64,000 nt of DNA. Source: an uncultured Acidobacteriota bacterium. Its GTDB lineage: Bacteria; Acidobacteriota; UBA6911. A program made the position numbers and the translations under genes. The notes below the pieces were generated by a model. The model had not been told where the DNA came from and ran no database searches. It saw nothing but the letters and a program-made list of their open reading frames with translations. The DNA is taken from NCBI GenBank assembly GCA_963809485.1, contig CAWEJX010000007.1:480001-544000 (forward strand), written 5' to 3'. This document shows, piece by piece, positions 1 to 64,000 of this stretch. The first letter of the stretch is position 1; the number at the start of each line of letters is the position of its first letter.

Positions 1-907
1 GTTGAGCCCTGCCGCGGCTGTCGAGGACCACGTTCCCCTTCAGGTTCGTAAGACGCGATTCCCCATACCGGTTGGACACGGTGAACTGGCCGGTGCAGTC
101 GCGGATCTCAAGGGAGCGATGCGTGGTGCTGAGAATCATGGATCCGTCGATATTTGCCGCCCGCACTTCGCCAAAGGAATTTCTGACTTCCACCACGGAG
201 TTTTTTGGGATCAGAACTTCCAGGTCGGTGTTGAAAACATATTGCTTCGAGCTCAGGGATTCACGGTTTGTCCTCAACACGAACACGCCGGCATCCGGTT
301 TCGCGGCCAGCTCCGCTTCAGGCTTCGCTTCAGGCTTCGCGTCGGCGGAAAGCCCGCCCTGCCCCTCCATCCCGGTTTCGAGACGGATCTCGGAAGCAAT
401 GTCTTTCGCGCGCGATTCGTCCGCATACACAACTTTTTTCAAGCGGACGCGAACCTCCCGGTCGTTTCCCGGGGTTATGGCAACCAGGCCGTAGGAATTT
501 TCAATGCGGATAGGCTTTGCAGGATCCAGCGGGTAAGTGGCTTCCTCCGTGTAGGCGTGGGAATCTCCTATCCATTGACCGGGCCGGACGGAGGTGCCTC
601 CGATTTCTATGGGCAACTCCCGGACGAAGCGGACGAAATGGCTTTCCGAGATCCTTGTCATTGCCGACCCGACAAGGAGCAGCAGGAGAATTCCAAAGAT
701 TTCCCCGATCCGGATCGAGAAGGCATCTTTATCGAGGTAGTAATCGATCACTTTTCCCAGGCCCAGCAGAATCAGCAGTACGGGCCAGTAGCGGCTGGCA
801 ACGGACCAGAAGTTGAGCCCGATCCCCAGATTCATCAGCAGGAACAGAACCCCGAAACTAATCCAGAGCAGGGCTCCCAGCAGCGATGGACGATGCCTCT
901 TTGACAT
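1..907 (-). CDS. LiaF/DUF5668-type membrane protein with DUF4097-like beta-repeat domain; runs off the left edge
   Basis: Not in the ORF track. Manual minus-strand translation from ATG 907 (GGAG RBS upstream) gives MSKRHRPSLLGALLWISFGVLFLL...RYWPVLLILLGLGKVIDY...IRIENSYGLVAITPG...VEVRNSFGEVRAANIDG, open to position 1. Confidence 0.8.
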   Translation of the reverse strand, partial: MSKRHRPSLLGALLWISFGVLFLLMNLGIGLNFWSVASRYWPVLLILLGLGKVIDYYLDKDAFSIRIGEIFGILLLLLVGSAMTRISESHFVRFVRELPIEIGGTSVRPGQWIGDSHAYTEEATYPLDPAKPIRIENSYGLVAITPGNDREVRVRLKKVVYADESRAKDIASEIRLETGMEGQGGLSADAKPEAKPEAELAAKPDAGVFVLRTNRESLSSKQYVFNTDLEVLIPKNSVVEVRNSFGEVRAANIDGSMILSTTHRSLEIRDCTGQFTVSNRYGESRLTNLKGNVVLDSRGRAQ

Positions 908-916
908 GGTTCACTC

Positions 917-1132
917 CTATGGCGCTTTGTCCGGCGCGGGAGGTATTTCCGGCCACGTGAAATATTCCACAAGCTTCTTCACTCCGATCAGGATGAAAAT
1001 GACCGGCCAGTATTTGGAAATCAGGCGCAGCGCCGAAAAGGGTGCATAAAAATTTTCAGCAAGGAAAATTACCCCGAGGGCAATCAATATGAGACCTGCT
1101 GTCAGAGCACCGGTATGAGTTCGAATGGACAT
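917..1132 (-). CDS. small LiaI/LiaF-like (DUF5668) membrane protein
   Basis: GLILIALGVIFL...KYWPVIFILIG motif; tightly packed in the operon. Confidence 0.8.
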   Translation of the reverse strand: MSIRTHTGALTAGLILIALGVIFLAENFYAPFSALRLISKYWPVIFILIGVKKLVEYFTWPEIPPAPDKAP

Positions 1133-1133
1133 T

Positions 1134-1787
1134 TCAGATATCCTCCTTCGGCCCGAAATCCTTGGGGATTGCGAGCGGACCGGAATCGCGGCTCCGCTTC
1201 TCCCGCTCCTTCATGGCCCGGTAAACCAGGTAAGCGCCCATCGCGATGAAGATCAGTGGCCACAACCGGTTCAGAAAGTAATAAGGAATGAGGTTCTGCA
1301 GAAGGAACAGGATCCCGAGAATGATCAGAAAGACACCCCAGCCGATGCTGGTCTTGTCGTGACCCGGCAGCTTGGCGGAAGCGAAACTGGCATCCAAACG
1401 TTTGCGGGCATTGGCTTCGGCGGTACGATAAGCGTCAAACATGGTAAAAACAATGAAGGCAAAAGCGCCGAAACCGAATACCCCGTTCACCTTGTTGCCC
1501 ATCATCACCAGACCGGCCCAAACGGCAAAATAGGTGAGGCCCTTCATATATTCGCTGTTGTAGACAGCGCCCATTCCGGGAATCAGGGCGCAGAGCGTAG
1601 CCCTTTTGGGAGCGTCGGCCGGCAGCCGGAGATTCTTCATCGAGGCCGCCCACTCCGCTCCTTCCGTCAGGCAGTTCTGGCAGTAGACTTTGTTTTTCAC
1701 TCTGTGCGCACATTCGGCGCACAGGGCTTTGTTGCAGAGGCTGCAAAAATCCTGGGAATCCGCTGCAGGGTGAAATGAGCATTTCAT
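1134..1787 (-). CDS. B-box zinc-finger membrane protein with C-terminal DUF5668-like helices
   Basis: N-terminal CxxH...CxxC...CxxC...CxxC; LIPGMGAVYN; C-terminal GVFLIILGILFLL...LWPLIFI. Confidence 0.8.
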   Translation of the reverse strand: MKCSFHPAADSQDFCSLCNKALCAECAHRVKNKVYCQNCLTEGAEWAASMKNLRLPADAPKRATLCALIPGMGAVYNSEYMKGLTYFAVWAGLVMMGNKVNGVFGFGAFAFIVFTMFDAYRTAEANARKRLDASFASAKLPGHDKTSIGWGVFLIILGILFLLQNLIPYYFLNRLWPLIFIAMGAYLVYRAMKEREKRSRDSGPLAIPKDFGPKEDI

Positions 1788-1902
1788 AGCAAATCTCCTC
1801 TCCGAGATCCTGTTTCTCGCTGTCTTTCCTCCGCGAACCTTCGCTTCGTTACATGCGGGCGACCCATTCGAAAACGCGAAGTCACGGGCAATATTTCTAC
1901 AG

Positions 1903-2535
1903 TCATGCCGGCAACAGAGGCAGGCCGCTCCTCTTTTCCGCTGGAGCCCGCTCTTTCCTCTGCCCGGGCTCCTCCGATTTCTTTCTTCCCTCCATTGGGA
2001 CGTCTATCCGCTCGATCAGGAAGCGCAGTTGGTTGACTGTGTTGTTTTTGAAGTAATTGAATTGGGCTTGCCACTCATTGGTTTTGTCGTAGGCCTTAAG
2101 CCCCTGGCCATAAAGCCGCTGCACGCCCCGATCCATCACCTGGAACACCTCCGCAGGAGAAATGCCCGATAATGCCGCCGGAATGCGGGGGCCGGCATAA
2201 TTTGCCAGGAGAACCACGAAGAGGGCCGCAAGGCCGGCCCCGACTGCAAACCGCGGAGTGAGCAACGGACCCGCCAGATAGCGCTTCAACTGTTCACGGA
2301 AGGACCGGCGTCTTGGACGCCCGGATGTGCGAAGCAGGATTCTGTCCACAACATCAAGGTTAATTTCAAGGGATGGAAAGCTGTGGCACAGATTGACAAC
2401 GGACCGCATTTCATTCAGCAGATCCGAGCACTGAGGGCAGGTTTTCAGGTGCTCGCCAACCTGATCCATTTGCTCCGCCGCGAGGCTCGACTCCATGTAT
2501 TCGCTCAACTGTTCCTGCACCCTTGGGCAATCCAT
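1903..2535 (-). CDS. zinc-binding (zf-HC2) anti-sigma factor
   Basis: MDC...LSEY...HLKTCPQC (HxxxCxxC) plus one TM helix; directly downstream of the ECF sigma gene. Confidence 0.9.
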   Translation of the reverse strand: MDCPRVQEQLSEYMESSLAAEQMDQVGEHLKTCPQCSDLLNEMRSVVNLCHSFPSLEINLDVVDRILLRTSGRPRRRSFREQLKRYLAGPLLTPRFAVGAGLAALFVVLLANYAGPRIPAALSGISPAEVFQVMDRGVQRLYGQGLKAYDKTNEWQAQFNYFKNNTVNQLRFLIERIDVPMEGRKKSEEPGQRKERAPAEKRSGLPLLPA

Positions 2536-2543
2536 GACGACTC

Positions 2544-3143
2544 CTAGACCGGGCTGCCCTGCTGTTGGGCACGCCGTTTCATCAACAACCTGGCCAGCTC
2601 GATACGCCCGCGGTTGATACGGCTTTTTACCGTGCCCTCGGGTACACCGAGCATGTCGGCAATCTCCTGGTAAGCCATTCCCTCAAGGTCTCTAAGTATA
2701 ATGGCCTCCTTGAGTTCGGGAGAGAGAGCCTGCAATCCTTCCTGGAGGAAGCTCGCTGCCTCCAGCTGTTCTGCCGCACGATGGGGATTTGGAGTCCTTT
2801 CATCTTTCAGATTCATGGTTTCCAATTCCTCGCTCCCTGCCGTCTGCGGAAATCTGCGGCCTTGCCGGTAATGATCGATGACCAGGTTTCTCGCCACTCT
2901 CAAAATCCAGTTCTGAAAACTTCCCGCCTCCGAACGGTAGCTCTGGAGGTTTTGATAAACTCGAATCAGTATCTCCTGAGTCAGATCCTCCGCCTCATCC
3001 CTGCGGCTCGTATAGCGGTAGCTCAGGTTATAGATACGCTTCCCGTAGGAGTTGACCAGGCTTTCCCAGGCGTCATCATCTCCTTGGATACAGCGCTCTA
3101 CAAGTTTGTGATCGCCTGAGAGCACTCGCAACTCCTTGGCCAC
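2544..3143 (-). CDS. ECF RNA polymerase sigma factor (SigW/RpoE-like)
   Basis: DLTQE region 2, WILRVARN, YQEIADMLGVPEGTVKSRINRGR region 4. GTG 3143 preferred because ATG 3161 lies only 3 nt from the putative -10 element. Confidence 0.93.
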   Translation of the reverse strand: MAKELRVLSGDHKLVERCIQGDDDAWESLVNSYGKRIYNLSYRYTSRRDEAEDLTQEILIRVYQNLQSYRSEAGSFQNWILRVARNLVIDHYRQGRRFPQTAGSEELETMNLKDERTPNPHRAAEQLEAASFLQEGLQALSPELKEAIILRDLEGMAYQEIADMLGVPEGTVKSRINRGRIELARLLMKRRAQQQGSPV

Positions 3144-3164
3144 TATCTTCTTCTCAATCATGGA

Positions 3165-3190
3165 AACGAAATTGAATGTATCAAAGTTCC
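3165..3190 (-). promoter_or_regulatory. ECF-type promoter GGAACT-N16-CGTT, probably autoregulatory
   Basis: Minus strand reads GGAACT ttgatacattcaattt CGTT immediately upstream of the sigma gene, matching the AAC/CGT ECF consensus. Confidence 0.7.
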
Positions 3191-3353
3191 AAAAAAGCCT
3201 TTTTCCCGGGTACCCGGTGTTGCACAGCCGGGTTGTTTAATGAATAAATAGCACAAAATCAGCATTTGTGCCTGCACGGATTTTCCGGCCTGCCGGCAAA
3301 TTTTGCTCGCAGTGCATAAACAAGGCCGGAAGAGCTGGAAATCTGAATGCACA

Positions 3354-3595
3354 TAATTCTATTAGTAAATCCCCGGCTCTGCCGGGGGACTCAAAGCGTT
3401 TGACAGCTCCGTATTTTGAAACGCTGAGATACGCTGACCAAAGCGCTGACAAACGCCGATCTGGTCGGCGTGGATCGGAAGCACCTAATCGGCTTTTGCC
3501 CGCGTAAGTCAGCGTTCAAGACCAGCGTAACTCCTCCAACCGCTTTGAGAGGTTCCAATCCTTCAAGCCTCCGGCTTTGCCGGAGGTGCCTGACT
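3354..3595 (+). mobile_element. non-autonomous IS200/IS605-ended element (MITE/PATE-like), copy 1
   Basis: Left hairpin CCCCGGCTCTGCCGGGGG, right hairpin CCTCCGGCTTTGCCGGAGG followed by TGACT; closely similar to three other copies. Confidence 0.8.
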
Positions 3596-3810
3596 AATGA
3601 GCGACCGGCTCGGCAGACCTTCGAAGCTTGGTGAGTTGCGGATTCGGGCTCCCAGCCTCCGGCCGCTGCACCTTCCCGCTTTTCTTTATCCTTGACCTTT
3701 GAAACAATTTCCTATTAATTCTTCCAAGATCTTTGTATTCTTGAAGTTGTGCCGCAACAAGCGTGGAGCAAAATGAGCGGCTTCCAGACCTTCAATCCAG
3801 GGCCCGCACC

Positions 3811-4269
3811 ATGAAATGCCCTTTTTGCGGATTTTTAAAAGACCGGGTGGTGGATTCGCGCGAAAGCCGCGACGGAGATTCAATCCGGCGCAGGCGTCAG
3901 TGCCTGAACTGCGGGCGTCGCTTCACCAGCTATGAACGCAGTGATGAAATACCTTATATGGTGGTGAAAAAGGACGGCGGCAGGGAAAGGTTCGACCGCA
4001 ACAAGATCCTCAACGGACTTCTCAAAGCATGCGAAAAGAGGCCGGTCAGCCTCACCCAGCTTGAGAAGATCGTCGACAAGGTGGAACAAACCGTTCAGGA
4101 AAGCCCTGAGCGCGAGCTGGAATCGGTGAACATAGGGAAAATCCTTCTGTCTGAGCTCAGACGCATCGACAAGGTCGCTTACCTCCGTTTCGCTTCTGTT
4201 TATCTCGAATTTGAGGATGTGAGCGAATTCATGACCGAGATTAATGAGCTTTTCGAAAAAAAACAGTAA
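3811..4269 (+). CDS. nrdR: transcriptional repressor NrdR
   Basis: MKCPFC...VVDSRES...IRRRRQCLNCGRRFTSYE plus ATP-cone. Confidence 0.97.
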   Translation: MKCPFCGFLKDRVVDSRESRDGDSIRRRRQCLNCGRRFTSYERSDEIPYMVVKKDGGRERFDRNKILNGLLKACEKRPVSLTQLEKIVDKVEQTVQESPERELESVNIGKILLSELRRIDKVAYLRFASVYLEFEDVSEFMTEINELFEKKQ

Positions 4270-4302
4270 CGGCGGGTGTGCCCCTGCGCGGAAGCCGGAT
4301 TT

Positions 4303-4369
4303 AAAAAGCAAACACGAAATGCACGAAATGCGCAGCAAATGATTTCGTCTATTTCGTGTCTGCTTTTTT
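4303..4369 (+). terminator. hairpin of tandem 9-mers (ACACGAAAT/GCACGAAAT and inverted copies) ending in a T-run
   Basis: AAAAGCAAACACGAAATGCACGAAAT...ATTTCGTCTATTTCGTGTCTGCTTTTTT after the nrdR stop. Confidence 0.55.
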
Positions 4370-4419
4370 GTCCCCCGGCATCGCGGCCCGCAAGCTGACT
4401 CTTTATTTATACTGTCCCA

Positions 4420-5448
4420 ATGTCAAAGAATCCGGTGCAATTCGACAGTGAAAACGAGCTCATCCGCCTCCTGCAGGATCGCTACCGGATTAAAAATCCT
4501 TTGGTAAAGAAAGGGATCGGAGACGATGCCGCCGTCCTATGCCCCAGGCATGCCGAGGAGTACTGGGTGATCACTACGGATATGCTGCTGGAAAACATCG
4601 ACTTCCGCCTTAGGTGGACGACTCCCGGCGACCTGGGCCGCAAATCGATCGCTGTGAACCTCAGCGATCTGGCCGCCATGGGCGCGCGGCCACGCTTCTA
4701 TACCGTTTCGCTTGCGCTTCCCAGGGAAATATCGCGGAAATGGATCCTGGATTTTTATGACGGGTTGACGGAACTGGGCAGTTCCATGGGGGCAATGCTG
4801 ATCGGGGGAGATTTTTCGCGCTCTGACAGCGGCATTACAATTTCTATTGCCGCCTTGGGGGAATCGCTGCGACGGAAGATTCTGTATCGTTCCGGAGGTC
4901 AGGCGGGGGATCTGCTGTATGTGACCGGGACCCTCGGCAAGTCGGCTGCGGGTTTTAGACTGCTGGAGCAAGGCTTCGGGCGGGCCCGCTCCGGGCCGCA
5001 AAAGGCAGCCGTTCAAGCGCATCAAAGGCCGGAGGCGCGCTGCGAGGCCGGGCTATGGCTGGCGCAGTCCGGCCTGGTCCATTGCATGATGGACCTGAGC
5101 GACGGTCTTTCCATGGATCTGCCGCGGATGTGCGCGGCCGGCAGCGTTGGAGCCGAAATTGATTCGGCGAATCTGCCCATATTCGGGGAATCCGCGCATT
5201 GGGGATTGGACCCATTAGAGCTTGCCCTGCACGGAGGAGAGGATTTCGAGCTGCTTTTTGCCGTTCCGGGCTCCAGGGCTGAACTGTTGAAGCGAACCTA
5301 TCCGGCGCATTTCCCCAAAATCACCTGCATAGGGAATCTGACCGGCAACGCCGGAGCGGTCTGGATCCGCGAACCGGGGAAGAAACGAAGACGCCTGAGG
5401 GAAGGCGGCTATGACCATTTTCGCCGGAGAAAGCCTGCCGATGGTTGA
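4420..5448 (+). CDS. thiL: thiamine-monophosphate kinase
   Basis: GIGDDAA, NLSDLAAMGA, GGD, MDLSDGL, GGEDFELLF. Confidence 0.96.
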   Translation: MSKNPVQFDSENELIRLLQDRYRIKNPLVKKGIGDDAAVLCPRHAEEYWVITTDMLLENIDFRLRWTTPGDLGRKSIAVNLSDLAAMGARPRFYTVSLALPREISRKWILDFYDGLTELGSSMGAMLIGGDFSRSDSGITISIAALGESLRRKILYRSGGQAGDLLYVTGTLGKSAAGFRLLEQGFGRARSGPQKAAVQAHQRPEARCEAGLWLAQSGLVHCMMDLSDGLSMDLPRMCAAGSVGAEIDSANLPIFGESAHWGLDPLELALHGGEDFELLFAVPGSRAELLKRTYPAHFPKITCIGNLTGNAGAVWIREPGKKRRRLREGGYDHFRRRKPADG

Positions 5449-5550
5449 ACTGGTGCGAGAGGTTGAGCCCGGTGCTGTCTCGTCGTACTCTTTATATAGG
5501 CGCGCAGGCACAAGCCCGATGCAATTGCCGTTACCTGGTGCGGGGTGCCT

Positions 5551-6339
5551 ATGAATGAAGAAGCGGGAGAAAGGATTCAGGAATTTTCCCTGTACGAGCT
5601 CGAGAAACTGCTGGGGTATAGCTTTGCCAACCCGGAGCTGCTCTATCAGGCCCTGACCCATCGATCCTTCGTCAATGAACATGAAGGGGAAAATCTCCGG
5701 AACAATGAATCCCTGGAATTTCTCGGGGATGCCGTCCTCGGTTTTCTGATCAGCTCCAGAATCTTCCGGCTCCATCCTGATCTTACGGAAGGGGGGCTCA
5801 GCAAAATCAAGGCATACCTGGTCAGCGCAGCCAATCTGGTTCGTCTGGCTGAGAAAATTCATCTGGGCGAATTTATTCGCCTGAGCAGAGGCGAAGAGAA
5901 GACGGGCGGCCGGACGAAACGCGCAATCATGGTGGATGCCTACGAAGCGATCATCGGGGCAATTTACCTGGATGGCGGAGTGGAAGCCGCATCGGATTTC
6001 GTATCGCGCCAGATGGATGAGTTTTTTGCAGGACTGGATCTCAAGCAGCTGACCTACGGGGATTTCAAGTCGGCGCTGCAGGAACAGCTGCACAATCTTG
6101 GCCGTCCTGAGCCCGTTTACCGTGTTGTGAACGAGATCGGGCCGGACCACAAAAAGACTTTTGTGGTTCAGGTCGTTATTCACGGGGAAGTGGTTGCCGA
6201 ATCATCAGGCACAACCAAAAAGGAAGCGCAGCAGTCCGCTGCCCGTCTTGCGCTTGAAAGCCTGGCCGCCACCCATTCCCCTTCGGACCCCGCACCGGGT
6301 TCCCCGCCCGACCCCCAATCCTCCACACCCAGCAGCTGA
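5551..6339 (+). CDS. rnc: ribonuclease III
   Basis: ALTHRS, NESLEFLGDAVL signature, C-terminal dsRBD (KSALQE...GPDH...KKEAQQSAA). Confidence 0.97.
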   Translation: MNEEAGERIQEFSLYELEKLLGYSFANPELLYQALTHRSFVNEHEGENLRNNESLEFLGDAVLGFLISSRIFRLHPDLTEGGLSKIKAYLVSAANLVRLAEKIHLGEFIRLSRGEEKTGGRTKRAIMVDAYEAIIGAIYLDGGVEAASDFVSRQMDEFFAGLDLKQLTYGDFKSALQEQLHNLGRPEPVYRVVNEIGPDHKKTFVVQVVIHGEVVAESSGTTKKEAQQSAARLALESLAATHSPSDPAPGSPPDPQSSTPSS

Positions 6340-6408
6340 CTTCAGGATCGGGGAACGCGGACCTGCGCTGACAAAAACGCCGACGGACGACGATTATCAA
6401 GAGGCGAG

Positions 6409-7878
6409 CTAGTGCGAGAAGAAATTGCCGATGCGCCGGGTCGAGGTTTTATCCGGTTTCTTGAGCTCTTCGGACAGCCTGCGCGCTTCCCTGTTTTCAG
6501 GATCCAGGCCAAGAACTTCGCGCAACTGCACTTCCGCTTTCCTGGGCAACGATACCTTTAAATAAAGCTTTGCCAGAGCCAGACGGCTTTCAATCGAAAA
6601 GGGCTCCAGCTCGCTGGACTTCAGTAGATGCTGTTCCGCGCTTTTTCTATGTTTCGGTGATTCCGACTGCGCAACTCCAAGATAGCGATGGTATCGGGCA
6701 TTCCCGGGACTGAGCCACACACAGTTTTTCAGATGCTCGATCGCCTTCTCAAAGTCGCCCCGAGCCAGGCAGGCGCGCCCTTCCCGGAAGATCACTTCAG
6801 CCTGGTCTCTGTCCGCCGGGCCGGCCGCAGTTCCGGAACTGCTGCGCTTTTCAATCGGGCTTTCATTTTTACGCCGGTTGTCATCGTAGAGTGCTCGAGA
6901 GGAGGGATTTCTGAGTGTTCCGTAGGATTCATTAATGTATGTGAATACCTGTTCGGCCTTGGCCCGCACTTCGGCTGAAAATTGCCTGGACTGATAACGA
7001 TCGGGATGATATTGCCGCGCTAGTTCGTGATACGCACCCTGTATCTCCTCGGCGCTTGCGTCCGTTGCGACACCCAGAATTTTGTAGGGATCGGCAGCTT
7101 CAAATTGCTGGAGCATTGCCTCGAGATTCTGAATTGCGGAATCGGTCTCATCGGCTGCAGCCGGCATATGGCCGGCCTTGACCTCCAGCGCCGCTTCCGG
7201 CTCTATCAGCCCAAGAAAGGCAAGACGCAGCAGGAGTTCTTCCGGCTTGACAGTGCCAGCAGGAAAAAGATTAAGCAGGTCCCCGATCTGCATTTTTTCG
7301 CCTGCCAGCGAAAAACAGTAATACTCGGCGTTATCCAGCGGCAAATTCGCCGCGTCGCGCGAGGCGTTCTGGGGGATGGAGAACGCCCGCTGATAGAAAT
7401 CAGGAGGTATCGCGGCCAGGGCATCGGAAGCTGCGCGCCGGGCAGAGAGGACGAGTATTTCCGGCAGTGCCAGATCGAGGCTCAACCGGTAACGGACAAG
7501 GTTCTCTCCGGGATAAAAGTGCATCTCACAATCAGCCCATTTCAACATTGAGGCCAGAATGGCAATCGCCTGCTCCCGCCTCGCCTGCTCGAGAATGCGT
7601 TCATCGCCATTGGAAATCTTCAGGATGGCCTCCTCGCTGGTTTTCCCGGTCTCCATCAGAGAGGCGACTTCAGGGACGGCGGCGCGCGGCAGGAGGTTCT
7701 TCAGGACTGCGATGCGCGCGAGGTGTTCCTCCGGCAGGCAGCTTTCGGCAAAGGCGAGAGTCCCCTGTTTCAGGACCAGCTGTTTTCTGGCCGATTCCTT
7801 CTGGATGCGAAAAAGGCCGCTTTTGGCGCTATCGTGCAATTCGAACAATTTATCGATCAACGGCCGGTTACATCGCAT
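6409..7878 (-). CDS. DUF4388-like / DnaJ-domain / TPR protein
   Basis: J-domain DPYKILGV...AYHELARQYHPD with intact HPD; C-terminal TPR helices. Confidence 0.85.
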   Translation of the reverse strand: MRCNRPLIDKLFELHDSAKSGLFRIQKESARKQLVLKQGTLAFAESCLPEEHLARIAVLKNLLPRAAVPEVASLMETGKTSEEAILKISNGDERILEQARREQAIAILASMLKWADCEMHFYPGENLVRYRLSLDLALPEILVLSARRAASDALAAIPPDFYQRAFSIPQNASRDAANLPLDNAEYYCFSLAGEKMQIGDLLNLFPAGTVKPEELLLRLAFLGLIEPEAALEVKAGHMPAAADETDSAIQNLEAMLQQFEAADPYKILGVATDASAEEIQGAYHELARQYHPDRYQSRQFSAEVRAKAEQVFTYINESYGTLRNPSSRALYDDNRRKNESPIEKRSSSGTAAGPADRDQAEVIFREGRACLARGDFEKAIEHLKNCVWLSPGNARYHRYLGVAQSESPKHRKSAEQHLLKSSELEPFSIESRLALAKLYLKVSLPRKAEVQLREVLGLDPENREARRLSEELKKPDKTSTRRIGNFFSH

Positions 7879-7981
7879 GGCAATCCAAAGGACATGGTAT
7901 TTATCGGCGCAGCAGGGGCGCGAATTATCACGATTTTATGGATGCCCGGGCAGATATTGGGGAAATTCGCGCGGTTTTTTT

Positions 7982-8722
7982 CTATTTGAAGCGGCCTGAA
8001 AACAGCCAGTAGCCGAGAAGCGCCAGGGTGTCGTATGCGCTGTGGGCCACGATGGGTGCAATCAGGTTCCCGCTCAACAGATATATAAGGCCGAATATCA
8101 GGCCGTAGACCGTGGCGATGAAAATGCCCTGAACCCCCTGAACGTAATGCCCCGCACCAAACGCAAGACTCCATAGGATCAGACCCACGCCCGCCCCTCC
8201 GAGATATCGGCGAAACTTGTTGAGAATGAAGGCGCGCTGTAATTCTTCCTTAATTCCACCGGCCACCAGCGCCGAAAAAATCAAAAGGGCCAGCTGCTGA
8301 GGCGTATGTATGATCTCAATGAGCGGATTGCGTTCCGTATAATACTCCGGCAGGTAGGTCCGAAGGGCAAAGGACACAAGCGCGTTGATCATGAAAAGGA
8401 CCGGGACCAGCGCAAGTCCCAGAAACAAATTGGATTTCCATCGGCTCCATTGCCATCCGATGCTGCGGATGGATTCCCTGTGAAGTTTCAGTATCAGGGC
8501 GAGAAGGAGAAAGGTGATACAGGATTCCAGCAGGAGGAAAACCGCCATAAACCGGACGTCGCTAATCAGCAGCTCGGACTTATTGCTGCCTATGGCTACA
8601 AAGGGCAGCGCTGCCAGAAAACTCGACATCAGGCCCGAGAGCAGGAAAACTTCAGCCAGGGCCTGGATGCGATCCATCCAGGACTTTCGGGGAGCGGAGG
8701 GCAGTATTGGCGCATAATCCAT
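7982..8722 (-). CDS. CPBP (CAAX/Abi) family intramembrane glutamic endopeptidase
   Basis: EELQR, FGAGH, AHSAYD motifs; multiple TM helices. Confidence 0.9.
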   Translation of the reverse strand: MDYAPILPSAPRKSWMDRIQALAEVFLLSGLMSSFLAALPFVAIGSNKSELLISDVRFMAVFLLLESCITFLLLALILKLHRESIRSIGWQWSRWKSNLFLGLALVPVLFMINALVSFALRTYLPEYYTERNPLIEIIHTPQQLALLIFSALVAGGIKEELQRAFILNKFRRYLGGAGVGLILWSLAFGAGHYVQGVQGIFIATVYGLIFGLIYLLSGNLIAPIVAHSAYDTLALLGYWLFSGRFK

Positions 8723-8728
8723 TTTTAG

Positions 8729-8757
8729 ACCCTAACAGCATGCGGCGGCAGAGTCAA
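8729..8757 (-). promoter_or_regulatory. sigma70-type promoter TTGACT-N17-TAGGGT, 6 nt before the ATG (leaderless candidate)
   Basis: Read directly from the minus strand; no SD sequence before ATG 8722. Confidence 0.55.
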
Positions 8758-8944
8758 GCCAACCGGCATTGAGGTCATTTATTTTCAGTGGTTTGCCACC
8801 GAAATGGGGAGCGCAGGCGCACAAAATCGGGGCGACGGCTGCCGGCGCTGGGGGGATATTTTTAATGAGGTTGAACCCTTCGATCGGTTTCTTCATCAAT
8901 CTTAGTGATTGGAATCAAATATGTTGCCGTGCAAGAATGAAACA

Positions 8945-9601
8945 ATGAAGAGGATCTGCAGCATTCTAATCATTCTGGCCTTTGCGTTCCCTCCGCCTGC
9001 AGCCCAGGCTTCGGGCGATGGGACCCTCCCCGAAGGTACGCGGATCTCTTTGCAGCTGAATGATCACCTGAGCACAAAGGTGAACAACGAGGGCGATTCT
9101 TTCACTACGGTTGTCATTGCGCCCGTATATCTTGGGGACCGTATTGTGATTCCCAAGGGGAGCCTGGTGGCGGGCAGCATCTCGCGCATTATCCGCCCCG
9201 GCAGGTTCAGGGGTAAAGCGGTCATGAACCTTCTCTTTCAGTCCATAAACATCCCCGGGCGCGGTCAGTTACCGATTGCGGCGTCTCTTGTAAGCGTGGA
9301 TTCCGAAGGGAATTCAGGAGTTCGCACGGAAAATACGGTTGAAGGAGAAAGCTCCGGTCGAAGCGATGCCGGCAGGGTTGTGATTCCCGGGCTGGCCGGA
9401 GCCGGAATCGGGACTCTGGCCGGTGGAGGAAAAGGCGCTGCCATAGGCGCCGGAGTCGGAGCCGCCATCGGGCTGGCGACTGTGTTATCCACCCGCGGCA
9501 AGGATCTTCAGGTTCGCAGGGGAGCCACCATGGATATCGCGCTCGACAGGCCCCTGTCAGTTCCGCTCGAGGGAGAGGGCGCGACCGCCAAAAACCGATA
9601 G
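8945..9601 (+). CDS. exported TrbI/VirB10-like beta-domain protein with glycine zipper
   Basis: Signal peptide, LPEGTRISLQLNDHLST, VIPKGS, GAGIGTLAGGGKGAAIGAGVGAAIG. Confidence 0.75.
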   Translation: MKRICSILIILAFAFPPPAAQASGDGTLPEGTRISLQLNDHLSTKVNNEGDSFTTVVIAPVYLGDRIVIPKGSLVAGSISRIIRPGRFRGKAVMNLLFQSINIPGRGQLPIAASLVSVDSEGNSGVRTENTVEGESSGRSDAGRVVIPGLAGAGIGTLAGGGKGAAIGAGVGAAIGLATVLSTRGKDLQVRRGATMDIALDRPLSVPLEGEGATAKNR

Positions 9602-9685
9602 TGCAGCTAAAAAGCCACCTTTCTTCTCTTCCCGGCGCAGCTAAATATCAAAATGTCGAACCGCAGAAGCTTGGGCCGAACTTCA

Positions 9686-9917
9686 TAATTAAATTGGTAA
9701 ATCCCCGGCTCTGCCGGTGGACTCAAAGAGTTTGACAGCTCCGTATTTTGAAACGCTGAGAAAAGCGCTGACAAACACCGATTTGTTCGGCGGGGATCGG
9801 AAGCGCCTCATCGGCTTTTGCCCGCGTAAGTCAGCGTTCAAGACCGGCGTAACTAGTCCAACCGCTTTGAGCGGTTCAAATCTTTCAAGCCTCCGGCTTT
9901 GCCGGAGGTACCTGACT
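9686..9917 (+). mobile_element. non-autonomous IS200/IS605-ended element, copy 2
   Basis: TAATT...GGTAAATCCCCGGCTCTGCCGG ... AAGCCTCCGGCTTTGCCGGAGGTACCTGACT. Confidence 0.8.
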
Positions 9918-9984
9918 TCTCGTTCATCATCCGAGATTCTGCGGTTCCAAAATTGGCAGCAACTCTGAAGCCTCCGGAGGATGC

Positions 9985-11262
9985 CTATTCCCCCTTTTGA
10001 ATGACCTCCCTGCCCTCCATATACGGCCGTAAAGCTTCCGGAATAACCACCGACCCATCCGTCTGTTGATAGTTTTCCAATATGGCAAGCCAGGTCCTGC
10101 CGATTGCGAGGCCCGATCCATTGAGGGTGTGCAGGTACTGCCGCTTGCCGTCCTCATTTCTGAACCGTATATTGGCGCGCCTCGCCTGGAATGCCTCGAA
10201 GTTGCTGCAGGATGAAATTTCCCGGAAACGGTTCTGACTCGGCAGCCACACTTCCAGATCGTAGGTTTTGGCGCTCGAAAATCCCATGTCCCCCGTGCAG
10301 AGAACCACTACCCGGTAGTGGAGCCCGAGCCGCTGCAGGATGTCCTCGGCATCACGGGTCAGCGATTCCAGCTCCTCGTAGGAGCTCGCGGGATCGGCGA
10401 ATTTCACCAGCTCCACCTTGTTGAATTGATGCAGGCGGATCAGTCCCTTCACATCCTTTCCGTAAGAGCCGGCTTCGCTTCGGAAGCAGGGTGTGAACGC
10501 CACGAATTTCTTCGGCAGCTGGGCCTTTTCCAGAACCTCGTCCCGGTAAATGTTGGTGACCGGTACTTCCGCTGTGGGTATCAGATAGTAATCCGTTCCC
10601 TCGACCCGGAACAGATCCTGGGCAAACTTGGGCAGGTTGCCGGTTCCGAAGAGGCTTTGGAAATTTGCCATAAAGGGAGGCAGGACTTCCCGATAGCCGT
10701 GATGTTTCGTGTGGACATCCAGCATAAAATTGATCAGGGCTCTTTCCATAAGAGCTCCCGTTCCGCTAAGAAGCGAAAAACGCGAGCCGGTAATTTTGAC
10801 GGCTCGATCCATGTCCAGGATTCCCAGGGAGGTTCCCAGATCCACGTGGTCGAGAGGAGCAAAATCGAATTTCGGGGCGCTTCCCCATCGGCGGACCTCC
10901 CGACTCGTCGTTTCGTCGCAACCGGTCGGGACCGAAGGGTCAGGCAGATTGGGAATGCTGTGCAGGAATGAATTCAACCTCGCTTCCGCCTGGCTTGCCG
11001 TTTCATCAAGCGACTTGATTTCGCTCGAAATCTCCTTCACTTTCGCCTGCTGCGCCGCGGTGTCGCTTCCTGATCTCTTCAGCTTTCCGATAGCTTCGGA
11101 AGCCTCGTTGCGCTGCCGCCGGAGCTCCTCGCAGCGCAGGATGATGCTCTTCCATTCCGCGTCCGCGGCGATCAGCTCATCGAGGGGGTATTGCCCTCCG
11201 CGGGCGGCCAGCCTTTCCCGAACGCTGTCTATGTTCTCCCGGATAAAGTTTTTATCCAGCAT
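9985..11262 (-). CDS. serS: serine--tRNA ligase
   Basis: N-terminal coiled arm, [39 protein letters not shown]. Confidence 0.98.
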
Positions 11263-11311
11263 ATGGGATCCTCCCTACCACGCATTCTACCATTGAAGCG
11301 AGGCTATCCAC

Positions 11312-11519
11312 GGGATTTCGAGATCCAGCGGAGCGGTGGTTCCGAAGACTTTCGCGGGTCTGACGCCTTTCCGGGATTCAGGTGGCTGAGGCGCATGCCG
11401 CCTTAATGCTCCCACGGGGGGAGCGGCATAGGGCGCTCATCTGAAAGCATAGAGGCTCCTCTCGAAAAGACCTTCAAGTTTGCCGTAATTGGTCTGCACG
11501 ACGCCGCTAGTCGGAGCCC
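11312..11519. ncRNA. candidate rod-shaped structured RNA (6S/SsrS-like)
   Basis: About 200-nt intergenic segment that folds by eye into one long imperfect hairpin: GGGATTTCGA/TCGGAGCCC, CCAGCGG/CCGCTAG, GAAGACTTTCG/CGAAAAGACCTTC, TTCAG/CTGAA, ATGCCGC/GCGGCAT. Strand not resolved. Confidence 0.4.
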
Positions 11520-11671
11520 TCATCGGATGTTTTCTCCTCCAACAGGTTTTCACTCCCTGCGCATTCTATCATTGACATTGTCAGATGCCGTTGTTTCAAT
11601 CATTTTTGGCTTCAGGGGGCGGTTACCGGATACAATGAGGTTCCAGCACACTTTTGAGAAAGAAGAACAAA

Positions 11672-12550
11672 ATGGCCAAAATCCGAAGAGCGGTTTTCCC
11701 TGCCGCAGGTTTGGGCACACGTTTTCTTCCTGCGACGAAAGCTCAACCTAAAGAGATGCTTCCCCTGGTTGACAAGCCCCTCATCCAGTACGCCGTGGAG
11801 GAAGCCGTCGCCTCCGGACTCGAGAACCTGGTGATCATCACCGGGCGGGGGAAGAATGCAATCGAGGACCACTTCGATGTTTCCTATGAACTGGAAAAGA
11901 CTCTGGAGCAGCGTGGACAATCGGAGTTGCTGAGCCGGGTACGTTCCGTTTCCGAAATGGTGCACATCGCCTATGTCCGGCAAAAAGAGGCTCTGGGACT
12001 GGGCCACGCCATACTTGTAGCCAGAGAACTCACGAACCATGAGCCCTTTGCCGTTCTGCTCGGAGACGATGTCATCGTGGCCGACGTGCCGTGCATTCGC
12101 CAGATGATGGACATTTATGAGCAATATGAATCCAGCGTGGTGGCGATCATGGAAGTCCCCATGCAGGAGACGGGCCGGTATGGGATCATCAAGGGCCAGG
12201 CTGTCCCCGGCACCGACGGAAAACTGTTTGAAGTGCTGGATATGGTTGAGAAGCCGAAGGTGAAGAAAGCCCCGTCCAACCTCGCCATCATCGGAAGGTA
12301 TATACTCACGCCGGCCATCTTTGAAGCGCTGGACGAAACCGAAAGGGGCAGCGGGGGAGAAATCCAGTTGACCGACGGGCTCTGCCGCCTGTTAAGCCGG
12401 GAAAAGGTACTGGCATATAAATTTCAGGGCAAGCGGCACGACGCGGGCGACAAGCTCGGTTTTCTGCAGGCAACGGTTGATTTCGCGCTGGCCAGCGAAG
12501 AGTTGGGGCCCGCATTCCGCGCGTATCTGAAATCGCTGGATCTTGGTTAG
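11672..12550 (+). CDS. galU: UTP--glucose-1-phosphate uridylyltransferase
   Basis: PAAGLGTRFLPATKAQPKEMLP, VEKP, GEIQLTD. Confidence 0.97.
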   Translation: MAKIRRAVFPAAGLGTRFLPATKAQPKEMLPLVDKPLIQYAVEEAVASGLENLVIITGRGKNAIEDHFDVSYELEKTLEQRGQSELLSRVRSVSEMVHIAYVRQKEALGLGHAILVARELTNHEPFAVLLGDDVIVADVPCIRQMMDIYEQYESSVVAIMEVPMQETGRYGIIKGQAVPGTDGKLFEVLDMVEKPKVKKAPSNLAIIGRYILTPAIFEALDETERGSGGEIQLTDGLCRLLSREKVLAYKFQGKRHDAGDKLGFLQATVDFALASEELGPAFRAYLKSLDLG

Positions 12551-12678
12551 CCCGGAGAAGGCGTGTACTGCGGGCAACGGCGGTGGGATTGCCGGCGCCC
12601 GGACCAGCAGTAAGAGGCATTTTTGAATTCCCGCGAAGGTTGAATCAGGCAGCCTTCCGAATAAACTCGAGAGGTCTC

Positions 12679-13968
12679 ATGAGAATATTGGTAATCGGTT
12701 CCGGTGGCAGAGAACACGCGCTCGTCTGGAAGCTTCGCCAGAGTCCGCGCGTCGGCGCAATATTTTGTGCGCCGGGCAATGGAGGAATTGCGGGAACGGC
12801 CCGTTGCGTGCCTGTGCAGCCGAACGACTTTGGAGCAATCGACGACTTTGTCCGCAAGGAGAAGATCGATATCGTGGTTGTCGGCCCGGAAGCTCCCCTG
12901 GCTGCGGGCCTGGTGGACCACTTGAAAGGTTCCGGCGTCGGCGTCCTTGGGCCAAGCCGTCAGGCGGCGCAACTGGAGTCCAGTAAAGTCTTCGCCAAAG
13001 ATTTCATGAGCCGGCACGCAGTTCCGACCGCTCCCTATGCAACCTTCCGCGATCCGCAATTGGCGCTCGAATTCCTGGATTCCAGGACCGCCCGGTATCC
13101 CATTGTCGTCAAAGCTGATGGGCTTGCTGCCGGCAAAGGCGTTGTAGTCGCCGGAAATGCGCCGGAGGCGCGCGCGGCGGTCCAGCGCATCATGGTCGAG
13201 CGGGAATTCGGTTCGGCCGGGGATTTCATCATCCTCGAGGAGTGCCTGGAGGGTATCGAGGCGTCCTACATTGTATTTACGGATGGGGAAACGGTTCTTC
13301 CCGCGGTGGCTGCGAGAGACCACAAAGCGGTCAATGATGATGACCAGGGGCCGAACACCGGGGGCATGGGCGCCTACTCGACCGACGACGTCCTTGGCCC
13401 CGAACTCGAAGAGGAGGTTCTGCAGCGGGTCATTCACCCCGTCATTCGCGGAATGAAGGCTGAGGATCTGCCGTTTCAGGGAATCCTGTATGCGGGATTG
13501 ATGCTGACCGCCCGCGGAGTACAGGTCCTGGAATTCAACGTCCGCATGGGCGATCCGGAAGGCCAGGTAATCCTTCCGCGGCTCAAGAGCGATTTTTCCG
13601 AATTATGCGAGGCGCTCTGCAGCAGCCGGCTGAAGGACTATAAGGCCGCCTGGCACAAGGATGCGGCGGTTTGCGTGGTGCTCGCCTCCGGCGGCTATCC
13701 GGGGTCGTATTCCAAAGGGAAGGCGATCGCGGGCCTCGCGATGGCCGAAGAGGATCCCCGGGTCGCTGTTTTCCACGCGGGGACGCGGCAGGAAAATGGG
13801 GCTTTTTATACCGATGGGGGCCGTGTGCTTGGAGTGACGGCAACCGACAAAGACCTGGCCTCCGCCATGATGGCGGCATACGAAGCCGTCAACAAAATAC
13901 ACTTCGACGGGATGCATTATCGCCGGGACATCGGGGCCAAGGGCCTGGTGAAAACTCCTGGCGCATGA
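12679..13968 (+). CDS. purD: phosphoribosylamine--glycine ligase
   Basis: GSGGREHA, KADGLAAGKGV, GPNTGGMGAY, EFNVRMGDPE. Confidence 0.98.
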   Translation: MRILVIGSGGREHALVWKLRQSPRVGAIFCAPGNGGIAGTARCVPVQPNDFGAIDDFVRKEKIDIVVVGPEAPLAAGLVDHLKGSGVGVLGPSRQAAQLESSKVFAKDFMSRHAVPTAPYATFRDPQLALEFLDSRTARYPIVVKADGLAAGKGVVVAGNAPEARAAVQRIMVEREFGSAGDFIILEECLEGIEASYIVFTDGETVLPAVAARDHKAVNDDDQGPNTGGMGAYSTDDVLGPELEEEVLQRVIHPVIRGMKAEDLPFQGILYAGLMLTARGVQVLEFNVRMGDPEGQVILPRLKSDFSELCEALCSSRLKDYKAAWHKDAAVCVVLASGGYPGSYSKGKAIAGLAMAEEDPRVAVFHAGTRQENGAFYTDGGRVLGVTATDKDLASAMMAAYEAVNKIHFDGMHYRRDIGAKGLVKTPGA

Positions 13969-14014
13969 AATGACGGTGCGGCCTAGAATTGCGCGGCTGA
14001 TTTTTCTTCGATGA

Positions 14015-14533
14015 ATGGAGGCGGCAGTGATCCTACCCCAGGTGGCCATCGTTCTTGGAAGTGATTCGGACTACCCTGTAATTCAGGACATGATACAAAT
14101 CCTGAAAGATTTCGGCGTCGCGCATGAACTGACGGTATCGAGCGCCCATCGCTCGCCGGACCGGACCCACAAATATGCCGCGAAACTTGAGGAGCGCGGC
14201 ATACAGGTGGTTATTGCCTGTGCGGGCGCCGCCGCGCACCTTGCCGGGGTGATTGCCGCACAGACGATTCTGCCCGTGATAGGCGTTCCGGTCGATTCCT
14301 CGCCCCTGAACGGTCTGGATGCGCTCCTGTCCACCTCGATGATGCCGGCAGGCGTTCCCGTGGCGACCATGGGCATAGGGAAAATGGGCGCCGCAAATGC
14401 CGCCGTCCTGGCGGTGCAGATCCTGGCCAGGAACGATCCTGCATTGGCCGGGCGCCTGCACGACTACAAAAAGAGGCTGGCGGATAAAGTCGAACAGCGG
14501 GACGCCGAATTGAAGAAGGCCCGGGATGTCTAA
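14015..14533 (+). CDS. purE: N5-CAIR mutase
   Basis: GSDSD, SAHRSP, AGAAAHLAG, MPAGVPVAT. Confidence 0.97.
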   Translation: MEAAVILPQVAIVLGSDSDYPVIQDMIQILKDFGVAHELTVSSAHRSPDRTHKYAAKLEERGIQVVIACAGAAAHLAGVIAAQTILPVIGVPVDSSPLNGLDALLSTSMMPAGVPVATMGIGKMGAANAAVLAVQILARNDPALAGRLHDYKKRLADKVEQRDAELKKARDV

Positions 14534-15854
14534 ATTTTCGGTCCGGACATTCGGCTGCCGCTGCAACCAGGCGGACAGCGCGGCGATCCGCGAAGGTCTC
14601 TGCCGCCGCTCCATGGCCGAAAGCGAAAACCCCCTCGATGCCGACCTCATTGTTGTGAATACGTGCACGGTCACGCACCGGTCGGATCAGCAGGTCCGCC
14701 AGGCAATCCGGCGTCTGCACCGCGAGAATCCCTCGGCGTGCCTGGTCGTGACGGGATGTTACGCCGAGCGGGATCCGGAAACCCTGGCGGCAATTCCCGG
14801 GGTGAATTATGTTCTGGGCAACGCCGACAAAGAACGGCTGCCGGAAATAGTGCGGGATCGCGGGCAGGATTCGCCGGGGCAAATCTTCCACGCCGCTATC
14901 GATGGAGCATGCGGCTGTCTGCTGCCGCCGATGGCGCAAACCGGAGGCAAGACGCGCCCGCTTGTCAAACTGCAGGATGGATGCGACGCCCGCTGCGCCT
15001 ACTGCATCGTCCCCTATGTGCGCGGGCCCGGACGAAGCGCGCGGCTCGAGGACGTCGTTGCCGAGATCCGGTCTCTTGCCGCGCAGGGTTTCCAGGAAAT
15101 TGTCCTTACCGGAGTTCACCTGGGCGCTTTCGGGCTCAAGATCAAAGGAAAGATCAAAGGACACCCGCGCCTGATCGATCTGCTGCGTCAGATCGTTGAA
15201 ATACCGGATCTTGGCCGGGTCCGGCTGAGCAGCATCGAGCCGATGCATTTTAGCCGCACCCTCATCGACCTGGCGGCCCGGAGCGCGGTATTCGCCCGCC
15301 ACTTCCACATTCCCTTGCAGAGCGGCAGCGACCGTATCCTGCGCCGCATGCGGCGGCCATACACTGCCGCCCGGTTCCGGGATCTGCTGCGGCGTATACT
15401 GGAGGCGATGCCGGACGCCGGAATAGGCACCGATGTCCTGGTCGGATTTCCGGGAGAAACAGAGGAAGACTTTTCCGAAACCTGCGCTCTCATCCGGGAG
15501 TCGCCTCTGGCCTACCTGCACGTATTTCCCTTCTCGCCTCGGGAAGGAACAGAGGCTTTTTCGCTGTCCGGCAGAATCCCGTCGAAAGTGATGAAAGAAC
15601 GGCTCAACCTGTTGCTTGCGATGTCCCGCGCCAAAAGCCTCGCGTTCCGGAGCAGGTTTTCCGGACAAGTGCTTCCCGCGATCACGCTAGCCCGTGAGGA
15701 AGAGCTGGGGGCTTCCATGGCCCTCACCGGAAACTATATCCACGTGCGGATTCCCGGCCTCACCGTGCCTCCCAACCGCCTTGTGAATGTCCGCATTGAG
15801 GATGTCCACCCGGATGCGACCTTCGGCCGATTAGAAAATTCCTCCCGCACATAA
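14526..15854 (+). CDS. mtaB: tRNA t6A37 methylthiotransferase (MtaB-type radical SAM)
   Basis: TFGCRCNQAD, NTCTVT, QDGCDARCAYC, RVRLSSIEP, HVFPFSPREGT. Confidence 0.9.
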   Translation: MSKFSVRTFGCRCNQADSAAIREGLCRRSMAESENPLDADLIVVNTCTVTHRSDQQVRQAIRRLHRENPSACLVVTGCYAERDPETLAAIPGVNYVLGNADKERLPEIVRDRGQDSPGQIFHAAIDGACGCLLPPMAQTGGKTRPLVKLQDGCDARCAYCIVPYVRGPGRSARLEDVVAEIRSLAAQGFQEIVLTGVHLGAFGLKIKGKIKGHPRLIDLLRQIVEIPDLGRVRLSSIEPMHFSRTLIDLAARSAVFARHFHIPLQSGSDRILRRMRRPYTAARFRDLLRRILEAMPDAGIGTDVLVGFPGETEEDFSETCALIRESPLAYLHVFPFSPREGTEAFSLSGRIPSKVMKERLNLLLAMSRAKSLAFRSRFSGQVLPAITLAREEELGASMALTGNYIHVRIPGLTVPPNRLVNVRIEDVHPDATFGRLENSSRT

Positions 15855-16187
15855 TCCGCGATTCTCCCAAAATCATTCCCAAAAAATCTCGCAGCAGGAA
15901 AAGCAGGGACACCCGATATTTGGCGCAAGAGAAGCGTGTGGGGGAAGTGAAGAGTGTGGATGAAGAGTGTGGACACCCAACATTTAACGAGAGTAGATAA
16001 AGAAGGTCGCTCCCATCACTCATTTATGGTTTTGCCTGGTATCAATAATCACTGGGGGATGTAGCAAATCGATAAGGGCAGGCCTGCAGTATTTGGCGAG
16101 ATGAAGACCAAGGATTGCTGGAGGCTATCTTCGTGATTAGGAAGAGGCTGTCCTTTAGGTGAAGGATACCTGGCAGAGGAGCGTGGC

Positions 16188-16730
16188 TCAGGCTGACTGC
16201 ACCGAAGGAGCTGCGAAAGCATTTCGAGCTTCGGATAAGCCAACGAGCCACCTTCGGCCGAGCTGATCCGCAAATTCACGCAGACTGGAAATAAGACCGG
16301 CTGCAAGGCGGAATTTCGGACCGAAACGGGAAATGGTATCTATCCAGGCTTGAGGCTTAGCGCCAATCCGCAGCAGAATCGGTGCAAGCCGGGGATCAAT
16401 GGCGCCGCGTTTGTCAGCCCGCAGGATGCGCCCTGATTGATCTACCAGATCAATGTAGTCGGCGGCAGTCATCTGAAGGATGCCACGTCGGCGGGCATCC
16501 GATTGAATGGGACACAGCCAAAGGGATGGGGTGTCGAGAGAACCAACAGGGATAGGCTCGGGTATAGAACCGGAAATGCCACCTTTATCTTCCGGCATCA
16601 GCATGTTCCCCGCGGAAGACCCGCCCGGGGCGTGTTGAGTTAACTCGCCAGGTACCAAAGCTTTGCTGGCCATTTCGCTCTGCCAGGCGCGAAGCCGTTC
16701 CTGAATGCTGGTGAAGTCGCTTGCCTCCTG
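16188..16730 (-). pseudogene. C-terminal fragment of a REP-associated/IS200-like Y1 transposase
   Basis: DFTSIQERL...WLCPI...YIDLVDQSGR..RADKRGAI...LAPILLRIG resembles the C-terminus of RAYT-like transposases; the N-terminal catalytic part is replaced by simple repeats. Confidence 0.65.
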
Positions 16731-16819
16731 CACCTGACCTGCACCTGCACCTGCACCTGCACCTGCACCTGGCCTGGCCCCTGGCCTGGCCCTGGCCTGG
16801 CCTGGCCTGGCCTGGCCTG
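16727..16819. repeat. microsatellite tract (CCTGCA)n followed by (CCTGG)n
   Basis: Directly visible: cctgcacctgacctgcacctgca...cctggcctggcctggcctg. Confidence 0.95.
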
Positions 16820-16941
16820 ATCCTCTTATCGATAAGCTCGAGGAGCTTGCTGACCTCGAAGATATCAAGAAAATACGACGTGAACCGACGCGGCCCCTCG
16901 CAGATGTGATTCGCGATCTGGGATTAGATGGCGAAATATAG
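16819..16941 (+). pseudogene. headless antitoxin (Phd/RelB-like C-terminal remnant)
   Basis: Frame reads LIDKLEELADLEDIKKIRREPTRPLADVIRDLGLDGEI* and overlaps the toxin start; no ATG/GTG/TTG start after the in-frame TGA at 16735. Confidence 0.7.
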
Positions 16942-17188
16942 GATTGAGGTATCAGCTACTGCTGAGCGGCAACTGAAAAAGATACGCCGGGAGGACAAGG
17001 TTCGTATTCTGCGAGGCATTTCGCTTCTTGCCGATCAGCCCCGCCTCGATGGCTGTAAGAAGATGAGCGGCCACGATGATATTTATCGCATCCGTATCGG
17101 AAATTACCGTGTGATTTACGAGATCGACCGAAAGCGAATCATCGTTGTCATCCTGAAGATCGGCCACCGAAGAGAAGTGTACCGGTAA
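16928..17188 (+). CDS. relE: RelE/ParE family type II toxin
   Basis: YRIEVSATAERQLKKI...GCKKMSG..DIYRIRIGNYRVIYEID...ILKIGHRREVYR. Confidence 0.92.
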   Translation: MAKYRIEVSATAERQLKKIRREDKVRILRGISLLADQPRLDGCKKMSGHDDIYRIRIGNYRVIYEIDRKRIIVVILKIGHRREVYR

Positions 17189-17341
17189 TGTGGTTTTATC
17201 GCCGGTATTGCCGTTTAAAACTTCGATTGCCAGAGGGAATCCTTCAGGCGTGACAATCAAGGCAATAACCACCTGAACGCAATACGATCTCTTGTCACGG
17301 CTGTACCCAAACTGGCGCTTTCCTGTTTCCGGCGGATCGAA
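17186..17341 (-). pseudogene. internal fragment of an IS1634-family DDE transposase
   Basis: KRQFGYSRDKRSYCVQVVIALIVTPEGFPLAIEVLNGNTGDKTTL, a characteristic IS1634 block; no intact flanks. Confidence 0.8.
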
Positions 17342-17408
17342 CTTGGTCTCCGTAATGGATCCGGCTGCATCCGCCGCCAAGGCGGAAAGCACGGGAGAGG
17401 CATTCGGG

Positions 17409-18059
17409 TCAGCTGATAATCTTTTTGCGTACCGCATAGAGCACAATCTCGGCGGTATTGTGCAGGTTCAGTTTCTGCATGAGATTGGTCCGGTGGGTCT
17501 CGACGGTATAGGTGCTTAATTCAAGGATTGCGGCTACTTCCTTGTTGGATTTTCCCTCCGCGAGCAGTTGCAGCACTTCCTTTTCCCGGTCCGTCAATAT
17601 GTCGTAGGAATCGTCCATCCCCCGCTGCTGCAGCGTCTTCACATAATCCTCGAGCAGCGTCTGGGCGATCTGCGGACTGAAGAAGGGGCGTCCCTGCGCA
17701 ACGACCTGCACAGCCCGCACCAGGTCCACTTCCGCGGAGTCTTTCAGCAGGTATCCCTTCGCGCCGGCGCTCAGGGCCCGGACAAGATACGCTTCATCCG
17801 GGTACATGCTGAGCATGATCACGCCGATCCTGGGATTGCTCTTCACGATCTTTGCGGTCGCATCAATGCCGTTGAGCTGCGGCATGGCAACATCCATGAT
17901 GACGACATGGGGTGCGAGCTCTTCCGCGAGTTTGACAGCCTCGCGGCCTTCCGAGGCTTCGCCGACCACCTCCATCCCGGGTTGGCGTTCCAGCAGGAAG
18001 CGGAGCCCTTTTCTCACGATGCCGTGGTCATCCGCCAGGAGTATGCGAATCTCGCTCAT
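17409..18059 (-). CDS. NarL/LuxR-family response regulator
   Basis: ADDH, MDVAMP, GYLLK receiver; LTDREKEVLQLLAEGKSNKEVA HTH. Confidence 0.95.
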   Translation of the reverse strand: MSEIRILLADDHGIVRKGLRFLLERQPGMEVVGEASEGREAVKLAEELAPHVVIMDVAMPQLNGIDATAKIVKSNPRIGVIMLSMYPDEAYLVRALSAGAKGYLLKDSAEVDLVRAVQVVAQGRPFFSPQIAQTLLEDYVKTLQQRGMDDSYDILTDREKEVLQLLAEGKSNKEVAAILELSTYTVETHRTNLMQKLNLHNTAEIVLYAVRKKIIS

Positions 18060-19402
18060 GCTTCCGCCTCCGCACCGCTGAGAGGCAGTTGGACCTCCAG
18101 AACTGTGCCCCTCTCAGCATGGGATGAAATTGATAGCGCGCCACCCAATTTTTTCACTCTCTCCTCCATTCCGATCAATCCCAGCCCGCGTCCCACGGAC
18201 TCCCGGGAATCGAATCCGATTCCATCGTCGGCTACGGTTACGTAGAGGTGGTCTTTGCCTCCATGAACCGTAATCCTGACATTTTTGGCTTGAGCATGGC
18301 GCGCGCAGTTGGTGAGAGATTCCTGTGTCACCCGGTAAATACAGGTGCTCACCGTTTCGGGAACATTGCTCAGGTCCCCATCGACTTCTATCGATACCGG
18401 TATCCCGCTGCGGCCGGAGAACTCCCGTACATGCCACTGAAGAGCCGGGCCCAGCCCCAGATCATCAAGCATGGAAGGACGCAATCCCATGGCAAGATCG
18501 CGCACCGACTGCATCGTCCGCTTGGTAACGTCTTTCGCCTCGGCCAGGTGTTCCTGAAATTGGTCTCCCGGGGCGTTGCGCAGATGATCCAGGTTGCCCA
18601 GCTCCATTTTGAGCGCGGTCAGAAGCTGGCCGACCTCATCGTGCAGCTCCCGCGAGATCGATTTTCGCTCCTCTTCCTGTGCCTGCACAAGCTTTTGAGA
18701 TAGATATCGCAGCTCGCGTTCCGCGCGCTCCGCCCTGCTTCGCTGCTCGGCCGAGCGTTGCTCCAGGCGCGAAACGCGGAAGATGCTCATTCCGGCAACA
18801 CCCACCGCAAGAATAACCGAGAATGCGAACATTTTGAGCAGGTAGGCCTGGAAATCGAGGCGCTTTTTTTTGATTCTTTCCTGCTCCCTGATCAGATTGC
18901 GGGCATTCAGATCATCGATCTCGCGCGTGACGGAAACAATGGCGTGCCTGCGCGGTATCACCTGCCTCCTGAGAAACGCCGAACCGCGCGCGGCCTTTTC
19001 CTGAGGAGTCCATTCGAAGACAGGGTCCAGAGAGTCCCAGTAAATGTTTATTTCATTTCGCAGACGCTCCAGAATTTTGCCCTCGTCGTGGCTGATGAGA
19101 AGATTCAGGGACGCCAGATGCTTCGACAGCTCCGATCGTATTTCCAGCAGTTCATTCCGGTACATGGGTGCGGTCCCCTGGGTCGGATCCAGGAGATAAT
19201 CGCGCACCAGAATGCCGGACAAATAGTTGTCGCTTTGAATATCCTTGAGCATGGAAGCCGTCTGCCGGTAAATTTCGTGAATCGAAGCCACTTCTTGGGA
19301 AATCCGCTCAGCTTTCCGGAAACCTTCAAATCCAAGAACGCCGATGAGCACGACCAGGCTGCCAAATCCGATCAAAAGGATGATGCCTGTCCTGTACTTC
19401 AT
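18056..19402 (-). CDS. sensor histidine kinase (HisKA_3) with periplasmic four-helix sensor
   Basis: Two TM helices, EERKSISRELHDEVGQ H-box, QESLTNCARH, DDGIGF, GLGLIGMEER. Confidence 0.93.
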   Translation of the reverse strand: MKYRTGIILLIGFGSLVVLIGVLGFEGFRKAERISQEVASIHEIYRQTASMLKDIQSDNYLSGILVRDYLLDPTQGTAPMYRNELLEIRSELSKHLASLNLLISHDEGKILERLRNEINIYWDSLDPVFEWTPQEKAARGSAFLRRQVIPRRHAIVSVTREIDDLNARNLIREQERIKKKRLDFQAYLLKMFAFSVILAVGVAGMSIFRVSRLEQRSAEQRSRAERAERELRYLSQKLVQAQEEERKSISRELHDEVGQLLTALKMELGNLDHLRNAPGDQFQEHLAEAKDVTKRTMQSVRDLAMGLRPSMLDDLGLGPALQWHVREFSGRSGIPVSIEVDGDLSNVPETVSTCIYRVTQESLTNCARHAQAKNVRITVHGGKDHLYVTVADDGIGFDSRESVGRGLGLIGMEERVKKLGGALSISSHAERGTVLEVQLPLSGAEAEA

Positions 19403-19492
19403 GGCGTTCCTCCGACTGTCATGCCTTTTCCGGCAAAAACTCCCGCCTTTAGGGGATACCCTCAAAAGGCGCTTTGCCCTTATTATAGGCGC

Positions 19493-20359
19493 ATGCTGGT
19501 ACTTATCACAGATCTGGATGGCACGCTCCTGGACGATGGCTATTCGTACCAGCCTGCGCTTCCGGCCCTGGAGGCGTTACAGCGCCTGCATATACCGCTG
19601 GTGCTTTGCACAAGCAAAACCTGCGCTGAAGCAAAAGCTTTCCGCCTCCGGATCGGCAACCGGGACCCGTTCATTGTCGAGAATGGCGGGGCGCTATATA
19701 TCCCTGAAAACTGCTTCCCGTTGGATCTGAATGCTCTGATTCACCGGGGCGGGCATGCTGTGATAGAGTTCGGGCAATCGTATCCGGAGCTCCTTCAATG
19801 CCTGCATCAGGCAGCGGCGGAGAGCGGATGTACCGTACGCGGTTTCCAGCAAATGACCGTTGAAGAAATCAGCCTGTCCTGCAAGATGCCCCTGGAAGCG
19901 GCCCGGCTGGCTAGGCAGCGCGAATACGACGAGCCGTTTGAAATCCTGAGCGGCGATCCCCGAAGACTGATTGCCGCGATCGAAAAGCGGAAGAAGCGCT
20001 GCACGCGCGGGGGCCGTTTTTACCATATTCTGGGAGCCAATGATAAATCGCACTGTGTAAATCTCCTGATCCACTATTATCAGAGAGCTTTCGGTCCCAT
20101 TACCACCATTGGTCTGGGGGATGGGCCGAACGATGCCGGATTCCTGAAGCTGGTCGATGTCCCTCTCGTTATGAAATCCCCTGCAAGTGAGGAGTTGTTG
20201 ACCGCTGTCCCGCATGCGCGACTATGCCCGGGCAACGGAGGACCGGCAGATTGGAATGCAGCGGTTCTGTCTGCTCTTGTCAAGCATCTGCCTGCCGAAA
20301 AGCCGGCGGCTGAAATGACAGCCTCGCGTTCGAATATGCCCAAGGCTGCCGCCGTTTAA
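19493..20359 (+). CDS. glucosyl/mannosyl-3-phosphoglycerate phosphatase (HAD IIB, GpgP/MpgP)
   Basis: TDLDGTLLD, CTSKT, FIVENGG, REYDEPF, GGRFYH, GLGDGPND. Confidence 0.9.
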   Translation: MLVLITDLDGTLLDDGYSYQPALPALEALQRLHIPLVLCTSKTCAEAKAFRLRIGNRDPFIVENGGALYIPENCFPLDLNALIHRGGHAVIEFGQSYPELLQCLHQAAAESGCTVRGFQQMTVEEISLSCKMPLEAARLARQREYDEPFEILSGDPRRLIAAIEKRKKRCTRGGRFYHILGANDKSHCVNLLIHYYQRAFGPITTIGLGDGPNDAGFLKLVDVPLVMKSPASEELLTAVPHARLCPGNGGPADWNAAVLSALVKHLPAEKPAAEMTASRSNMPKAAAV

Positions 20360-20368
20360 TGGCAAGCC

Positions 20369-21076
20369 TCACAGATGCCTCCATAGCGGCCTGTCATCCG
20401 GGCTCTCTTCATCGGTCCCCTTTCCTTCCTGAAGGTAATTGCGCACAGACTCCCGTCCGCTGAGGCCGAGAGCCAGGCTGGCGGCCAGGACGATTCCTCC
20501 TACGACCAGGATGAATGCTGCCAGGAAGACATCCCGGGCGAAATCGAGATGGTCCGCGGCGGCGACGATTCCGACAAAGGTGAAAAGAGCCCGGACAAAG
20601 GCAGCCAGCTTTCGCGGCCAGGGCATTCCTTCGTTGACCGCCCATATCAGCGTAGTCCGTCCGAAGTACCTTCCGATCCAGGTTCCTGCGACAATAATGG
20701 CTGCGGCGCCCACAAGCTTGGGAAAGAGAAGCACGGCCATTTCCGTCAAGCGCGAGGAAAGGTCCGAGTTGAAGGAGTTCAGAGCTACAAGCATTCCTGC
20801 CACAAGAATTATCCAGTACGCCGTTTTTGCCGCTACCTGGGATGTCCGCAGGCGTCCGGACCGGTCGAGGATCGACGATAGTCCGCTGCGCTTTAAAAAA
20901 CGGTCGACGCTGATTCCCTTGAAGATTTTGATGATCAGCCATCGAGCGGCCTTTGCCATAATCCAGGCGACTGCAAGTACGAAAATGGCGGCGAGCAATC
21001 CGGGCACATAGGTCAGGATCTGGGAAGAAATCCTCTCAACCGCCTGCTTTAAAATTTGTTTCAGGAGACCAAGCAT
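20369..21076 (-). CDS. CmpX-like membrane protein (TM_helix repeats, small mechanosensitive-channel associated)
   Basis: YVPGLLAAIFVLAVAW, LFPKLVGAAAIIVAG, ALGLSGRE repeats. Confidence 0.7.
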   Translation of the reverse strand: MLGLLKQILKQAVERISSQILTYVPGLLAAIFVLAVAWIMAKAARWLIIKIFKGISVDRFLKRSGLSSILDRSGRLRTSQVAAKTAYWIILVAGMLVALNSFNSDLSSRLTEMAVLLFPKLVGAAAIIVAGTWIGRYFGRTTLIWAVNEGMPWPRKLAAFVRALFTFVGIVAAADHLDFARDVFLAAFILVVGGIVLAASLALGLSGRESVRNYLQEGKGTDEESPDDRPLWRHL

Positions 21077-21080
21077 AGGC

Positions 21081-22421
21081 CTACACCTCCATACTCAGCT
21101 TTGAATCCGCCATGCTTTCCACCCGGGCGGGTCGGTATGAAACGGATTCCGTTTCGTTTCGCCAGCGCTTTATCAGCTCGGGCTTTTTCTCTTCGAAGGT
21201 CAGGCACAGGCGCTCGATCCTGTCATCCACTTCGTTGGAGCCCAGCATCCGGGTCTCGCTGACAAAGGATGCGATGCGCGCCAGATAGAGGGGCGTCAGA
21301 GACCGGAGCAGGTGTCCGCGTTCCACAGGCTGTTTCTTATAGGCCACGGCGAAGTCGAGAACGACCTGGGACCAGAGATCGTCGTCCAGGCTGAAATCCT
21401 TCGCGCCGGGATTCCGGGCCCCGATTCTGCGAATGGCTGCAAATGCCTCCGGGGAAAGCGCCGCAGACCAGATCTCGCCCAGCTCCTCGCACCCCCGCTT
21501 GAAGGCTGCGATCATCCGTTCGGTATTGACCTCGATCGGATCCAGGCCGACGCCGTAGCGGAATCCGAACAGGTCCACTTCCTGGCTGCCCGTGCTCGAC
21601 GTCCACACCGGTTCATATTCCTGCATCAGCCGGAATACGCTGCCGACAACCTGGTGCAGCATGTCGCTCAGATGGAGGCCGGGGTCCTTGGCATCGTGCA
21701 GCTTTGCGCCAAGAAAGCTTTGGCACACGCGGTAACCCTCTGCCATCGCAATTGTGGACATCCATATGTCGATGCCGAAGCGGGCGGTATCGGTTTCCCA
21801 GTCGCTCCGGGTCAGATACCGCCCGATCAGCCGCCGGGAGATTCCAAAATCGCCGCCGATCGGTTGGCGCAACCGCAGGCCATAAAGCGCCCGGGTCAAG
21901 GGGTAAACGATGCTGTTGGTGATTGTGCCGTCATACTTGTGACGGTGATAGTACGGCCCGACAAAATCAAACCCCGTGTGCAGTATGGGCCGCAGGAGCA
22001 AGTCGATCCACTCGGGTGTTATCGAGCGCAGATCCGAATCCACGACCACGCAGGCCCGGGCGTCGAGATGTTGGGCAATCTGAAAGATCAGGTGGAACGC
22101 GCTGCCCTTGCCCGGAATTCCGTGATACGGGAAGGACAGCCGGTGCACTGGGAACAGCGGTGTCGTCATCAGCAGAAGCCGTTCCTTGTCAAGGCCCGTT
22201 CCCAGCACCGCATCGCGCGTGCCGTCGGTTGAGCCGCCGTCGGAGTTGACGATCACTGCCCGGAACTGCGGAAAGTATTTCTCCAATCCGGCCTGCGCCG
22301 CCGCGATCACGTGGCCGATCGTTCGGCCGTTGTTGTAGCTGGGCACACCGATCACGATGTCCGCTCTGTCGATTCCCTCCAATGCTTTATGAGCCTCCTC
22401 GGAAAATAGCCTTTCGATCAT
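21081..22421 (-). CDS. GT2 glucosylglycerate synthase-like protein (single-step Ggs type)
   Basis: ADIVIGVPSYNN, NSDGGSTDGT, PGKGSA, DSDLRSITPEW, RHKYDGTITN, RQPIGGDF, FGIDIWM. Confidence 0.8.
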   Translation of the reverse strand: MIERLFSEEAHKALEGIDRADIVIGVPSYNNGRTIGHVIAAAQAGLEKYFPQFRAVIVNSDGGSTDGTRDAVLGTGLDKERLLLMTTPLFPVHRLSFPYHGIPGKGSAFHLIFQIAQHLDARACVVVDSDLRSITPEWIDLLLRPILHTGFDFVGPYYHRHKYDGTITNSIVYPLTRALYGLRLRQPIGGDFGISRRLIGRYLTRSDWETDTARFGIDIWMSTIAMAEGYRVCQSFLGAKLHDAKDPGLHLSDMLHQVVGSVFRLMQEYEPVWTSSTGSQEVDLFGFRYGVGLDPIEVNTERMIAAFKRGCEELGEIWSAALSPEAFAAIRRIGARNPGAKDFSLDDDLWSQVVLDFAVAYKKQPVERGHLLRSLTPLYLARIASFVSETRMLGSNEVDDRIERLCLTFEEKKPELIKRWRNETESVSYRPARVESMADSKLSMEV

Positions 22422-22431
22422 GACCGACCCA

Positions 22432-23661
22432 TCACGATGCACGTCCTTGAATGGATTCAACGCCCGGTTCCACAGCATTCAGCAAGAGGTCGAAGAAGTC
22501 GGGAATAGCCGCCTGCACGCGGTTCCAGCTGGGCATGAGGGGCAGGCCCAGCGGACTCTCGATGAATTCCTGCGCAGCCTGATGAAGGCTCTGGGCAAAG
22601 GTGGCAACGGCGAGCTCCTCCGCGTGCCGGTCGAATTCCAGGCCGTTGATCATGGCGTCCGCGCAATATCGGTCGATCGTGTCCTCCGCCATGCGAACGT
22701 AGCGCACTTCGAGGCTCCGGAAGTGGTCCTTGGTGAAGATGACTCCTTCGGCCGCAAGCGTGCGCATCAGCGACTTTGCAACTTCGCAGGACATCCTTCT
22801 CAGCCCTTTCGTGGGGTCCTCTTCGGACAGTTCCTGGTGCTTGTGTTCATAATTGTCCGCCAGATCCACCTGGCAGATGCGCGCCAGCGAGCAGTTTCGA
22901 TATACCTCGGCAAGCACGCCGACTTCCAGCCCCCAATCCCACGGGATGCGGTTTATCCGGGCCAGGTTGATCTGCATGGCGAATTCGCCCGCAAGGGGAT
23001 ATCGAAAACTGTCCACAAACCGGAGAAAAGGCGTGCTGGGCGCCATGTTTTCCATGGCGCGGATCACGGGAGTCATAAAAAGGCGCGTGACCCGGCCGTG
23101 CATACGGTCCGTGACGCGTGCGTAGTAGCCCTTGCAGAATTCGAAGCCGAGGTTCGGATGCGCGACCGGGTAGACGAGCCGGGCCAGGAGCCTTCGGTCG
23201 TAGTTCACGATATCGCAGTCGTGCAGGGCGATAACGCTGCAGTCGGCCTTCGCCAGGATGTAGCCGTAGGCGATCCAGCAGCTGCGCCCCTTTCCGTCGG
23301 CGCCTGCCGAGAGGCCCTTGTCTTCCAGCATCCGCAGCAGCGCCTGCACCGGTTCGCTGTTTATCCACAAGATGCTGACGGGGCAACGGAAATTTGTGAA
23401 AAATGCCTGTGCCTTTTCATATTCCGATGGGCCCGCCCCGCCCAGCGCGACCACGATACGGCGGAGGTAGTTCACCTGCACCAGTTCTTCAGTGATGCGC
23501 TTCATGGCAGGCGATTCAAACTCGCGGTACAGAGCGGGCAAAACCAGCGCAATGCCCCTGCGCCTGGATATTTCGTTCAGGCCCTTTTCCAGCCGGGCTG
23601 TGCCGTTTTGCTTCAAGCGATGCAGCGTCGCAACCATTCCCGTCTGATAAAAGTCGGCCAT
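22432..23661 (-). CDS. gpgS: glucosyl-3-phosphoglycerate synthase (GpgS type)
   Basis: MADFYQTG..ATLH, GKGRSCW, HDCDI, FCKGYYAR, GRVTRL, FRYPLAGEF, DWGLEVG, YEHKHQ. Confidence 0.82.
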   Translation of the reverse strand: MADFYQTGMVATLHRLKQNGTARLEKGLNEISRRRGIALVLPALYREFESPAMKRITEELVQVNYLRRIVVALGGAGPSEYEKAQAFFTNFRCPVSILWINSEPVQALLRMLEDKGLSAGADGKGRSCWIAYGYILAKADCSVIALHDCDIVNYDRRLLARLVYPVAHPNLGFEFCKGYYARVTDRMHGRVTRLFMTPVIRAMENMAPSTPFLRFVDSFRYPLAGEFAMQINLARINRIPWDWGLEVGVLAEVYRNCSLARICQVDLADNYEHKHQELSEEDPTKGLRRMSCEVAKSLMRTLAAEGVIFTKDHFRSLEVRYVRMAEDTIDRYCADAMINGLEFDRHAEELAVATFAQSLHQAAQEFIESPLGLPLMPSWNRVQAAIPDFFDLLLNAVEPGVESIQGRAS

Positions 23662-24153
23662 GGCGCACCTCCATAACGCTTGTATCAGGAAAACCTGCCG
23701 CGCGGCATCCCCGGAGAAGGGGATTATGTGGAGAAAAAGACAGTAGCTGTGGTTGGTGCTGGATTCCGGGGAAAGCGATCCTTCCTGTTTTCGGAATCCC
23801 CTGCCGACAGGGTTTATTCCGCGCGCTTTTCGCCGTAACGGATATGGCTATGGTGAAACGCCTCTCTGCGGTCGACCTGGCGATCGCGCAAAAAAACAAT
23901 CACTTCCATAGAGGACAAGAAAACATAATTCGCCCTTGGTCCGAAGCAGGCTGCCAGTTCACTTCGAAAAAAACCCTGACCAGGGACAGCCGCTCCGGAT
24001 TTTTCGACCCTATACCGGTTTGATAGGATGGATATAGTTTACCGCACTGCCCGAGCGGTCTGCATTCCTTGGAAAGGGAATCCCGCGCCCAATCGCGGAT
24101 TGCTGCCAGCTTGCGGCGGGCAGGCCGGAAATCCCCCCGAGGCTTTCCAGCTT

Positions 24154-24972
24154 TTACTCTTTCACTCCGCCTGCTGTCAGGCCGGCAACGATTCGTCTTT
24201 GAAAGACGGCTACCGCAGCAATCAGCGGCGCTGTGCTTACGACTATGCCTGCTGCCAGCAATCCCCAGGGAATCTCATAGGCGAACGCGCCGCTCAGCGT
24301 TGCAACTCCCACTGTCACCGTGCGCGAAGATTCCAGGTTCATGAAAGTCATGGCGAACATGAACTCATTCCATGAAAAAATGAATACCAGAAGAAAAGCG
24401 GTCGTTAACGCGGGAATGGCCAGAGGCATGATGATTTTGCGATACGTGTCGAAGGCCGTCAGGCCGTCGATTGCCGCCGCTTCCTCCAGTTCATACGGAA
24501 TCTGTTCCATATATCCTGTAAGCAGCCATACTGCGAAGGGGAGGTTCAATGCGGCGTAGGGAATGATGAGGCCCCAGGGCTGGTTGACCAGGCCCGCGAA
24601 GCGGACAAGTTCATATACCGGGAATACGAGCACAATAGGAGGGAAAAAGGCCAGGATCAGCAGCAAAGAGGCTATCGTGGAGCGGAAACGTCTCGGAGCT
24701 CTTGCGAGCCTGTATGCGGCAAGGGAGGCGCAGGAAGTACAAAGCAACGCCGCAAGCGCCGCGATCACAATGCTGTTGAGATAATAGGCGGCGAACGGCC
24801 GGCGCAGGAAAAGCCCGGCATAATTATCCAGCGTGAAGCTCGAAGGCAACAAGGAGGGCGGTACCTGTGCAAGCTCCAGGGAGTCTTTGACGGAGGATAT
24901 GCCGTACCACGCCAGCGGAGCTGCCGCGACTGCGCACCAGATCAAAATGAAAAGCCTAGCGACCCATTTCAT
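24154..24972 (-). CDS. carbohydrate ABC transporter permease (MalG-like)
   Basis: EAA motif IPYELEEAAAIDG, WNEF. Confidence 0.93.
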   Translation of the reverse strand: MKWVARLFILIWCAVAAAPLAWYGISSVKDSLELAQVPPSLLPSSFTLDNYAGLFLRRPFAAYYLNSIVIAALAALLCTSCASLAAYRLARAPRRFRSTIASLLLILAFFPPIVLVFPVYELVRFAGLVNQPWGLIIPYAALNLPFAVWLLTGYMEQIPYELEEAAAIDGLTAFDTYRKIIMPLAIPALTTAFLLVFIFSWNEFMFAMTFMNLESSRTVTVGVATLSGAFAYEIPWGLLAAGIVVSTAPLIAAVAVFQRRIVAGLTAGGVKE

Positions 24973-25846
24973 ATTTCCTTGGCAGCAGGGAATAAAGCGC
25001 CCAGGCAGTCAGGGCCAGTACAAGCACGATGGCCACCACAAGCGCGCCGCCGTAACCGAAATCAAGATATCGCATATAGGTATAATAGCCGTATACCGAA
25101 ACCGTCTCTGTCGCGCCGCCCGGTCCCCCCCCGGTCAGCACATAAACCAGATCAAAAACCGCAAAAGCCTGGACGATTCTGAATATCAGCGCCAGGAAAA
25201 TGAACGGCAACAGATAGGGCAGGGTAACATACCTGAATTTATGCCATGCCGTCCCTCCGTCGATCTCGATGGCCTCATACATTTCCTTTGGAATGCACTG
25301 TAGCCCGGCGAGCAGCACGATAAAGACAAAAGGGAAAGCCTTCCAGACGTCGGCCATGATTATGGTGCTCAACGCCGTCTGCGGCCTTCCCAGCCAGGCC
25401 AGCGGCGAGTCCACGATCCCGATTTTCAGGAGCACGGCATTAATAACGCCGTACTGGTCGTTGAAGATCCACATCCAGAGCACCGCTATGATTGCCGTTG
25501 GAAGAGTCCAGGGGATCAGCAGGAAAGTCCGCGCAGTCCGGCGCCCCTTTTTTATTTTTTCTACGGCCAGGGCCAGCAGCAAGCCAAGCAGGAATTCCAG
25601 AGCAACCGAAACGATCGTAAACAAAGCCGTAGTTTTGAGCGAGCTGTGAAAGCGCGAATCTGCGAGGAGCCGGGCGAAATTTCCCAGTCCGGCGAAATGC
25701 GCCTGGAATCCGGTCTCCAGATTGAGATTCAGAAAACTGAGAATCAACGTCCGGAGGATCGGATAAACAAAGATAAGCAGCACCAGTGCGGCTGCAGGTG
25801 TGAACCAGAGGATTTCACGCATTCTTTTGGATACGAGGATGCTCAT
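24956..25846 (-). CDS. carbohydrate ABC transporter permease (MalF-like)
   Basis: ADVWKAFPF, LAGLQCIPKEMYEAIEIDG, TGGGPG. Confidence 0.93.
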   Translation of the reverse strand: MSILVSKRMREILWFTPAAALVLLIFVYPILRTLILSFLNLNLETGFQAHFAGLGNFARLLADSRFHSSLKTTALFTIVSVALEFLLGLLLALAVEKIKKGRRTARTFLLIPWTLPTAIIAVLWMWIFNDQYGVINAVLLKIGIVDSPLAWLGRPQTALSTIIMADVWKAFPFVFIVLLAGLQCIPKEMYEAIEIDGGTAWHKFRYVTLPYLLPFIFLALIFRIVQAFAVFDLVYVLTGGGPGGATETVSVYGYYTYMRYLDFGYGGALVVAIVLVLALTAWALYSLLPRKYEMGR

Positions 25847-25861
25847 GGTGGTTCCCGTACA

Positions 25862-27076
25862 TCACCCTTTCAGAAGAGCGCGAGTCTCCCGCGCCGCTTC
25901 CCTCAGCGCGTCCTCACACGGGATGCGTCCGGTCAGTGCGGCGCTTAACCATCGCTGGAGTATATCCGAAGCCTGCGCGTATTCCGGAATAGAAGGCCGG
26001 GAACGCGCCTTTTCGAAAACAGGCAATAGCTCCGCGGGCACCAGGCTTCTCCGCGAAGGGATTCGGCCCACTTTCTGCTGCACGCGTGTCAACTGCCCGG
26101 AACGAGTCATGTATATCAGGAATTCCCATGCCTTTGCCGGATCCGGGCAAAATCCGGAGATGGCAAATCCCCATCCCCCGAGTGTCGCAGCGCCCGAGTG
26201 TCCCGGCTGATGCACCATGGACGTGAATGCGGTTTTGTCCTTCACCGGCGCGTTACTGCGCTGCATCAGGGACCATACATAAGGCCAGTTGCGAAGAAAC
26301 ACCGCGCGCCCGCTCTGGAACAAAATCCGCGTATCTTCTTCGATATAGCTCGTCACGGCCGGTGGAGATATGGTGCCGATGGTATCCTTTAAAAAATTCA
26401 ATGCCTGGAGCGCCTCCCGCCCGTCTACATAAACCTGCCTTGTCTCCGGATCAATCCAGTCTCCGCCGAACCCCCAGAGAACCTCGAGAAACACGGTGAC
26501 CAGGCCCTCATATTGCTTCCCCTGCCAGAGAAAACCCCAGCGCTCCCTGGTCTGGAGTTCGCGCGACCGCTGAACCAGCTCATCGAAAGTCTGCGGCGGC
26601 TCGGGCAGCAGATCCTTCCGATAGTAAAGCAGGCCTGCATCGGTGAACGCCGGGATGCGGTAAAGACTCCCTTTATAGGACCCCGCTTCGAGTTCCGCGG
26701 GGAGAAAATCCTTGAGGTCTTCCGCTGAGAGACAGCCGGTTAAATCACGGAGCCATCCCGCTGCCGCGAACTTCGCGATCCAGATTGCGTCGCAATAGAC
26801 GATGTCAAAGGCAGATTTCCCGGACAGAAAAGAGGTCGAATAGAGATCTTCCCGCGCATTGGTTGCGGGAGGACCTTCTACCAGGCGCACGCGGGTTCCC
26901 GGATTCAGGCTGTTGAATTCCGTGACAAGCTCGCGCCAGATGCCTGTCCCGTCGGGTTCCATCAAAATCGAAAGCTCCCCGCTAAGGCGTGACGGAGCCA
27001 TCCTCAGGCTGAGGATGATCAATATCGCTATTGCAAGCGCGGCGAAGGCTTTCGCCAGTATCTTTGTCAAAGACAT
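25862..27076 (-). CDS. sugar ABC transporter substrate-binding protein (trehalose/maltose-like)
   Basis: N-terminal hydrophobic anchor, DAGLLYYRKDLL, QGKQYEGL, FLRNWPY, TLGGW. Confidence 0.88.
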   Translation of the reverse strand: MSLTKILAKAFAALAIAILIILSLRMAPSRLSGELSILMEPDGTGIWRELVTEFNSLNPGTRVRLVEGPPATNAREDLYSTSFLSGKSAFDIVYCDAIWIAKFAAAGWLRDLTGCLSAEDLKDFLPAELEAGSYKGSLYRIPAFTDAGLLYYRKDLLPEPPQTFDELVQRSRELQTRERWGFLWQGKQYEGLVTVFLEVLWGFGGDWIDPETRQVYVDGREALQALNFLKDTIGTISPPAVTSYIEEDTRILFQSGRAVFLRNWPYVWSLMQRSNAPVKDKTAFTSMVHQPGHSGAATLGGWGFAISGFCPDPAKAWEFLIYMTRSGQLTRVQQKVGRIPSRRSLVPAELLPVFEKARSRPSIPEYAQASDILQRWLSAALTGRIPCEDALREAARETRALLKG

Positions 27077-28070
27077 GGATGTCCTTAGGTTCGATGTGCA
27101 GCGGTATCGAGTCTGAGGGCGGCCGCTCATCCGAGAGAACCATCAGGGAGACTTCCCCAATTCTTGTATGCACCAGGAATCGAGCGCCGAGGTTTTCGGC
27201 CCAGACGACTTTCGCCGGAATTCCTGTACCTGTTTTGATCGCTTCCGGACGAATACCGATCTTCACGGGTCCGGAGAAATCGAGCCCTGTTTGAATTTCA
27301 TCAGACCCGACGCGAAAAGTGCCCGCTTTTAAAATGACGTCCAGCAGGTTCATTGCCGGCGACCCGATGAATGAGGCTACGAAGAGGTTTTTCGGCATCC
27401 GGTACAGAGCTTCGGGGCTGCTGATCTGCTGGACTTGCCCCCGATCCAAAACGACGGTCCGGTCCGCCAGAGTGGTGGCTTCCACCTGATCGTGTGTGAC
27501 GTAGATTACCGTGGCCTTGAGACGCGAAAAAAGCTCCTTGAGCTCATGACGGACCTTTTCGCGCAAAATCGCGTCGAGGTTGCTAAGCGGTTCATCGAAA
27601 AGAAAAACCTTTGGTTTGCGGATCAATGCCCTTCCCAGGGCGACGCGCTGCCTCTGACCGCCGCTCAACTCGCGCGGTCTCTTCTCGAGCAGGTCTTCGA
27701 TCTCCAGCATCCGGGCGGTCTCGTGTATGCGACGATCGATTTCGGCGCGGGGAGCCTTTTTGAGGACCAGGTTGAGCGCAAGGTTTTCATAGCAGCTCAT
27801 GTGCGGATAAAGAGCATAGGACTGAAAAACCATCGCCACATCGCGCGAACGGGCAGGGATTTCGTTGACCCGCCTGTTTCCTATCCAGATCTCCCCTTCG
27901 GACGGCTGATCGAGACCCGCAATGATGCGGAGAAGTGTCGATTTGCCGCATCCCGAAGGCCCGAGCACCGTCAGTACCTCCTGGTCCCGGATTTCGAAGG
28001 AGACCTCTCTCAGAGCATAAATGCTTCCGGAGAAACGCTTTGAAACGCTCATGCAACGCACAGAAGCCAT
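26982..28070 (-). CDS. sugar ABC transporter ATP-binding protein (MalK-like)
   Basis: GPSGCGKST, VFQSYALYPH, LSGGQRQR, DEPLSNLD, FIGSPAMN. Confidence 0.96.
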   Translation of the reverse strand: MASVRCMSVSKRFSGSIYALREVSFEIRDQEVLTVLGPSGCGKSTLLRIIAGLDQPSEGEIWIGNRRVNEIPARSRDVAMVFQSYALYPHMSCYENLALNLVLKKAPRAEIDRRIHETARMLEIEDLLEKRPRELSGGQRQRVALGRALIRKPKVFLFDEPLSNLDAILREKVRHELKELFSRLKATVIYVTHDQVEATTLADRTVVLDRGQVQQISSPEALYRMPKNLFVASFIGSPAMNLLDVILKAGTFRVGSDEIQTGLDFSGPVKIGIRPEAIKTGTGIPAKVVWAENLGARFLVHTRIGEVSLMVLSDERPPSDSIPLHIEPKDIHVFDKDTGESLRRACNSDIDHPQPEDGSVTP

Positions 28071-28239
28071 AGTGCCCCTATTGGAACCGCCGCACGCCGC
28101 CGGCTGCTTTGCTCATTGGGCGGGCGGATGGATGCAATGCGCGGGCAACGTGAACCTCCCGGATCCGCCCCAATGGAAGTCGCCGGGATAAAGCGCGCTA
28201 ACGATGCGGTATATTCTGTCCCTTTGCATCGTTTTCGAA

Positions 28240-28497
28240 TAATTACATTGGTAAACCCCCGGCTCTGCCGAGGGACTCAAAGAGTTTGACCGCTCCGTAT
28301 TTTGAAACGCTGAGAAACGCTGATAAAAGGGCTGACAAACGCCGATTTATTCGGCGAGGGTCGGCGAGCAAAAGCCGATGAGGCGCTTCATCGGCTTTTG
28401 CCCGTATAAGTCAGCGTTCAAGACCGGCGTAACTAGTCCAACCGCTTTGAGCGGTTCCAATCTTTCAAGCCTCCGGCTTTGCCGGAGGTACCTGACT
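28240..28497 (+). mobile_element. non-autonomous IS200/IS605-ended element, copy 3
   Basis: Same ends as the other copies; slightly longer interior; right end abuts the acpS stop codon. Confidence 0.8.
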
Positions 28498-28875
28498 TCA
28501 CGACTCCAGGATGACCGTGGCTACTGCCCACTGCTCCGTGTGCGAAAGGCTGAGGTGCACTTTGCCGGCTCCCTTGCTCAGGCTGAGCCTTTCGGCTTCA
28601 CCGTGAAGCAGCATGGTAGGGGCGCCCTGCCTTTCCCTGTGAACCTCCACATCCAGCCAGGTCACTCCCTGGGCCCAGCCCGTCCCCAGCGCTTTGAAAA
28701 GCGCTTCTTTTGCGGCGAAACGCGCAGCAAAGTGAGGCACCGGGTCGCGGTGGCCCGAGCAGAACTGCTGTTCCCCGGGCGTGAAGACCCTTCCGATGAA
28801 ACGGTCCTTCAGCCGGTCCATGACTTTTCGAAGACGGGCAATTTCGACGATATCCACACCGGTGCCGATGATCAT
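28498..28875 (-). CDS. acpS: holo-[acyl-carrier-protein] synthase
   Basis: GTGVDIVEI, FAARFAAKEA..KALGTG, LSLSH. Confidence 0.96.
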   Translation of the reverse strand: MIIGTGVDIVEIARLRKVMDRLKDRFIGRVFTPGEQQFCSGHRDPVPHFAARFAAKEALFKALGTGWAQGVTWLDVEVHRERQGAPTMLLHGEAERLSLSKGAGKVHLSLSHTEQWAVATVILES

Positions 28876-28931
28876 CAATAACTCCGATAGCGGGTTGACA
28901 GAGTGCGACAAAACGACTCAATATTCCGGAT

Positions 28932-29747
28932 ATGCGAAGGGATGGATTTGTCCTCCGGCAGGCCCGGGGAATACCTGTATACAGCTGCTGTGCCTTTGAA
29001 AAGCTGGGAGGCCTTTGTCATGGCTTCTCCACGCGCAGGGACGGCGCACCCGCGCTTTCCGAATGCTCCCTGAACCTCGGCTATACTGCCTGGGACACGC
29101 CTGAGCGTGTGGATCAAAACCGTCGGCGGTTCCTGGATGCAATCCGTCTCGACGAAGCGCGCCTGGTTACCCTGCACCAGGTTCATTCCAATCGTGTGTA
29201 TATCATAAGGGATAATTCCGGCCAATGGAACCAGCCAGAAGCGGATGCGCTCATCACCGGCATGGAAGGCGTTGCCCTGGCGGTTCAAACCGCCGATTGC
29301 CTGCCGGTGCTGATCGCGGATCCTGTGACGGGGACCCTGGCGGCAGTCCATGCGGGCTGGAGAGGAACGCTGGCACACATTTTGCCGGGCACGGTCCATC
29401 AGATGAAGACAAGCTTCGGCGTCGATCCTGCCAATCTCCGGGTTGCTGTCGGACCCGGAATCCGAAGCTGCTGCTATGAAGTGGGACCGGAAGTGGCGGA
29501 GTTTTTCGACGAGGAATTCCCGGGAGCGAACCTAGTTGCGCCAGCACAGGCGCCGGGGAAATATCTACTGGATCTGTGCCGCGCCCTGGAAGTCGACGCG
29601 CACAGGGCGGGAATACGGCCGGAAAATTTTAATGATTCCTGCCTCTGCACCCGGTGCCGCAGCGACGAATTCTTCTCCTATCGCGCCGAGGGAGCCCGCG
29701 CCGGCCGGATGATGGCCGTCATCGGTCGAATTCCGCTCACACGGTGA
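28932..29747 (+). CDS. pgeF: peptidoglycan editing factor PgeF / YfiH family
   Basis: HGFSTR, QVHS, ADAL, TADCLPV, HAGWRG, GPGI..CCYEVG, FFSYR. Confidence 0.93.
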   Translation: MRRDGFVLRQARGIPVYSCCAFEKLGGLCHGFSTRRDGAPALSECSLNLGYTAWDTPERVDQNRRRFLDAIRLDEARLVTLHQVHSNRVYIIRDNSGQWNQPEADALITGMEGVALAVQTADCLPVLIADPVTGTLAAVHAGWRGTLAHILPGTVHQMKTSFGVDPANLRVAVGPGIRSCCYEVGPEVAEFFDEEFPGANLVAPAQAPGKYLLDLCRALEVDAHRAGIRPENFNDSCLCTRCRSDEFFSYRAEGARAGRMMAVIGRIPLTR

Positions 29748-29792
29748 CGCGGAGCTCACGGAGGACCTGCTCTGCCTCCGTGAACTCCGCGT
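29747..29792. repeat. tandem 9-mer palindrome (ACGCGGAG/CTCACGGAG ... CTCCGTGAA/CTCCGCGT)
   Basis: Inverted pair of tandem units directly after the pgeF stop. Confidence 0.7.
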
Positions 29793-29800
29793 TTCCCCAT

Positions 29801-30039
29801 TAATTACATTGGTAAACCTCCGGCTCTGCCGGGGGACTCAAAGAGTTTGACAGCTCCGTATTTTTAAACGCTGAGAAACGCTGATAAAAGCGCTGACAAA
29901 CGCCGATTTGTTCGGGGATCGGAAGCGCCTCATCGGCTTTTGCCCGCGTAAGTCAGCGTTCAAGACCGGCGTAACTCCTCGAACCGCTTTGAGCGGTTCA
30001 AATCTTTCAAGCCTCCGGCAAAGCCGGAGGTATCTGACT
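29801..30039 (+). mobile_element. non-autonomous IS200/IS605-ended element, copy 4
   Basis: TAATTACATTGGTAAACCTCCGGCTCTGCCGGGGG ... AAGCCTCCGGCAAAGCCGGAGGTATCTGACT. Confidence 0.8.
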
Positions 30040-30060
30040 TGTGAAATCCGTGGCGCAGCT

Positions 30061-31095
30061 CTATTCCGGCTCACGGCCCGCGAGCATGCCGCAGGCAGCC
30101 GAAATGTCGTTGCCTCGCGGGCGGCGGATGCTGACGGTGATATGGTGACCGGCCAGGATTTTTTCAAAAGCCAGCACGCGTTCCGGGCCGGGGGGATTCA
30201 CTGGAATCGTGGGGCCGGCATTGAGAGGGATAAGGTTGACCTTTTTCTTAAGGCCCTGGAGCAGGCGCGCCAGCCGGTGAGCATCCTCCGGCGAATCATT
30301 GATCCCGTCCATAAGGACATATTCGAACGTAATGCGCCTCCGCTGCTCCACAGGGAAGGAGCGGCAGGCGTCCAGCAGTGCTTCGATGTTCCACCTTTTG
30401 TTGGTGGGAACCAGCAGATCCCGCACAGCATCGGTGGTCGCATTGAGAGAAATGGCAAGGTTGGGGATGACCGGCTCCTGGGCAAGCCTTTTGATGCCGG
30501 GGACAACGCCTGACGTGGAGAGCGTCACGCGCCGGGGGGAGATCGACATTCCCCGGTCGTCGGTCATCAGGCGTACGGCTCTCATGACACTTTCATAGTT
30601 GTGCATTGGCTCGCCCATACCCATAATCACGACATTCAGGCGCTTGGAAACCGAACCCCGGTCGGCTTGCAGCGACAGCACCTGGCCGGCGATCTCTCCC
30701 GCAGACAAATTTCGTATCATGGGCAATTTGCCGGTGGCGCAGAACAGGCATCCGACAGCACAGCCGACCTGGGTCGAGATGCACAAAGTGTCTCGGCGCT
30801 CTTCCGGTATGAATACAGCTTCGACTTTTTGCCCTGGAGCCGGCTCAAACAGGTAGCGCCGGGTCCCATCGGAAGAAACAAAAACCCAGCGGACGGGCAT
30901 GTACTCGATGACAAACCGTTCTTTGAGCTTTTCGCGAAATTGCTTTCCGAGATCGGTGAACTGGTCCCAGGAACGGAGAAGGCGCCGGTAAATTCCCGCA
31001 TAAATCTGGTGCGCGCGGTATGCACTCTCGCCCATTTCCCGGACCCCCGCCTCGATTCCTTCCAGGGTCGCGCCGACCAGATTTGTGGTTCCCAT
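30061..31095 (-). CDS. rlmN: 23S rRNA A2503/tRNA A37 C2-methyltransferase RlmN
   Basis: CISTQVGCAVGCLFC, MGMGEP, STSG, ISLNA, VNLIP, AACG; start uncertain (31095-31107). Confidence 0.95.
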   Translation of the reverse strand: MGTTNLVGATLEGIEAGVREMGESAYRAHQIYAGIYRRLLRSWDQFTDLGKQFREKLKERFVIEYMPVRWVFVSSDGTRRYLFEPAPGQKVEAVFIPEERRDTLCISTQVGCAVGCLFCATGKLPMIRNLSAGEIAGQVLSLQADRGSVSKRLNVVIMGMGEPMHNYESVMRAVRLMTDDRGMSISPRRVTLSTSGVVPGIKRLAQEPVIPNLAISLNATTDAVRDLLVPTNKRWNIEALLDACRSFPVEQRRRITFEYVLMDGINDSPEDAHRLARLLQGLKKKVNLIPLNAGPTIPVNPPGPERVLAFEKILAGHHITVSIRRPRGNDISAACGMLAGREPE

Positions 31096-31256
31096 TCTTC
31101 CCATCATTCCTTGTTCATGCAACAATACCATTTTCCCCGCAATGCCCTCGAGTTTTTGAGCCATAATCGGGGACAGGGTGATTTTGGCCCTTTCGGGCCG
31201 GGGTCGCGGTGTGGTAGTAATACGGCGGAGGAAGTCCTCTGAATCCCAAAACCTGC

Positions 31257-32519
31257 ATGGATGTGCGTAAAAGGGTGATGAAAAACGGCCTCACCGTCGC
31301 CTCGGAGGTCATGCCCCATCTGCGCTCCGTGTCGCTTGGCGTCTGGGTGAAATGCGGTTCGCGATTCGAAAGGGACGGGAAGGCCGGCATCTCGCATTTT
31401 ATCGAGCACCTGCTTTTCAAAGGCACACGGAAACGCTCAGCTGCTGAAATCGCGGAAGCGATTGATTCCGTTGGCGGCCAGCTCGATGCTTTTACGGAAA
31501 AGGAGTATGTCGGGTATTATGCCAAAGTGCTTGACGAGCACCTTCCGTTTGCCTTCGATCTGCTTTCAGACATCGTTTTGAATCCGACATTCCCCGCCGC
31601 CGAAATGCAGCGCGAGCGCCGGGTGATTTTCGAAGAAATCAATATGGTCGAGGACTCTCCCCAGGATTTGATCCTGGACATGTATCAGCAGAATTTCTGG
31701 AAGGGACATCCCCTGGGCCGGCCCATATCGGGGACCAAACAGTCGGTCGGAAGAATAGGCCGGCGCGACGTAAGGGAGTTTTTCCGGGGCAACTACAACG
31801 CCAGCAACATGGTTATTGCGGTTGCGGGCAGCATTCGGCATCGGGAAGTTGCCGAACTGGCCGAACGCTATTTTTCATCCCTGGAGGCGGGCGTGGCTGC
31901 CGATCCCGGTCCGCCGCCAATTGCCCGTTCCGGCCGGGTCGTGCGCCGGAAGAGCAACCTGGAACAGACTCATATCTGCCTGGGAACCGTTTCGCCCGCG
32001 GTGACCTCCGAGGAGCGGTACTGCTCCCATCTGATGTGCTATATTCTGGGCGGCGGCGTCAGCTCCCGGCTTTTTCAGAATATCCGCGAAAAACGCGGTC
32101 TTGTGTATTCGATATATTCGACGTTGAATCTCTATCGGGATGCCGGGTCCCTGGTGGTTTACGCGGGGACGGCGCCCGACAAGGCGGCCCAGGTGGTGGA
32201 CCTGACGCTCATGGAATTCAGGAGACTTCGCGAGCAGCCGGTTCCCTCCCGGGAGCTGAGGAGGGCGAAGGAAAGCATCAAAGGCTCGGTGATGCTGAGC
32301 CTGGAAAGCTCCAGCAGCCGCATGACTCATCTCGCGCAACAGCTTATTTACCACGGGCGGTTTTGCAGCCTGGAGGAAATTCTGGAAGCGGTGGAGCGGA
32401 TCACGGCGCGCGATATCCTGAATCTCGCCAACAGGATTTTTGGCTCCTCGTGTCTGACCCTGACGGCTCTGGGCGGCCGGAACGGCCGGGATCTGCAAGC
32501 GATGACGATCGGTGTGTAA
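31257..32519 (+). CDS. M16 family zinc peptidase
   Basis: Inverted HxxEH (HFIEH) motif, SSRLFQ.IREKRGLVY. Confidence 0.95.
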   Translation: MDVRKRVMKNGLTVASEVMPHLRSVSLGVWVKCGSRFERDGKAGISHFIEHLLFKGTRKRSAAEIAEAIDSVGGQLDAFTEKEYVGYYAKVLDEHLPFAFDLLSDIVLNPTFPAAEMQRERRVIFEEINMVEDSPQDLILDMYQQNFWKGHPLGRPISGTKQSVGRIGRRDVREFFRGNYNASNMVIAVAGSIRHREVAELAERYFSSLEAGVAADPGPPPIARSGRVVRRKSNLEQTHICLGTVSPAVTSEERYCSHLMCYILGGGVSSRLFQNIREKRGLVYSIYSTLNLYRDAGSLVVYAGTAPDKAAQVVDLTLMEFRRLREQPVPSRELRRAKESIKGSVMLSLESSSSRMTHLAQQLIYHGRFCSLEEILEAVERITARDILNLANRIFGSSCLTLTALGGRNGRDLQAMTIGV

Positions 32520-32522
32520 TCC

Positions 32523-33308
32523 ATGGGACTGAGTTTCACTTTGCTGGGCAGCGGCAGTTCGGGCAACACCACTCTGGTGAGCGACGGGACAACGCACATC
32601 CTGGTGGACGTCGGATTGAGCGGGCGCGAGACGGCGCGGAGGCTCAGGGAGTGTGGGCTGGAGCCGGATAAGATCTCGGCTATCGTGATTTCCCACGAAC
32701 ACGGCGATCACTGCCGCGGGGTAGGGCCTTTTGCCAAAAATCTGGACATACCGGTTTTTATGACGGAAGCGGCTCTCGCCTGTTCCGGCCTGTCCCTGGA
32801 TTCGAGAAAATTTCAGCGGATCAGCTCCGGCGAAAGCTTCGACATAAACGGCATCCTTTTTACCGGCTTTTCGGTGCCCCATGATGCCATCGATCCGCTC
32901 GGTTTTGTGATTGAAAAGGACGGCGTCAAAATCGGCATCGTGCTGGATCTGGGCTACCTGTCCAACCTCGTCATCGAGCGCCTGAAGGGCTGCGACGGCA
33001 TCATCCTGGAATCCAACCATGATATGGAAATGCTCAAGGTAGGTCCTTATCCCTGGGCGCTCAAACAGCGGGTCATGAGCCGGCGCGGGCACCTTTCCAA
33101 CGAATCCGTGGCGCAGTACCTGGGCAACGACTTCGACGGCAAAGCCGAGCATGTGGTTTTGGCCCACCTCAGCAAGAACAACAACCTTCCCGAGCTGGCC
33201 CTTTTGTCAGCGCAAAGGGCGCTGGAGGCGCGAATGGATTCGCCGGTTGGCAGGACAAGGCTCGAGCTGGCCAGGCCCGATCAAATCAGCGTTACGTACC
33301 GCTATTGA
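32523..33308 (+). CDS. MBL-fold hydrolase (YycJ/WalJ-like)
   Basis: SGSSGN, SHEHGDH, VPHDA, ESNHD, GHLSN, LAHLS. Confidence 0.92.
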   Translation: MGLSFTLLGSGSSGNTTLVSDGTTHILVDVGLSGRETARRLRECGLEPDKISAIVISHEHGDHCRGVGPFAKNLDIPVFMTEAALACSGLSLDSRKFQRISSGESFDINGILFTGFSVPHDAIDPLGFVIEKDGVKIGIVLDLGYLSNLVIERLKGCDGIILESNHDMEMLKVGPYPWALKQRVMSRRGHLSNESVAQYLGNDFDGKAEHVVLAHLSKNNNLPELALLSAQRALEARMDSPVGRTRLELARPDQISVTYRY

Positions 33309-33386
33309 TGAATTGGGTCGAGGCTCCGTCCTTTGTCCATTGTGAGTTTGATGCATTAGTTAGTTACTGTTGCGAACATGGTTTGT

Positions 33387-33564
33387 GCCGCGTAGCGGCT
33401 ATATGATTTTAGCCCGGCCTTTTAAGGACGGGAACCATGGTGTTGCGAACAGCGCGTCGCGTAGCGACGCCTGAGATTCAACCGTCGCTACGCGACGGAA
33501 AACCTAACTCCTTTAAATCCAGGCCTTAAAAGGCCTGGCTAAATTCAGCTGGCCGCTACGCGGC
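33387..33564. repeat. REPIN-like nested palindromic element (CGTAG-type)
   Basis: Terminal IR GCCGCGTAGCGGC/GCCGCTACGCGGC, inner TTTAGCCCGGCCTTTTAAGG/CCTTAAAAGGCCTGGCTAAA and GTCGCGTAGCGAC/GTCGCTACGCGAC. Confidence 0.75.
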
Positions 33565-33741
33565 CGGGCTGCAATTTCCGGCTTCTGTGTAATATCAAGT
33601 ATCCTATGGATGTTATAAAATCCGGTTTCTTTGCAAAACCCGAGTTTCGCGACAGAAGCTAGTTAATGGAATTGGGAAACCTGGAGGTTTTTGAGCGCGG
33701 TTTTGTCCACCGCTCAAATAAACAAATGAGGACTGCATATC

Positions 33742-35040
33742 ATGATCGATCGGTACATGCCTGAGGATTTCACGAAAATCTGGTCGGAAGAAAATATGTA
33801 TCGCACCTGGCTTCGCGTGGAGCTGGAGGTATGCCGCGTCCTGGCCGAAAAAGGGTGGATTCCGGCGGAGTCCATGGAAGTCATTGAGAAGAAAGCGAAT
33901 TTTTCGGCGGCGCGGATCAAGGAAATCGAAAATGTGACTCATCACGACCTGATCGCCTTCACGACCAGCATTGCCGAATTTGTGGGGCCGGATTCCAGGT
34001 ACATCCACTGGGGACTAACATCCACCGATGTGATCGATACGGCCCGCGGCCTTCAGTTCAAGCAGGCGAGCGAGAAAATAGTCGCCGCCATGGACGAGCT
34101 TCGGAAAGCCATTGGGGACCGGTCGCAGGAGCACCGGAAAACTCTGATGATGGGACGGACGCATGGGGTGCATGCGGAGGTGACGACGTTCGGATTGAAG
34201 CTGGCGGTGTGGTACGACGAGATGCGCCGGAACCGCGAACGGATGCTGCGTGCGGCCGAGGCTGTCTGCGTGGGGAAGATCTCCGGCGCCGTGGGGACTT
34301 TTGCCCATCTGGATCCCGATGTGGAGGCGCAGGTTTGCGCGCGGCTGGGACTGAAAGCGGCTCCGGCATCCACTCAAACGCTTCAGAGGGACCGGCACGC
34401 AGAGTACCTTTGCACCATCGCCATTGTCGGCGCCTCCCTGGACAAATTCGCAACCGAAATACGCCATCTTCAGAGAACCGAAGTGCGGGAAGCGGAGGAA
34501 CCCTTTGCCGCAGGGCAGAAAGGATCTTCCGCAATGCCTCATAAGCGCAATCCGATCAAGTGCGAACAGGTGTCGGGATTGTCCCGTCTGCTGCGCGGGT
34601 ACGCCGTGACAGGGCTGGAAAATGTCGCGCTCTGGCATGAAAGGGATATCTCCCACTCATCGGCGGAAAGGGTGATCCTGCCGGATGCGACGGGCGTCCT
34701 CTGTTACCTTCTCCGTGCCATGACGAAAATCATCAGGAAGATGGTGGTGTATCCGGAGCGGATGCTCAAAAACATTGAACTGACCCGGGGTCTGGCATAC
34801 TCCGGCCAGCTGCTTCTGGATCTCACGCGCAAGGGTGTCGTCAGAGAGGACGCCTATCGCTGGATTCAGCGGTGCTCCATGCAGGTGTGGGACGAAGACA
34901 AGGATTTCCTGCAGGTTCTGGAGGCAGACCCTGACATTACAAAGGTCCTTTCCCGGGACGAAATCCGCTCGGTGGTGAATCCGGAGCTTCAGCTGCGCAA
35001 TGTCGACGCCATTTTCACGCGCGTCTTCGATCTCAAATAA
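33742..35040 (+). CDS. purB: adenylosuccinate lyase
   Basis: HWGLTSTD, GRTHGVHAE, GSSAMPHKRNP, HERDISHSS. Confidence 0.98.
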   Translation: MIDRYMPEDFTKIWSEENMYRTWLRVELEVCRVLAEKGWIPAESMEVIEKKANFSAARIKEIENVTHHDLIAFTTSIAEFVGPDSRYIHWGLTSTDVIDTARGLQFKQASEKIVAAMDELRKAIGDRSQEHRKTLMMGRTHGVHAEVTTFGLKLAVWYDEMRRNRERMLRAAEAVCVGKISGAVGTFAHLDPDVEAQVCARLGLKAAPASTQTLQRDRHAEYLCTIAIVGASLDKFATEIRHLQRTEVREAEEPFAAGQKGSSAMPHKRNPIKCEQVSGLSRLLRGYAVTGLENVALWHERDISHSSAERVILPDATGVLCYLLRAMTKIIRKMVVYPERMLKNIELTRGLAYSGQLLLDLTRKGVVREDAYRWIQRCSMQVWDEDKDFLQVLEADPDITKVLSRDEIRSVVNPELQLRNVDAIFTRVFDLK

Positions 35041-35065
35041 TCGCGGCCTTCCTGCCGAATTTTTT

Positions 35066-35216
35066 GTGAGGACGGTCTCTCCAGATCCGTCCTCACTTAA
35101 TCAAAATCAAATGCTGATGGAATAATATTTATTATTATTTTTTCAGCGTATGTCGGCGTTTATCGGCGTTCGTCCGCGTTAAAAGTCATGTACGAGTCTC
35201 CAGAGACCGTTCTCAC
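35066..35216. repeat. composite palindromic element with GTGAGGACGG-type ends and internal TCAGCGT/TCGGCGT units
   Basis: GTGAGGACGGTCTCT...CCGTCCTCAC hairpin plus distal AGAGACCGTTCTCAC; between convergent purB and hutU. Confidence 0.6.
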
Positions 35217-35242
35217 CGGAATCCGGACTGGAAGCGCGGGGG

Positions 35243-36898
35243 CTACGGCATGGGGATCGTGATTCCGCGGGCGCGGGCAAATTCCTGCGCTTCGGCATAG
35301 CCGGCATCCGCGTGACGCACCACACCGATCCCCGGATCATTGGTCAGGACGCGCTCAATCCTTCGGTTCATCTCTTCCGTCCCGTCCGCAACCGTGACCT
35401 GGCCCGCATGCAGGGAGTAGCCGATCCCCACGCCGCCCCCATGATGGAAGGAAACCCAGGATGCCCCGCTGGCGGTATTCAACAGGGCATTCAGGATGGG
35501 CCAGTCCGCAACGGCGTCCGAAGTGTCTTTCATTCCTTCGGTCTCCCGGTAGGGAGAGGCGACCGACCCGCAGTCCAGGTGATCCCGCCCCATAACGACC
35601 GGGGCCTTGATTTTTCCGCGCGCGACCAGGTCGTTCAGACGCAGGCCGAAGGCCGCTCTTTCTCCATAGCCGAGCCAGCAGATGCGTGCCGGCAGGCCCT
35701 GAAACCGGATCTTCTCCCTGGCCATCCGGATCCATTCACAGAGGCTTTCGTTCGCGGGAAACATTTCCAGAACCAGATCGTCGGTGAGAGCGATGTCTCG
35801 GGGATCTCCGGATAGCGCGGCCCAGCGGAACGGCCCGCGGCCCTCGCAGAACAGGGGCCTTATATAGGCCGGGACAAAGCCCGGAAAATCAAGCGCATTC
35901 ACGACGCCGGCCTTCAAAGCCTGCCCGCGAATATTGTTCCCGTAATCGAATGTCACTGCGCCGCGCGACTGCAACTCGAGCATCGCCCGGACATGGGTGG
36001 CGATGGAGTCCATGCTCCGCCGCAGATACTCATCCGGATCTTCCCGCCGCAGTCTCGCAGCCTCTTCCAGGGAAATGGCGGCGGGGATATAGCCATTCAA
36101 GGGATCGTGGGCGCTGGTCTGATCGGTCAGGATGTCCGGCGTGAATCCGCGCCGCAAAAGCTCAGGAAGCACATCGGCGCAGTTCCCGACCAGCCCGACC
36201 GACAAGGCTTCGCCTTTTCGCGCCGCGCCTTCGACCAGCGCGAGGGCTTCGTCCAGATCCTGGGACATTTTGTCACAGTAGCCTGTTCTGAGGCGCTTCC
36301 GGATCCGCTCCGGATCCACCTCGATGCCCAGAAACGCGGCGCCGGCCATGGCAGCTGCCAGAGGCTGCGCCCCTCCCATGCCGCCGAGCCCGCCCGACAC
36401 GAGAATCCTGCCTCTCAGGCTGCCTCCAAAATGATGGCGGGCGACCGATGAAAATGTTTCATAGGTGCCCTGGATGATTCCCTGGCTGCCTATATAAATC
36501 CAGCTCCCCGCCGTCATCTGGCCGTACATCATCAATCCCAGAGCCTCCAGACGGCGAAATTCCTCCCAGTTGGCCCAGTGGCCGACTAGATTCGAATTCG
36601 CGATCAGAATTCTCGGTGAATATTCATGCGTACGGAAAACCCCCGCCGGTTTGCCGGACTGGATCAAAAGAGTTTCATCGTTATTGAGGGCGCGAAGAGA
36701 CCGGACGATGGCGTGGTAGCAGTCCCAGTTCCGCGCGGCCCTGCCGCTGCCGCCGTATACAACCAGATCGTCGGGACGCTCCGCAACGTTTTCATCCAGG
36801 TTATTCATCAGCATGCGCAGCGCCGCCTCCTGGGGCCAGCCCTTGCAGCTGATCCCAGGGCCGACCGGCGCATGGATTTTTTGATGGATTCCCGACAT
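35243..36898 (-). CDS. hutU: urocanate hydratase
   Basis: [53 protein letters not shown]. Confidence 0.98.
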
Positions 36899-37288
36899 AA
36901 TAAACTCCCGTAAAAAGTTCGGCTTGACGCTTTCCGTGAATTATGTCCCTATTGGACGGCAGAAGCCAGGATTCGGAAGCCGGAATCGCCGGGAAGGATC
37001 GCTCTGGGATTCCCGGCCTGCTGAAGCCCGGAAGCCCAATCCGCTCAGTTTGGCGATCCGAAAGCCGGAAAGGTTCCATTTGTTGAGGCCTTCAAAGACA
37101 CCGGGATTCGGCTCTGATATAATCGGATTCCGGGCCAGCCGCTGAAGGAGGTGGCCACAGACAGGAGGAATCCCAGCCTTTTGGAGCGCCGGCTAAAACC
37201 CTGGGCCGGCAGAATACGGGTTAAGAAAAGGAATTATATATTTTTCAGGGTGTGTTGACGTTCCTTTGGAACAAATGCTGGAGAGATT

Positions 37289-38665
37289 ATGACGACATTA
37301 ATTAAGAATGGTACCATCATCACGGCCACGGATACCTACAAAGCGGATATCCTGGTGAAGAATGGGATCATTTCCGAAGTCGGGCGGGAAATTTCAAAGA
37401 TAGCCAGCGAGATCATAGATGCGACGGATAAATGGGTTTTGCCCGGCGCCATTGATGTGCATACCCATATCGACACCCAGGCCGACGGAATGACAACCGT
37501 CGATGATTTTGAGACGGGAACGGCTGCTGCCGCGGCTGGCGGAACCACCACAATCATAGATTATGCCGAGCAGGCCCCGGGCGCCACTCTTGCCCAGACG
37601 CTCGAAGACTGGAAATCGAAAGCGGCGCCGCGGTCCATCGTGGATTACGGATTTCACCTCGCTCTGAGTGAAGTAAACGAAAACGTGCTGGCGGAGATTC
37701 CCGCCATGGTGGATGCAGGCGTGAGCAGTTTCCAGGTAAACCTGGACCGCCACGGCGACCGTCACATCAATGACGCGCAATTGCTGGAGTTCCTGCAGCG
37801 CACCGGCGGCGCCGGCGCGCTGCCGTGCGTGCATGCCGAAAACGGGGAAATTATCGATCTTTACCTGCGGCGCCTGCTCGCAGAGGGCAAAACTTCGCCC
37901 AGATACATAACCGCTGCGCGCCCTCCCGAGGTGGAAGCCCAGTCGACGGCCCGCGCCATCAGTATGGCGGACATGGCGAAATCCCCGATGTACCTGACCA
38001 GTCTCTCTTCCGCGCATGCGATCGAAAAGGTCAAGATAGCCAGAGACCGCGGCCAGTTGGTCTTTACGGAAACCTGCTCCCACTATCTGGTGATGCCGTG
38101 CGAGCGGTATGACGAGCCGGAAGGAATCAAGTATTCCTGCTCGCCTCCCCTCAGGCCTTCCTGGCATGCGGATGTGCTCTGGAAAGCGATTGCGAGCGGC
38201 GACATTCACGCCATTGGGAGCGGTCACTGGGCATTCAACTACGCGGGACAGAAGGACCTGGGCAAGGAAAACTTCACTCAGGCGCCGTACGGCTTTCCCG
38301 GAATTCAGGAGCGCCTGTCCGTGTTGTGCTCGGCCGGCGTTCACGGCGGGAGGATTTCGGCGAATCGGCTGGTCGACCTGATATGCACGTCCCCGGCCAA
38401 GCTGTTCGGCATTTTCCCGCGCAAGGGGACCCTGGCGGTCGGGAGCGACGCGGACATGGTCGTCTTCGATCCCAAGGTGGAAACGGTGCTTTCGAAAGCC
38501 CTGAGCCTTTCCCGCTCGGACTACACGCCTTACGAAGGGATGAGAGTGCGCGGCGCCACTTGGCTTGTGCTCCAGCGCGGAAGAGTCATTGCCCGCGAGA
38601 GCAGGGTCATGGGACGCCCGGGAAGCGGCGAATTCCTGCCTCGGGCCCGGTTCAGCATGCCCTAG
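37289..38665 (+). CDS. dihydropyrimidinase/hydantoinase homologue with degenerate active site (pseudoenzyme candidate)
   Basis: IDVHTH, AGGTTTIID, VHAENG, KGTLAVGSDADMV retained; SFK>SFQ, VVH>LTS and TDH/SDH>SGH substitutions. Confidence 0.88.
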   Translation: MTTLIKNGTIITATDTYKADILVKNGIISEVGREISKIASEIIDATDKWVLPGAIDVHTHIDTQADGMTTVDDFETGTAAAAAGGTTTIIDYAEQAPGATLAQTLEDWKSKAAPRSIVDYGFHLALSEVNENVLAEIPAMVDAGVSSFQVNLDRHGDRHINDAQLLEFLQRTGGAGALPCVHAENGEIIDLYLRRLLAEGKTSPRYITAARPPEVEAQSTARAISMADMAKSPMYLTSLSSAHAIEKVKIARDRGQLVFTETCSHYLVMPCERYDEPEGIKYSCSPPLRPSWHADVLWKAIASGDIHAIGSGHWAFNYAGQKDLGKENFTQAPYGFPGIQERLSVLCSAGVHGGRISANRLVDLICTSPAKLFGIFPRKGTLAVGSDADMVVFDPKVETVLSKALSLSRSDYTPYEGMRVRGATWLVLQRGRVIARESRVMGRPGSGEFLPRARFSMP

Positions 38666-38783
38666 GCGATGCTGCGCCGGAACGGAGACGGAGGAGCGAG
38701 GTTCCGGCCTATTCGGTTTTGGACTGCCGCGATCGGTTCGCTGCGTTGTTGAACCTGGTGCGGTGTGCTATGGTGCTACTCTG

Positions 38784-40604
38784 ATGAGAGAGTGTCCGCA
38801 GTGCCATAATGCTTATCCCGAGCCGTTCCACTATTGCCCCGCAGACGGTTCCGAGCTGGGCGAAAACAAGGAGGAGCCGGGACTCAAGGTCTCGCCGCGC
38901 GAGCCCGCCACCATAAGGGTTCGAACTCTCATGCTGGCATTCGGGGTCCTCGTGCTTTCCTTCCTCGTGGCCCTTGGCATTGCCTTTTTCTACCAGGATT
39001 TGAAGCCCAAATATGGGACTCTGACCATAAAAACCACACCGCCCGGGGCGATGATCTGGGTGGATGGGAAGCAAAGGGGCGTTTCCCCCATAACGATCCA
39101 GGATTTGCGCAGCGGCCGGCATTCCCTGAAGGGGGCTAAAGAGGGATACAAGGAAAGGATCCAGGAGATTCCCGTTCAGCCCTATGAATCCCAAAGCGTG
39201 CACTGGGATCTGGAGCCGATTGTTCCGCAGCTAAGCAACGAACAACTGGCTGAAGTCGAGTTTCTGAAAAAGAAGCTGGAGAGCGCACAGAAAGAGAACA
39301 TACTTTTTCCGCCTCCCGAAGACTACAACGTCCTTTTTTTCGCCAACAAAATCCTCTCCATCGATCCCAAAAACAGTTCTGCGCTCGAGGCCAAAGAAAA
39401 AATGGCGGCGATGATTCGCCGGGATGCGGAATCCGCCTATGCCCGCGAGGACTGGCTGGAGTCGGAAAAACAATACAAAAACCTTGCTCTGCTCTTGCCG
39501 GACGACATCTCGATCGGGGAACGCCTCACAGATGTTGCCGCAAAGCTCGACGCAAGCGTAAAGGACCGCGAGCAGCAGATTCAGGACTGGACGGCGAAAG
39601 CGGATGCCGCGCTGAAAGTGGGAAGCCTGCTCCCGCCGGACAAGGATAATGCCTACGACGCCATACGGAGCATCCAGCGCCTGGACAGAAACAACAGCTA
39701 TGCCCGCGAGGCTACCGCTCATCTCAAGGAGCTGCTCCAGAACCGGGGAGACACCAAGATCGCCGCTTCCGAATGGCAGGGCGCCCGCAGCGATTTCAGG
39801 CTGATGCTGCAGTATTTTCCCGAGGACAATTACAGCAAAGCCCGTCTGGCCTTTGTCGAATCCAGGATCGCGGAAATTTCTCAGTTGGAGCAGCAGCGGG
39901 CAATCCGCACAGCCGAGGAGCAGCAGTCCAGGCAGAAAACCTCAGCCCTGCGCCAATCAGCGCTCAGCTCGTTTCGCGCCGGCCTTTATCAAAAGTCTAT
40001 TTCCGAGTGGCAGGAATACCTGAAGATCGAACCCAACAGCGACGAAGCTTATTTTTACCTGGGGGCAAGTTATCAGGATTTGAAACAGCTGGATACCGCC
40101 ATTCTGAATTTTGAAAAGTGCCTTTCCATAAACCCCAATAATGCCCTGGCTCATCTGAATCTGGGACTGCTCTACGATTATCATCGCGACAGCCTCAAGA
40201 AGGCGGAGGAGCATCTCAGAAAAGCGAAGGATCTCGGCGGGGCCGAGAAATACAGTCCCGACCGGCTTCAGGCCATGATCCAGGATCTGCAGGACCGGGC
40301 TCAGGCAATCTCCGTGGTAAAAAAGCCCTTCGCCGTCGAACACCGGCATGCCTTTTCCAGCTGCCGGGGGAGTCTCTATCTTGCGGACGAAGGCATCGAG
40401 TACAGAACGACGGAAACGGATCACAGCTTCTACGAACCCTACAAAGAACTGCGGAGCTTGTCTCTGGATGGCAACGAGCTCTCCATCCGGACACGGAATA
40501 ACAAGAGATACAACTTCCACCTGCTCAACGCGGGAGATGCAGCCCGAATCCGCGCATGGCACCTGTCTTCGCGACAGATCCAGATCAACGGACGGGCCGA
40601 GTAG
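38784..40604 (+). CDS. membrane protein: zinc ribbon - TM - PEGA - TPR repeats - C-terminal beta domain
   Basis: MRECPQC...CPADG; TM helix; GTLTIKTTPPGAMIWVDG..G.SP (PEGA); AYFYLG/AHLNLG TPRs. Confidence 0.85.
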   Translation: MRECPQCHNAYPEPFHYCPADGSELGENKEEPGLKVSPREPATIRVRTLMLAFGVLVLSFLVALGIAFFYQDLKPKYGTLTIKTTPPGAMIWVDGKQRGVSPITIQDLRSGRHSLKGAKEGYKERIQEIPVQPYESQSVHWDLEPIVPQLSNEQLAEVEFLKKKLESAQKENILFPPPEDYNVLFFANKILSIDPKNSSALEAKEKMAAMIRRDAESAYAREDWLESEKQYKNLALLLPDDISIGERLTDVAAKLDASVKDREQQIQDWTAKADAALKVGSLLPPDKDNAYDAIRSIQRLDRNNSYAREATAHLKELLQNRGDTKIAASEWQGARSDFRLMLQYFPEDNYSKARLAFVESRIAEISQLEQQRAIRTAEEQQSRQKTSALRQSALSSFRAGLYQKSISEWQEYLKIEPNSDEAYFYLGASYQDLKQLDTAILNFEKCLSINPNNALAHLNLGLLYDYHRDSLKKAEEHLRKAKDLGGAEKYSPDRLQAMIQDLQDRAQAISVVKKPFAVEHRHAFSSCRGSLYLADEGIEYRTTETDHSFYEPYKELRSLSLDGNELSIRTRNNKRYNFHLLNAGDAARIRAWHLSSRQIQINGRAE

Positions 40605-40751
40605 GACGCACATCTTCCAAGAGGTTTCCACAAACAGGGTTTTCGCCTGCATAGGCCGAGGGAATCAGCAACGGAACAGCGCCGCTACCTGTCATCAAAC
40701 GCAGGCATGCCGCCTGAGCCGCCGGGGCAGGAAAGCCGCGGGAAATGCGGG

Positions 40752-42527
40752 CTACAGCTTTGTGCGTCCCGTGCTTGAATGGGAATCCGGCGGATGCGCC
40801 GAATCCCGCTTCTCGGGGGCATGAGTCTTCTTGGAGCGCCTGAAGACTCCGACGATGCCGAAAAGCATAAATCCTATGATGGCCCCGACGGCCAGCGGGA
40901 CAGGGTGAAGGTACCCTCGCAGCTGACGGACTGCATTTGAGGAATTCACCGTGTGCTGCTGCTGCAACAGCCCGATCTCATCGGAATTCCTGTTGATCAG
41001 CCGGGCTGTGAGGACGAGTTCGGCGTCCTGAGTTCCCTGATTGCGTATGCTCCAGCGCCAGGAGGAGCGGTCGCGCTCCCCGATCTCGTGGACCGATTCG
41101 CCCTGTTCCGGCCTGACGAGCATGGTGGCGGAACCGGAGACCAGATCCACTCGCATTTTCAGCCGCTCTCCCAAGGTGCTCAGGATATGCCTTTCCTCGG
41201 GCGTAACGCGCACAAAGTCGATGGATTCGGCTGAGAAATTGACGATGCCGCTTTTATCGGCATTGTGATTCAGGTTGGCCGGGAAGCTCCAGTCCAAGGT
41301 GCCCAGCAGCGTGTTTTTTAAATAAACCTGGGATTTGCCCCGGCGGACCCCTCCCTCCGTCTTTTCCTCCACCACGCGTGTGCGGAGCGACCGGACGGAC
41401 TGGGCGTAATCATCAAGCTTCTCCTTGGCTTTTTTGAGATCGAGGTACTGTTTGGCGAGCGAGTCCTCCTTGGATGTCAGGGTGCTGATTGTGCTCTGCA
41501 TCTGGCGATTGCTCGATTTTATCTCTTCGTTGTCGCTCACAAGGCGCGCATTGGCAGCCCGCTGGGCGTTGAGGTCCGTTTGCAGCGCGCCTGCCTGAGC
41601 TTCCAGGCCCTCGTTGTCCTTTTGCAGTTTCCTCATGGCCTGGCCCAGCTCCGCAATCTGCATCGTGAGGTCGCGGCCCGCGTCCACTTTGAGATTCAGC
41701 GAACGCTGGAGATTCGCCAACTCCCTCTGGTAGCCCCGCGCGGTTCCCCTGGCGTCGCGGAGCTCATCCCCCAGTTTGGTGACCTGGGATTCCGAGCTGT
41801 CGATCTTCTCCTGCAGCGCCGCATGAGAGCTCTTCAGGCGGGAATACTCCGATTGAAGGCTTTTTAGTTCGGCGTCCCGCTTGCGGTTCTCGGATTGAGA
41901 CTGGCTAAGCTGTGCGGAAATGTCCTGCAGCCTGTTCTTGAGGGTATCAATTTCACGCTGCGCTTCCTGAAACGCGGGCACATTGGGCGCGATATTCTTG
42001 AGGACGGATTCACGGCTGATGGATGCGGAAACGGCGATCTCGCGCACGGACCGCTCAAACTGCTCCTTGACAAAATCCTGCTTTGCGTCCTCGATATCCG
42101 TGTACTTCAGGCCTTCGGTAAAGGTGGACTGGAGCGACCTGTCAAAGATGTCCCGGTTTGGAAACGACTCCTGCAGATCGGCGTCGAACCTGAATCCGAT
42201 CTCGACGAAGCCCGAAGCGGCAATCGCGCCCAGCCTGAACTTGACCTCATTGCTTCCGAAATCCACGAGAAGAATCCGGAGCTGGTCTCCGACTTTAAAG
42301 CGAGGTTCCCCGCTGCCCGGCTCCACCCGATAGGTCTGCCCGCTAATGGTGACGACCTGTTTCAGACCGTAGACCGGGATTTTCAGAAAAATGGCCTTAT
42401 TTTCATAATCCCGCTTGTATTGTTCCTGGATGGAGCGTGAGACGCCGGCGAAACTGCCCGCTATGCCTGCAAGCATGAACAGCATCAGACAGGAAATCCT
42501 AAAAGGGTATTTCTGGCTGGATTGCAT
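40752..42527 (-). CDS. exported coiled-coil protein with C-terminal membrane anchor
   Basis: Signal-like N-terminus, about 190 aa heptad-rich segment, C-terminal LAVGAIIGFMLFGIVGVF followed by RRSKK. Confidence 0.8.
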   Translation of the reverse strand: MQSSQKYPFRISCLMLFMLAGIAGSFAGVSRSIQEQYKRDYENKAIFLKIPVYGLKQVVTISGQTYRVEPGSGEPRFKVGDQLRILLVDFGSNEVKFRLGAIAASGFVEIGFRFDADLQESFPNRDIFDRSLQSTFTEGLKYTDIEDAKQDFVKEQFERSVREIAVSASISRESVLKNIAPNVPAFQEAQREIDTLKNRLQDISAQLSQSQSENRKRDAELKSLQSEYSRLKSSHAALQEKIDSSESQVTKLGDELRDARGTARGYQRELANLQRSLNLKVDAGRDLTMQIAELGQAMRKLQKDNEGLEAQAGALQTDLNAQRAANARLVSDNEEIKSSNRQMQSTISTLTSKEDSLAKQYLDLKKAKEKLDDYAQSVRSLRTRVVEEKTEGGVRRGKSQVYLKNTLLGTLDWSFPANLNHNADKSGIVNFSAESIDFVRVTPEERHILSTLGERLKMRVDLVSGSATMLVRPEQGESVHEIGERDRSSWRWSIRNQGTQDAELVLTARLINRNSDEIGLLQQQHTVNSSNAVRQLRGYLHPVPLAVGAIIGFMLFGIVGVFRRSKKTHAPEKRDSAHPPDSHSSTGRTKL

Positions 42528-42861
42528 GGCTATCCTCGATCTATCAAGATCCCGATTGTGCAATACCGTTGTGCAATGCTCACAACAGGAAAATCCATGA
42601 TAACACAGAGCTACAGCTTTGAGACTCGGAGCCTTTGAGGTTCGCCCGCTTATCCGCCACGGCTCCGGGGCATGAGGAATTTTCCCGCTTCGGCACCGAA
42701 TGCGGCTCTCCATGGATTTTTTTATGTTAATAGTTACGATCCAGGATGCAGAAGAGTATCATGGCGCTTATCCCTTGAAGATTTCCGGGATCGTGCTTCC
42801 CTGCTCTCCGGATTTCGTCTGTGAAGGGTGATGAACCGAGCCTGTGAATAGGAGCCTTTAA

Positions 42862-43590
42862 TTGCGTATCGAATACGGCATTCGGAGTGATCAGGGGAGA
42901 GTCCGGGCTTCCAACGAGGATGCGTGTGTCGCCAGCATCGGCAGCAGAGTTTTTCTTGTGGCCGACGGCATGGGCGGTCACGCTGCCGGGGAAATTGCCA
43001 GCCAGATTGCAGCATCGACGGTCGAGGAAATTATCGCAGGCAGCACCCTCGACCCCGATATGGAAAGCCTGCTGCAACGGTCGGCAAGGGCAGCGAATGC
43101 CCGTGTCTATGAAACCCAGAAACTCCGGCCCGATTACAGGGGGATGGGAAGCACCCTCACCGTGCTGGCGATCCGGGACGACCATTTCTATGTCGCGCAG
43201 GTGGGGGATTCCAGGGCGTACCTTTTGCGGGACGGAGTCCTGGATCAAATTACGCGCGACCATTCCCTGGTTTGGCCGTTGTATGAAAGCGGCGTAATTT
43301 CAAAAGATGATATTTCCCGGCATCCTCAAAAGAATCTCATTACAAGGTCCATCGGGACGCACGCCGAAGTGGAGGCCGACCTGCACAGCGGCGCTGCGCT
43401 CGCGGGCGATGTTTTTCTACTGTGCTCGGATGGTCTGACGGACGTGCTGTCCGAGCGGGAAATCCTGCAAATCCTGTCGCTCGAGGGCCGTAACCCCCAG
43501 GATTTGTGCGATGCTCTGGTTCAAGCGGCAAACGCAGGCGGCGGCCCGGATAATGTGACAACCATTGTCGTGCGCCTTCTGCCAGATTAA
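42862..43590 (+). CDS. PP2C-family Ser/Thr phosphatase (Stp1/PrpC type)
   Basis: RASNED, VADGMGGH..GE.AS, GMGST, VGDSRAY, LLCSDGL, GGPDNVT; TTG start. Confidence 0.95.
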   Translation: MRIEYGIRSDQGRVRASNEDACVASIGSRVFLVADGMGGHAAGEIASQIAASTVEEIIAGSTLDPDMESLLQRSARAANARVYETQKLRPDYRGMGSTLTVLAIRDDHFYVAQVGDSRAYLLRDGVLDQITRDHSLVWPLYESGVISKDDISRHPQKNLITRSIGTHAEVEADLHSGAALAGDVFLLCSDGLTDVLSEREILQILSLEGRNPQDLCDALVQAANAGGGPDNVTTIVVRLLPD

Positions 43591-43704
43591 CCATAACATA
43601 ACGCTGATTTACGCCGAACGGACGCCGACGCACGCTGAAATAATATATGTATTCAGCGTGCCGCGCCGTTTTTCATACGCCGCAGCAATCCTTCAAAAAT
43701 CGCC

Positions 43705-43815
43705 GGCGGATAATTTTCCACAGGCGGGCCCAATTCTGTGAATTATTGGGTTAAGCCTATTGTTTGCAAAGATAAGAGCAAACTGCCACTCTGCATTATC
43801 CACAGGTTTTCCACA
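43705..43815. promoter_or_regulatory. DnaA-box cluster
   Basis: TTATCCACA 43796-43804, TTTTCCACA 43714-43722 and 43807-43815, near-matches TGTGAATTA 43737-43745 and GGCGGATAA 43705-43713. Confidence 0.6.
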
Positions 43816-43898
43816 GTTGGTCCCCATTAGCGCGTGGCATCGAAGCTGCTGCGTGGCGGCTATTGGAGAACAGCTCTCCGCGGCCGCATACACAACGG

Positions 43899-44213
43899 CT
43901 AACCGGTTTTTTGAGTTATACTTACGCGATGATGAAAATCGCTGAGGGAGAGGCCTCGGATTTGCAGAACCTTTTCTCTCGATTTGGAGCCCGAGAGGAT
44001 CTGCAGATTGGCTCTGGAAATGCCAAGCAATCCGGAAAAGAATTCGATGATGCCACGGTTTGCGGCATCATCCACCGGTGGAGCGGTTACTCTGACCTTG
44101 AGGGCTCCATTGAATGTGCCCGCTATTTCACAGCGTTTGGCGCGCGGAAGAACGTGGAGTCGAACCTCCAGCCCGGAGCCGGTTTCCCGGATCTGCAAGG
44201 CAGCATCATGCAT
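43899..44213 (-). CDS. yggU: DUF167 (YggU) family protein
   Basis: V.PRAKR...ALKVRVTAPPVDDAAN...GSKSREK. Confidence 0.92.
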   Translation of the reverse strand: MHDAALQIRETGSGLEVRLHVLPRAKRCEIAGTFNGALKVRVTAPPVDDAANRGIIEFFSGLLGISRANLQILSGSKSREKVLQIRGLSLSDFHHRVSITQKTG

Positions 44214-44907
44214 ATTGACGAGCTCCGAAGATTGCTGTCCCCACCCTGACGATGGTTGCCCCTTCCGTTATGGCTGCCTCGAAGTCATGACTCATTCCCA
44301 TGGAGAGATGCCGCCGCCCGAGGCAGCCCGGCTGCTCCGACTCCAGGGACTCGCTGATTTGCCGCAGCCGGGCAAAATAAGGACGGGCTTTGTCCGGATC
44401 ATCAAAAAAGGGCGGAATGGCCATAAGCCCGTCAAGGCGCAGATGCTTGAGATTCGATACAGCCTCGGCCACGTCTCTAATTTGATGGATTGGAGCGCCG
44501 AACTTGGTATCTTCTCCTCCCAGATCAACCTGGATCAGGACGGAAAGCACCTGGCCTGATTCCATGCAGGCCTGATCAAGCCTTTCAGCCAGCCTGGGGC
44601 TGTCGACCGAATGAATCAGATGGAATAAACCGGCGGCGCGTCGTGTTTTGTTGGATTGAAGGTGCCCGACCAGATGCCACTCCAGTTCCGGGCCGGCGCG
44701 AAAGTGAAGGATCTTGCCTTCCGCTTCCTGTACGCGGTTTTCGCCGAAGCGGCGAATGCCCGCGGCTATCGCCTGGGAGATGGACTCCTCGGGAACAGTT
44801 TTGGTGATGGCCAGGAGCGTAATCTCCGCCTCTGAACGGCCGCAGCCGGTTGCGGCTTTCGCAATTCTCTCTCTGACCGAATGTATGTTTTTTCCTATAT
44901 TGCTCAA
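44206..44907 (-). CDS. yggS: PLP homeostasis protein YggS
   Basis: LLAITK, FGENRVQE, WHLVGHLQSNK, GLMAIPP, LSMGMSHD, VRVGTAIFG. Confidence 0.96.
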   Translation of the reverse strand: MSNIGKNIHSVRERIAKAATGCGRSEAEITLLAITKTVPEESISQAIAAGIRRFGENRVQEAEGKILHFRAGPELEWHLVGHLQSNKTRRAAGLFHLIHSVDSPRLAERLDQACMESGQVLSVLIQVDLGGEDTKFGAPIHQIRDVAEAVSNLKHLRLDGLMAIPPFFDDPDKARPYFARLRQISESLESEQPGCLGRRHLSMGMSHDFEAAITEGATIVRVGTAIFGARQYA

Positions 44908-45108
44908 GGGAACCACCCGTCTGGTTTTTCCGCCGCCAGGCCGGCTGCGAGCGCCCCCGGCCTGATTTCGCGGCAATGCCCGGCTTTTTCCGCGTTGAGT
45001 TGCGGATCATGCTTTGATACTCTGAAACCTGCCCGGGAGCAAGCGGCTCATGCGCGCCGATCTCAGGGCAATTCTAAAGGTCTTCGTCGAAACTGGCAAG
45101 GATCCAGC

Positions 45109-45747
45109 GTGTTTATAACGTTTGAGGGGATTGAGGGTTCGGGCAAAAGCCTGCAGCTGGCCCGCTGCCTGATCTATCTCGAGCAAAACGGCGTGGACTG
45201 CCTGGGGACGCGGGAGCCTGGCGGAACCGATTTCGGTCTTGCCCTGCGCAAAGTGCTTCTGGGGACGGACGGCTGCCGCAGGGAATCCCTTTGCGAGCTT
45301 TTGCTTTATCTTGCGGACAGATACCAGCATCTGAAGGAAGTCATCGAACCGGCCCTGCGGCGCGGCCAGTGGGTTCTCTCGGACCGGTATCAGGACGCGA
45401 CCCGTGCATACCAGGGAGCTGCCCGCGGCATTCCGGACAGCGAGATCGAAAAACTGAGCCGGATGCTGGGAATCATTGAGCCCGACAGGACAATCCTTCT
45501 GGATCTGGATCCTGAAGAAGGCCTTTCACGAGCCAGGCTGCGCAACACCGAATCCCCATCCGCAGCCGCAGAGGGGAGGTTTGAAGCGGAAGATATTTCA
45601 TTCCACCGGAGAGTCAGGGCGGCATATCTGGATCTTGCTCGCCGGTTTCCTCAGAGAATCCATGTGGTCCCGGCTTCGGGATCACCGGACGAAGTTTTCT
45701 CCAGGATTGCGCGCCTCCTTGACGGATGGATTCCCCCGGGTCGCTGA
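45109..45747 (+). CDS. tmk: thymidylate kinase
   Basis: FITFEGIEGSGKS, TREPGGT, DRY...AYQG; GTG start. Confidence 0.95.
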   Translation: MFITFEGIEGSGKSLQLARCLIYLEQNGVDCLGTREPGGTDFGLALRKVLLGTDGCRRESLCELLLYLADRYQHLKEVIEPALRRGQWVLSDRYQDATRAYQGAARGIPDSEIEKLSRMLGIIEPDRTILLDLDPEEGLSRARLRNTESPSAAAEGRFEAEDISFHRRVRAAYLDLARRFPQRIHVVPASGSPDEVFSRIARLLDGWIPPGR

Positions 45748-45751
45748 TCCT

Positions 45752-46834
45752 ATGAAAACGCCCTTAAATCTGAACACATTTATCGGCAATGCCCGCGCAG
45801 TGGAAATATTGAAGCGCGCCATTCAGCGGGACCGTCTGCCGCATGCGATGATTTTCGCCGGCCCTGCAGGCATCGGCAAATGCACCCTCGCGCTCCTTGT
45901 CGCCCAATCCATCAATTGCCTCTCCCCTGTCCAAAGCATGGCCTGCGGCGATTGTTCCGCCTGCCGGAGAATTATGGCCGTAATCGAAAGCCGGCATCTC
46001 GAGTGCCTTTCCCTGAAGGGCGAAGGACATTGCGGCACCTGTGAAAACTGCAAAACCATGACCCGCCGGCACCCGGATATCTGGCTGGTCGAGCCGGAAA
46101 AGACCGTCATTAGCATTGATCAGGTCCGGGACCTCATCAATGAAATTGCCTTCCAGCCCCTGGAAGCACGCTATCGCGTGGTGATCCTGGACCCGGCGGA
46201 GCAGATGAAGATCGAGGCGCACAACAGTCTGCTCAAAACCCTCGAGGAGCCTCCCAGCCGCACCGTCATTATCCTGGTCACCACCAATCCCTTCATGCTG
46301 CTGCAAACTATCCGTTCCCGGTCGCGACTGCTGCAATTTGGGGCGATACCCCAGGAGCAGATCGAAAAGCACCTCGTTGTGAATGAGGGAAGAAAGCCGG
46401 AAGAAGCGCGGATTGCCGCCACGCTCAGCGGAGGAGGCCTGGCGACCGCCTTGAGCTTCGACACGAAGGAGTACCACGAGGTTCGCAGGCAGGCGCTGCA
46501 GTTCGTGGGCCTGGTTTTGACACGGGGGAAGTTTGCCGACATAAGCGCCCTGGTCGCCCGAGCAACGAAAGACAAGCAGCTTTTTCAGCCCTGGCTCGAG
46601 TGCGTAATGACAATGCTGCAGGATGTCTACTATGCCGGGATTGCGGCGGAGCGTGTCGGTCAGCGTGACCTGCTTGAAGAGCTTGTCCGACTGGCTCGAA
46701 CCGTTCCAAGACCATTGCTGGTTTCATTCATTGAAGCGATCGGCAAGTTCAAAAACGACCTCAAACTGAACGTGAACCGCCAGGTCGCTCTCGAGGCCAT
46801 GTTTCTGTCGCTGACCCAGCCCAGGCAAGGCTAA
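45752..46834 (+). CDS. holB: DNA polymerase III delta-prime subunit
   Basis: HAMIFAGPAGIGK, HPD, NSLLKTLEEPP, TIRSR; follows tmk. Confidence 0.93.
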   Translation: MKTPLNLNTFIGNARAVEILKRAIQRDRLPHAMIFAGPAGIGKCTLALLVAQSINCLSPVQSMACGDCSACRRIMAVIESRHLECLSLKGEGHCGTCENCKTMTRRHPDIWLVEPEKTVISIDQVRDLINEIAFQPLEARYRVVILDPAEQMKIEAHNSLLKTLEEPPSRTVIILVTTNPFMLLQTIRSRSRLLQFGAIPQEQIEKHLVVNEGRKPEEARIAATLSGGGLATALSFDTKEYHEVRRQALQFVGLVLTRGKFADISALVARATKDKQLFQPWLECVMTMLQDVYYAGIAAERVGQRDLLEELVRLARTVPRPLLVSFIEAIGKFKNDLKLNVNRQVALEAMFLSLTQPRQG

Positions 46835-47044
46835 GCCCCATCGGAAGTAACAGCTTTTGAGTCCCTCAAAATATAGAGAGGCTTCGTTCCCTTCCACACC
46901 CTGGATTGGCTTGTCGGAAGCTGGAAGGCAAACCATAACCGGGAAAGATACGCTCAAATAGGAACTCTTCCGGAAAATTCCGCGAGAAGTTCAGGTTCGC
47001 CGGCAATCAGGCTGCTTCCTGGAAGGCTGGAGGAGAAATGCAGG

Positions 47045-47521
47045 CTAGGGCTTCTTTTCGAGTTTGGCGAGCTTGTTGCGAAAGTCGGAGATTTTTGGCG
47101 ACTCCGGATTCTTTTCGATTAATTCCTTATAGGCGGCGATCGCTTTGGTGACCTCGCCGCTTTTTTCATAAGCCCGTGCGAGCGCTTCGTAAGCGGTGAT
47201 GGAATTCGGCTGGTATTCCAGCGCATCGAGGTATCGCTGAATGGCCGCGCTGTAATTCTTCTTTTTCAGGTAGAAATTGCCGATATTAATATTTTGCTCG
47301 GCCAGTAGGGGATTGGGTTCCTTGGGCGTTTGAACATCAGCGGCGTCCGCAGTCTCTTCGGATGCTTCCGTGTCCCGAATCAGCTCGGGTCTTCTGGAAT
47401 TTTCCGTTTGGGCAAAAACGGAGATGCCGGACCAAAAAAGCAGCAGCAGCGTACTTTTTAAAAAAATCTGAACCCTTTGTACGGTAGGCTTATCAAAAGC
47501 CTTTGTTGTTTTTAAGCCCAT
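47045..47521 (-). CDS. exported TPR protein
   Basis: Signal-like segment, IGNFYLKKKNYSAA..RY..ALE TPR pair; start uncertain. Confidence 0.8.
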   Translation of the reverse strand: MGLKTTKAFDKPTVQRVQIFLKSTLLLLFWSGISVFAQTENSRRPELIRDTEASEETADAADVQTPKEPNPLLAEQNINIGNFYLKKKNYSAAIQRYLDALEYQPNSITAYEALARAYEKSGEVTKAIAAYKELIEKNPESPKISDFRNKLAKLEKKP

Positions 47522-47551
47522 TTATACCAAATTTAGCCGATCAGAATTCAC

Positions 47552-47580
47552 TTGTCAAAGGCGGATCCAGAGGCTATAAT
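47552..47580 (+). promoter_or_regulatory. sigma70 promoter TTGTCA-N17-TATAAT upstream of the Hfq-like gene
   Basis: Near-consensus -35, perfect -10, 17-bp spacer. Confidence 0.75.
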
Positions 47581-47688
47581 TGATTTTAGGCCGGCAATTC
47601 TACATCACGCTAGAGTTAAATTCATCATCAATGTGTTAATTGCCAATATTCAAATTGATTCAGTCTCACCTCACCTGGAGGGTTTTTA

Positions 47689-48024
47689 ATGGTGAACCGC
47701 AAACTGATCCGTCCGAGCCTGTCAGAGATCAAGGATCAAATGCCCCGCTACGGAACTATCCCCAGGAAACGAGTTCCTCCTGAGGTAACGAACGCTGAAA
47801 ATTATTATTATATCAAGCAGATGGCCGCGAAAACCCCGATGATCGTCAAGCTCACGGACGGGGAAGAAATTCGAGGAGTCATTGAGTGGTATGATAAGAA
47901 CTGCATCAAAGTCCATCGAAGCGACGGACCCAACCTCCTCATTCTTAAACATGTGATTAAATACATGTATAAACAGAATGAGGACCAGGAACCCGATGAG
48001 GTAGACCTGGACCAGGTGGAATAG
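47689..48024 (+). CDS. Hfq-like Sm-fold RNA chaperone
   Basis: [21 protein letters not shown]...LLILKHVI (Sm1/Sm2-like); GGAGG RBS. Confidence 0.75.
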
Positions 48025-48066
48025 ATCGTTTCCAGGGCAGGCTGGGAAGGCAAAGGCCGCGTCCGA

Positions 48067-49122
48067 GTGCGCTTCAATGCCTATGTCCCCGGCCTGCGGG
48101 CGGAACCGCACTTGCCAGATTCGCTTGAAGCAACCCTACCCAGGCTCGGCATCACGACCGGCGACCCGGCCGGCATAGGACCTGAGATATCCTTGCGGGC
48201 AGCCCGGGAGGATTGTTTCCGCGGTGTATGCCATAAGATACTCTTCGGAAGCTGGGATGTCCTGCGTTCCCGAGCCGCAGTTCTGGGTTTGCCCTTCGAT
48301 TTTGTCAAACTTCCTATCACAGCCCTGGATTCCGGGGATCGCCTTCCGGAATGCAGCATCGTCGATATTCCCGCTGAAGAGGTACGCCCCGGCGTCGGTT
48401 CCATAAAGACGGGTGCCGCCGCCGCGAAGAATATTGTCGAATGCGCCGAAGCCTGCCGCAGACAGCTTCTCGACGCGATGGTCACGGCGCCCCTGAACAA
48501 GAAGTTTTTCCAGGAAGCAGGGTATGCCTTTCCCGGGCATACCGAATTCCTGGCTCATCTGGCAGGCGTGCGGGAATTTGCGATGGGATTCCTGACCGAT
48601 CGTCTCAGGGTTGTCCTGGCTACCATACACATCCCTTTGAGCGCTGTCGTCCGGGAGATTACGCCCGGGCTGGTATACGAAAAACTACGAATCATTGTTA
48701 GCGAATTCCCCCGAATGAGACTGGCTTGCGGCAGAATCGCCGTCGCGGGGATCAATCCGCATGCGGGAGAATCCGGCATCCTGGGTCATGAAGAGATGGA
48801 ACTCGTGGAGCCTGCCATTCGACGAGCCCGTATGGATTTTCCCGGCACAAGCATCGACGGGCCGCTTCCGGCCGACACTCTTTTCTGGCGCGCCTACAAT
48901 GGCGAATTCGACGTCGTTCTGGCCATGTACCACGACCAGGGTTTGGGGCCCATCAAGCTGATTGGCTTCGGCGAGGCGGTGAACGTTACCCTGGGACTTC
49001 CCTTCATACGCACATCCGTGGATCACGGCACCGCTTTCGATATCGCGGGCAAAGGCATTGCCCGGCCTGACAGCATGATGACGGCGATCCGCTGGGCTCT
49101 GCGCCTGCTGCCCGCCCGGTAA
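48067..49122 (+). CDS. pdxA: 4-hydroxythreonine-4-phosphate dehydrogenase
   Basis: GDPAGIGPE, TAPLNK, GHTEFL, NPHAGE, MYHDQG, RTSVDHGTAFDIAG. Confidence 0.96.
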   Translation: MRFNAYVPGLRAEPHLPDSLEATLPRLGITTGDPAGIGPEISLRAAREDCFRGVCHKILFGSWDVLRSRAAVLGLPFDFVKLPITALDSGDRLPECSIVDIPAEEVRPGVGSIKTGAAAAKNIVECAEACRRQLLDAMVTAPLNKKFFQEAGYAFPGHTEFLAHLAGVREFAMGFLTDRLRVVLATIHIPLSAVVREITPGLVYEKLRIIVSEFPRMRLACGRIAVAGINPHAGESGILGHEEMELVEPAIRRARMDFPGTSIDGPLPADTLFWRAYNGEFDVVLAMYHDQGLGPIKLIGFGEAVNVTLGLPFIRTSVDHGTAFDIAGKGIARPDSMMTAIRWALRLLPAR

Positions 49123-49136
49123 CATCCGTCGCAAAA

Positions 49137-49236
49137 TACGCCGATTTAAGCTGACAATGGCTGACGAACGTCGAAAAACATATATAAATATTTTTTTACA
49201 GCGCACATCGGGTTTTGTCGGCGTTGGTCAGCGTTT
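49137..49236. repeat. tandem-unit palindrome (ACGCCGA/GCTGAC ... GTCGGCGT/TCAGCGT) with AT-rich loop
   Basis: Between convergent pdxA and pepA; similar units occur at about 43600-43670 and 35143-35180. Confidence 0.55.
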
Positions 49237-49277
49237 AAAAGAGCGGCGAATTGTGACCTGGGACAGATGGGAAAGCG

Positions 49278-50765
49278 CTATTCCAGGAGATGCACCAGGG
49301 TCCGCACGCCGAAACCTGTCGCACCCTTGCAGGCAAAAGGCTTGCCGTCATGGTCGAGATCCATGCCCGCGATATCCAGGTGGACCCATGGCGTGTTTTC
49401 CGTGAATTCCTGCAGGAACTTTGCGGCGGTGATGGCTCCCGCCCAGCGGTCTCCGACATTCTTGATGTCGGCGATTTCGCTGCGGATCGCCTTCCGGTAC
49501 TCGTCATCCAGAGGAAGCTGCCACAAGCCTTCGCCGGTTACCCTGCAGTTGGAGCGAAGGCGGCCGATGGTAGTTTGATCGGTGCCGAGCATGCCCGCGT
49601 TCACGTGACCCAGCGCAACCACGCAGGCGCCCGTCAAAGTGGCGATATCGATGATGTTTGTGGCTCCCAGGGTCCGGGCGTATGCCAGGGCATCGGCAAG
49701 GATCAGGCGCCCTTCGGCGTCCGTGTTCACAATCTCGACAGTTTTTCCCAGGTATGATTTGACCACATCCCCGGGTTTGGTTGCCTTGCCGCTGGGCAAA
49801 TTTTCCACCGCGGGTATCAATCCGATCACCGGAACCCGCGGGCGCAGTTGGGCCAGGGCGGTCATGGCACCGAATACTGCGGCGCCGCCGGCCATGTCGG
49901 CCTTCATTTCATCCATTTTCTCGGCGGGCTTGATCGATATGCCCCCGCTGTCGAATGTCACACCCTTTCCCACCAGGGCGAAAAGAGGCCCGCGGCTCCG
50001 CTTCCGAGGCTTCTGCTCAGCGATCCTGAGAATAATCAGCTTGGGCGGCTCCTCGCTGCCGCGGCCAACCGCGAGCAGCGCATTCATCCCCAGCTTTTCC
50101 ATTTCCTCGCGTTCCAGGATCTGCGCGCTCAGGCCCGCCCGGGCCCCTTCCGACGATGCCCGGACGGCGAATTGGGACGGAGTCAGGATATTGGACGGTT
50201 CATTTGCCAGAGTGCGGGCCAGGTTGGTGGCATCGCCCACGATCACGCCGCGCCGGATTGCTTCACGCAGAGCCTCATGGGAACCCTTTTTGTCGAACAA
50301 CAGCCAGAAATTCTCCACATCGCGGGGCTCTCTGTCGCCGGTCTTATAAATGTCGGATTCATAGTTCGCATAGACCGCACCTTCGGCTGAAACCCGTGCG
50401 GATAAATCCGCCGGATGGCTGCCGCGGCAGAAGAAGGCAACCTTCCTGGCGGAGCTCGACCGGGCGACGCGCACCGCGACACCGGCAATTTCGCGCAATC
50501 GGGCAGGTTCGAACTGAGATTTTTTGCCCGCACCCAGCAGAAGCAGGCAGCGTGCCTTCAAGCCCGCGGGCTGATAGACCTTGCAGAATTGATGCAGTTC
50601 CGGCTTGAACTCCCGGGAAGACAGGACCGATCGGACAATTCCGCGCGTGGCCTTGTCCAGGGACTCCAGGGATGAAAAGTCCTTGTTTTCCTCCTCAAAG
50701 ACGGGGAAAGCCAGGATGTCGCACTCGATACTCCTGAAATCCCCGGGTCGAAACTCTATCTGCAT
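49278..50765 (-). CDS. pepA: leucyl aminopeptidase (M17)
   Basis: VGKGVTFDSGG, MKADMAG, NTDAEGRL, ATLTGA, HLDIAG. Confidence 0.97.
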   Translation of the reverse strand: MQIEFRPGDFRSIECDILAFPVFEEENKDFSSLESLDKATRGIVRSVLSSREFKPELHQFCKVYQPAGLKARCLLLLGAGKKSQFEPARLREIAGVAVRVARSSSARKVAFFCRGSHPADLSARVSAEGAVYANYESDIYKTGDREPRDVENFWLLFDKKGSHEALREAIRRGVIVGDATNLARTLANEPSNILTPSQFAVRASSEGARAGLSAQILEREEMEKLGMNALLAVGRGSEEPPKLIILRIAEQKPRKRSRGPLFALVGKGVTFDSGGISIKPAEKMDEMKADMAGGAAVFGAMTALAQLRPRVPVIGLIPAVENLPSGKATKPGDVVKSYLGKTVEIVNTDAEGRLILADALAYARTLGATNIIDIATLTGACVVALGHVNAGMLGTDQTTIGRLRSNCRVTGEGLWQLPLDDEYRKAIRSEIADIKNVGDRWAGAITAAKFLQEFTENTPWVHLDIAGMDLDHDGKPFACKGATGFGVRTLVHLLE

Positions 50766-50949
50766 GGATTTCCTCCAGCTCTGGGAATATTGTGCGAATC
50801 TGCTGCCTGGAAGCGGCGTGCCGGAAGCAGGAAACAGAAATATTTATCGTTTCTCTGCAGCGGCCCTCAATTCATCGGCCATGAATCTTCATATCGACGT
50901 TAAATGTTTTTAACACAATTTTTCCGGCCACAAAATTCCGCACCGAAAC

Positions 50950-51420
50950 CTATCGGCGGTGTTTCATGGCCGCTCTGGCTTCCCGGTCCGCTTCCTTTCG
51001 GCGCTCTGTTTCCCGCTTGTCGATCAGCTTTTTGCCTCTGGCCACGCCGAGCTCAACCTTTATTCTTCCGCGCTTGAGATAAACCCGCAAGGGGACCACC
51101 GTCAACCCTTTTTCCTGTGTTTTGCCTATAAGTTTCCGGATTTCTTTCGTGTGCAGCAGCAGTTTCCGTGATCGAGTCGGATCGTGATTTTCCCGGTTAC
51201 CGTGCGAGTATGGGCTTATGTGGCAGTTGAAGAGAAACGCCTCCCCGGCCTGAACCATTGCGTAACTGTCCTTAAGGTTCAGCCGGCCTTCCCGGATGGC
51301 CTTGACCTCCGTGCCGAGCAGGGCGATGCCAGCCTCGATCTTTTCGAGGATAAAATAGTCGTGGAAAGCCTTCTTGTTTGTGGCCACCACTTTTTCGCCG
51401 GAAGTTTTCCTGTCTGCCAT
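50950..51420 (-). CDS. smpB: SsrA-binding protein
   Basis: [35 protein letters not shown]. Confidence 0.98.
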
Positions 51421-51517
51421 ATATTCCGCTGCCGGATAAGCGCAGCCCGCAGGCGCGCCTGAAAGCGCTGATTATACTATAAAGCGTATGAGTTGCTAGG
51501 TTTAGATCATTGAAGAC

Positions 51518-52381
51518 CTAATCCGGAATGTAGTTTTTCAGGAGATGGCGCTCGATGTATTCGCGGACTGCGCCTTGCCAGGGCCGCAACGGAGGCACTC
51601 CGTCCCGTTCCAGGCGGGAATTGGCGAGAACCGAATTGGCCGGGCGCAGCGCCGGGCGCGGAAACTCGCGCGTCGATACCGGCGTGACCGGCACGCCCTC
51701 TATTCCCATGAATTCCAAAGCCTTAACCGCCAGATCATACCACGTGCAGAATCCGCTGTTTGTGAGGTGGTAGGTGGACCTGCAGCCTGCTTCTACCATC
51801 CGCAAGGTGTGCGACGCCACGTCCTCGGAAAACGAGGGGCTGCCCCTCTGATCGTTGACCACGCGCAGGGGCGTCCCCTTCCAGGCCAGATCCACGATAG
51901 TTCGGATGAAATTGGGACCATTCCGGCCAAAAAGCCAGGACGTGCGCAGTATCAAGTGGTCCGCACACTGGCGGCGCACAAGCTCCTCGCCCCGGAGTTT
52001 GGATTTTCCGTATACGCTTTGCGGATTCGGGGCATCCCCCTCCAGGTATGCTCCCACCTTCTGTCCGTCGAAGACGTAATCGGTGCTGTAATGCACCAAT
52101 AAAGCGCCGCATTCGGCTGCTGCCTTGGCCAGATTGCCGGCCCCTTCGCCGTTTACAAGGAACGCTTCCCTCTCGTTGGATTCGCAATAGTCCACCTTGG
52201 TGAGAGCCGCGGCGTTGATCACGGCAGCCGGCCTGAAGTCCTGAATCTGCTCAAGACATTGCTCCGGACGGGTGATATCCATCTCCTGCTGGTCAACGCC
52301 TCGGACTTGATGGCACGATCCGAACCGTGCCATCAGGTCCGAGCCGAGCATTCCCAGGCACCCGACGATCAGAACTTTCAT
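51518..52381 (-). CDS. rfbD: dTDP-4-dehydrorhamnose reductase
   Basis: GCLGMLG, STDYVFDG, YGKSKL.GE, DQRGSP, RPANS. Confidence 0.95.
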   Translation of the reverse strand: MKVLIVGCLGMLGSDLMARFGSCHQVRGVDQQEMDITRPEQCLEQIQDFRPAAVINAAALTKVDYCESNEREAFLVNGEGAGNLAKAAAECGALLVHYSTDYVFDGQKVGAYLEGDAPNPQSVYGKSKLRGEELVRRQCADHLILRTSWLFGRNGPNFIRTIVDLAWKGTPLRVVNDQRGSPSFSEDVASHTLRMVEAGCRSTYHLTNSGFCTWYDLAVKALEFMGIEGVPVTPVSTREFPRPALRPANSVLANSRLERDGVPPLRPWQGAVREYIERHLLKNYIPD

Positions 52382-52420
52382 ATTGAGCCGTTTGGCTATA
52401 AACAGGATGCCATGCACCCA

Positions 52421-52460
52421 TTCGGTGAGGACGGCTCTCCGGAGATCGTCTTCACCGGAA
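52421..52460. repeat. short REP-like hairpin GGTGAGGACGG...TCGTCTTCACC
   Basis: Related to the 35066-35096 hairpin; lies between rfbB and rfbD. Confidence 0.55.
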
Positions 52461-52489
52461 GTAGGCGGCCTTGCGCAGGATGGAGCGGA

Positions 52490-53518
52490 TCAGCGCTCGG
52501 ATAGAGTCTGACGGCGCTGCCGGTACATCCGGTCGTAATACGTCAGGTATTCTCCGCTGCGCACATGTTCCACCCAAACAGAGTTCCGGCAATACCAGTC
52601 GATGGTTTCCTCGAGCCCGGCTTCGAACCGGATCTGGGCGCGCCAGTTCAATTGCTTTTCCAGCCTGGAGGGATCCATGGCGTAGCGCCGGTCGTGCCCC
52701 GGGCGGTCCTCCACAAATGTCAGCAGGTTTTCGTCCTTTTTTAATAGCCGGAGGATGCGGCGCGCAACCTCGAGATTGGGGAGCTCTTGCCTCGATCCGA
52801 TGTTGTATACCTCCCCGGGCTCCCCCTGGTGCAGGACCGCATCGATGGCCGCGCAGTGGTCCCGGACGTGGATCCAGTCGCGCACATTCAGGCCGTCTCC
52901 GTATAGGGGCAGGGGAATTCCCGAAAGGGCGTTGCTGATCAGCAGCGGGATCAGCTTTTCAGGGAACTGGTACGGTCCGTAGTTGTTGGAGCACCGGGTA
53001 ATGATCGCAGGAAAGCCGTGAGTGCGATGATAGCTTCGGACCAGCAAATCCGCCGAAGCTTTGCTGGCTGCGTATGGGCTGTTTGGCTGTATGGCGCTGA
53101 GTTCCGTGAATGCACCCGATGAACCGAGACTGCCGTAAACCTCGTCCGTGGAAATCTGCACGAAACGCCCGGTTTTGTTTTTGCGGCATAACTCCAGGAG
53201 GTTGTGCGTCCCGATGATGTTGGTGCGGATGAACTCCGACGATTGAAGAATGCTGCGGTCCACGTGGGATTCAGCTGCAAAATTGACAATGGCATCCACA
53301 CCGCCGGCAAGAATCCGGCCAACCGCGTCCGCGTCGCAAATGTCCCCCTGGATGAATTGATGGCGCGAATCCTTTTCCAGGCCGGAGAGGTTTTCGAGAT
53401 TGCCGGCGTAGGTGAGCTTGTCGAGGTTCAGCACCCGGTAACCCGGGTGCTTATCGAGCGTGTAACGCACGAAATTGGACCCAATAAAACCGGCGCCTCC
53501 GGTTATTAAAATCCTCAT
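52490..53518 (-). CDS. rfbB: dTDP-glucose 4,6-dehydratase
   Basis: TGGAGFIG, DKLTYAGN, AAESHVDRS, STDEVYG, YAASK, RPGHDRRY. Confidence 0.97.
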   Translation of the reverse strand: MRILITGGAGFIGSNFVRYTLDKHPGYRVLNLDKLTYAGNLENLSGLEKDSRHQFIQGDICDADAVGRILAGGVDAIVNFAAESHVDRSILQSSEFIRTNIIGTHNLLELCRKNKTGRFVQISTDEVYGSLGSSGAFTELSAIQPNSPYAASKASADLLVRSYHRTHGFPAIITRCSNNYGPYQFPEKLIPLLISNALSGIPLPLYGDGLNVRDWIHVRDHCAAIDAVLHQGEPGEVYNIGSRQELPNLEVARRILRLLKKDENLLTFVEDRPGHDRRYAMDPSRLEKQLNWRAQIRFEAGLEETIDWYCRNSVWVEHVRSGEYLTYYDRMYRQRRQTLSER

Positions 53519-54283
53519 CTAGCTCTCCTGATTCCGGATCGATTGCTCGACCTTTCCCTTTTCCTTCGCCGCGTTCCGGCAGACCAGGTTGGACGCATGC
53601 AGAAGCGATTCGAAAGTCCCGGCATCCGTCCACCAGCCGTCCAGTATGTCGAAATGCATACTGTTGTGGTTTATATAGGCGTTGTTCACGTCGGTGATCT
53701 CGAGCTCCCCCCGTTTCGACGGTTTCAGCGTTTTGATGATCTCGAAGACTTCCGAATCGTACATATAGATGCCTGTTACGGCGTATTTGGAGGCCGGCTT
53801 ATCCGGCTTTTCATCGATCCGCACAATCTGGCTTCCCCGTATCTCCGGGACGCCGAACCGCTGGGGATCCGGGACCTCCTTCAGAAGAATGCGGGCGCCG
53901 GAATTCTGTTTGCGGAAATTCTCGACATAGGGCGAAATCGAGCTTTCCACGATGTTGTCCCCCAGGATGACACAGATAGGATTCTTGTCCGCGAAAAACT
54001 CCGCCAGGGACAATGCGGCTGCAATACCCCCTTCGCCTTCCTGGTAGGCGTAATTGATATGGTTCAGGCCGAATTCCCTGCCGTTTCCCAGAAGGCGCAG
54101 AAAGTCCCCGGCATTCTTCCCCCCGGTGACGATCAGAATGTCACGAATGCCTGCCTCCACCATCCTTTCGATGGGATAGTAGATCATCGGTCTGTCGTAA
54201 ATCGGCAGCAGATGCTTGTTGGTTACCTTCGTGAGCGGGTAAAGCCTCGTCCCCAGCCCTCCCGCCAGCACAATTCCTTTCAT
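53519..54283 (-). CDS. rfbA: glucose-1-phosphate thymidylyltransferase (short RfbA/SpsI type)
   Basis: LAGGLGTRLYPLT, PMIYYP, LGDN, RGELEITD, WTDAGT. Confidence 0.93.
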   Translation of the reverse strand: MKGIVLAGGLGTRLYPLTKVTNKHLLPIYDRPMIYYPIERMVEAGIRDILIVTGGKNAGDFLRLLGNGREFGLNHINYAYQEGEGGIAAALSLAEFFADKNPICVILGDNIVESSISPYVENFRKQNSGARILLKEVPDPQRFGVPEIRGSQIVRIDEKPDKPASKYAVTGIYMYDSEVFEIIKTLKPSKRGELEITDVNNAYINHNSMHFDILDGWWTDAGTFESLLHASNLVCRNAAKEKGKVEQSIRNQES

Positions 54284-54407
54284 GAGCTGAACCTCGTGTC
54301 CTTTACGTATTCCGGATCAAGCTGCAGCTCGTCCGAATAATGCCGCTACTATATCACAACGCCCCGGATGGCCGTTTTGCGGGATCGGGCATATCCTTTC
54401 CACCGCT

Positions 54408-55160
54408 CTATCGGCTCTTGATGCGCAATTCATGGAGTTTGGCATATTTGAAAAAAACCGAAACCGCACCCATGACGGCCACCGTGAAGCCCGGCATTCC
54501 GTCCATGAATCCGCGCTTCAGCAGGTAAGCCTTTATAAATGCGGCTGCCGTATTCCCTGTCAGGTTCAGAAAAGTGGCCGTCTTTCCCTTTTGCTCATAA
54601 TCCAGCGCCGCCAGCGTCGAGTAGGTCTCCAGGCGTTTCAGATAATCGGACAGGCTGCGGTAGGTGTAATGATAGATTTCCCCGTTCAGGATTTCCGGCT
54701 TTCCTCTCATCCTGAATGATTCGTGCACGCGGCCGCCTTCCCATTTGCCGAACCTGCGGTCGAACAGCCGCAGCTGGTAATCCGGATACCAGTCGCCGTG
54801 ACGAATCCAGCGTCCCATGAAAAATGCGACGCGCGGAATTTTATATCCCCGCCCGGAGAATCCCCTGCGGACCAGGTCCTGGATTTCGGTGCGAAGCTCC
54901 GGGCTGGATCTTTCATCGGCATCAAGCGAAAAGACCCAGTCGTTTGCGGCCTTCTCAACGGCGAAATTTTTCTGATCGGCATATCCGGTCCAGTCCCTGT
55001 GGTAAATCCTGTCTGTGAATTGCCCGCAGATTTCCAGAGTGGAGTCGCTGCTTCCGCTGTCCACTACCACGATTTCGTCCGCCCAGGAGACGGATTCCAG
55101 CGCTGCGGCGATGTTGCGCTCTTCGTTAAAGGTGATCAGGGTGGCCGAAATAGCCTGCAT
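54408..55160 (-). CDS. GT2 glycosyltransferase (WaaE/KdtX-like)
   Basis: ITFNEERNI, VVDSGSSD, QKNFA, LDADE, YPDYQLRLF, VHE. Confidence 0.92.
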   Translation of the reverse strand: MQAISATLITFNEERNIAAALESVSWADEIVVVDSGSSDSTLEICGQFTDRIYHRDWTGYADQKNFAVEKAANDWVFSLDADERSSPELRTEIQDLVRRGFSGRGYKIPRVAFFMGRWIRHGDWYPDYQLRLFDRRFGKWEGGRVHESFRMRGKPEILNGEIYHYTYRSLSDYLKRLETYSTLAALDYEQKGKTATFLNLTGNTAAAFIKAYLLKRGFMDGMPGFTVAVMGAVSVFFKYAKLHELRIKSR

Positions 55161-55227
55161 GGAGCCCGATTTTATCATGGGATAAGGGATTTTCCTGATT
55201 TCAATATAAATCGTGCAAATGAAGATC

Positions 55228-55296
55228 TCACGCGGAGGCGCGGAGCTCATGGAGCACAATAATCCAAACCCCCGCGAGCTCCGCGTCTCCGCGTGA
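55228..55296. repeat. tandem-unit palindrome TCACGCGGAGGCGCGGAG...CTCCGCGTCTCCGCGTGA
   Basis: Inverted pair of tandem CGCGGAG units between two GT2 genes. Confidence 0.7.
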
Positions 55297-55387
55297 TACT
55301 GTATTACGCCGCAGCTATCCCACGCCGGGACATCTGTTGCGTTTTTTCCAATAATGTCGGAGGGCTCTCGAGAACCGTTGCCGCAGG

Positions 55388-56374
55388 TCAGGAATCGCGG
55401 GGAGCGATGGGCGCCGTATTGTAGAAGTGCTCCAGCAGGCGGAGCAACTCGCGGTCGGAACGCACGGCGGTCCGGCGGTTTTCCCTTCGCTTGCGGATTA
55501 CGGCCGGAAGGTTTGCCAGACCGGTGAAGACAGCCCAGTAGAAGGGCCAGTCCAAGCACATCCAGCTCATGAGCATCCGCCCTGCCAGAGAGGCCAGGTG
55601 CGAGCCGAACATGCCCTTGTCGTGGAGCAGAAGCCAGTGCATCACGATGCGGCTTCGGCGCGAAAGGCGTTCCAGGGATCGGCGTTTGTAGCGCCGCTTC
55701 ATCGTCTGGCTGGCATCATGATAGGCGATACTGCGCGGTTCATATTGGATGAGCCAGCCGCGTTTCCAGCCCCGGTAGGAAATTTCAATGTCCTCATACA
55801 TCGCGGTCAAAGGCTCGAATCCGCCGATCTCGAGGAACTTTTCCCGGTCGTAGGTTGAAAAAGCGGCAATTGCTGCGAAGGAAAGAAACGAAGACCCGCC
55901 TCCGTTTTGAGGCGAGCAGTCATAATTCCGGTAATTGCTCCACATGCCGCGGCGGAAACGGGCGATCTTGCCCCCGTTGCAGAAGACATCCCCCTTCTGG
56001 TTGAACATCTTCCCGGTTACGGCAAAAACAGCCGGATCCTTGAAATGGCCGGCCATGGGAGCAATGCAGTCCGCCTCGAGCCGGACGTCGTTGTTGAGCA
56101 GGAGGACTATGGGAAAGCGGGCATGAACAAAGCCCGTCTGGCATGCCGCGCAGAATCCCTGGTTTTGATCATGCTCCACCGCCCGCACTTTCCCGGCATA
56201 ATTCGATTGCAGCCATTGCACGGTGCCATCGCCGCCTGCGTCTTCGACGACAATTATCTCGGTTTCCGCTCCCTGGGCGCTCCGGTAAAGGTCCGAGGCG
56301 GCGATCACCGAGGGAAGGTAGTCCTCCAGCAAATGCCTGCCGCGCCACGTCGGTATGACAATGGATACATTCAT
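55388..56374 (-). CDS. GT2 glycosyltransferase
   Basis: VSIVIPTW, NQGF, LLNND, GGFE...YEDIEISYRGW. Confidence 0.9.
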   Translation of the reverse strand: MNVSIVIPTWRGRHLLEDYLPSVIAASDLYRSAQGAETEIIVVEDAGGDGTVQWLQSNYAGKVRAVEHDQNQGFCAACQTGFVHARFPIVLLLNNDVRLEADCIAPMAGHFKDPAVFAVTGKMFNQKGDVFCNGGKIARFRRGMWSNYRNYDCSPQNGGGSSFLSFAAIAAFSTYDREKFLEIGGFEPLTAMYEDIEISYRGWKRGWLIQYEPRSIAYHDASQTMKRRYKRRSLERLSRRSRIVMHWLLLHDKGMFGSHLASLAGRMLMSWMCLDWPFYWAVFTGLANLPAVIRKRRENRRTAVRSDRELLRLLEHFYNTAPIAPRDS

Positions 56375-56440
56375 ATCAGCCGGGGATGGGACTCCTTTGC
56401 CGGCCCCGCCGGTGAAAAGCCGCCGGAAAGGCGGGACCGC

Positions 56441-58111
56441 TTAGGGAGTTACAGCGGAGATTGCCGGAACCGGCTCCTTGACCCTGAAATCCGTCAGGGT
56501 CGAGATCGTGCGGTTCGCGATTTTATCCTGGATCTTTACTTCCAGAGTGTATTTGCCCGGCGAGATCACGGGTTTCAGCGGGATCTTTCCCAGCAATACC
56601 ACACGCTGTCCGTAGAAAAACTGGGCCGAATTGTCCGCCTGGCCCTTGAACTCCTCCACCACCTTTCCGTCATTCTTGACAATGAACGTTACATCCAGCG
56701 ACGGCTTTTGGCTGGTCTGATCCACGGCCATGTTGTAAATCTGCAAATACGGGATCAGATTCTGGCCGGTCTCAAATTCGGACTTCACGTTGGGCAGGAC
56801 CTTAAGGTCTCCGATGACGTACTGCTCCAGTTGATCGGAGCTGGCAAGGGCCTGCGTGATGGAATTGGCGAGAATGATGGTGCTGGACTGCAAGGCCCCA
56901 TCTTCATACTTCGGTACCGTAAGCCCGAGGCTCATGGGCCCCATATTCTTGCTGTTGGTGTCCTTGAGCACCAGGTCCAGCTTGTACCGCTGCCCGGGCG
57001 GCAGGGCGACGATCTTCTGATATATGGAACGGTTATCCTTCCCCTGCTCGAAATACTGGTCCATATACTCGGTCGTAATGACGTCCTCGAACTCGGACAG
57101 GATGCGTCCCGTAAGGCCAGTCACAATTCCGTAGACATTGACCTCGGCGCGGTTGAAGTCCAGTTCCTTCTTGAACTCCAGGTTCCGGTTGCTGAGTTCA
57201 ATCGTAATCGGCACCAGGACTTTGTCGGCCGAAAGCTTGATGTAGTCGATACGGACCGTGTAGGGCAGCGTGTTATAGGTGATGCGCGTGGTGACGGCGG
57301 CCTTCAGGTCCTCAAACTTGATCTGGGGCGGACGCTGCAGATTGAAGTACTGCTCCATGCGCGAGAAAGGCTGGTCTTTGGCACGCATAAACATGTTCTG
57401 GGGATTGCCGGGATCGTTATAGGCGCTGGGATTATAGTAGGCGCGCTGTGACTTGTCGGACAACCCCATCTCCTCCGCCAGCGTCAGACCGGCGTTCGGG
57501 ACGTTGAGCAATGCATCCTTTTCGTCCGGCGTCATCGCCATACGGTACTCGCCCGTCATGGACGGATCGACAAACTCGATCTCGATGTCGTCTCCGATCC
57601 CCTCAATGTGCCGGTACCACCATTTCTCGAAGGGATATGTCGTGGTTGTGCCGCCGCCTTCGTTGAATGGCCTGTTGTATGCGCCACCCGTCGGGTGCTC
57701 TTCCTTTTCATCCGGCGGACCGTACATGATGTAAATGCGTCCCCGGTCGGTTTTCCAGCCGGGAATGCCCGAAGTGAAGCGTTCGTTGGCGTAGGCGATG
57801 CGTCGATAATGCTCTTCTTTGAAGGAATTGTCGGCGGAGCGGGGATCGGGATCCCTGCGCGCCCAGAACTGCTCGATGAAAGCCTCGCGTTCCTCGTCGT
57901 TCTTGAGGTCCTTGAAGACTTTCCTTTCTTCCTCGGAAATAACGTAAAGAACGTCCTCATTGACCCATTTTTTGTAATATGGCGCCCGGTCGCTATCTTG
58001 GCTGGCGGTCTTCTTTTTTGGCCTGTTCTGAGCCGAAGCCGATGGAAAACCGGCGGCACTCAATCCCAGGCCCAGAGCAACCAGAAACAAAAAAAACCTC
58101 GAGAAACGCAT
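56441..58111 (-). CDS. GWxTD domain-containing exported protein
   Basis: Signal peptide; FIEQFWARRDP...EEHYRRIAYANERF...GWKTDRGRIYIMYGPPD. Confidence 0.92.
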   Translation of the reverse strand: MRFSRFFLFLVALGLGLSAAGFPSASAQNRPKKKTASQDSDRAPYYKKWVNEDVLYVISEEERKVFKDLKNDEEREAFIEQFWARRDPDPRSADNSFKEEHYRRIAYANERFTSGIPGWKTDRGRIYIMYGPPDEKEEHPTGGAYNRPFNEGGGTTTTYPFEKWWYRHIEGIGDDIEIEFVDPSMTGEYRMAMTPDEKDALLNVPNAGLTLAEEMGLSDKSQRAYYNPSAYNDPGNPQNMFMRAKDQPFSRMEQYFNLQRPPQIKFEDLKAAVTTRITYNTLPYTVRIDYIKLSADKVLVPITIELSNRNLEFKKELDFNRAEVNVYGIVTGLTGRILSEFEDVITTEYMDQYFEQGKDNRSIYQKIVALPPGQRYKLDLVLKDTNSKNMGPMSLGLTVPKYEDGALQSSTIILANSITQALASSDQLEQYVIGDLKVLPNVKSEFETGQNLIPYLQIYNMAVDQTSQKPSLDVTFIVKNDGKVVEEFKGQADNSAQFFYGQRVVLLGKIPLKPVISPGKYTLEVKIQDKIANRTISTLTDFRVKEPVPAISAVTP

Positions 58112-58360
58112 GGGGAGACCTCCCTATATTACACTTCCGTAAGGAGATTATAGGTTTTTTAGGCCATTGAGTCAATCTGCGGCCGCCGTTCCCCATTCCC
58201 TCAAGCCGGTCCGGTCGCTTTCTGGAATCTCGAATCGCGGCGTGATCCATATTGAAAATCGGTGCCTGGAATGCGACTATGGACGGCTGCCGGCATGTGC
58301 GAACCTGTGTGCATTTCCCGGCCTGTTATGGATTTTCAAATTATTGGTGAAAGATGACTT

Positions 58361-59356
58361 ATGATGAATCCGCCTGAAAGAATGATCATCGTTTCCGGAA
58401 TCCAGCCCTCGGGCAATCTGCATCTGGGCAATTATTTCGGCGCTGTACAGCAATTCATCCAGCTTATCGAGGAAGGCCATACCTGCTATTACTTCCTGGC
58501 GAACTATCATGCCCTTACCACCATGCGCGATGGAGCAAGGCTGCGAGAACTCACGCGCAGTACGGCTGCCGATTATCTGGCGCTCGGCCTGGATCCCGCT
58601 CGCTGTGCTATCTACCTCCAGAGCGATATGCCGGAAGTGTGCGAGCTTCAATGGTTTCTGACCTGCCAAACCCCGATGGGGCTGCTGGAACGCTGTCATG
58701 CATATAAGGATAAAATCCAGCAGGGAATCCCGGCCGATCACGGGCTGTTCGCCTACCCGGTGCTGATGGCCGCCGATATATTGATCGTGCGCGCCAACCG
58801 CGTTCCTGTCGGACAGGACCAGAAGCAGCACGTGGAGGTGACGCGGGATATTGCAGGGTACTTCAACAATTGCTACGGGGAGCTGTTCACAATTCCGGAA
58901 CCGTATATCCCGGAAAGCGTTGCCACCGTTCCCGGGCGCGACGGGCGAAAGATGTCCAAGTCCTACAACAATACAATCGAGCTTTTCGCAAAGGAAGAGG
59001 ACGTCCGGCAACAGATTTTCTCCATCGTCACCGACTCCGCCTCCGTAGCAGAGCCGAAGGATCCCGACTGCAGCGTGCTTTACTCGATTCTGAAACTGTT
59101 CTGTGACGCAGACGGTTGCGCCTATTGGGCCGACCGATTCCGCAGCGGAGGATTGGGCTACCGTGAGGTGAAGCAGGCCATATTTGACCGCTACATGGAG
59201 CGTTTCGGGCCCGCCCGCGAACGCCGCAAGCAGCTCGAAAGCCGGCCGGATTACATGGATGAGGTGCTCAGGAGAGGCGTGGAACAGGCGCGCAAGGCAG
59301 CCCAGCCGCTGATGAAACAGGTCCGTGACGCCGTCGGAGTGCCGAATTACGAATGA
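58361..59356 (+). CDS. trpS: tryptophan--tRNA ligase
   Basis: SGIQPSG..HLGN, YPVLMAADI, VGQDQKQH, KMSKS. Confidence 0.97.
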   Translation: MMNPPERMIIVSGIQPSGNLHLGNYFGAVQQFIQLIEEGHTCYYFLANYHALTTMRDGARLRELTRSTAADYLALGLDPARCAIYLQSDMPEVCELQWFLTCQTPMGLLERCHAYKDKIQQGIPADHGLFAYPVLMAADILIVRANRVPVGQDQKQHVEVTRDIAGYFNNCYGELFTIPEPYIPESVATVPGRDGRKMSKSYNNTIELFAKEEDVRQQIFSIVTDSASVAEPKDPDCSVLYSILKLFCDADGCAYWADRFRSGGLGYREVKQAIFDRYMERFGPARERRKQLESRPDYMDEVLRRGVEQARKAAQPLMKQVRDAVGVPNYE

Positions 59357-59569
59357 CGAAATACGAATTACGAATTAAAACATACAGTGATTAAGGCCTT
59401 ACTCGTCGGCCGGATAGGCAGGGCAAATTGTCCGGATGCAATACCAGATATGACGCAGCGATAGAAAAAGCTATATGAAGGACAAGCATCGGATAAATCG
59501 AGGCGGCGCCCCTATTGAGTGATTTGGTTCAATTCGTCATTCGTAATTCGTCATTCGTCATTCGCAATT
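59343..59569. repeat. inverted heptamer arrays (CGAATKA)x5 ... (TMATTCG)x5 flanking ~150 bp
   Basis: 59343-59377 cgaatta cgaatga cgaaata cgaatta cgaatta; 59530-59564 caattcg tcattcg taattcg tcattcg tcattcg. Confidence 0.85.
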
Positions 59570-60969
59570 TGGCAGGCTGCTTCGACTTCCCGGATCGTCT
59601 TCGGAATGCCGGGGCCCAGGACGCGCGTCCCGGTTGCGGTCACCAGCACATCATCCTCGATCCGGATCCCTCCGAAACTGCAATAACTGTTTACCTTGTC
59701 GTAGTTGATAAATTCCTTGTGCTGGCCCTCGCCCTGCCAACGGTCGATCAGGGCAGGTATAAAATATATTCCCGGTTCAACGGTTAATACAAAACCGGTC
59801 TCCAGCGGCCGGCTGAGACGCAGGTAATTCAAACCGAACTGGTTGCTGCGTGGTTCCTTTTTACGGTAGCCGACGATGTCTCCCAGGTCCTCCATGTCGT
59901 GAACGTCCAGGCCCATCATGTGGCCGATCCCGTGCGGAAAGAAGAGTGCATGGGCTCCCGCTTCAACGGCATCCGATGGATTGCCTTTCATCAATCCCAT
60001 GGAGCTCAGGTCTTCGGCCAGAATCCTGCAGGCGCCCAGGTGTACCTCCCGGTACGAAATGCCGGGCCTTATCGCATCGATGGTGCCGAGCTGCATGCGC
60101 AGGACGATCTGGTACACCTCGGCCTGGACGGCGCTGAAGCGCCCGCCGACAGGGCACGTCCTCGTGATATCGGATGCATAATACCGCGGAGACTCAGCCC
60201 CGGAATCGTTCAGCAGAAGCTGTCCGTCTTCAAGAATGCCTTCGCACGAATGGTTGTGGAGCACCTCGCCGTGTACCGTCACGATGGGGTGGAAAGCCTG
60301 CTCCCGGCCGCGGGACAGGGCAACGCCCTGAATCATGCCCGCAATTTCACCCTCCCGCCTGCCGGCCCGGGCTGCTGCCATACACGCCCGGTGCATTTTA
60401 TCCGTGATGCCCAGCGCGTCCTCCATCTCCTCAATCTCGACGTCCTCTTTGACGCTCCTCTGCCCGGCAACCTGCTCCATCAGAATTTGAGAGGAGTTGG
60501 CGGCAATTTCTTCCGGGGTTCCGTGCAGCAGCCGGGAGAGCTGGAACATGGCGGAGGTCCGGTAGGGAGGCAGATACCGTATCTGCATTTCCTGAATTCG
60601 GGCTTTGTCGAGATAATCCTGGAGCCGCTCCAGATCCTCCACAATATCGATCCCCGCATCTCGGGCCAGGTCCTCGCGCGAGCGCACCGGCCCGCTCCAG
60701 ACGATGTCGTCGATGCTTGCGGACCTGGCGAAAAGAACATCGTGATCGGCGTCGGGGAAGGACAGCACCGCAAAATCGGGCTGTGAGATGCCGGTGTAAT
60801 ACAGGAAATGGGAATTCTGCCGGAAAGGGTAGGTGTTATCCGCGTAATTGCGCGGCTCCTGGGCATGCCCCAGCCAGAGGATGACTCCGTCACCGATCTC
60901 CAGGCGAATCCTGTTGCGGCGCTGTCTGTAGATCTCTGTCCAATTTGCCTGTTGTGAATTTGCGCTCAT
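59551..60969 (-). CDS. pepP: Xaa-Pro aminopeptidase (M24B)
   Basis: FRQNSHFLY, YASDITRT, HGIGH..GLDVHD, TVEPGIY, GGIRIEDD. Confidence 0.95.
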   Translation of the reverse strand: MSANSQQANWTEIYRQRRNRIRLEIGDGVILWLGHAQEPRNYADNTYPFRQNSHFLYYTGISQPDFAVLSFPDADHDVLFARSASIDDIVWSGPVRSREDLARDAGIDIVEDLERLQDYLDKARIQEMQIRYLPPYRTSAMFQLSRLLHGTPEEIAANSSQILMEQVAGQRSVKEDVEIEEMEDALGITDKMHRACMAAARAGRREGEIAGMIQGVALSRGREQAFHPIVTVHGEVLHNHSCEGILEDGQLLLNDSGAESPRYYASDITRTCPVGGRFSAVQAEVYQIVLRMQLGTIDAIRPGISYREVHLGACRILAEDLSSMGLMKGNPSDAVEAGAHALFFPHGIGHMMGLDVHDMEDLGDIVGYRKKEPRSNQFGLNYLRLSRPLETGFVLTVEPGIYFIPALIDRWQGEGQHKEFINYDKVNSYCSFGGIRIEDDVLVTATGTRVLGPGIPKTIREVEAACQIANDE

Positions 60970-61093
60970 TTCACCTCCCAGTGCTTTATGTGCACCCGCC
61001 ATTATAGCGCCTGATCTGCAGGGCATGGGTCTGCCGGCTATAAACTGAAATATAGGCCGGTCCTGCTGCCATCCCGTATGACCTTGGCGTTTC

Positions 61094-62167
61094 TCACAGT
61101 GCTCCCCGTTGTGCTTTAAGCTTTGCCCGCACGTCTTTGGATGAGGCGGATTGCAGATATGCGAGCGTGCAAGGCGGCAGGTATTCCAGGACGGGCGTCA
61201 GGTTGTCTTCGCTGAGAGCCCGGCGGATTTTGGTCGCGCTTATGAAATTGGGTTTGCCGTCCGCGCCGGTTCCCTGCGACTTCCGCTCGATCTCGATGAT
61301 TTCCACCCCGCAAGGAGTCAATATCTTCTTCATGGCGGCGTTGTAGGCCTGGGTTGTCGGCGAGTAGGGTTCTGTGCCCACGTAACGCCGCGTGATCCCC
61401 AGTGCCGGGACAATATGCAGGGCGAATATCTCAATATCCAGCTCGGCCTGTTTTTGAGTCACCAGATCCGGTTCTTCATTTTCCAAAAAGTACCTGGGGA
61501 ATGTGGCGCCTGTGATCACATAGGGACCTCCTTTGAGCATCACGACTTTGTCCAGATGTCGGGTGCCCTCCTCGATCAGTTTCCAGCGGTCCTTAAATGG
61601 AAACACGGACCGGTCTTCCTCGACGACAAAGAGGTAAACAACCGTACTCTGCGAGGCGGCGGTTTCAATCAGGTATTTGTGCCCATTGGAGAAGGGATTG
61701 CAGTTCACCACAATGGCGGAAATCGGGTGCGCGGCGCGGCCCACCTTCCGTGAGAAAAGGTAATCCTGATAGTCCTGGATCGATCGATAGCCAAACTCCA
61801 ATAGCGTAAAGAGAGGTTCAGCGGTGGCCACCTTGTTGAAGCCGAGCCGCTCGAACTTGTCGGCATTGCCTGGCCGTGTGAAAGCAAAAATCTGCGGATG
61901 CTTTTTGATCAGGATACGGATGAGATGTGTCACAATCGTGGAGAACGCATTGGTCGCGCGATGCGCGGGCGCCACTACGACATATTTTATGACCTGTCCC
62001 TGGCAGGATCCGGTGCCGGCAATCCTGCCCTTCGCATCGTGAAGGACCATCGTGTAATCGACGGTCCGCGGGTCGAAATGAAACCCGAGAGGCGTCAGGA
62101 ATGCATGGATCTGCTTCAGCGCATACGGATTGCGGAGATTCAGAATCTTTTCCTGGAAGGCTGGCAT
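61094..62167 (-). CDS. citC: [citrate (pro-3S)-lyase] ligase
   Basis: N-terminal GNAT-like part, NCNPFSNGH, FVVEED, ATFP.YF, RYVGTEP, ISATKIR. Confidence 0.93.
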   Translation of the reverse strand: MPAFQEKILNLRNPYALKQIHAFLTPLGFHFDPRTVDYTMVLHDAKGRIAGTGSCQGQVIKYVVVAPAHRATNAFSTIVTHLIRILIKKHPQIFAFTRPGNADKFERLGFNKVATAEPLFTLLEFGYRSIQDYQDYLFSRKVGRAAHPISAIVVNCNPFSNGHKYLIETAASQSTVVYLFVVEEDRSVFPFKDRWKLIEEGTRHLDKVVMLKGGPYVITGATFPRYFLENEEPDLVTQKQAELDIEIFALHIVPALGITRRYVGTEPYSPTTQAYNAAMKKILTPCGVEIIEIERKSQGTGADGKPNFISATKIRRALSEDNLTPVLEYLPPCTLAYLQSASSKDVRAKLKAQRGAL

Positions 62168-62172
62168 TCTGT

Positions 62173-63591
62173 CTAGTCCGTTTGTACCGGCTCCGAAGGA
62201 GATGAAAAAGCGCGCTCGACAAAATATGTAAAAAGCGTTACGGCAAGCAGGTCCGCAGATCCCCCCGGAGAAATGTATTCCTGCCGACAATAGGTCCGCA
62301 GCCGCGCATACCTCTCCGCTTCATCCTTTCCATCCCCGGCATCAAGGACGTATTGCGCCATGCGCTGGACTGTTTTCAGCGTCTCCATATCCTTGCGATA
62401 GAGGATGTTTGTATCGTTGGCCACGGTCATAAGCCGCAGCAGCGTCCGGATCAGGCCCCTGTTTATCTGTGCTGTGCTCGACTCCGCACCGTTCGCAAGC
62501 GCAGATTTCAATTCCGGCAGCCCGTGTTCAAACACCGACTGCATTCCGCTTTCCGCTTCTCTGCGGATTCCCGCACCATCCAATCCGTATCGCTGGAAAC
62601 AGGTCTGTCCATGCGTCCGGCCATTGCCCGTCGCCGTTGCCAGTTCGTTCTGCACGAGATTGGCGCAGACTGCGGCGATCACCTCCCGACAGCGCGCCCC
62701 ATCAAATCTGCGATCGCGGGCGATTACATAGCCGGAAGAAAACAGAGCGAGCCCGATCAGAAAGATGAGCCCCTTCTGGGTGTTTACGCCGTCAGTAGCC
62801 GAAAACATGGAAGCTTCCATTTTCAGTCCGACCGTGCGAACCAGCGGCAGAGCTTCGCGGAGATCGTCCCTTTGATACGCGTAGCCTGCCAGCGCCAGTT
62901 CTTCAAAATACCCGGCGAGGACGGATGTGGAGGAGAGGAAAGTAAAATAGTTCATGTCGCGGTGCGAACCGGTCTCGAAGCGCCCGACCAAACCCGGCTT
63001 CGGTGATACGGAGATCTCGTACAGGATTGCTTTCAAGGCAAGCGCGGCGAGATGCCTGCAGGTCTGCCGCTTAGCCTTATCTGCCAGATAGCCGCGAATT
63101 CCACGAACAAGGCTCTCCTGCAATTCTTCATAGCTGTGCGTCGCTTCCCGCATACAGACGATAGCCGGTTGTTTACACAACAGGCACCGCTTCAGCTTGC
63201 CTGAGGAGAGCGGCCGGCATTGCGGATCTGCAAGGTCGATGTCAATAATCCGCCCTAAGGGATGACACTCTTCGAAGGCTTCGGCTAAGGTTTTTATGTC
63301 GGCGAGCCGGCGCCCGTTCGGCAACGGTGCGAGATAGAAATTTCCGGCTTCGTCGACATTCTTTATTTCATGGGCTCTATCTATTGCGATTCCGTGAGCC
63401 TGCAGAAAACCCATGCATTCCGAAAGAACATCGTCGAAAAACGCGGAAATCAGAGGCATGCTTTTCGGATATCCCGGTATGTTGAGGGAAAGGCTGAGCG
63501 AATTTCTTATGGATCGGGAGCACTGCTGCCTCAGGAGTGCTCGTTTCTCCCTCGCGATCAGGATCTTGTTTCGTATTTCATCAACGTTCAT
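62173..63591 (-). CDS. citXG: fused CitX (holo-ACP synthase) / CitG (triphosphoribosyl-dephospho-CoA synthase)
   Basis: N-half AREKR..LNIPG..GRIIDID..CLLC; C-half PKPGLV, GSHRDM, NTQKG, DTNI, SPGGSADLL. Confidence 0.9.
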   Translation of the reverse strand: MNVDEIRNKILIAREKRALLRQQCSRSIRNSLSLSLNIPGYPKSMPLISAFFDDVLSECMGFLQAHGIAIDRAHEIKNVDEAGNFYLAPLPNGRRLADIKTLAEAFEECHPLGRIIDIDLADPQCRPLSSGKLKRCLLCKQPAIVCMREATHSYEELQESLVRGIRGYLADKAKRQTCRHLAALALKAILYEISVSPKPGLVGRFETGSHRDMNYFTFLSSTSVLAGYFEELALAGYAYQRDDLREALPLVRTVGLKMEASMFSATDGVNTQKGLIFLIGLALFSSGYVIARDRRFDGARCREVIAAVCANLVQNELATATGNGRTHGQTCFQRYGLDGAGIRREAESGMQSVFEHGLPELKSALANGAESSTAQINRGLIRTLLRLMTVANDTNILYRKDMETLKTVQRMAQYVLDAGDGKDEAERYARLRTYCRQEYISPGGSADLLAVTLFTYFVERAFSSPSEPVQTD

Positions 63592-63784
63592 AACGGATCC
63601 GGCCGGGCGTTCTGATAGAGATGCCACTTCAGGACATTCCTGCCTTTGGGAGCATGCCTCACAAGATTATGGGAATACGCGACTCCTCGACCCCTCTTCA
63701 TCACAGAATTCCTGCTGCTGCGGCCAATCCCGGAATGCAGGTTCACTTTGCAGGTCACAAGCGCAATCGCATAAGGCTGTTTTG

Positions 63785-64000
63785 CTAGTGCTTGATTTCA
63801 TGTATTACGTCAATGGTTGTTCCGTCGCGGTATTCTATGACAGCTACGATGCGGTCGTTGTAGCTGATAGCATCCGGCACCCCGACAATGGCGTCCACCT
63901 CATCGTGAAGATCCTGTATCCTTCGGGTGGGCAGCCCGGCTGTTCTCAGACGATCTTCGAGATGAGGGTGAATGGGGTTGACACAAATGCCACGTTCCGT
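63785..64000 (-). CDS. citF: citrate lyase alpha subunit, 3-prime end (partial)
   Basis: Manual translation TERGICVNP...IVAVIEYRDGTTIDVIHEIKH*, upstream of citXG-citC. Confidence 0.88.
   Translation of the reverse strand, partial: TERGICVNPIHPHLEDRLRTAGLPTRRIQDLHDEVDAIVGVPDAISYNDRIVAVIEYRDGTTIDVIHEIKH

Follow-up and report, generated by a model that had tools for sequence, protein, structure and literature searches.

Loss of the binuclear metal centre in a hydantoinase-fold protein from one uncultured Acidobacteriota family suggests a non-hydrolytic, pocket-binding derivative

Does a protein that carries the complete fold and the automatic name of a dihydropyrimidinase still act as a hydrolase when half of its metal ligands have been replaced? 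This question is raised by a gene for a D-hydantoinase/dihydropyrimidinase-fold protein located at 37289..38665 of the window, the whole stretch of 64,000 nucleotides that was analysed (coordinates refer to the plus strand unless stated otherwise); the host is a soil bacterium. The original prediction, made from the sequence alone, described an intact 458-aa frame with a dihydropyrimidinase fold lacking its catalytic metal centre, and both the frame and the fold were borne out. Translation gave 458 aa with zero stops, starting with MTTLIKNGT, an N-terminus common to all full-length orthologues, and a ribosome-binding site (GGAGAG, 37280..37285) was read directly with the ATG 3 bases on. The protein scored 523.4 bits against the TIGR02033 profile (cut-off 393.25) and matched the D-hydantoinase 1k1d by phmmer (E 2.1e-131, 442 bits), with an alignment covering residues 1-458 of the 460-aa 1k1d. 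Moreover, the AlphaFold model (pLDDT 97.1) superposed on 1k1d with a TM of 0.98 and an rmsd of 1.3 Å (Foldseek), denoting the presence of the two-domain fold (TIM barrel and beta-sandwich), and SPPLR and most structural motifs of hydantoinases were kept.

The canonical binuclear centre is built by six ligands, namely HxH, a carbamylated Lys, two His, and an Asp. When aligned to 1k1d, the window protein reads H-H-Q-H-S-G at these positions, with three of the six kept and three lost, exactly those predicted. In the phmmer alignment, IDVHTH lies on the strand-1 HxH of 1k1d (codons 58-60, 37460..37468) and VHAENG on His183 (codon 182 in strand 5, 37832..37834), and these ligands are conserved. In turn, SSFQV lies on ITSLKV, where Lys150 is replaced by Gln149 (CAG, 37733..37735); MYLTSL on LYVVHV, where the strand-6 His239 is replaced by Ser238 (AGT, 38000..38002); and GSGHW on GSDQC, where the catalytic Asp315 is replaced by Gly312 (GGT, 38222..38224). 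On the predicted structure, the ligand positions fall at the C-terminal ends of strands 54-59, 147-151, 178-182, 234-237, and 308-310, which is the placement expected for barrel strands 1, 4, 5, 6, and 8. No compensating Lys, His, or Asp was seen in the alignment near the lost ligands; the His313 that follows Gly312 is shared with 91% of canonical enzymes. The protein has an intact fold and cannot assemble the canonical binuclear centre.

Changes were also identified in the pocket. Tyr155 and Asn337 of 1k1d, which we take to be the substrate-positioning residues, are replaced by Arg154 (codon 154, 37748..37750) and Tyr334 (codon 334, 38288..38290); at the former position, 84% of canonical sequences have Tyr and 86% of the clade to which the gene belongs have Gly, and the latter is Asn in canonical loci and Arg in 97% of the remaining clade. 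Codon 283 (38135..38137), two residues ahead of the conserved SPPLR serine, encodes Ser, where 97% of the remaining clade has Tyr. In human DPYS, the corresponding substrate-positioning residues are Y164 and N347 (bioRxiv 10.64898/2026.06.14.731825).

From the tree, the gene belongs to a monophyletic clade of 159 tips, all non-canonical and with zero canonical sequences inside, which is placed among bacterial sequences (tree and locus alignment) and has been seen in one uncultured Acidobacteriota family only. The strand-6 His was absent from all 120 relatives at 73-84% identity, from all 38 clade locus rows, and from all 159 tips, in which site 238 is occupied by Ser (87), Asn (54), Gly (8), Thr (7), Cys (1), Asp (1), or Lys (1). 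Site 149 is mostly His (127 tips), followed by Lys (25), which marks a basal subgroup, Gln (4), Tyr (2), and Arg (1), and a similar distribution was observed among the 120 relatives (His in 103, Lys in 12). At site 312, Asp predominates (146 tips; 116/120 relatives), with Cys in seven tips, Ala in three, and Gly, Glu, and Ser in one each. Indeed, HxH, His182, and Asp312 are retained in 92-99% of the tips (His58 in 158/159, His60 and His182 in 155/159 each), and most members keep four to five of the six ligands and have lost one or two, the common form reading HHHHSD and a Lys-keeping form HHKHND; an altered HxH was read at the clade loci L033 (HQ) and L036 (HR), and another clade locus, L046, is frameshifted. 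All 43 non-clade loci (28-48% identical) read HHKHHD and also keep Tyr155, Asn337, and Glu343, and the ligand loss is therefore not a matter of chance. The expectation that orthologues would share the whole K>Q, H>S, D>G pattern did not hold, since only the loss of the strand-6 His is clade-wide. Furthermore, residues 62-71, the loop after HxH, are 98-100% conserved in the clade and variable in canonical enzymes, conservation is high in the N-terminal part of the protein, and a pocket Arg is retained either at position 334 or at position 154. Many clade members are named dihydropyrimidinase in the JGI annotation; a bacterial ligand-less dihydropyrimidinase clade was not found described in the open-access literature, and the UBA6911 genome paper makes no mention of dihydropyrimidinase, pyrimidine, hydantoin, uracil, or histidine. 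The gene is absent from a congeneric genome that is 99% complete, so its role is dispensable there.

Part of the pattern seen in the window is restricted to the species or strain. His149 was present in all seven full-length mates at 95-98% identity, and Cys312 in all nine cluster mates and in three independent runs, indicating that the loss of the general base became fixed in a lineage on which selection still acts. Contigs from other runs differ at base 37735, where X1 and X3 carry G (Gln) and X2 and X6 carry C (His), and at base 38222 a T (Cys) was read in X2, X3, and X6; Gln149 is thus found also in contigs of two other runs, and Gly312 in the window sequence alone among the sequences compared. 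In this context, Gln149 and Gly312 are best read as late, strain-level changes on a His149/Cys312 background, and in metagenome sequences some odd residues may be errors. Within the species cluster of the window, radical changes at clade-conserved sites are limited to G154R, Y283S, D312C/G, and R334Y, of which all but Y283S fall on known substrate or catalytic positions, and Arg154, Ser283, and Tyr334 are present in 8/8 members.

Regarding selection, the gene showed a dN/dS of 0.081 against L003, an orthologue of 95% identity, and over the same divergence 0.10 was obtained for PurB and 0.06 for HutU; the value for M16 was 0.17. Across 61 clade pairs, values ranged from 0.04 to 0.30 (median 0.15), with 0.04-0.09 for most of the closely related pairs, and 188/458 columns are conserved at 97% or more. 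The minimum number of changes within the clade was 22 at site 238, nine at site 149, six at site 312, three each at sites 60 and 182, and one at site 58, against a median of seven changes per site; 68 sites never change, and all six ligand positions lie outside this group. Purifying selection is strong, as the original prediction had proposed in place of decay, and substitutions at the former ligand positions accumulate at an ordinary pace. Our operational definition of a pseudoenzyme asks for catalytic residues lost under purifying selection, a combination found in this protein, and for a lack of activity of any kind, which the protein would probably show. A scenario of canonical close orthologues with relaxed selection on this single copy does not apply, because the close orthologues are likewise non-canonical and selection is strong. 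Of the selection for a non-enzymatic role that had been proposed, the selection stands, and it is the lack of catalysis that we infer.

Compared with known systems, the protein shares its fold end to end with bacterial D-hydantoinases/dihydropyrimidinases (EC 3.5.2.2; 1k1d, 1yny, 3sfw; Foldseek identity 41-44%), from which it differs by Lys150 to Gln, His239 to Ser, Asp315 to Gly, Tyr155 to Arg, and Asn337 to Tyr, and its whole clade by the missing strand-6 His; the queries used revealed no reductive pyrimidine pathway in the genome. Animal CRMP/DPYSL proteins, to which the original prediction had likened the product, similarly combine the dihydropyrimidinase fold with lost metal ligands (TM 0.95-0.97 to the window model). 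CRMPs carry a long C-terminal regulatory tail past the hydantoinase core, and the CRMP chains among the PDB matches measure 570-586 aa, whereas the window protein ends with the core. Moreover, phmmer scores were 398-442 bits for bacterial D-hydantoinases against 278-306 bits for CRMPs, and the five best whole-protein matches in the PDB were all hydantoinases. The original prediction had proposed that CRMP1 would also read SFQV and GSGH; a 40-aa query around SFQV retrieved no CRMP or hydantoinase from PDB chains at E ≤ 10. Bit scores and nesting among bacterial sequences spoke against common descent with animal DPYS/CRMPs; because of the higher score to bacterial D-hydantoinases and the missing CRMP-type tail, the likeness is to be regarded, at the level of sequence, as convergence of independent origin and not as the kinship that the comparison could imply. 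CRMP-4 keeps its pocket with two of the six ligands and has Leu165 in place of the bridging Lys (PMC4051505); in contrast, the window protein keeps three of six, most clade members four to five, and Gln or His stands at the Lys position. DPYSL2, in turn, is a pseudoenzyme reported to bind dihydrouracil (bioRxiv 10.64898/2026.06.14.731825).

The surroundings of the gene were compared over 36 clade loci. Adenylosuccinate lyase (PurB; 33742..35040, Lyase_1 and ADSL_C) is the usual upstream neighbour (22/36 loci), a PEGA/TPR-repeat protein (38565..40604, Pfam PEGA and TPR) is the usual downstream one (25/36), and a divergent urocanase (HutU; 35243..36898, minus strand, three urocanase Pfam domains) lies 390 bp upstream and was identified in the fetched flank at 10/36 loci. 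The listed TTG start of the PEGA/TPR frame overlaps the end of the gene, its true start being uncertain; the distance to PurB varies, with HutU in between at some loci, and only housekeeping genes are conserved neighbours across the clade. In the Lys-keeping subgroup, a class-III aminotransferase precedes the gene by 14-330 bp in 5/11 loci, and at other loci of this subgroup uridine kinase (278 bits) and DeoC (265 bits), both above cut-off, are nearby, so that the context looks like a metabolic operon. In the window's own genome there is no canonical dihydropyrimidinase, and the gene has a single paralogue there, a dihydroorotase (PyrC) of 29% identity with HxH, His, His, and Asp, adjoining a frame with the carbamoyltransferase motifs STRTR and HPTQ, recognised by eye. 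The pathway-partner search covered PreA and TIGR01879 models; the best PreA-type dehydrogenase reached 138.5 bits (cut-off 335), and the best TIGR01879 carbamoylase 36.5 bits (cut-off 204). A replacement for HutI, an idea suggested by the divergent urocanase, was rejected, as both HutI (a separate gene on contig 6, 466.6 bits) and HutH (673 bits) are encoded in the genome; the window gene scored 22 bits against the HutI model, and urocanase is found at a minority of loci. A substitute dihydroorotase or PyrC'-like partner was discarded too, since the only paralogue keeps the dihydroorotase ligands and lies beside the carbamoyltransferase-like frame.

We consider it somewhat probable that the gene product derives from a bacterial hydantoinase and, in convergence with CRMPs, uses its pocket for binding and not for hydrolysis. 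The ability to hydrolyse dihydropyrimidines or hydantoins has most likely been lost, since the ligand positions change at ordinary rates under purifying selection elsewhere, and the clade-wide loss of the two-metal site suggests binding instead of cleavage as the function that is probably retained. Hydrolysis also seems not to be needed by any pathway, considering the HutI, HutH, and canonical PyrC of the genome and the absence of PreA-type dehydrogenase and TIGR01879 carbamoylase above cut-off. A bacterial D-hydantoinase/dihydropyrimidinase would have given rise to a clade that gave up the binuclear centre, in an order suggested by the tree and the identity tiers: the strand-6 His and the substrate clamps Tyr155/Asn337 would have been replaced first, the carbamylated Lys would then have become His in most members, the catalytic Asp would have become Cys in the window's species, and finally Cys312 would have changed to Gly and His149 to Gln in the window's strain. 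Through its conserved fold and remodelled pocket, the protein would probably bind a small ring compound, likely an anion, without cleaving it, or else it may act via a partner. More speculatively, the clade might be the first prokaryotic counterpart of CRMPs, a metabolite-sensing pseudoenzyme whose old active site reads an anionic pyrimidine-, hydantoin-, or histidine-derived ring, with the pocket retuned in the window's species by the coordinated G154R, Y283S, D312C/G, and R334Y.

Several observations weigh against this non-hydrolytic reading: the retention of HxH, His182, and Asp312 in the clade exceeds that of CRMP-4 and would fit a single-metal site, the Lys subgroup is linked to aminotransferase, uridine kinase, and DeoC genes, and one congeneric genome has dispensed with the gene. 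The first two would be explained if the clade were a genuine enzyme whose centre has been remodelled and whose substrate is new and probably carboxylated, working with a single alpha-site metal (HxH, His/Lys149, Asp/Cys312) or independently of metal, in which case the window's Gln149/Gly312 would be a weakened or null strain variant; we regard this as possible, though less probable. The type-I dihydroorotase of Aquifex aeolicus is reported to be fully active without the beta-site histidines, with the alpha metal alone (PMC3880350), a model for how the Lys-keeping subgroup could still be an enzyme, and the pocket Arg, the invariant loop after HxH, and Cys312, which could still hold a metal, would agree with it. 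However, the Aquifex protein keeps its alpha-site ligands and catalytic Asp, and the window protein is devoid of both the Asp and the bridging residue. In addition, no ligand position of the clade is invariant, with Asp312 replaced at least six times and site 149 changed at least nine times, whereas canonical relatives are invariant there; L033, itself a locus with the aminotransferase neighbour, has an altered HxH; the window allele evolves under a dN/dS as low as that of its neighbours without general base or 149 ligand; and clade-wide gene context is limited to housekeeping functions.

An ordinary dihydropyrimidinase or D-hydantoinase, as the automatic annotation names it, agrees with the TIGR02033 score and the JGI names and is nevertheless extremely improbable, given three ligands and both substrate clamps replaced, a strand-6 His found in no clade member, and PreA and carbamoylase scores far below cut-off. 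Scarcely more credit is due to a gene at the start of decay, with selection relaxed after loss of function: of some 21 non-synonymous differences from L003, two fall on ligand positions, Gly312 was met in the window only, one congeneric genome has no copy, and L046 is frameshifted, but the reading frame is intact, dN/dS is as low as in PurB and HutU, the window departs from no clade column conserved at 95% or more, and Gln149 recurs in two other runs. Equally doubtful is a role as an inactive subunit, structural or regulatory, serving an active paralogue or another enzyme. The pseudo-dihydroorotase PyrC' of Pseudomonas aspartate transcarbamoylase is reported to be an inactive yet conserved and required structural subunit (PMC7053772), a bacterial precedent for a cyclic-amidohydrolase homologue whose inactivity would be paralleled here, and the PurB neighbour and conserved N-terminal part could be read in the same way. 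Nonetheless, PyrC' belongs to the dihydroorotase subfamily, no pyrB linkage exists here, the genome's own pyrC is canonical, PurB spacing varies with HutU inserted at some loci, and the inactive-partner role that had been suggested found no partner, a canonical dihydropyrimidinase being absent from the genome.

An automatic dihydropyrimidinase label would wrongly credit this Acidobacteriota family with a pyrimidine-degradation step. If the clade is non-catalytic, the conversion of an enzyme into a binding protein known from animal CRMPs would have happened in bacteria too, and natural intermediates would be available in a graded series (Lys retained, Lys replaced by His, Asp by Cys, and finally Cys by Gly), with which the contribution of single residues to metal binding, ligand binding, and fold stability could be dissected. 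If it is an enzyme instead, its strand-4 His has no counterpart that we know of among described amidohydrolase metal centres. Because the organisms are uncultured, the expected biological gain is moderate.

Upstream of the gene, no Rfam match was obtained at E ≤ 1, and a promoter scan returned one promoter-like site, with no excess over shuffles. In sequencing reads, the share of the gene's words reached at most 0.51 in any run, and 0.05-0.08 of its words were present in RNA runs.

The hydantoinase-like gene (window 37289-38665, + strand) is an unbroken frame of 458 codons, preceded by a ribosome-binding site (GGAGAG) on the same strand. Its product matched Pfam Amidohydro_1 with 74 bits and the NCBIfam D-hydantoinase/dihydropyrimidinase model TIGR02033 with 523.4 bits, against a cut-off of 393. 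The closest solved structures were bacterial D-hydantoinases (1k1d, E 2.1e-131, 442 bits), animal CRMPs ranking behind them at about 300 bits, and the AlphaFold model of the protein (mean pLDDT 97.1; 114-row alignment) superposed on 1k1d with a TM of 0.98 and an rmsd of 1.3 Å, and on CRMPs with a TM of 0.95-0.97. By descent, the nearest family is the bacterial D-hydantoinase/dihydropyrimidinase family; the protein has its TIGR02033 signature and its fold, and lacks its catalytic apparatus. In the alignment to 1k1d, the original prediction proved an accurate description of the metal-ligand sites: His58 and His60 (HxH) and His182 (VHAENG) are retained, and Lys150, His239 and Asp315 of 1k1d are replaced by Gln149 (CAG), Ser238 (AGT) and Gly312 (GGT). 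The substrate-positioning Tyr155 and Asn337 of 1k1d correspond to Arg154 and Tyr334. Judged from these residues, the canonical reaction would be excluded for the window's protein, and would be very unlikely in its clade of non-canonical relatives as a whole.

The 120 clusters listed by a word-indexed search were 73-84% identical and came mostly from soil and wetland metagenomes. In these clusters the strand-6 His site (238) was never His (Ser 71, Asn 37, Thr 7, Gly 4, Lys 1), the Lys site (149) was usually His (103; Lys 12, Gln 3, Tyr 1, Arg 1), and the Asp site (312) was Asp in 116 (Ala 2, Gly 1, Ser 1); compared with them, the pattern HHQHSG (sites 58, 60, 149, 182, 238 and 312) occurred only in the window's protein. 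Its nine 90%-cluster mates, 95-98% identical, all carry Cys312, and the seven covering site 149 all have His. Contigs of four other public runs (X1, X2, X3 and X6) were aligned onto the gene, whose words were present in any public run at a share of at most 0.51. Base 37735 was C (His) in X2 and X6 and G (Gln, as in the window) in X1 and X3, so Gln149 is a natural polymorphism. Base 38222 was T (Cys) in X2, X3 and X6 and lay outside X1 coverage; Gly312 was found in the window's assembly only, the mates and these three runs reading Cys. Since the window's protein is nearer to most mates (97.4-98.3% identity) than the protein of L003, the locus with a 95%-identical orthologue (95.4%), a change from Cys to Gly within the window's lineage would be the simpler path.

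The locus survey scanned one genome per species, with further genomes added, and ligands were compared in 82 locus rows with a match of at least 400 aa. All 43 non-clade rows (28-48% identical, many phyla) read HHKHHD and carried Tyr, His, Asn and Glu at four more conserved positions, a combined set present in none of the 38 clade rows, which include three duplicates of contigs already counted. Locus L094 (G377:C248; 51% identical) read HHKHCD, the strand-6 His being replaced by Cys and Tyr155 by Asn, and looks like an intermediate or sister of the clade; the same genome, of the window's class, also holds a canonical copy (L095, G377:C334; 46% identical). A FastTree phylogeny built from 202 distinct sequences placed all 159 non-canonical members in a single clade that includes no canonical one. 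The nearest 150 50%-cluster representatives (P0130-P0279) comprised 131 canonical and 19 non-canonical proteins, the latter lacking one or more of the six ligands, with patterns including NRQQRD, QSERPQ, HYRRPA, NCQHKA and HRLHKA; several other bacterial lineages may thus hold ligand-poor dihydropyrimidinase-like proteins, some cases perhaps being alignment or fragment artefacts. Among 401 genomes spread evenly over the phylum, a tally that takes in the unpublished genome G024 (46% match, non-clade), matches of at least 67% identity were restricted to the window's GTDB family, where five of six other genomes carried one, and identity elsewhere reached at most 51%. The gene was missing from the sixth family genome (same genus, 99% complete). 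There, at locus L108 (G220:C12, 4939-8134), 29 bp separate PurB from the PEGA/TPR gene downstream, a clean absence of the hydantoinase-like gene. One clade copy in a MAG (L046, 8001-9376) gave a 1376-base match with eight stops in one frame, and is a pseudogene with a frameshift or else reflects an assembly indel.

Against the L003 orthologue, dN/dS was 0.081 (21.5 non-synonymous and 72.5 synonymous differences), compared with 0.10 for PurB, 0.06 for HutU, 0.17 for M16, 0.20 for MBL and 0.15 for the 653-aa neighbour at the same divergence. The median for 61 clade pairs at dS 0.05-1.5 was 0.15, most of the closest pairs lying at 0.04-0.09, and 188 of 458 columns were at least 97% conserved within the clade. 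Parsimony on the tree gave a median of seven changes per site and 68 unchanged sites, none of them a ligand site: the former ligand sites 238, 149 and 312 changed 22, 9 and 6 times, and sites 60, 182 and 58 changed 3, 3 and 1 times, respectively. Few columns conserved in canonical enzymes have switched in the clade (G47D, K149H, Y154G, H207I, V237T, H238S, E340Q), and three of them (149, 154 and 238) are known active-site positions. Residues 62-71, the loop following HxH, vary in canonical enzymes and show 98-100% conservation within the clade. Within the window's species cluster, residues conserved in the clade were replaced radically at four sites only, by G154R, Y283S, D312C/G and R334Y; the ten other departures were conservative swaps. 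Three of the four coincide with 1k1d Tyr155, Asp315 and Asn337, and Y283S lies two residues ahead of the SPPLR serine.

The gene lies in a conserved block of RlmN, M16 peptidase, metallo-beta-lactamase fold, PurB, the hydantoinase-like gene, PEGA/TPR protein, 653-aa coiled-coil protein, 178-aa protein, YggS, Tmk and HolB. Of 36 clade loci, 22 have PurB upstream and 25 have PEGA/TPR downstream, and urocanase falls inside the flank in ten, as it does in the window; no neighbour is both specific and constant among clade loci. The window comes from a genome of 6.04 Mb (95.7% complete, 7.3% contamination), in which no other dihydropyrimidinase-like gene occurs and the sole paralogue is a dihydroorotase (29% identical, ligands intact); HutI and HutH are encoded by separate genes. 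Neither a PreA-type dihydropyrimidine dehydrogenase nor a TIGR01879 carbamoylase was found there above cut-off.

We lean, by a modest degree, towards a non-catalytic protein using its fold and pocket for binding, because substitutions at the ligand positions accumulate at ordinary rates, the lineage in which the Asp loss is fixed remains under selection, a constant pathway partner is absent, and the changes are confined to the pocket, with one Arg retained. A possible but clearly weaker contender is an enzyme whose site was remodelled to hold a single metal or none: HxH, His182 and Asp312 are retained in 92-99% of clade members, the Aquifex dihydroorotase is reported to function without its beta site (PMC3880350), and the basal Lys subgroup, which keeps Lys149, has operon-like neighbours. 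In its 11 loci, a class-III aminotransferase is immediately upstream on the same strand in five, with uridine kinase close by in three and one partial locus, DeoC in three and family-III CoA-transferase in two. The group of loci L008 (5594-11638), L033, L011, L012 and L024 gives what resembles a small catabolic operon, made up of a 291-aa protein, class-III aminotransferase, hydantoinase-like gene, family-III CoA-transferase and DeoC, with an opposite-strand uridine kinase in other Lys-subgroup loci. The small probability left over is shared among gene decay, a role as partner subunit and the annotated function.

For the binding reading, the known system that the protein works most like is CRMP/DPYSL, whose members are reported to retain the pocket although four of the six ligands are gone; in CRMP-4, Leu is described at the Lys position and two of the six ligands survive (PMC4051505), and one CRMP/DPYSL protein is reported to bind dihydrouracil (bioRxiv 10.64898/2026.06.14.731825). 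Unlike those proteins, the window's protein is of independent origin and has no tail, and it is not a CRMP/DPYSL family member. Among bacteria, the nearest precedent for a cyclic amidohydrolase that is inactive is the Pseudomonas pseudo-dihydroorotase (PMC7053772). Searches of open-access text yielded no account of a ligand-less dihydropyrimidinase clade in bacteria, and the UBA6911 Acidobacteria paper does not mention the gene. The protein is a real, conserved variant of a known fold, which automatic annotation mis-names, and its clade displays a natural series of active-site erosion.

The genes for the 653-aa coiled-coil-like and 178-aa proteins (window 40752-43263, - strand) are conserved beside PEGA/TPR across most clade loci; the former had only a sub-threshold CENP-F match and the latter no Pfam family. 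The PEGA/TPR ORF (window 38565-40604, + strand) is listed with a TTG start overlapping the final 100 bases of the hydantoinase-like gene, and its true start probably lies farther downstream. The window also encodes a four-gene sugar-type ABC transporter (24154-28070, - strand), with a MalK-like ATPase, a solute-binding protein and two permeases.
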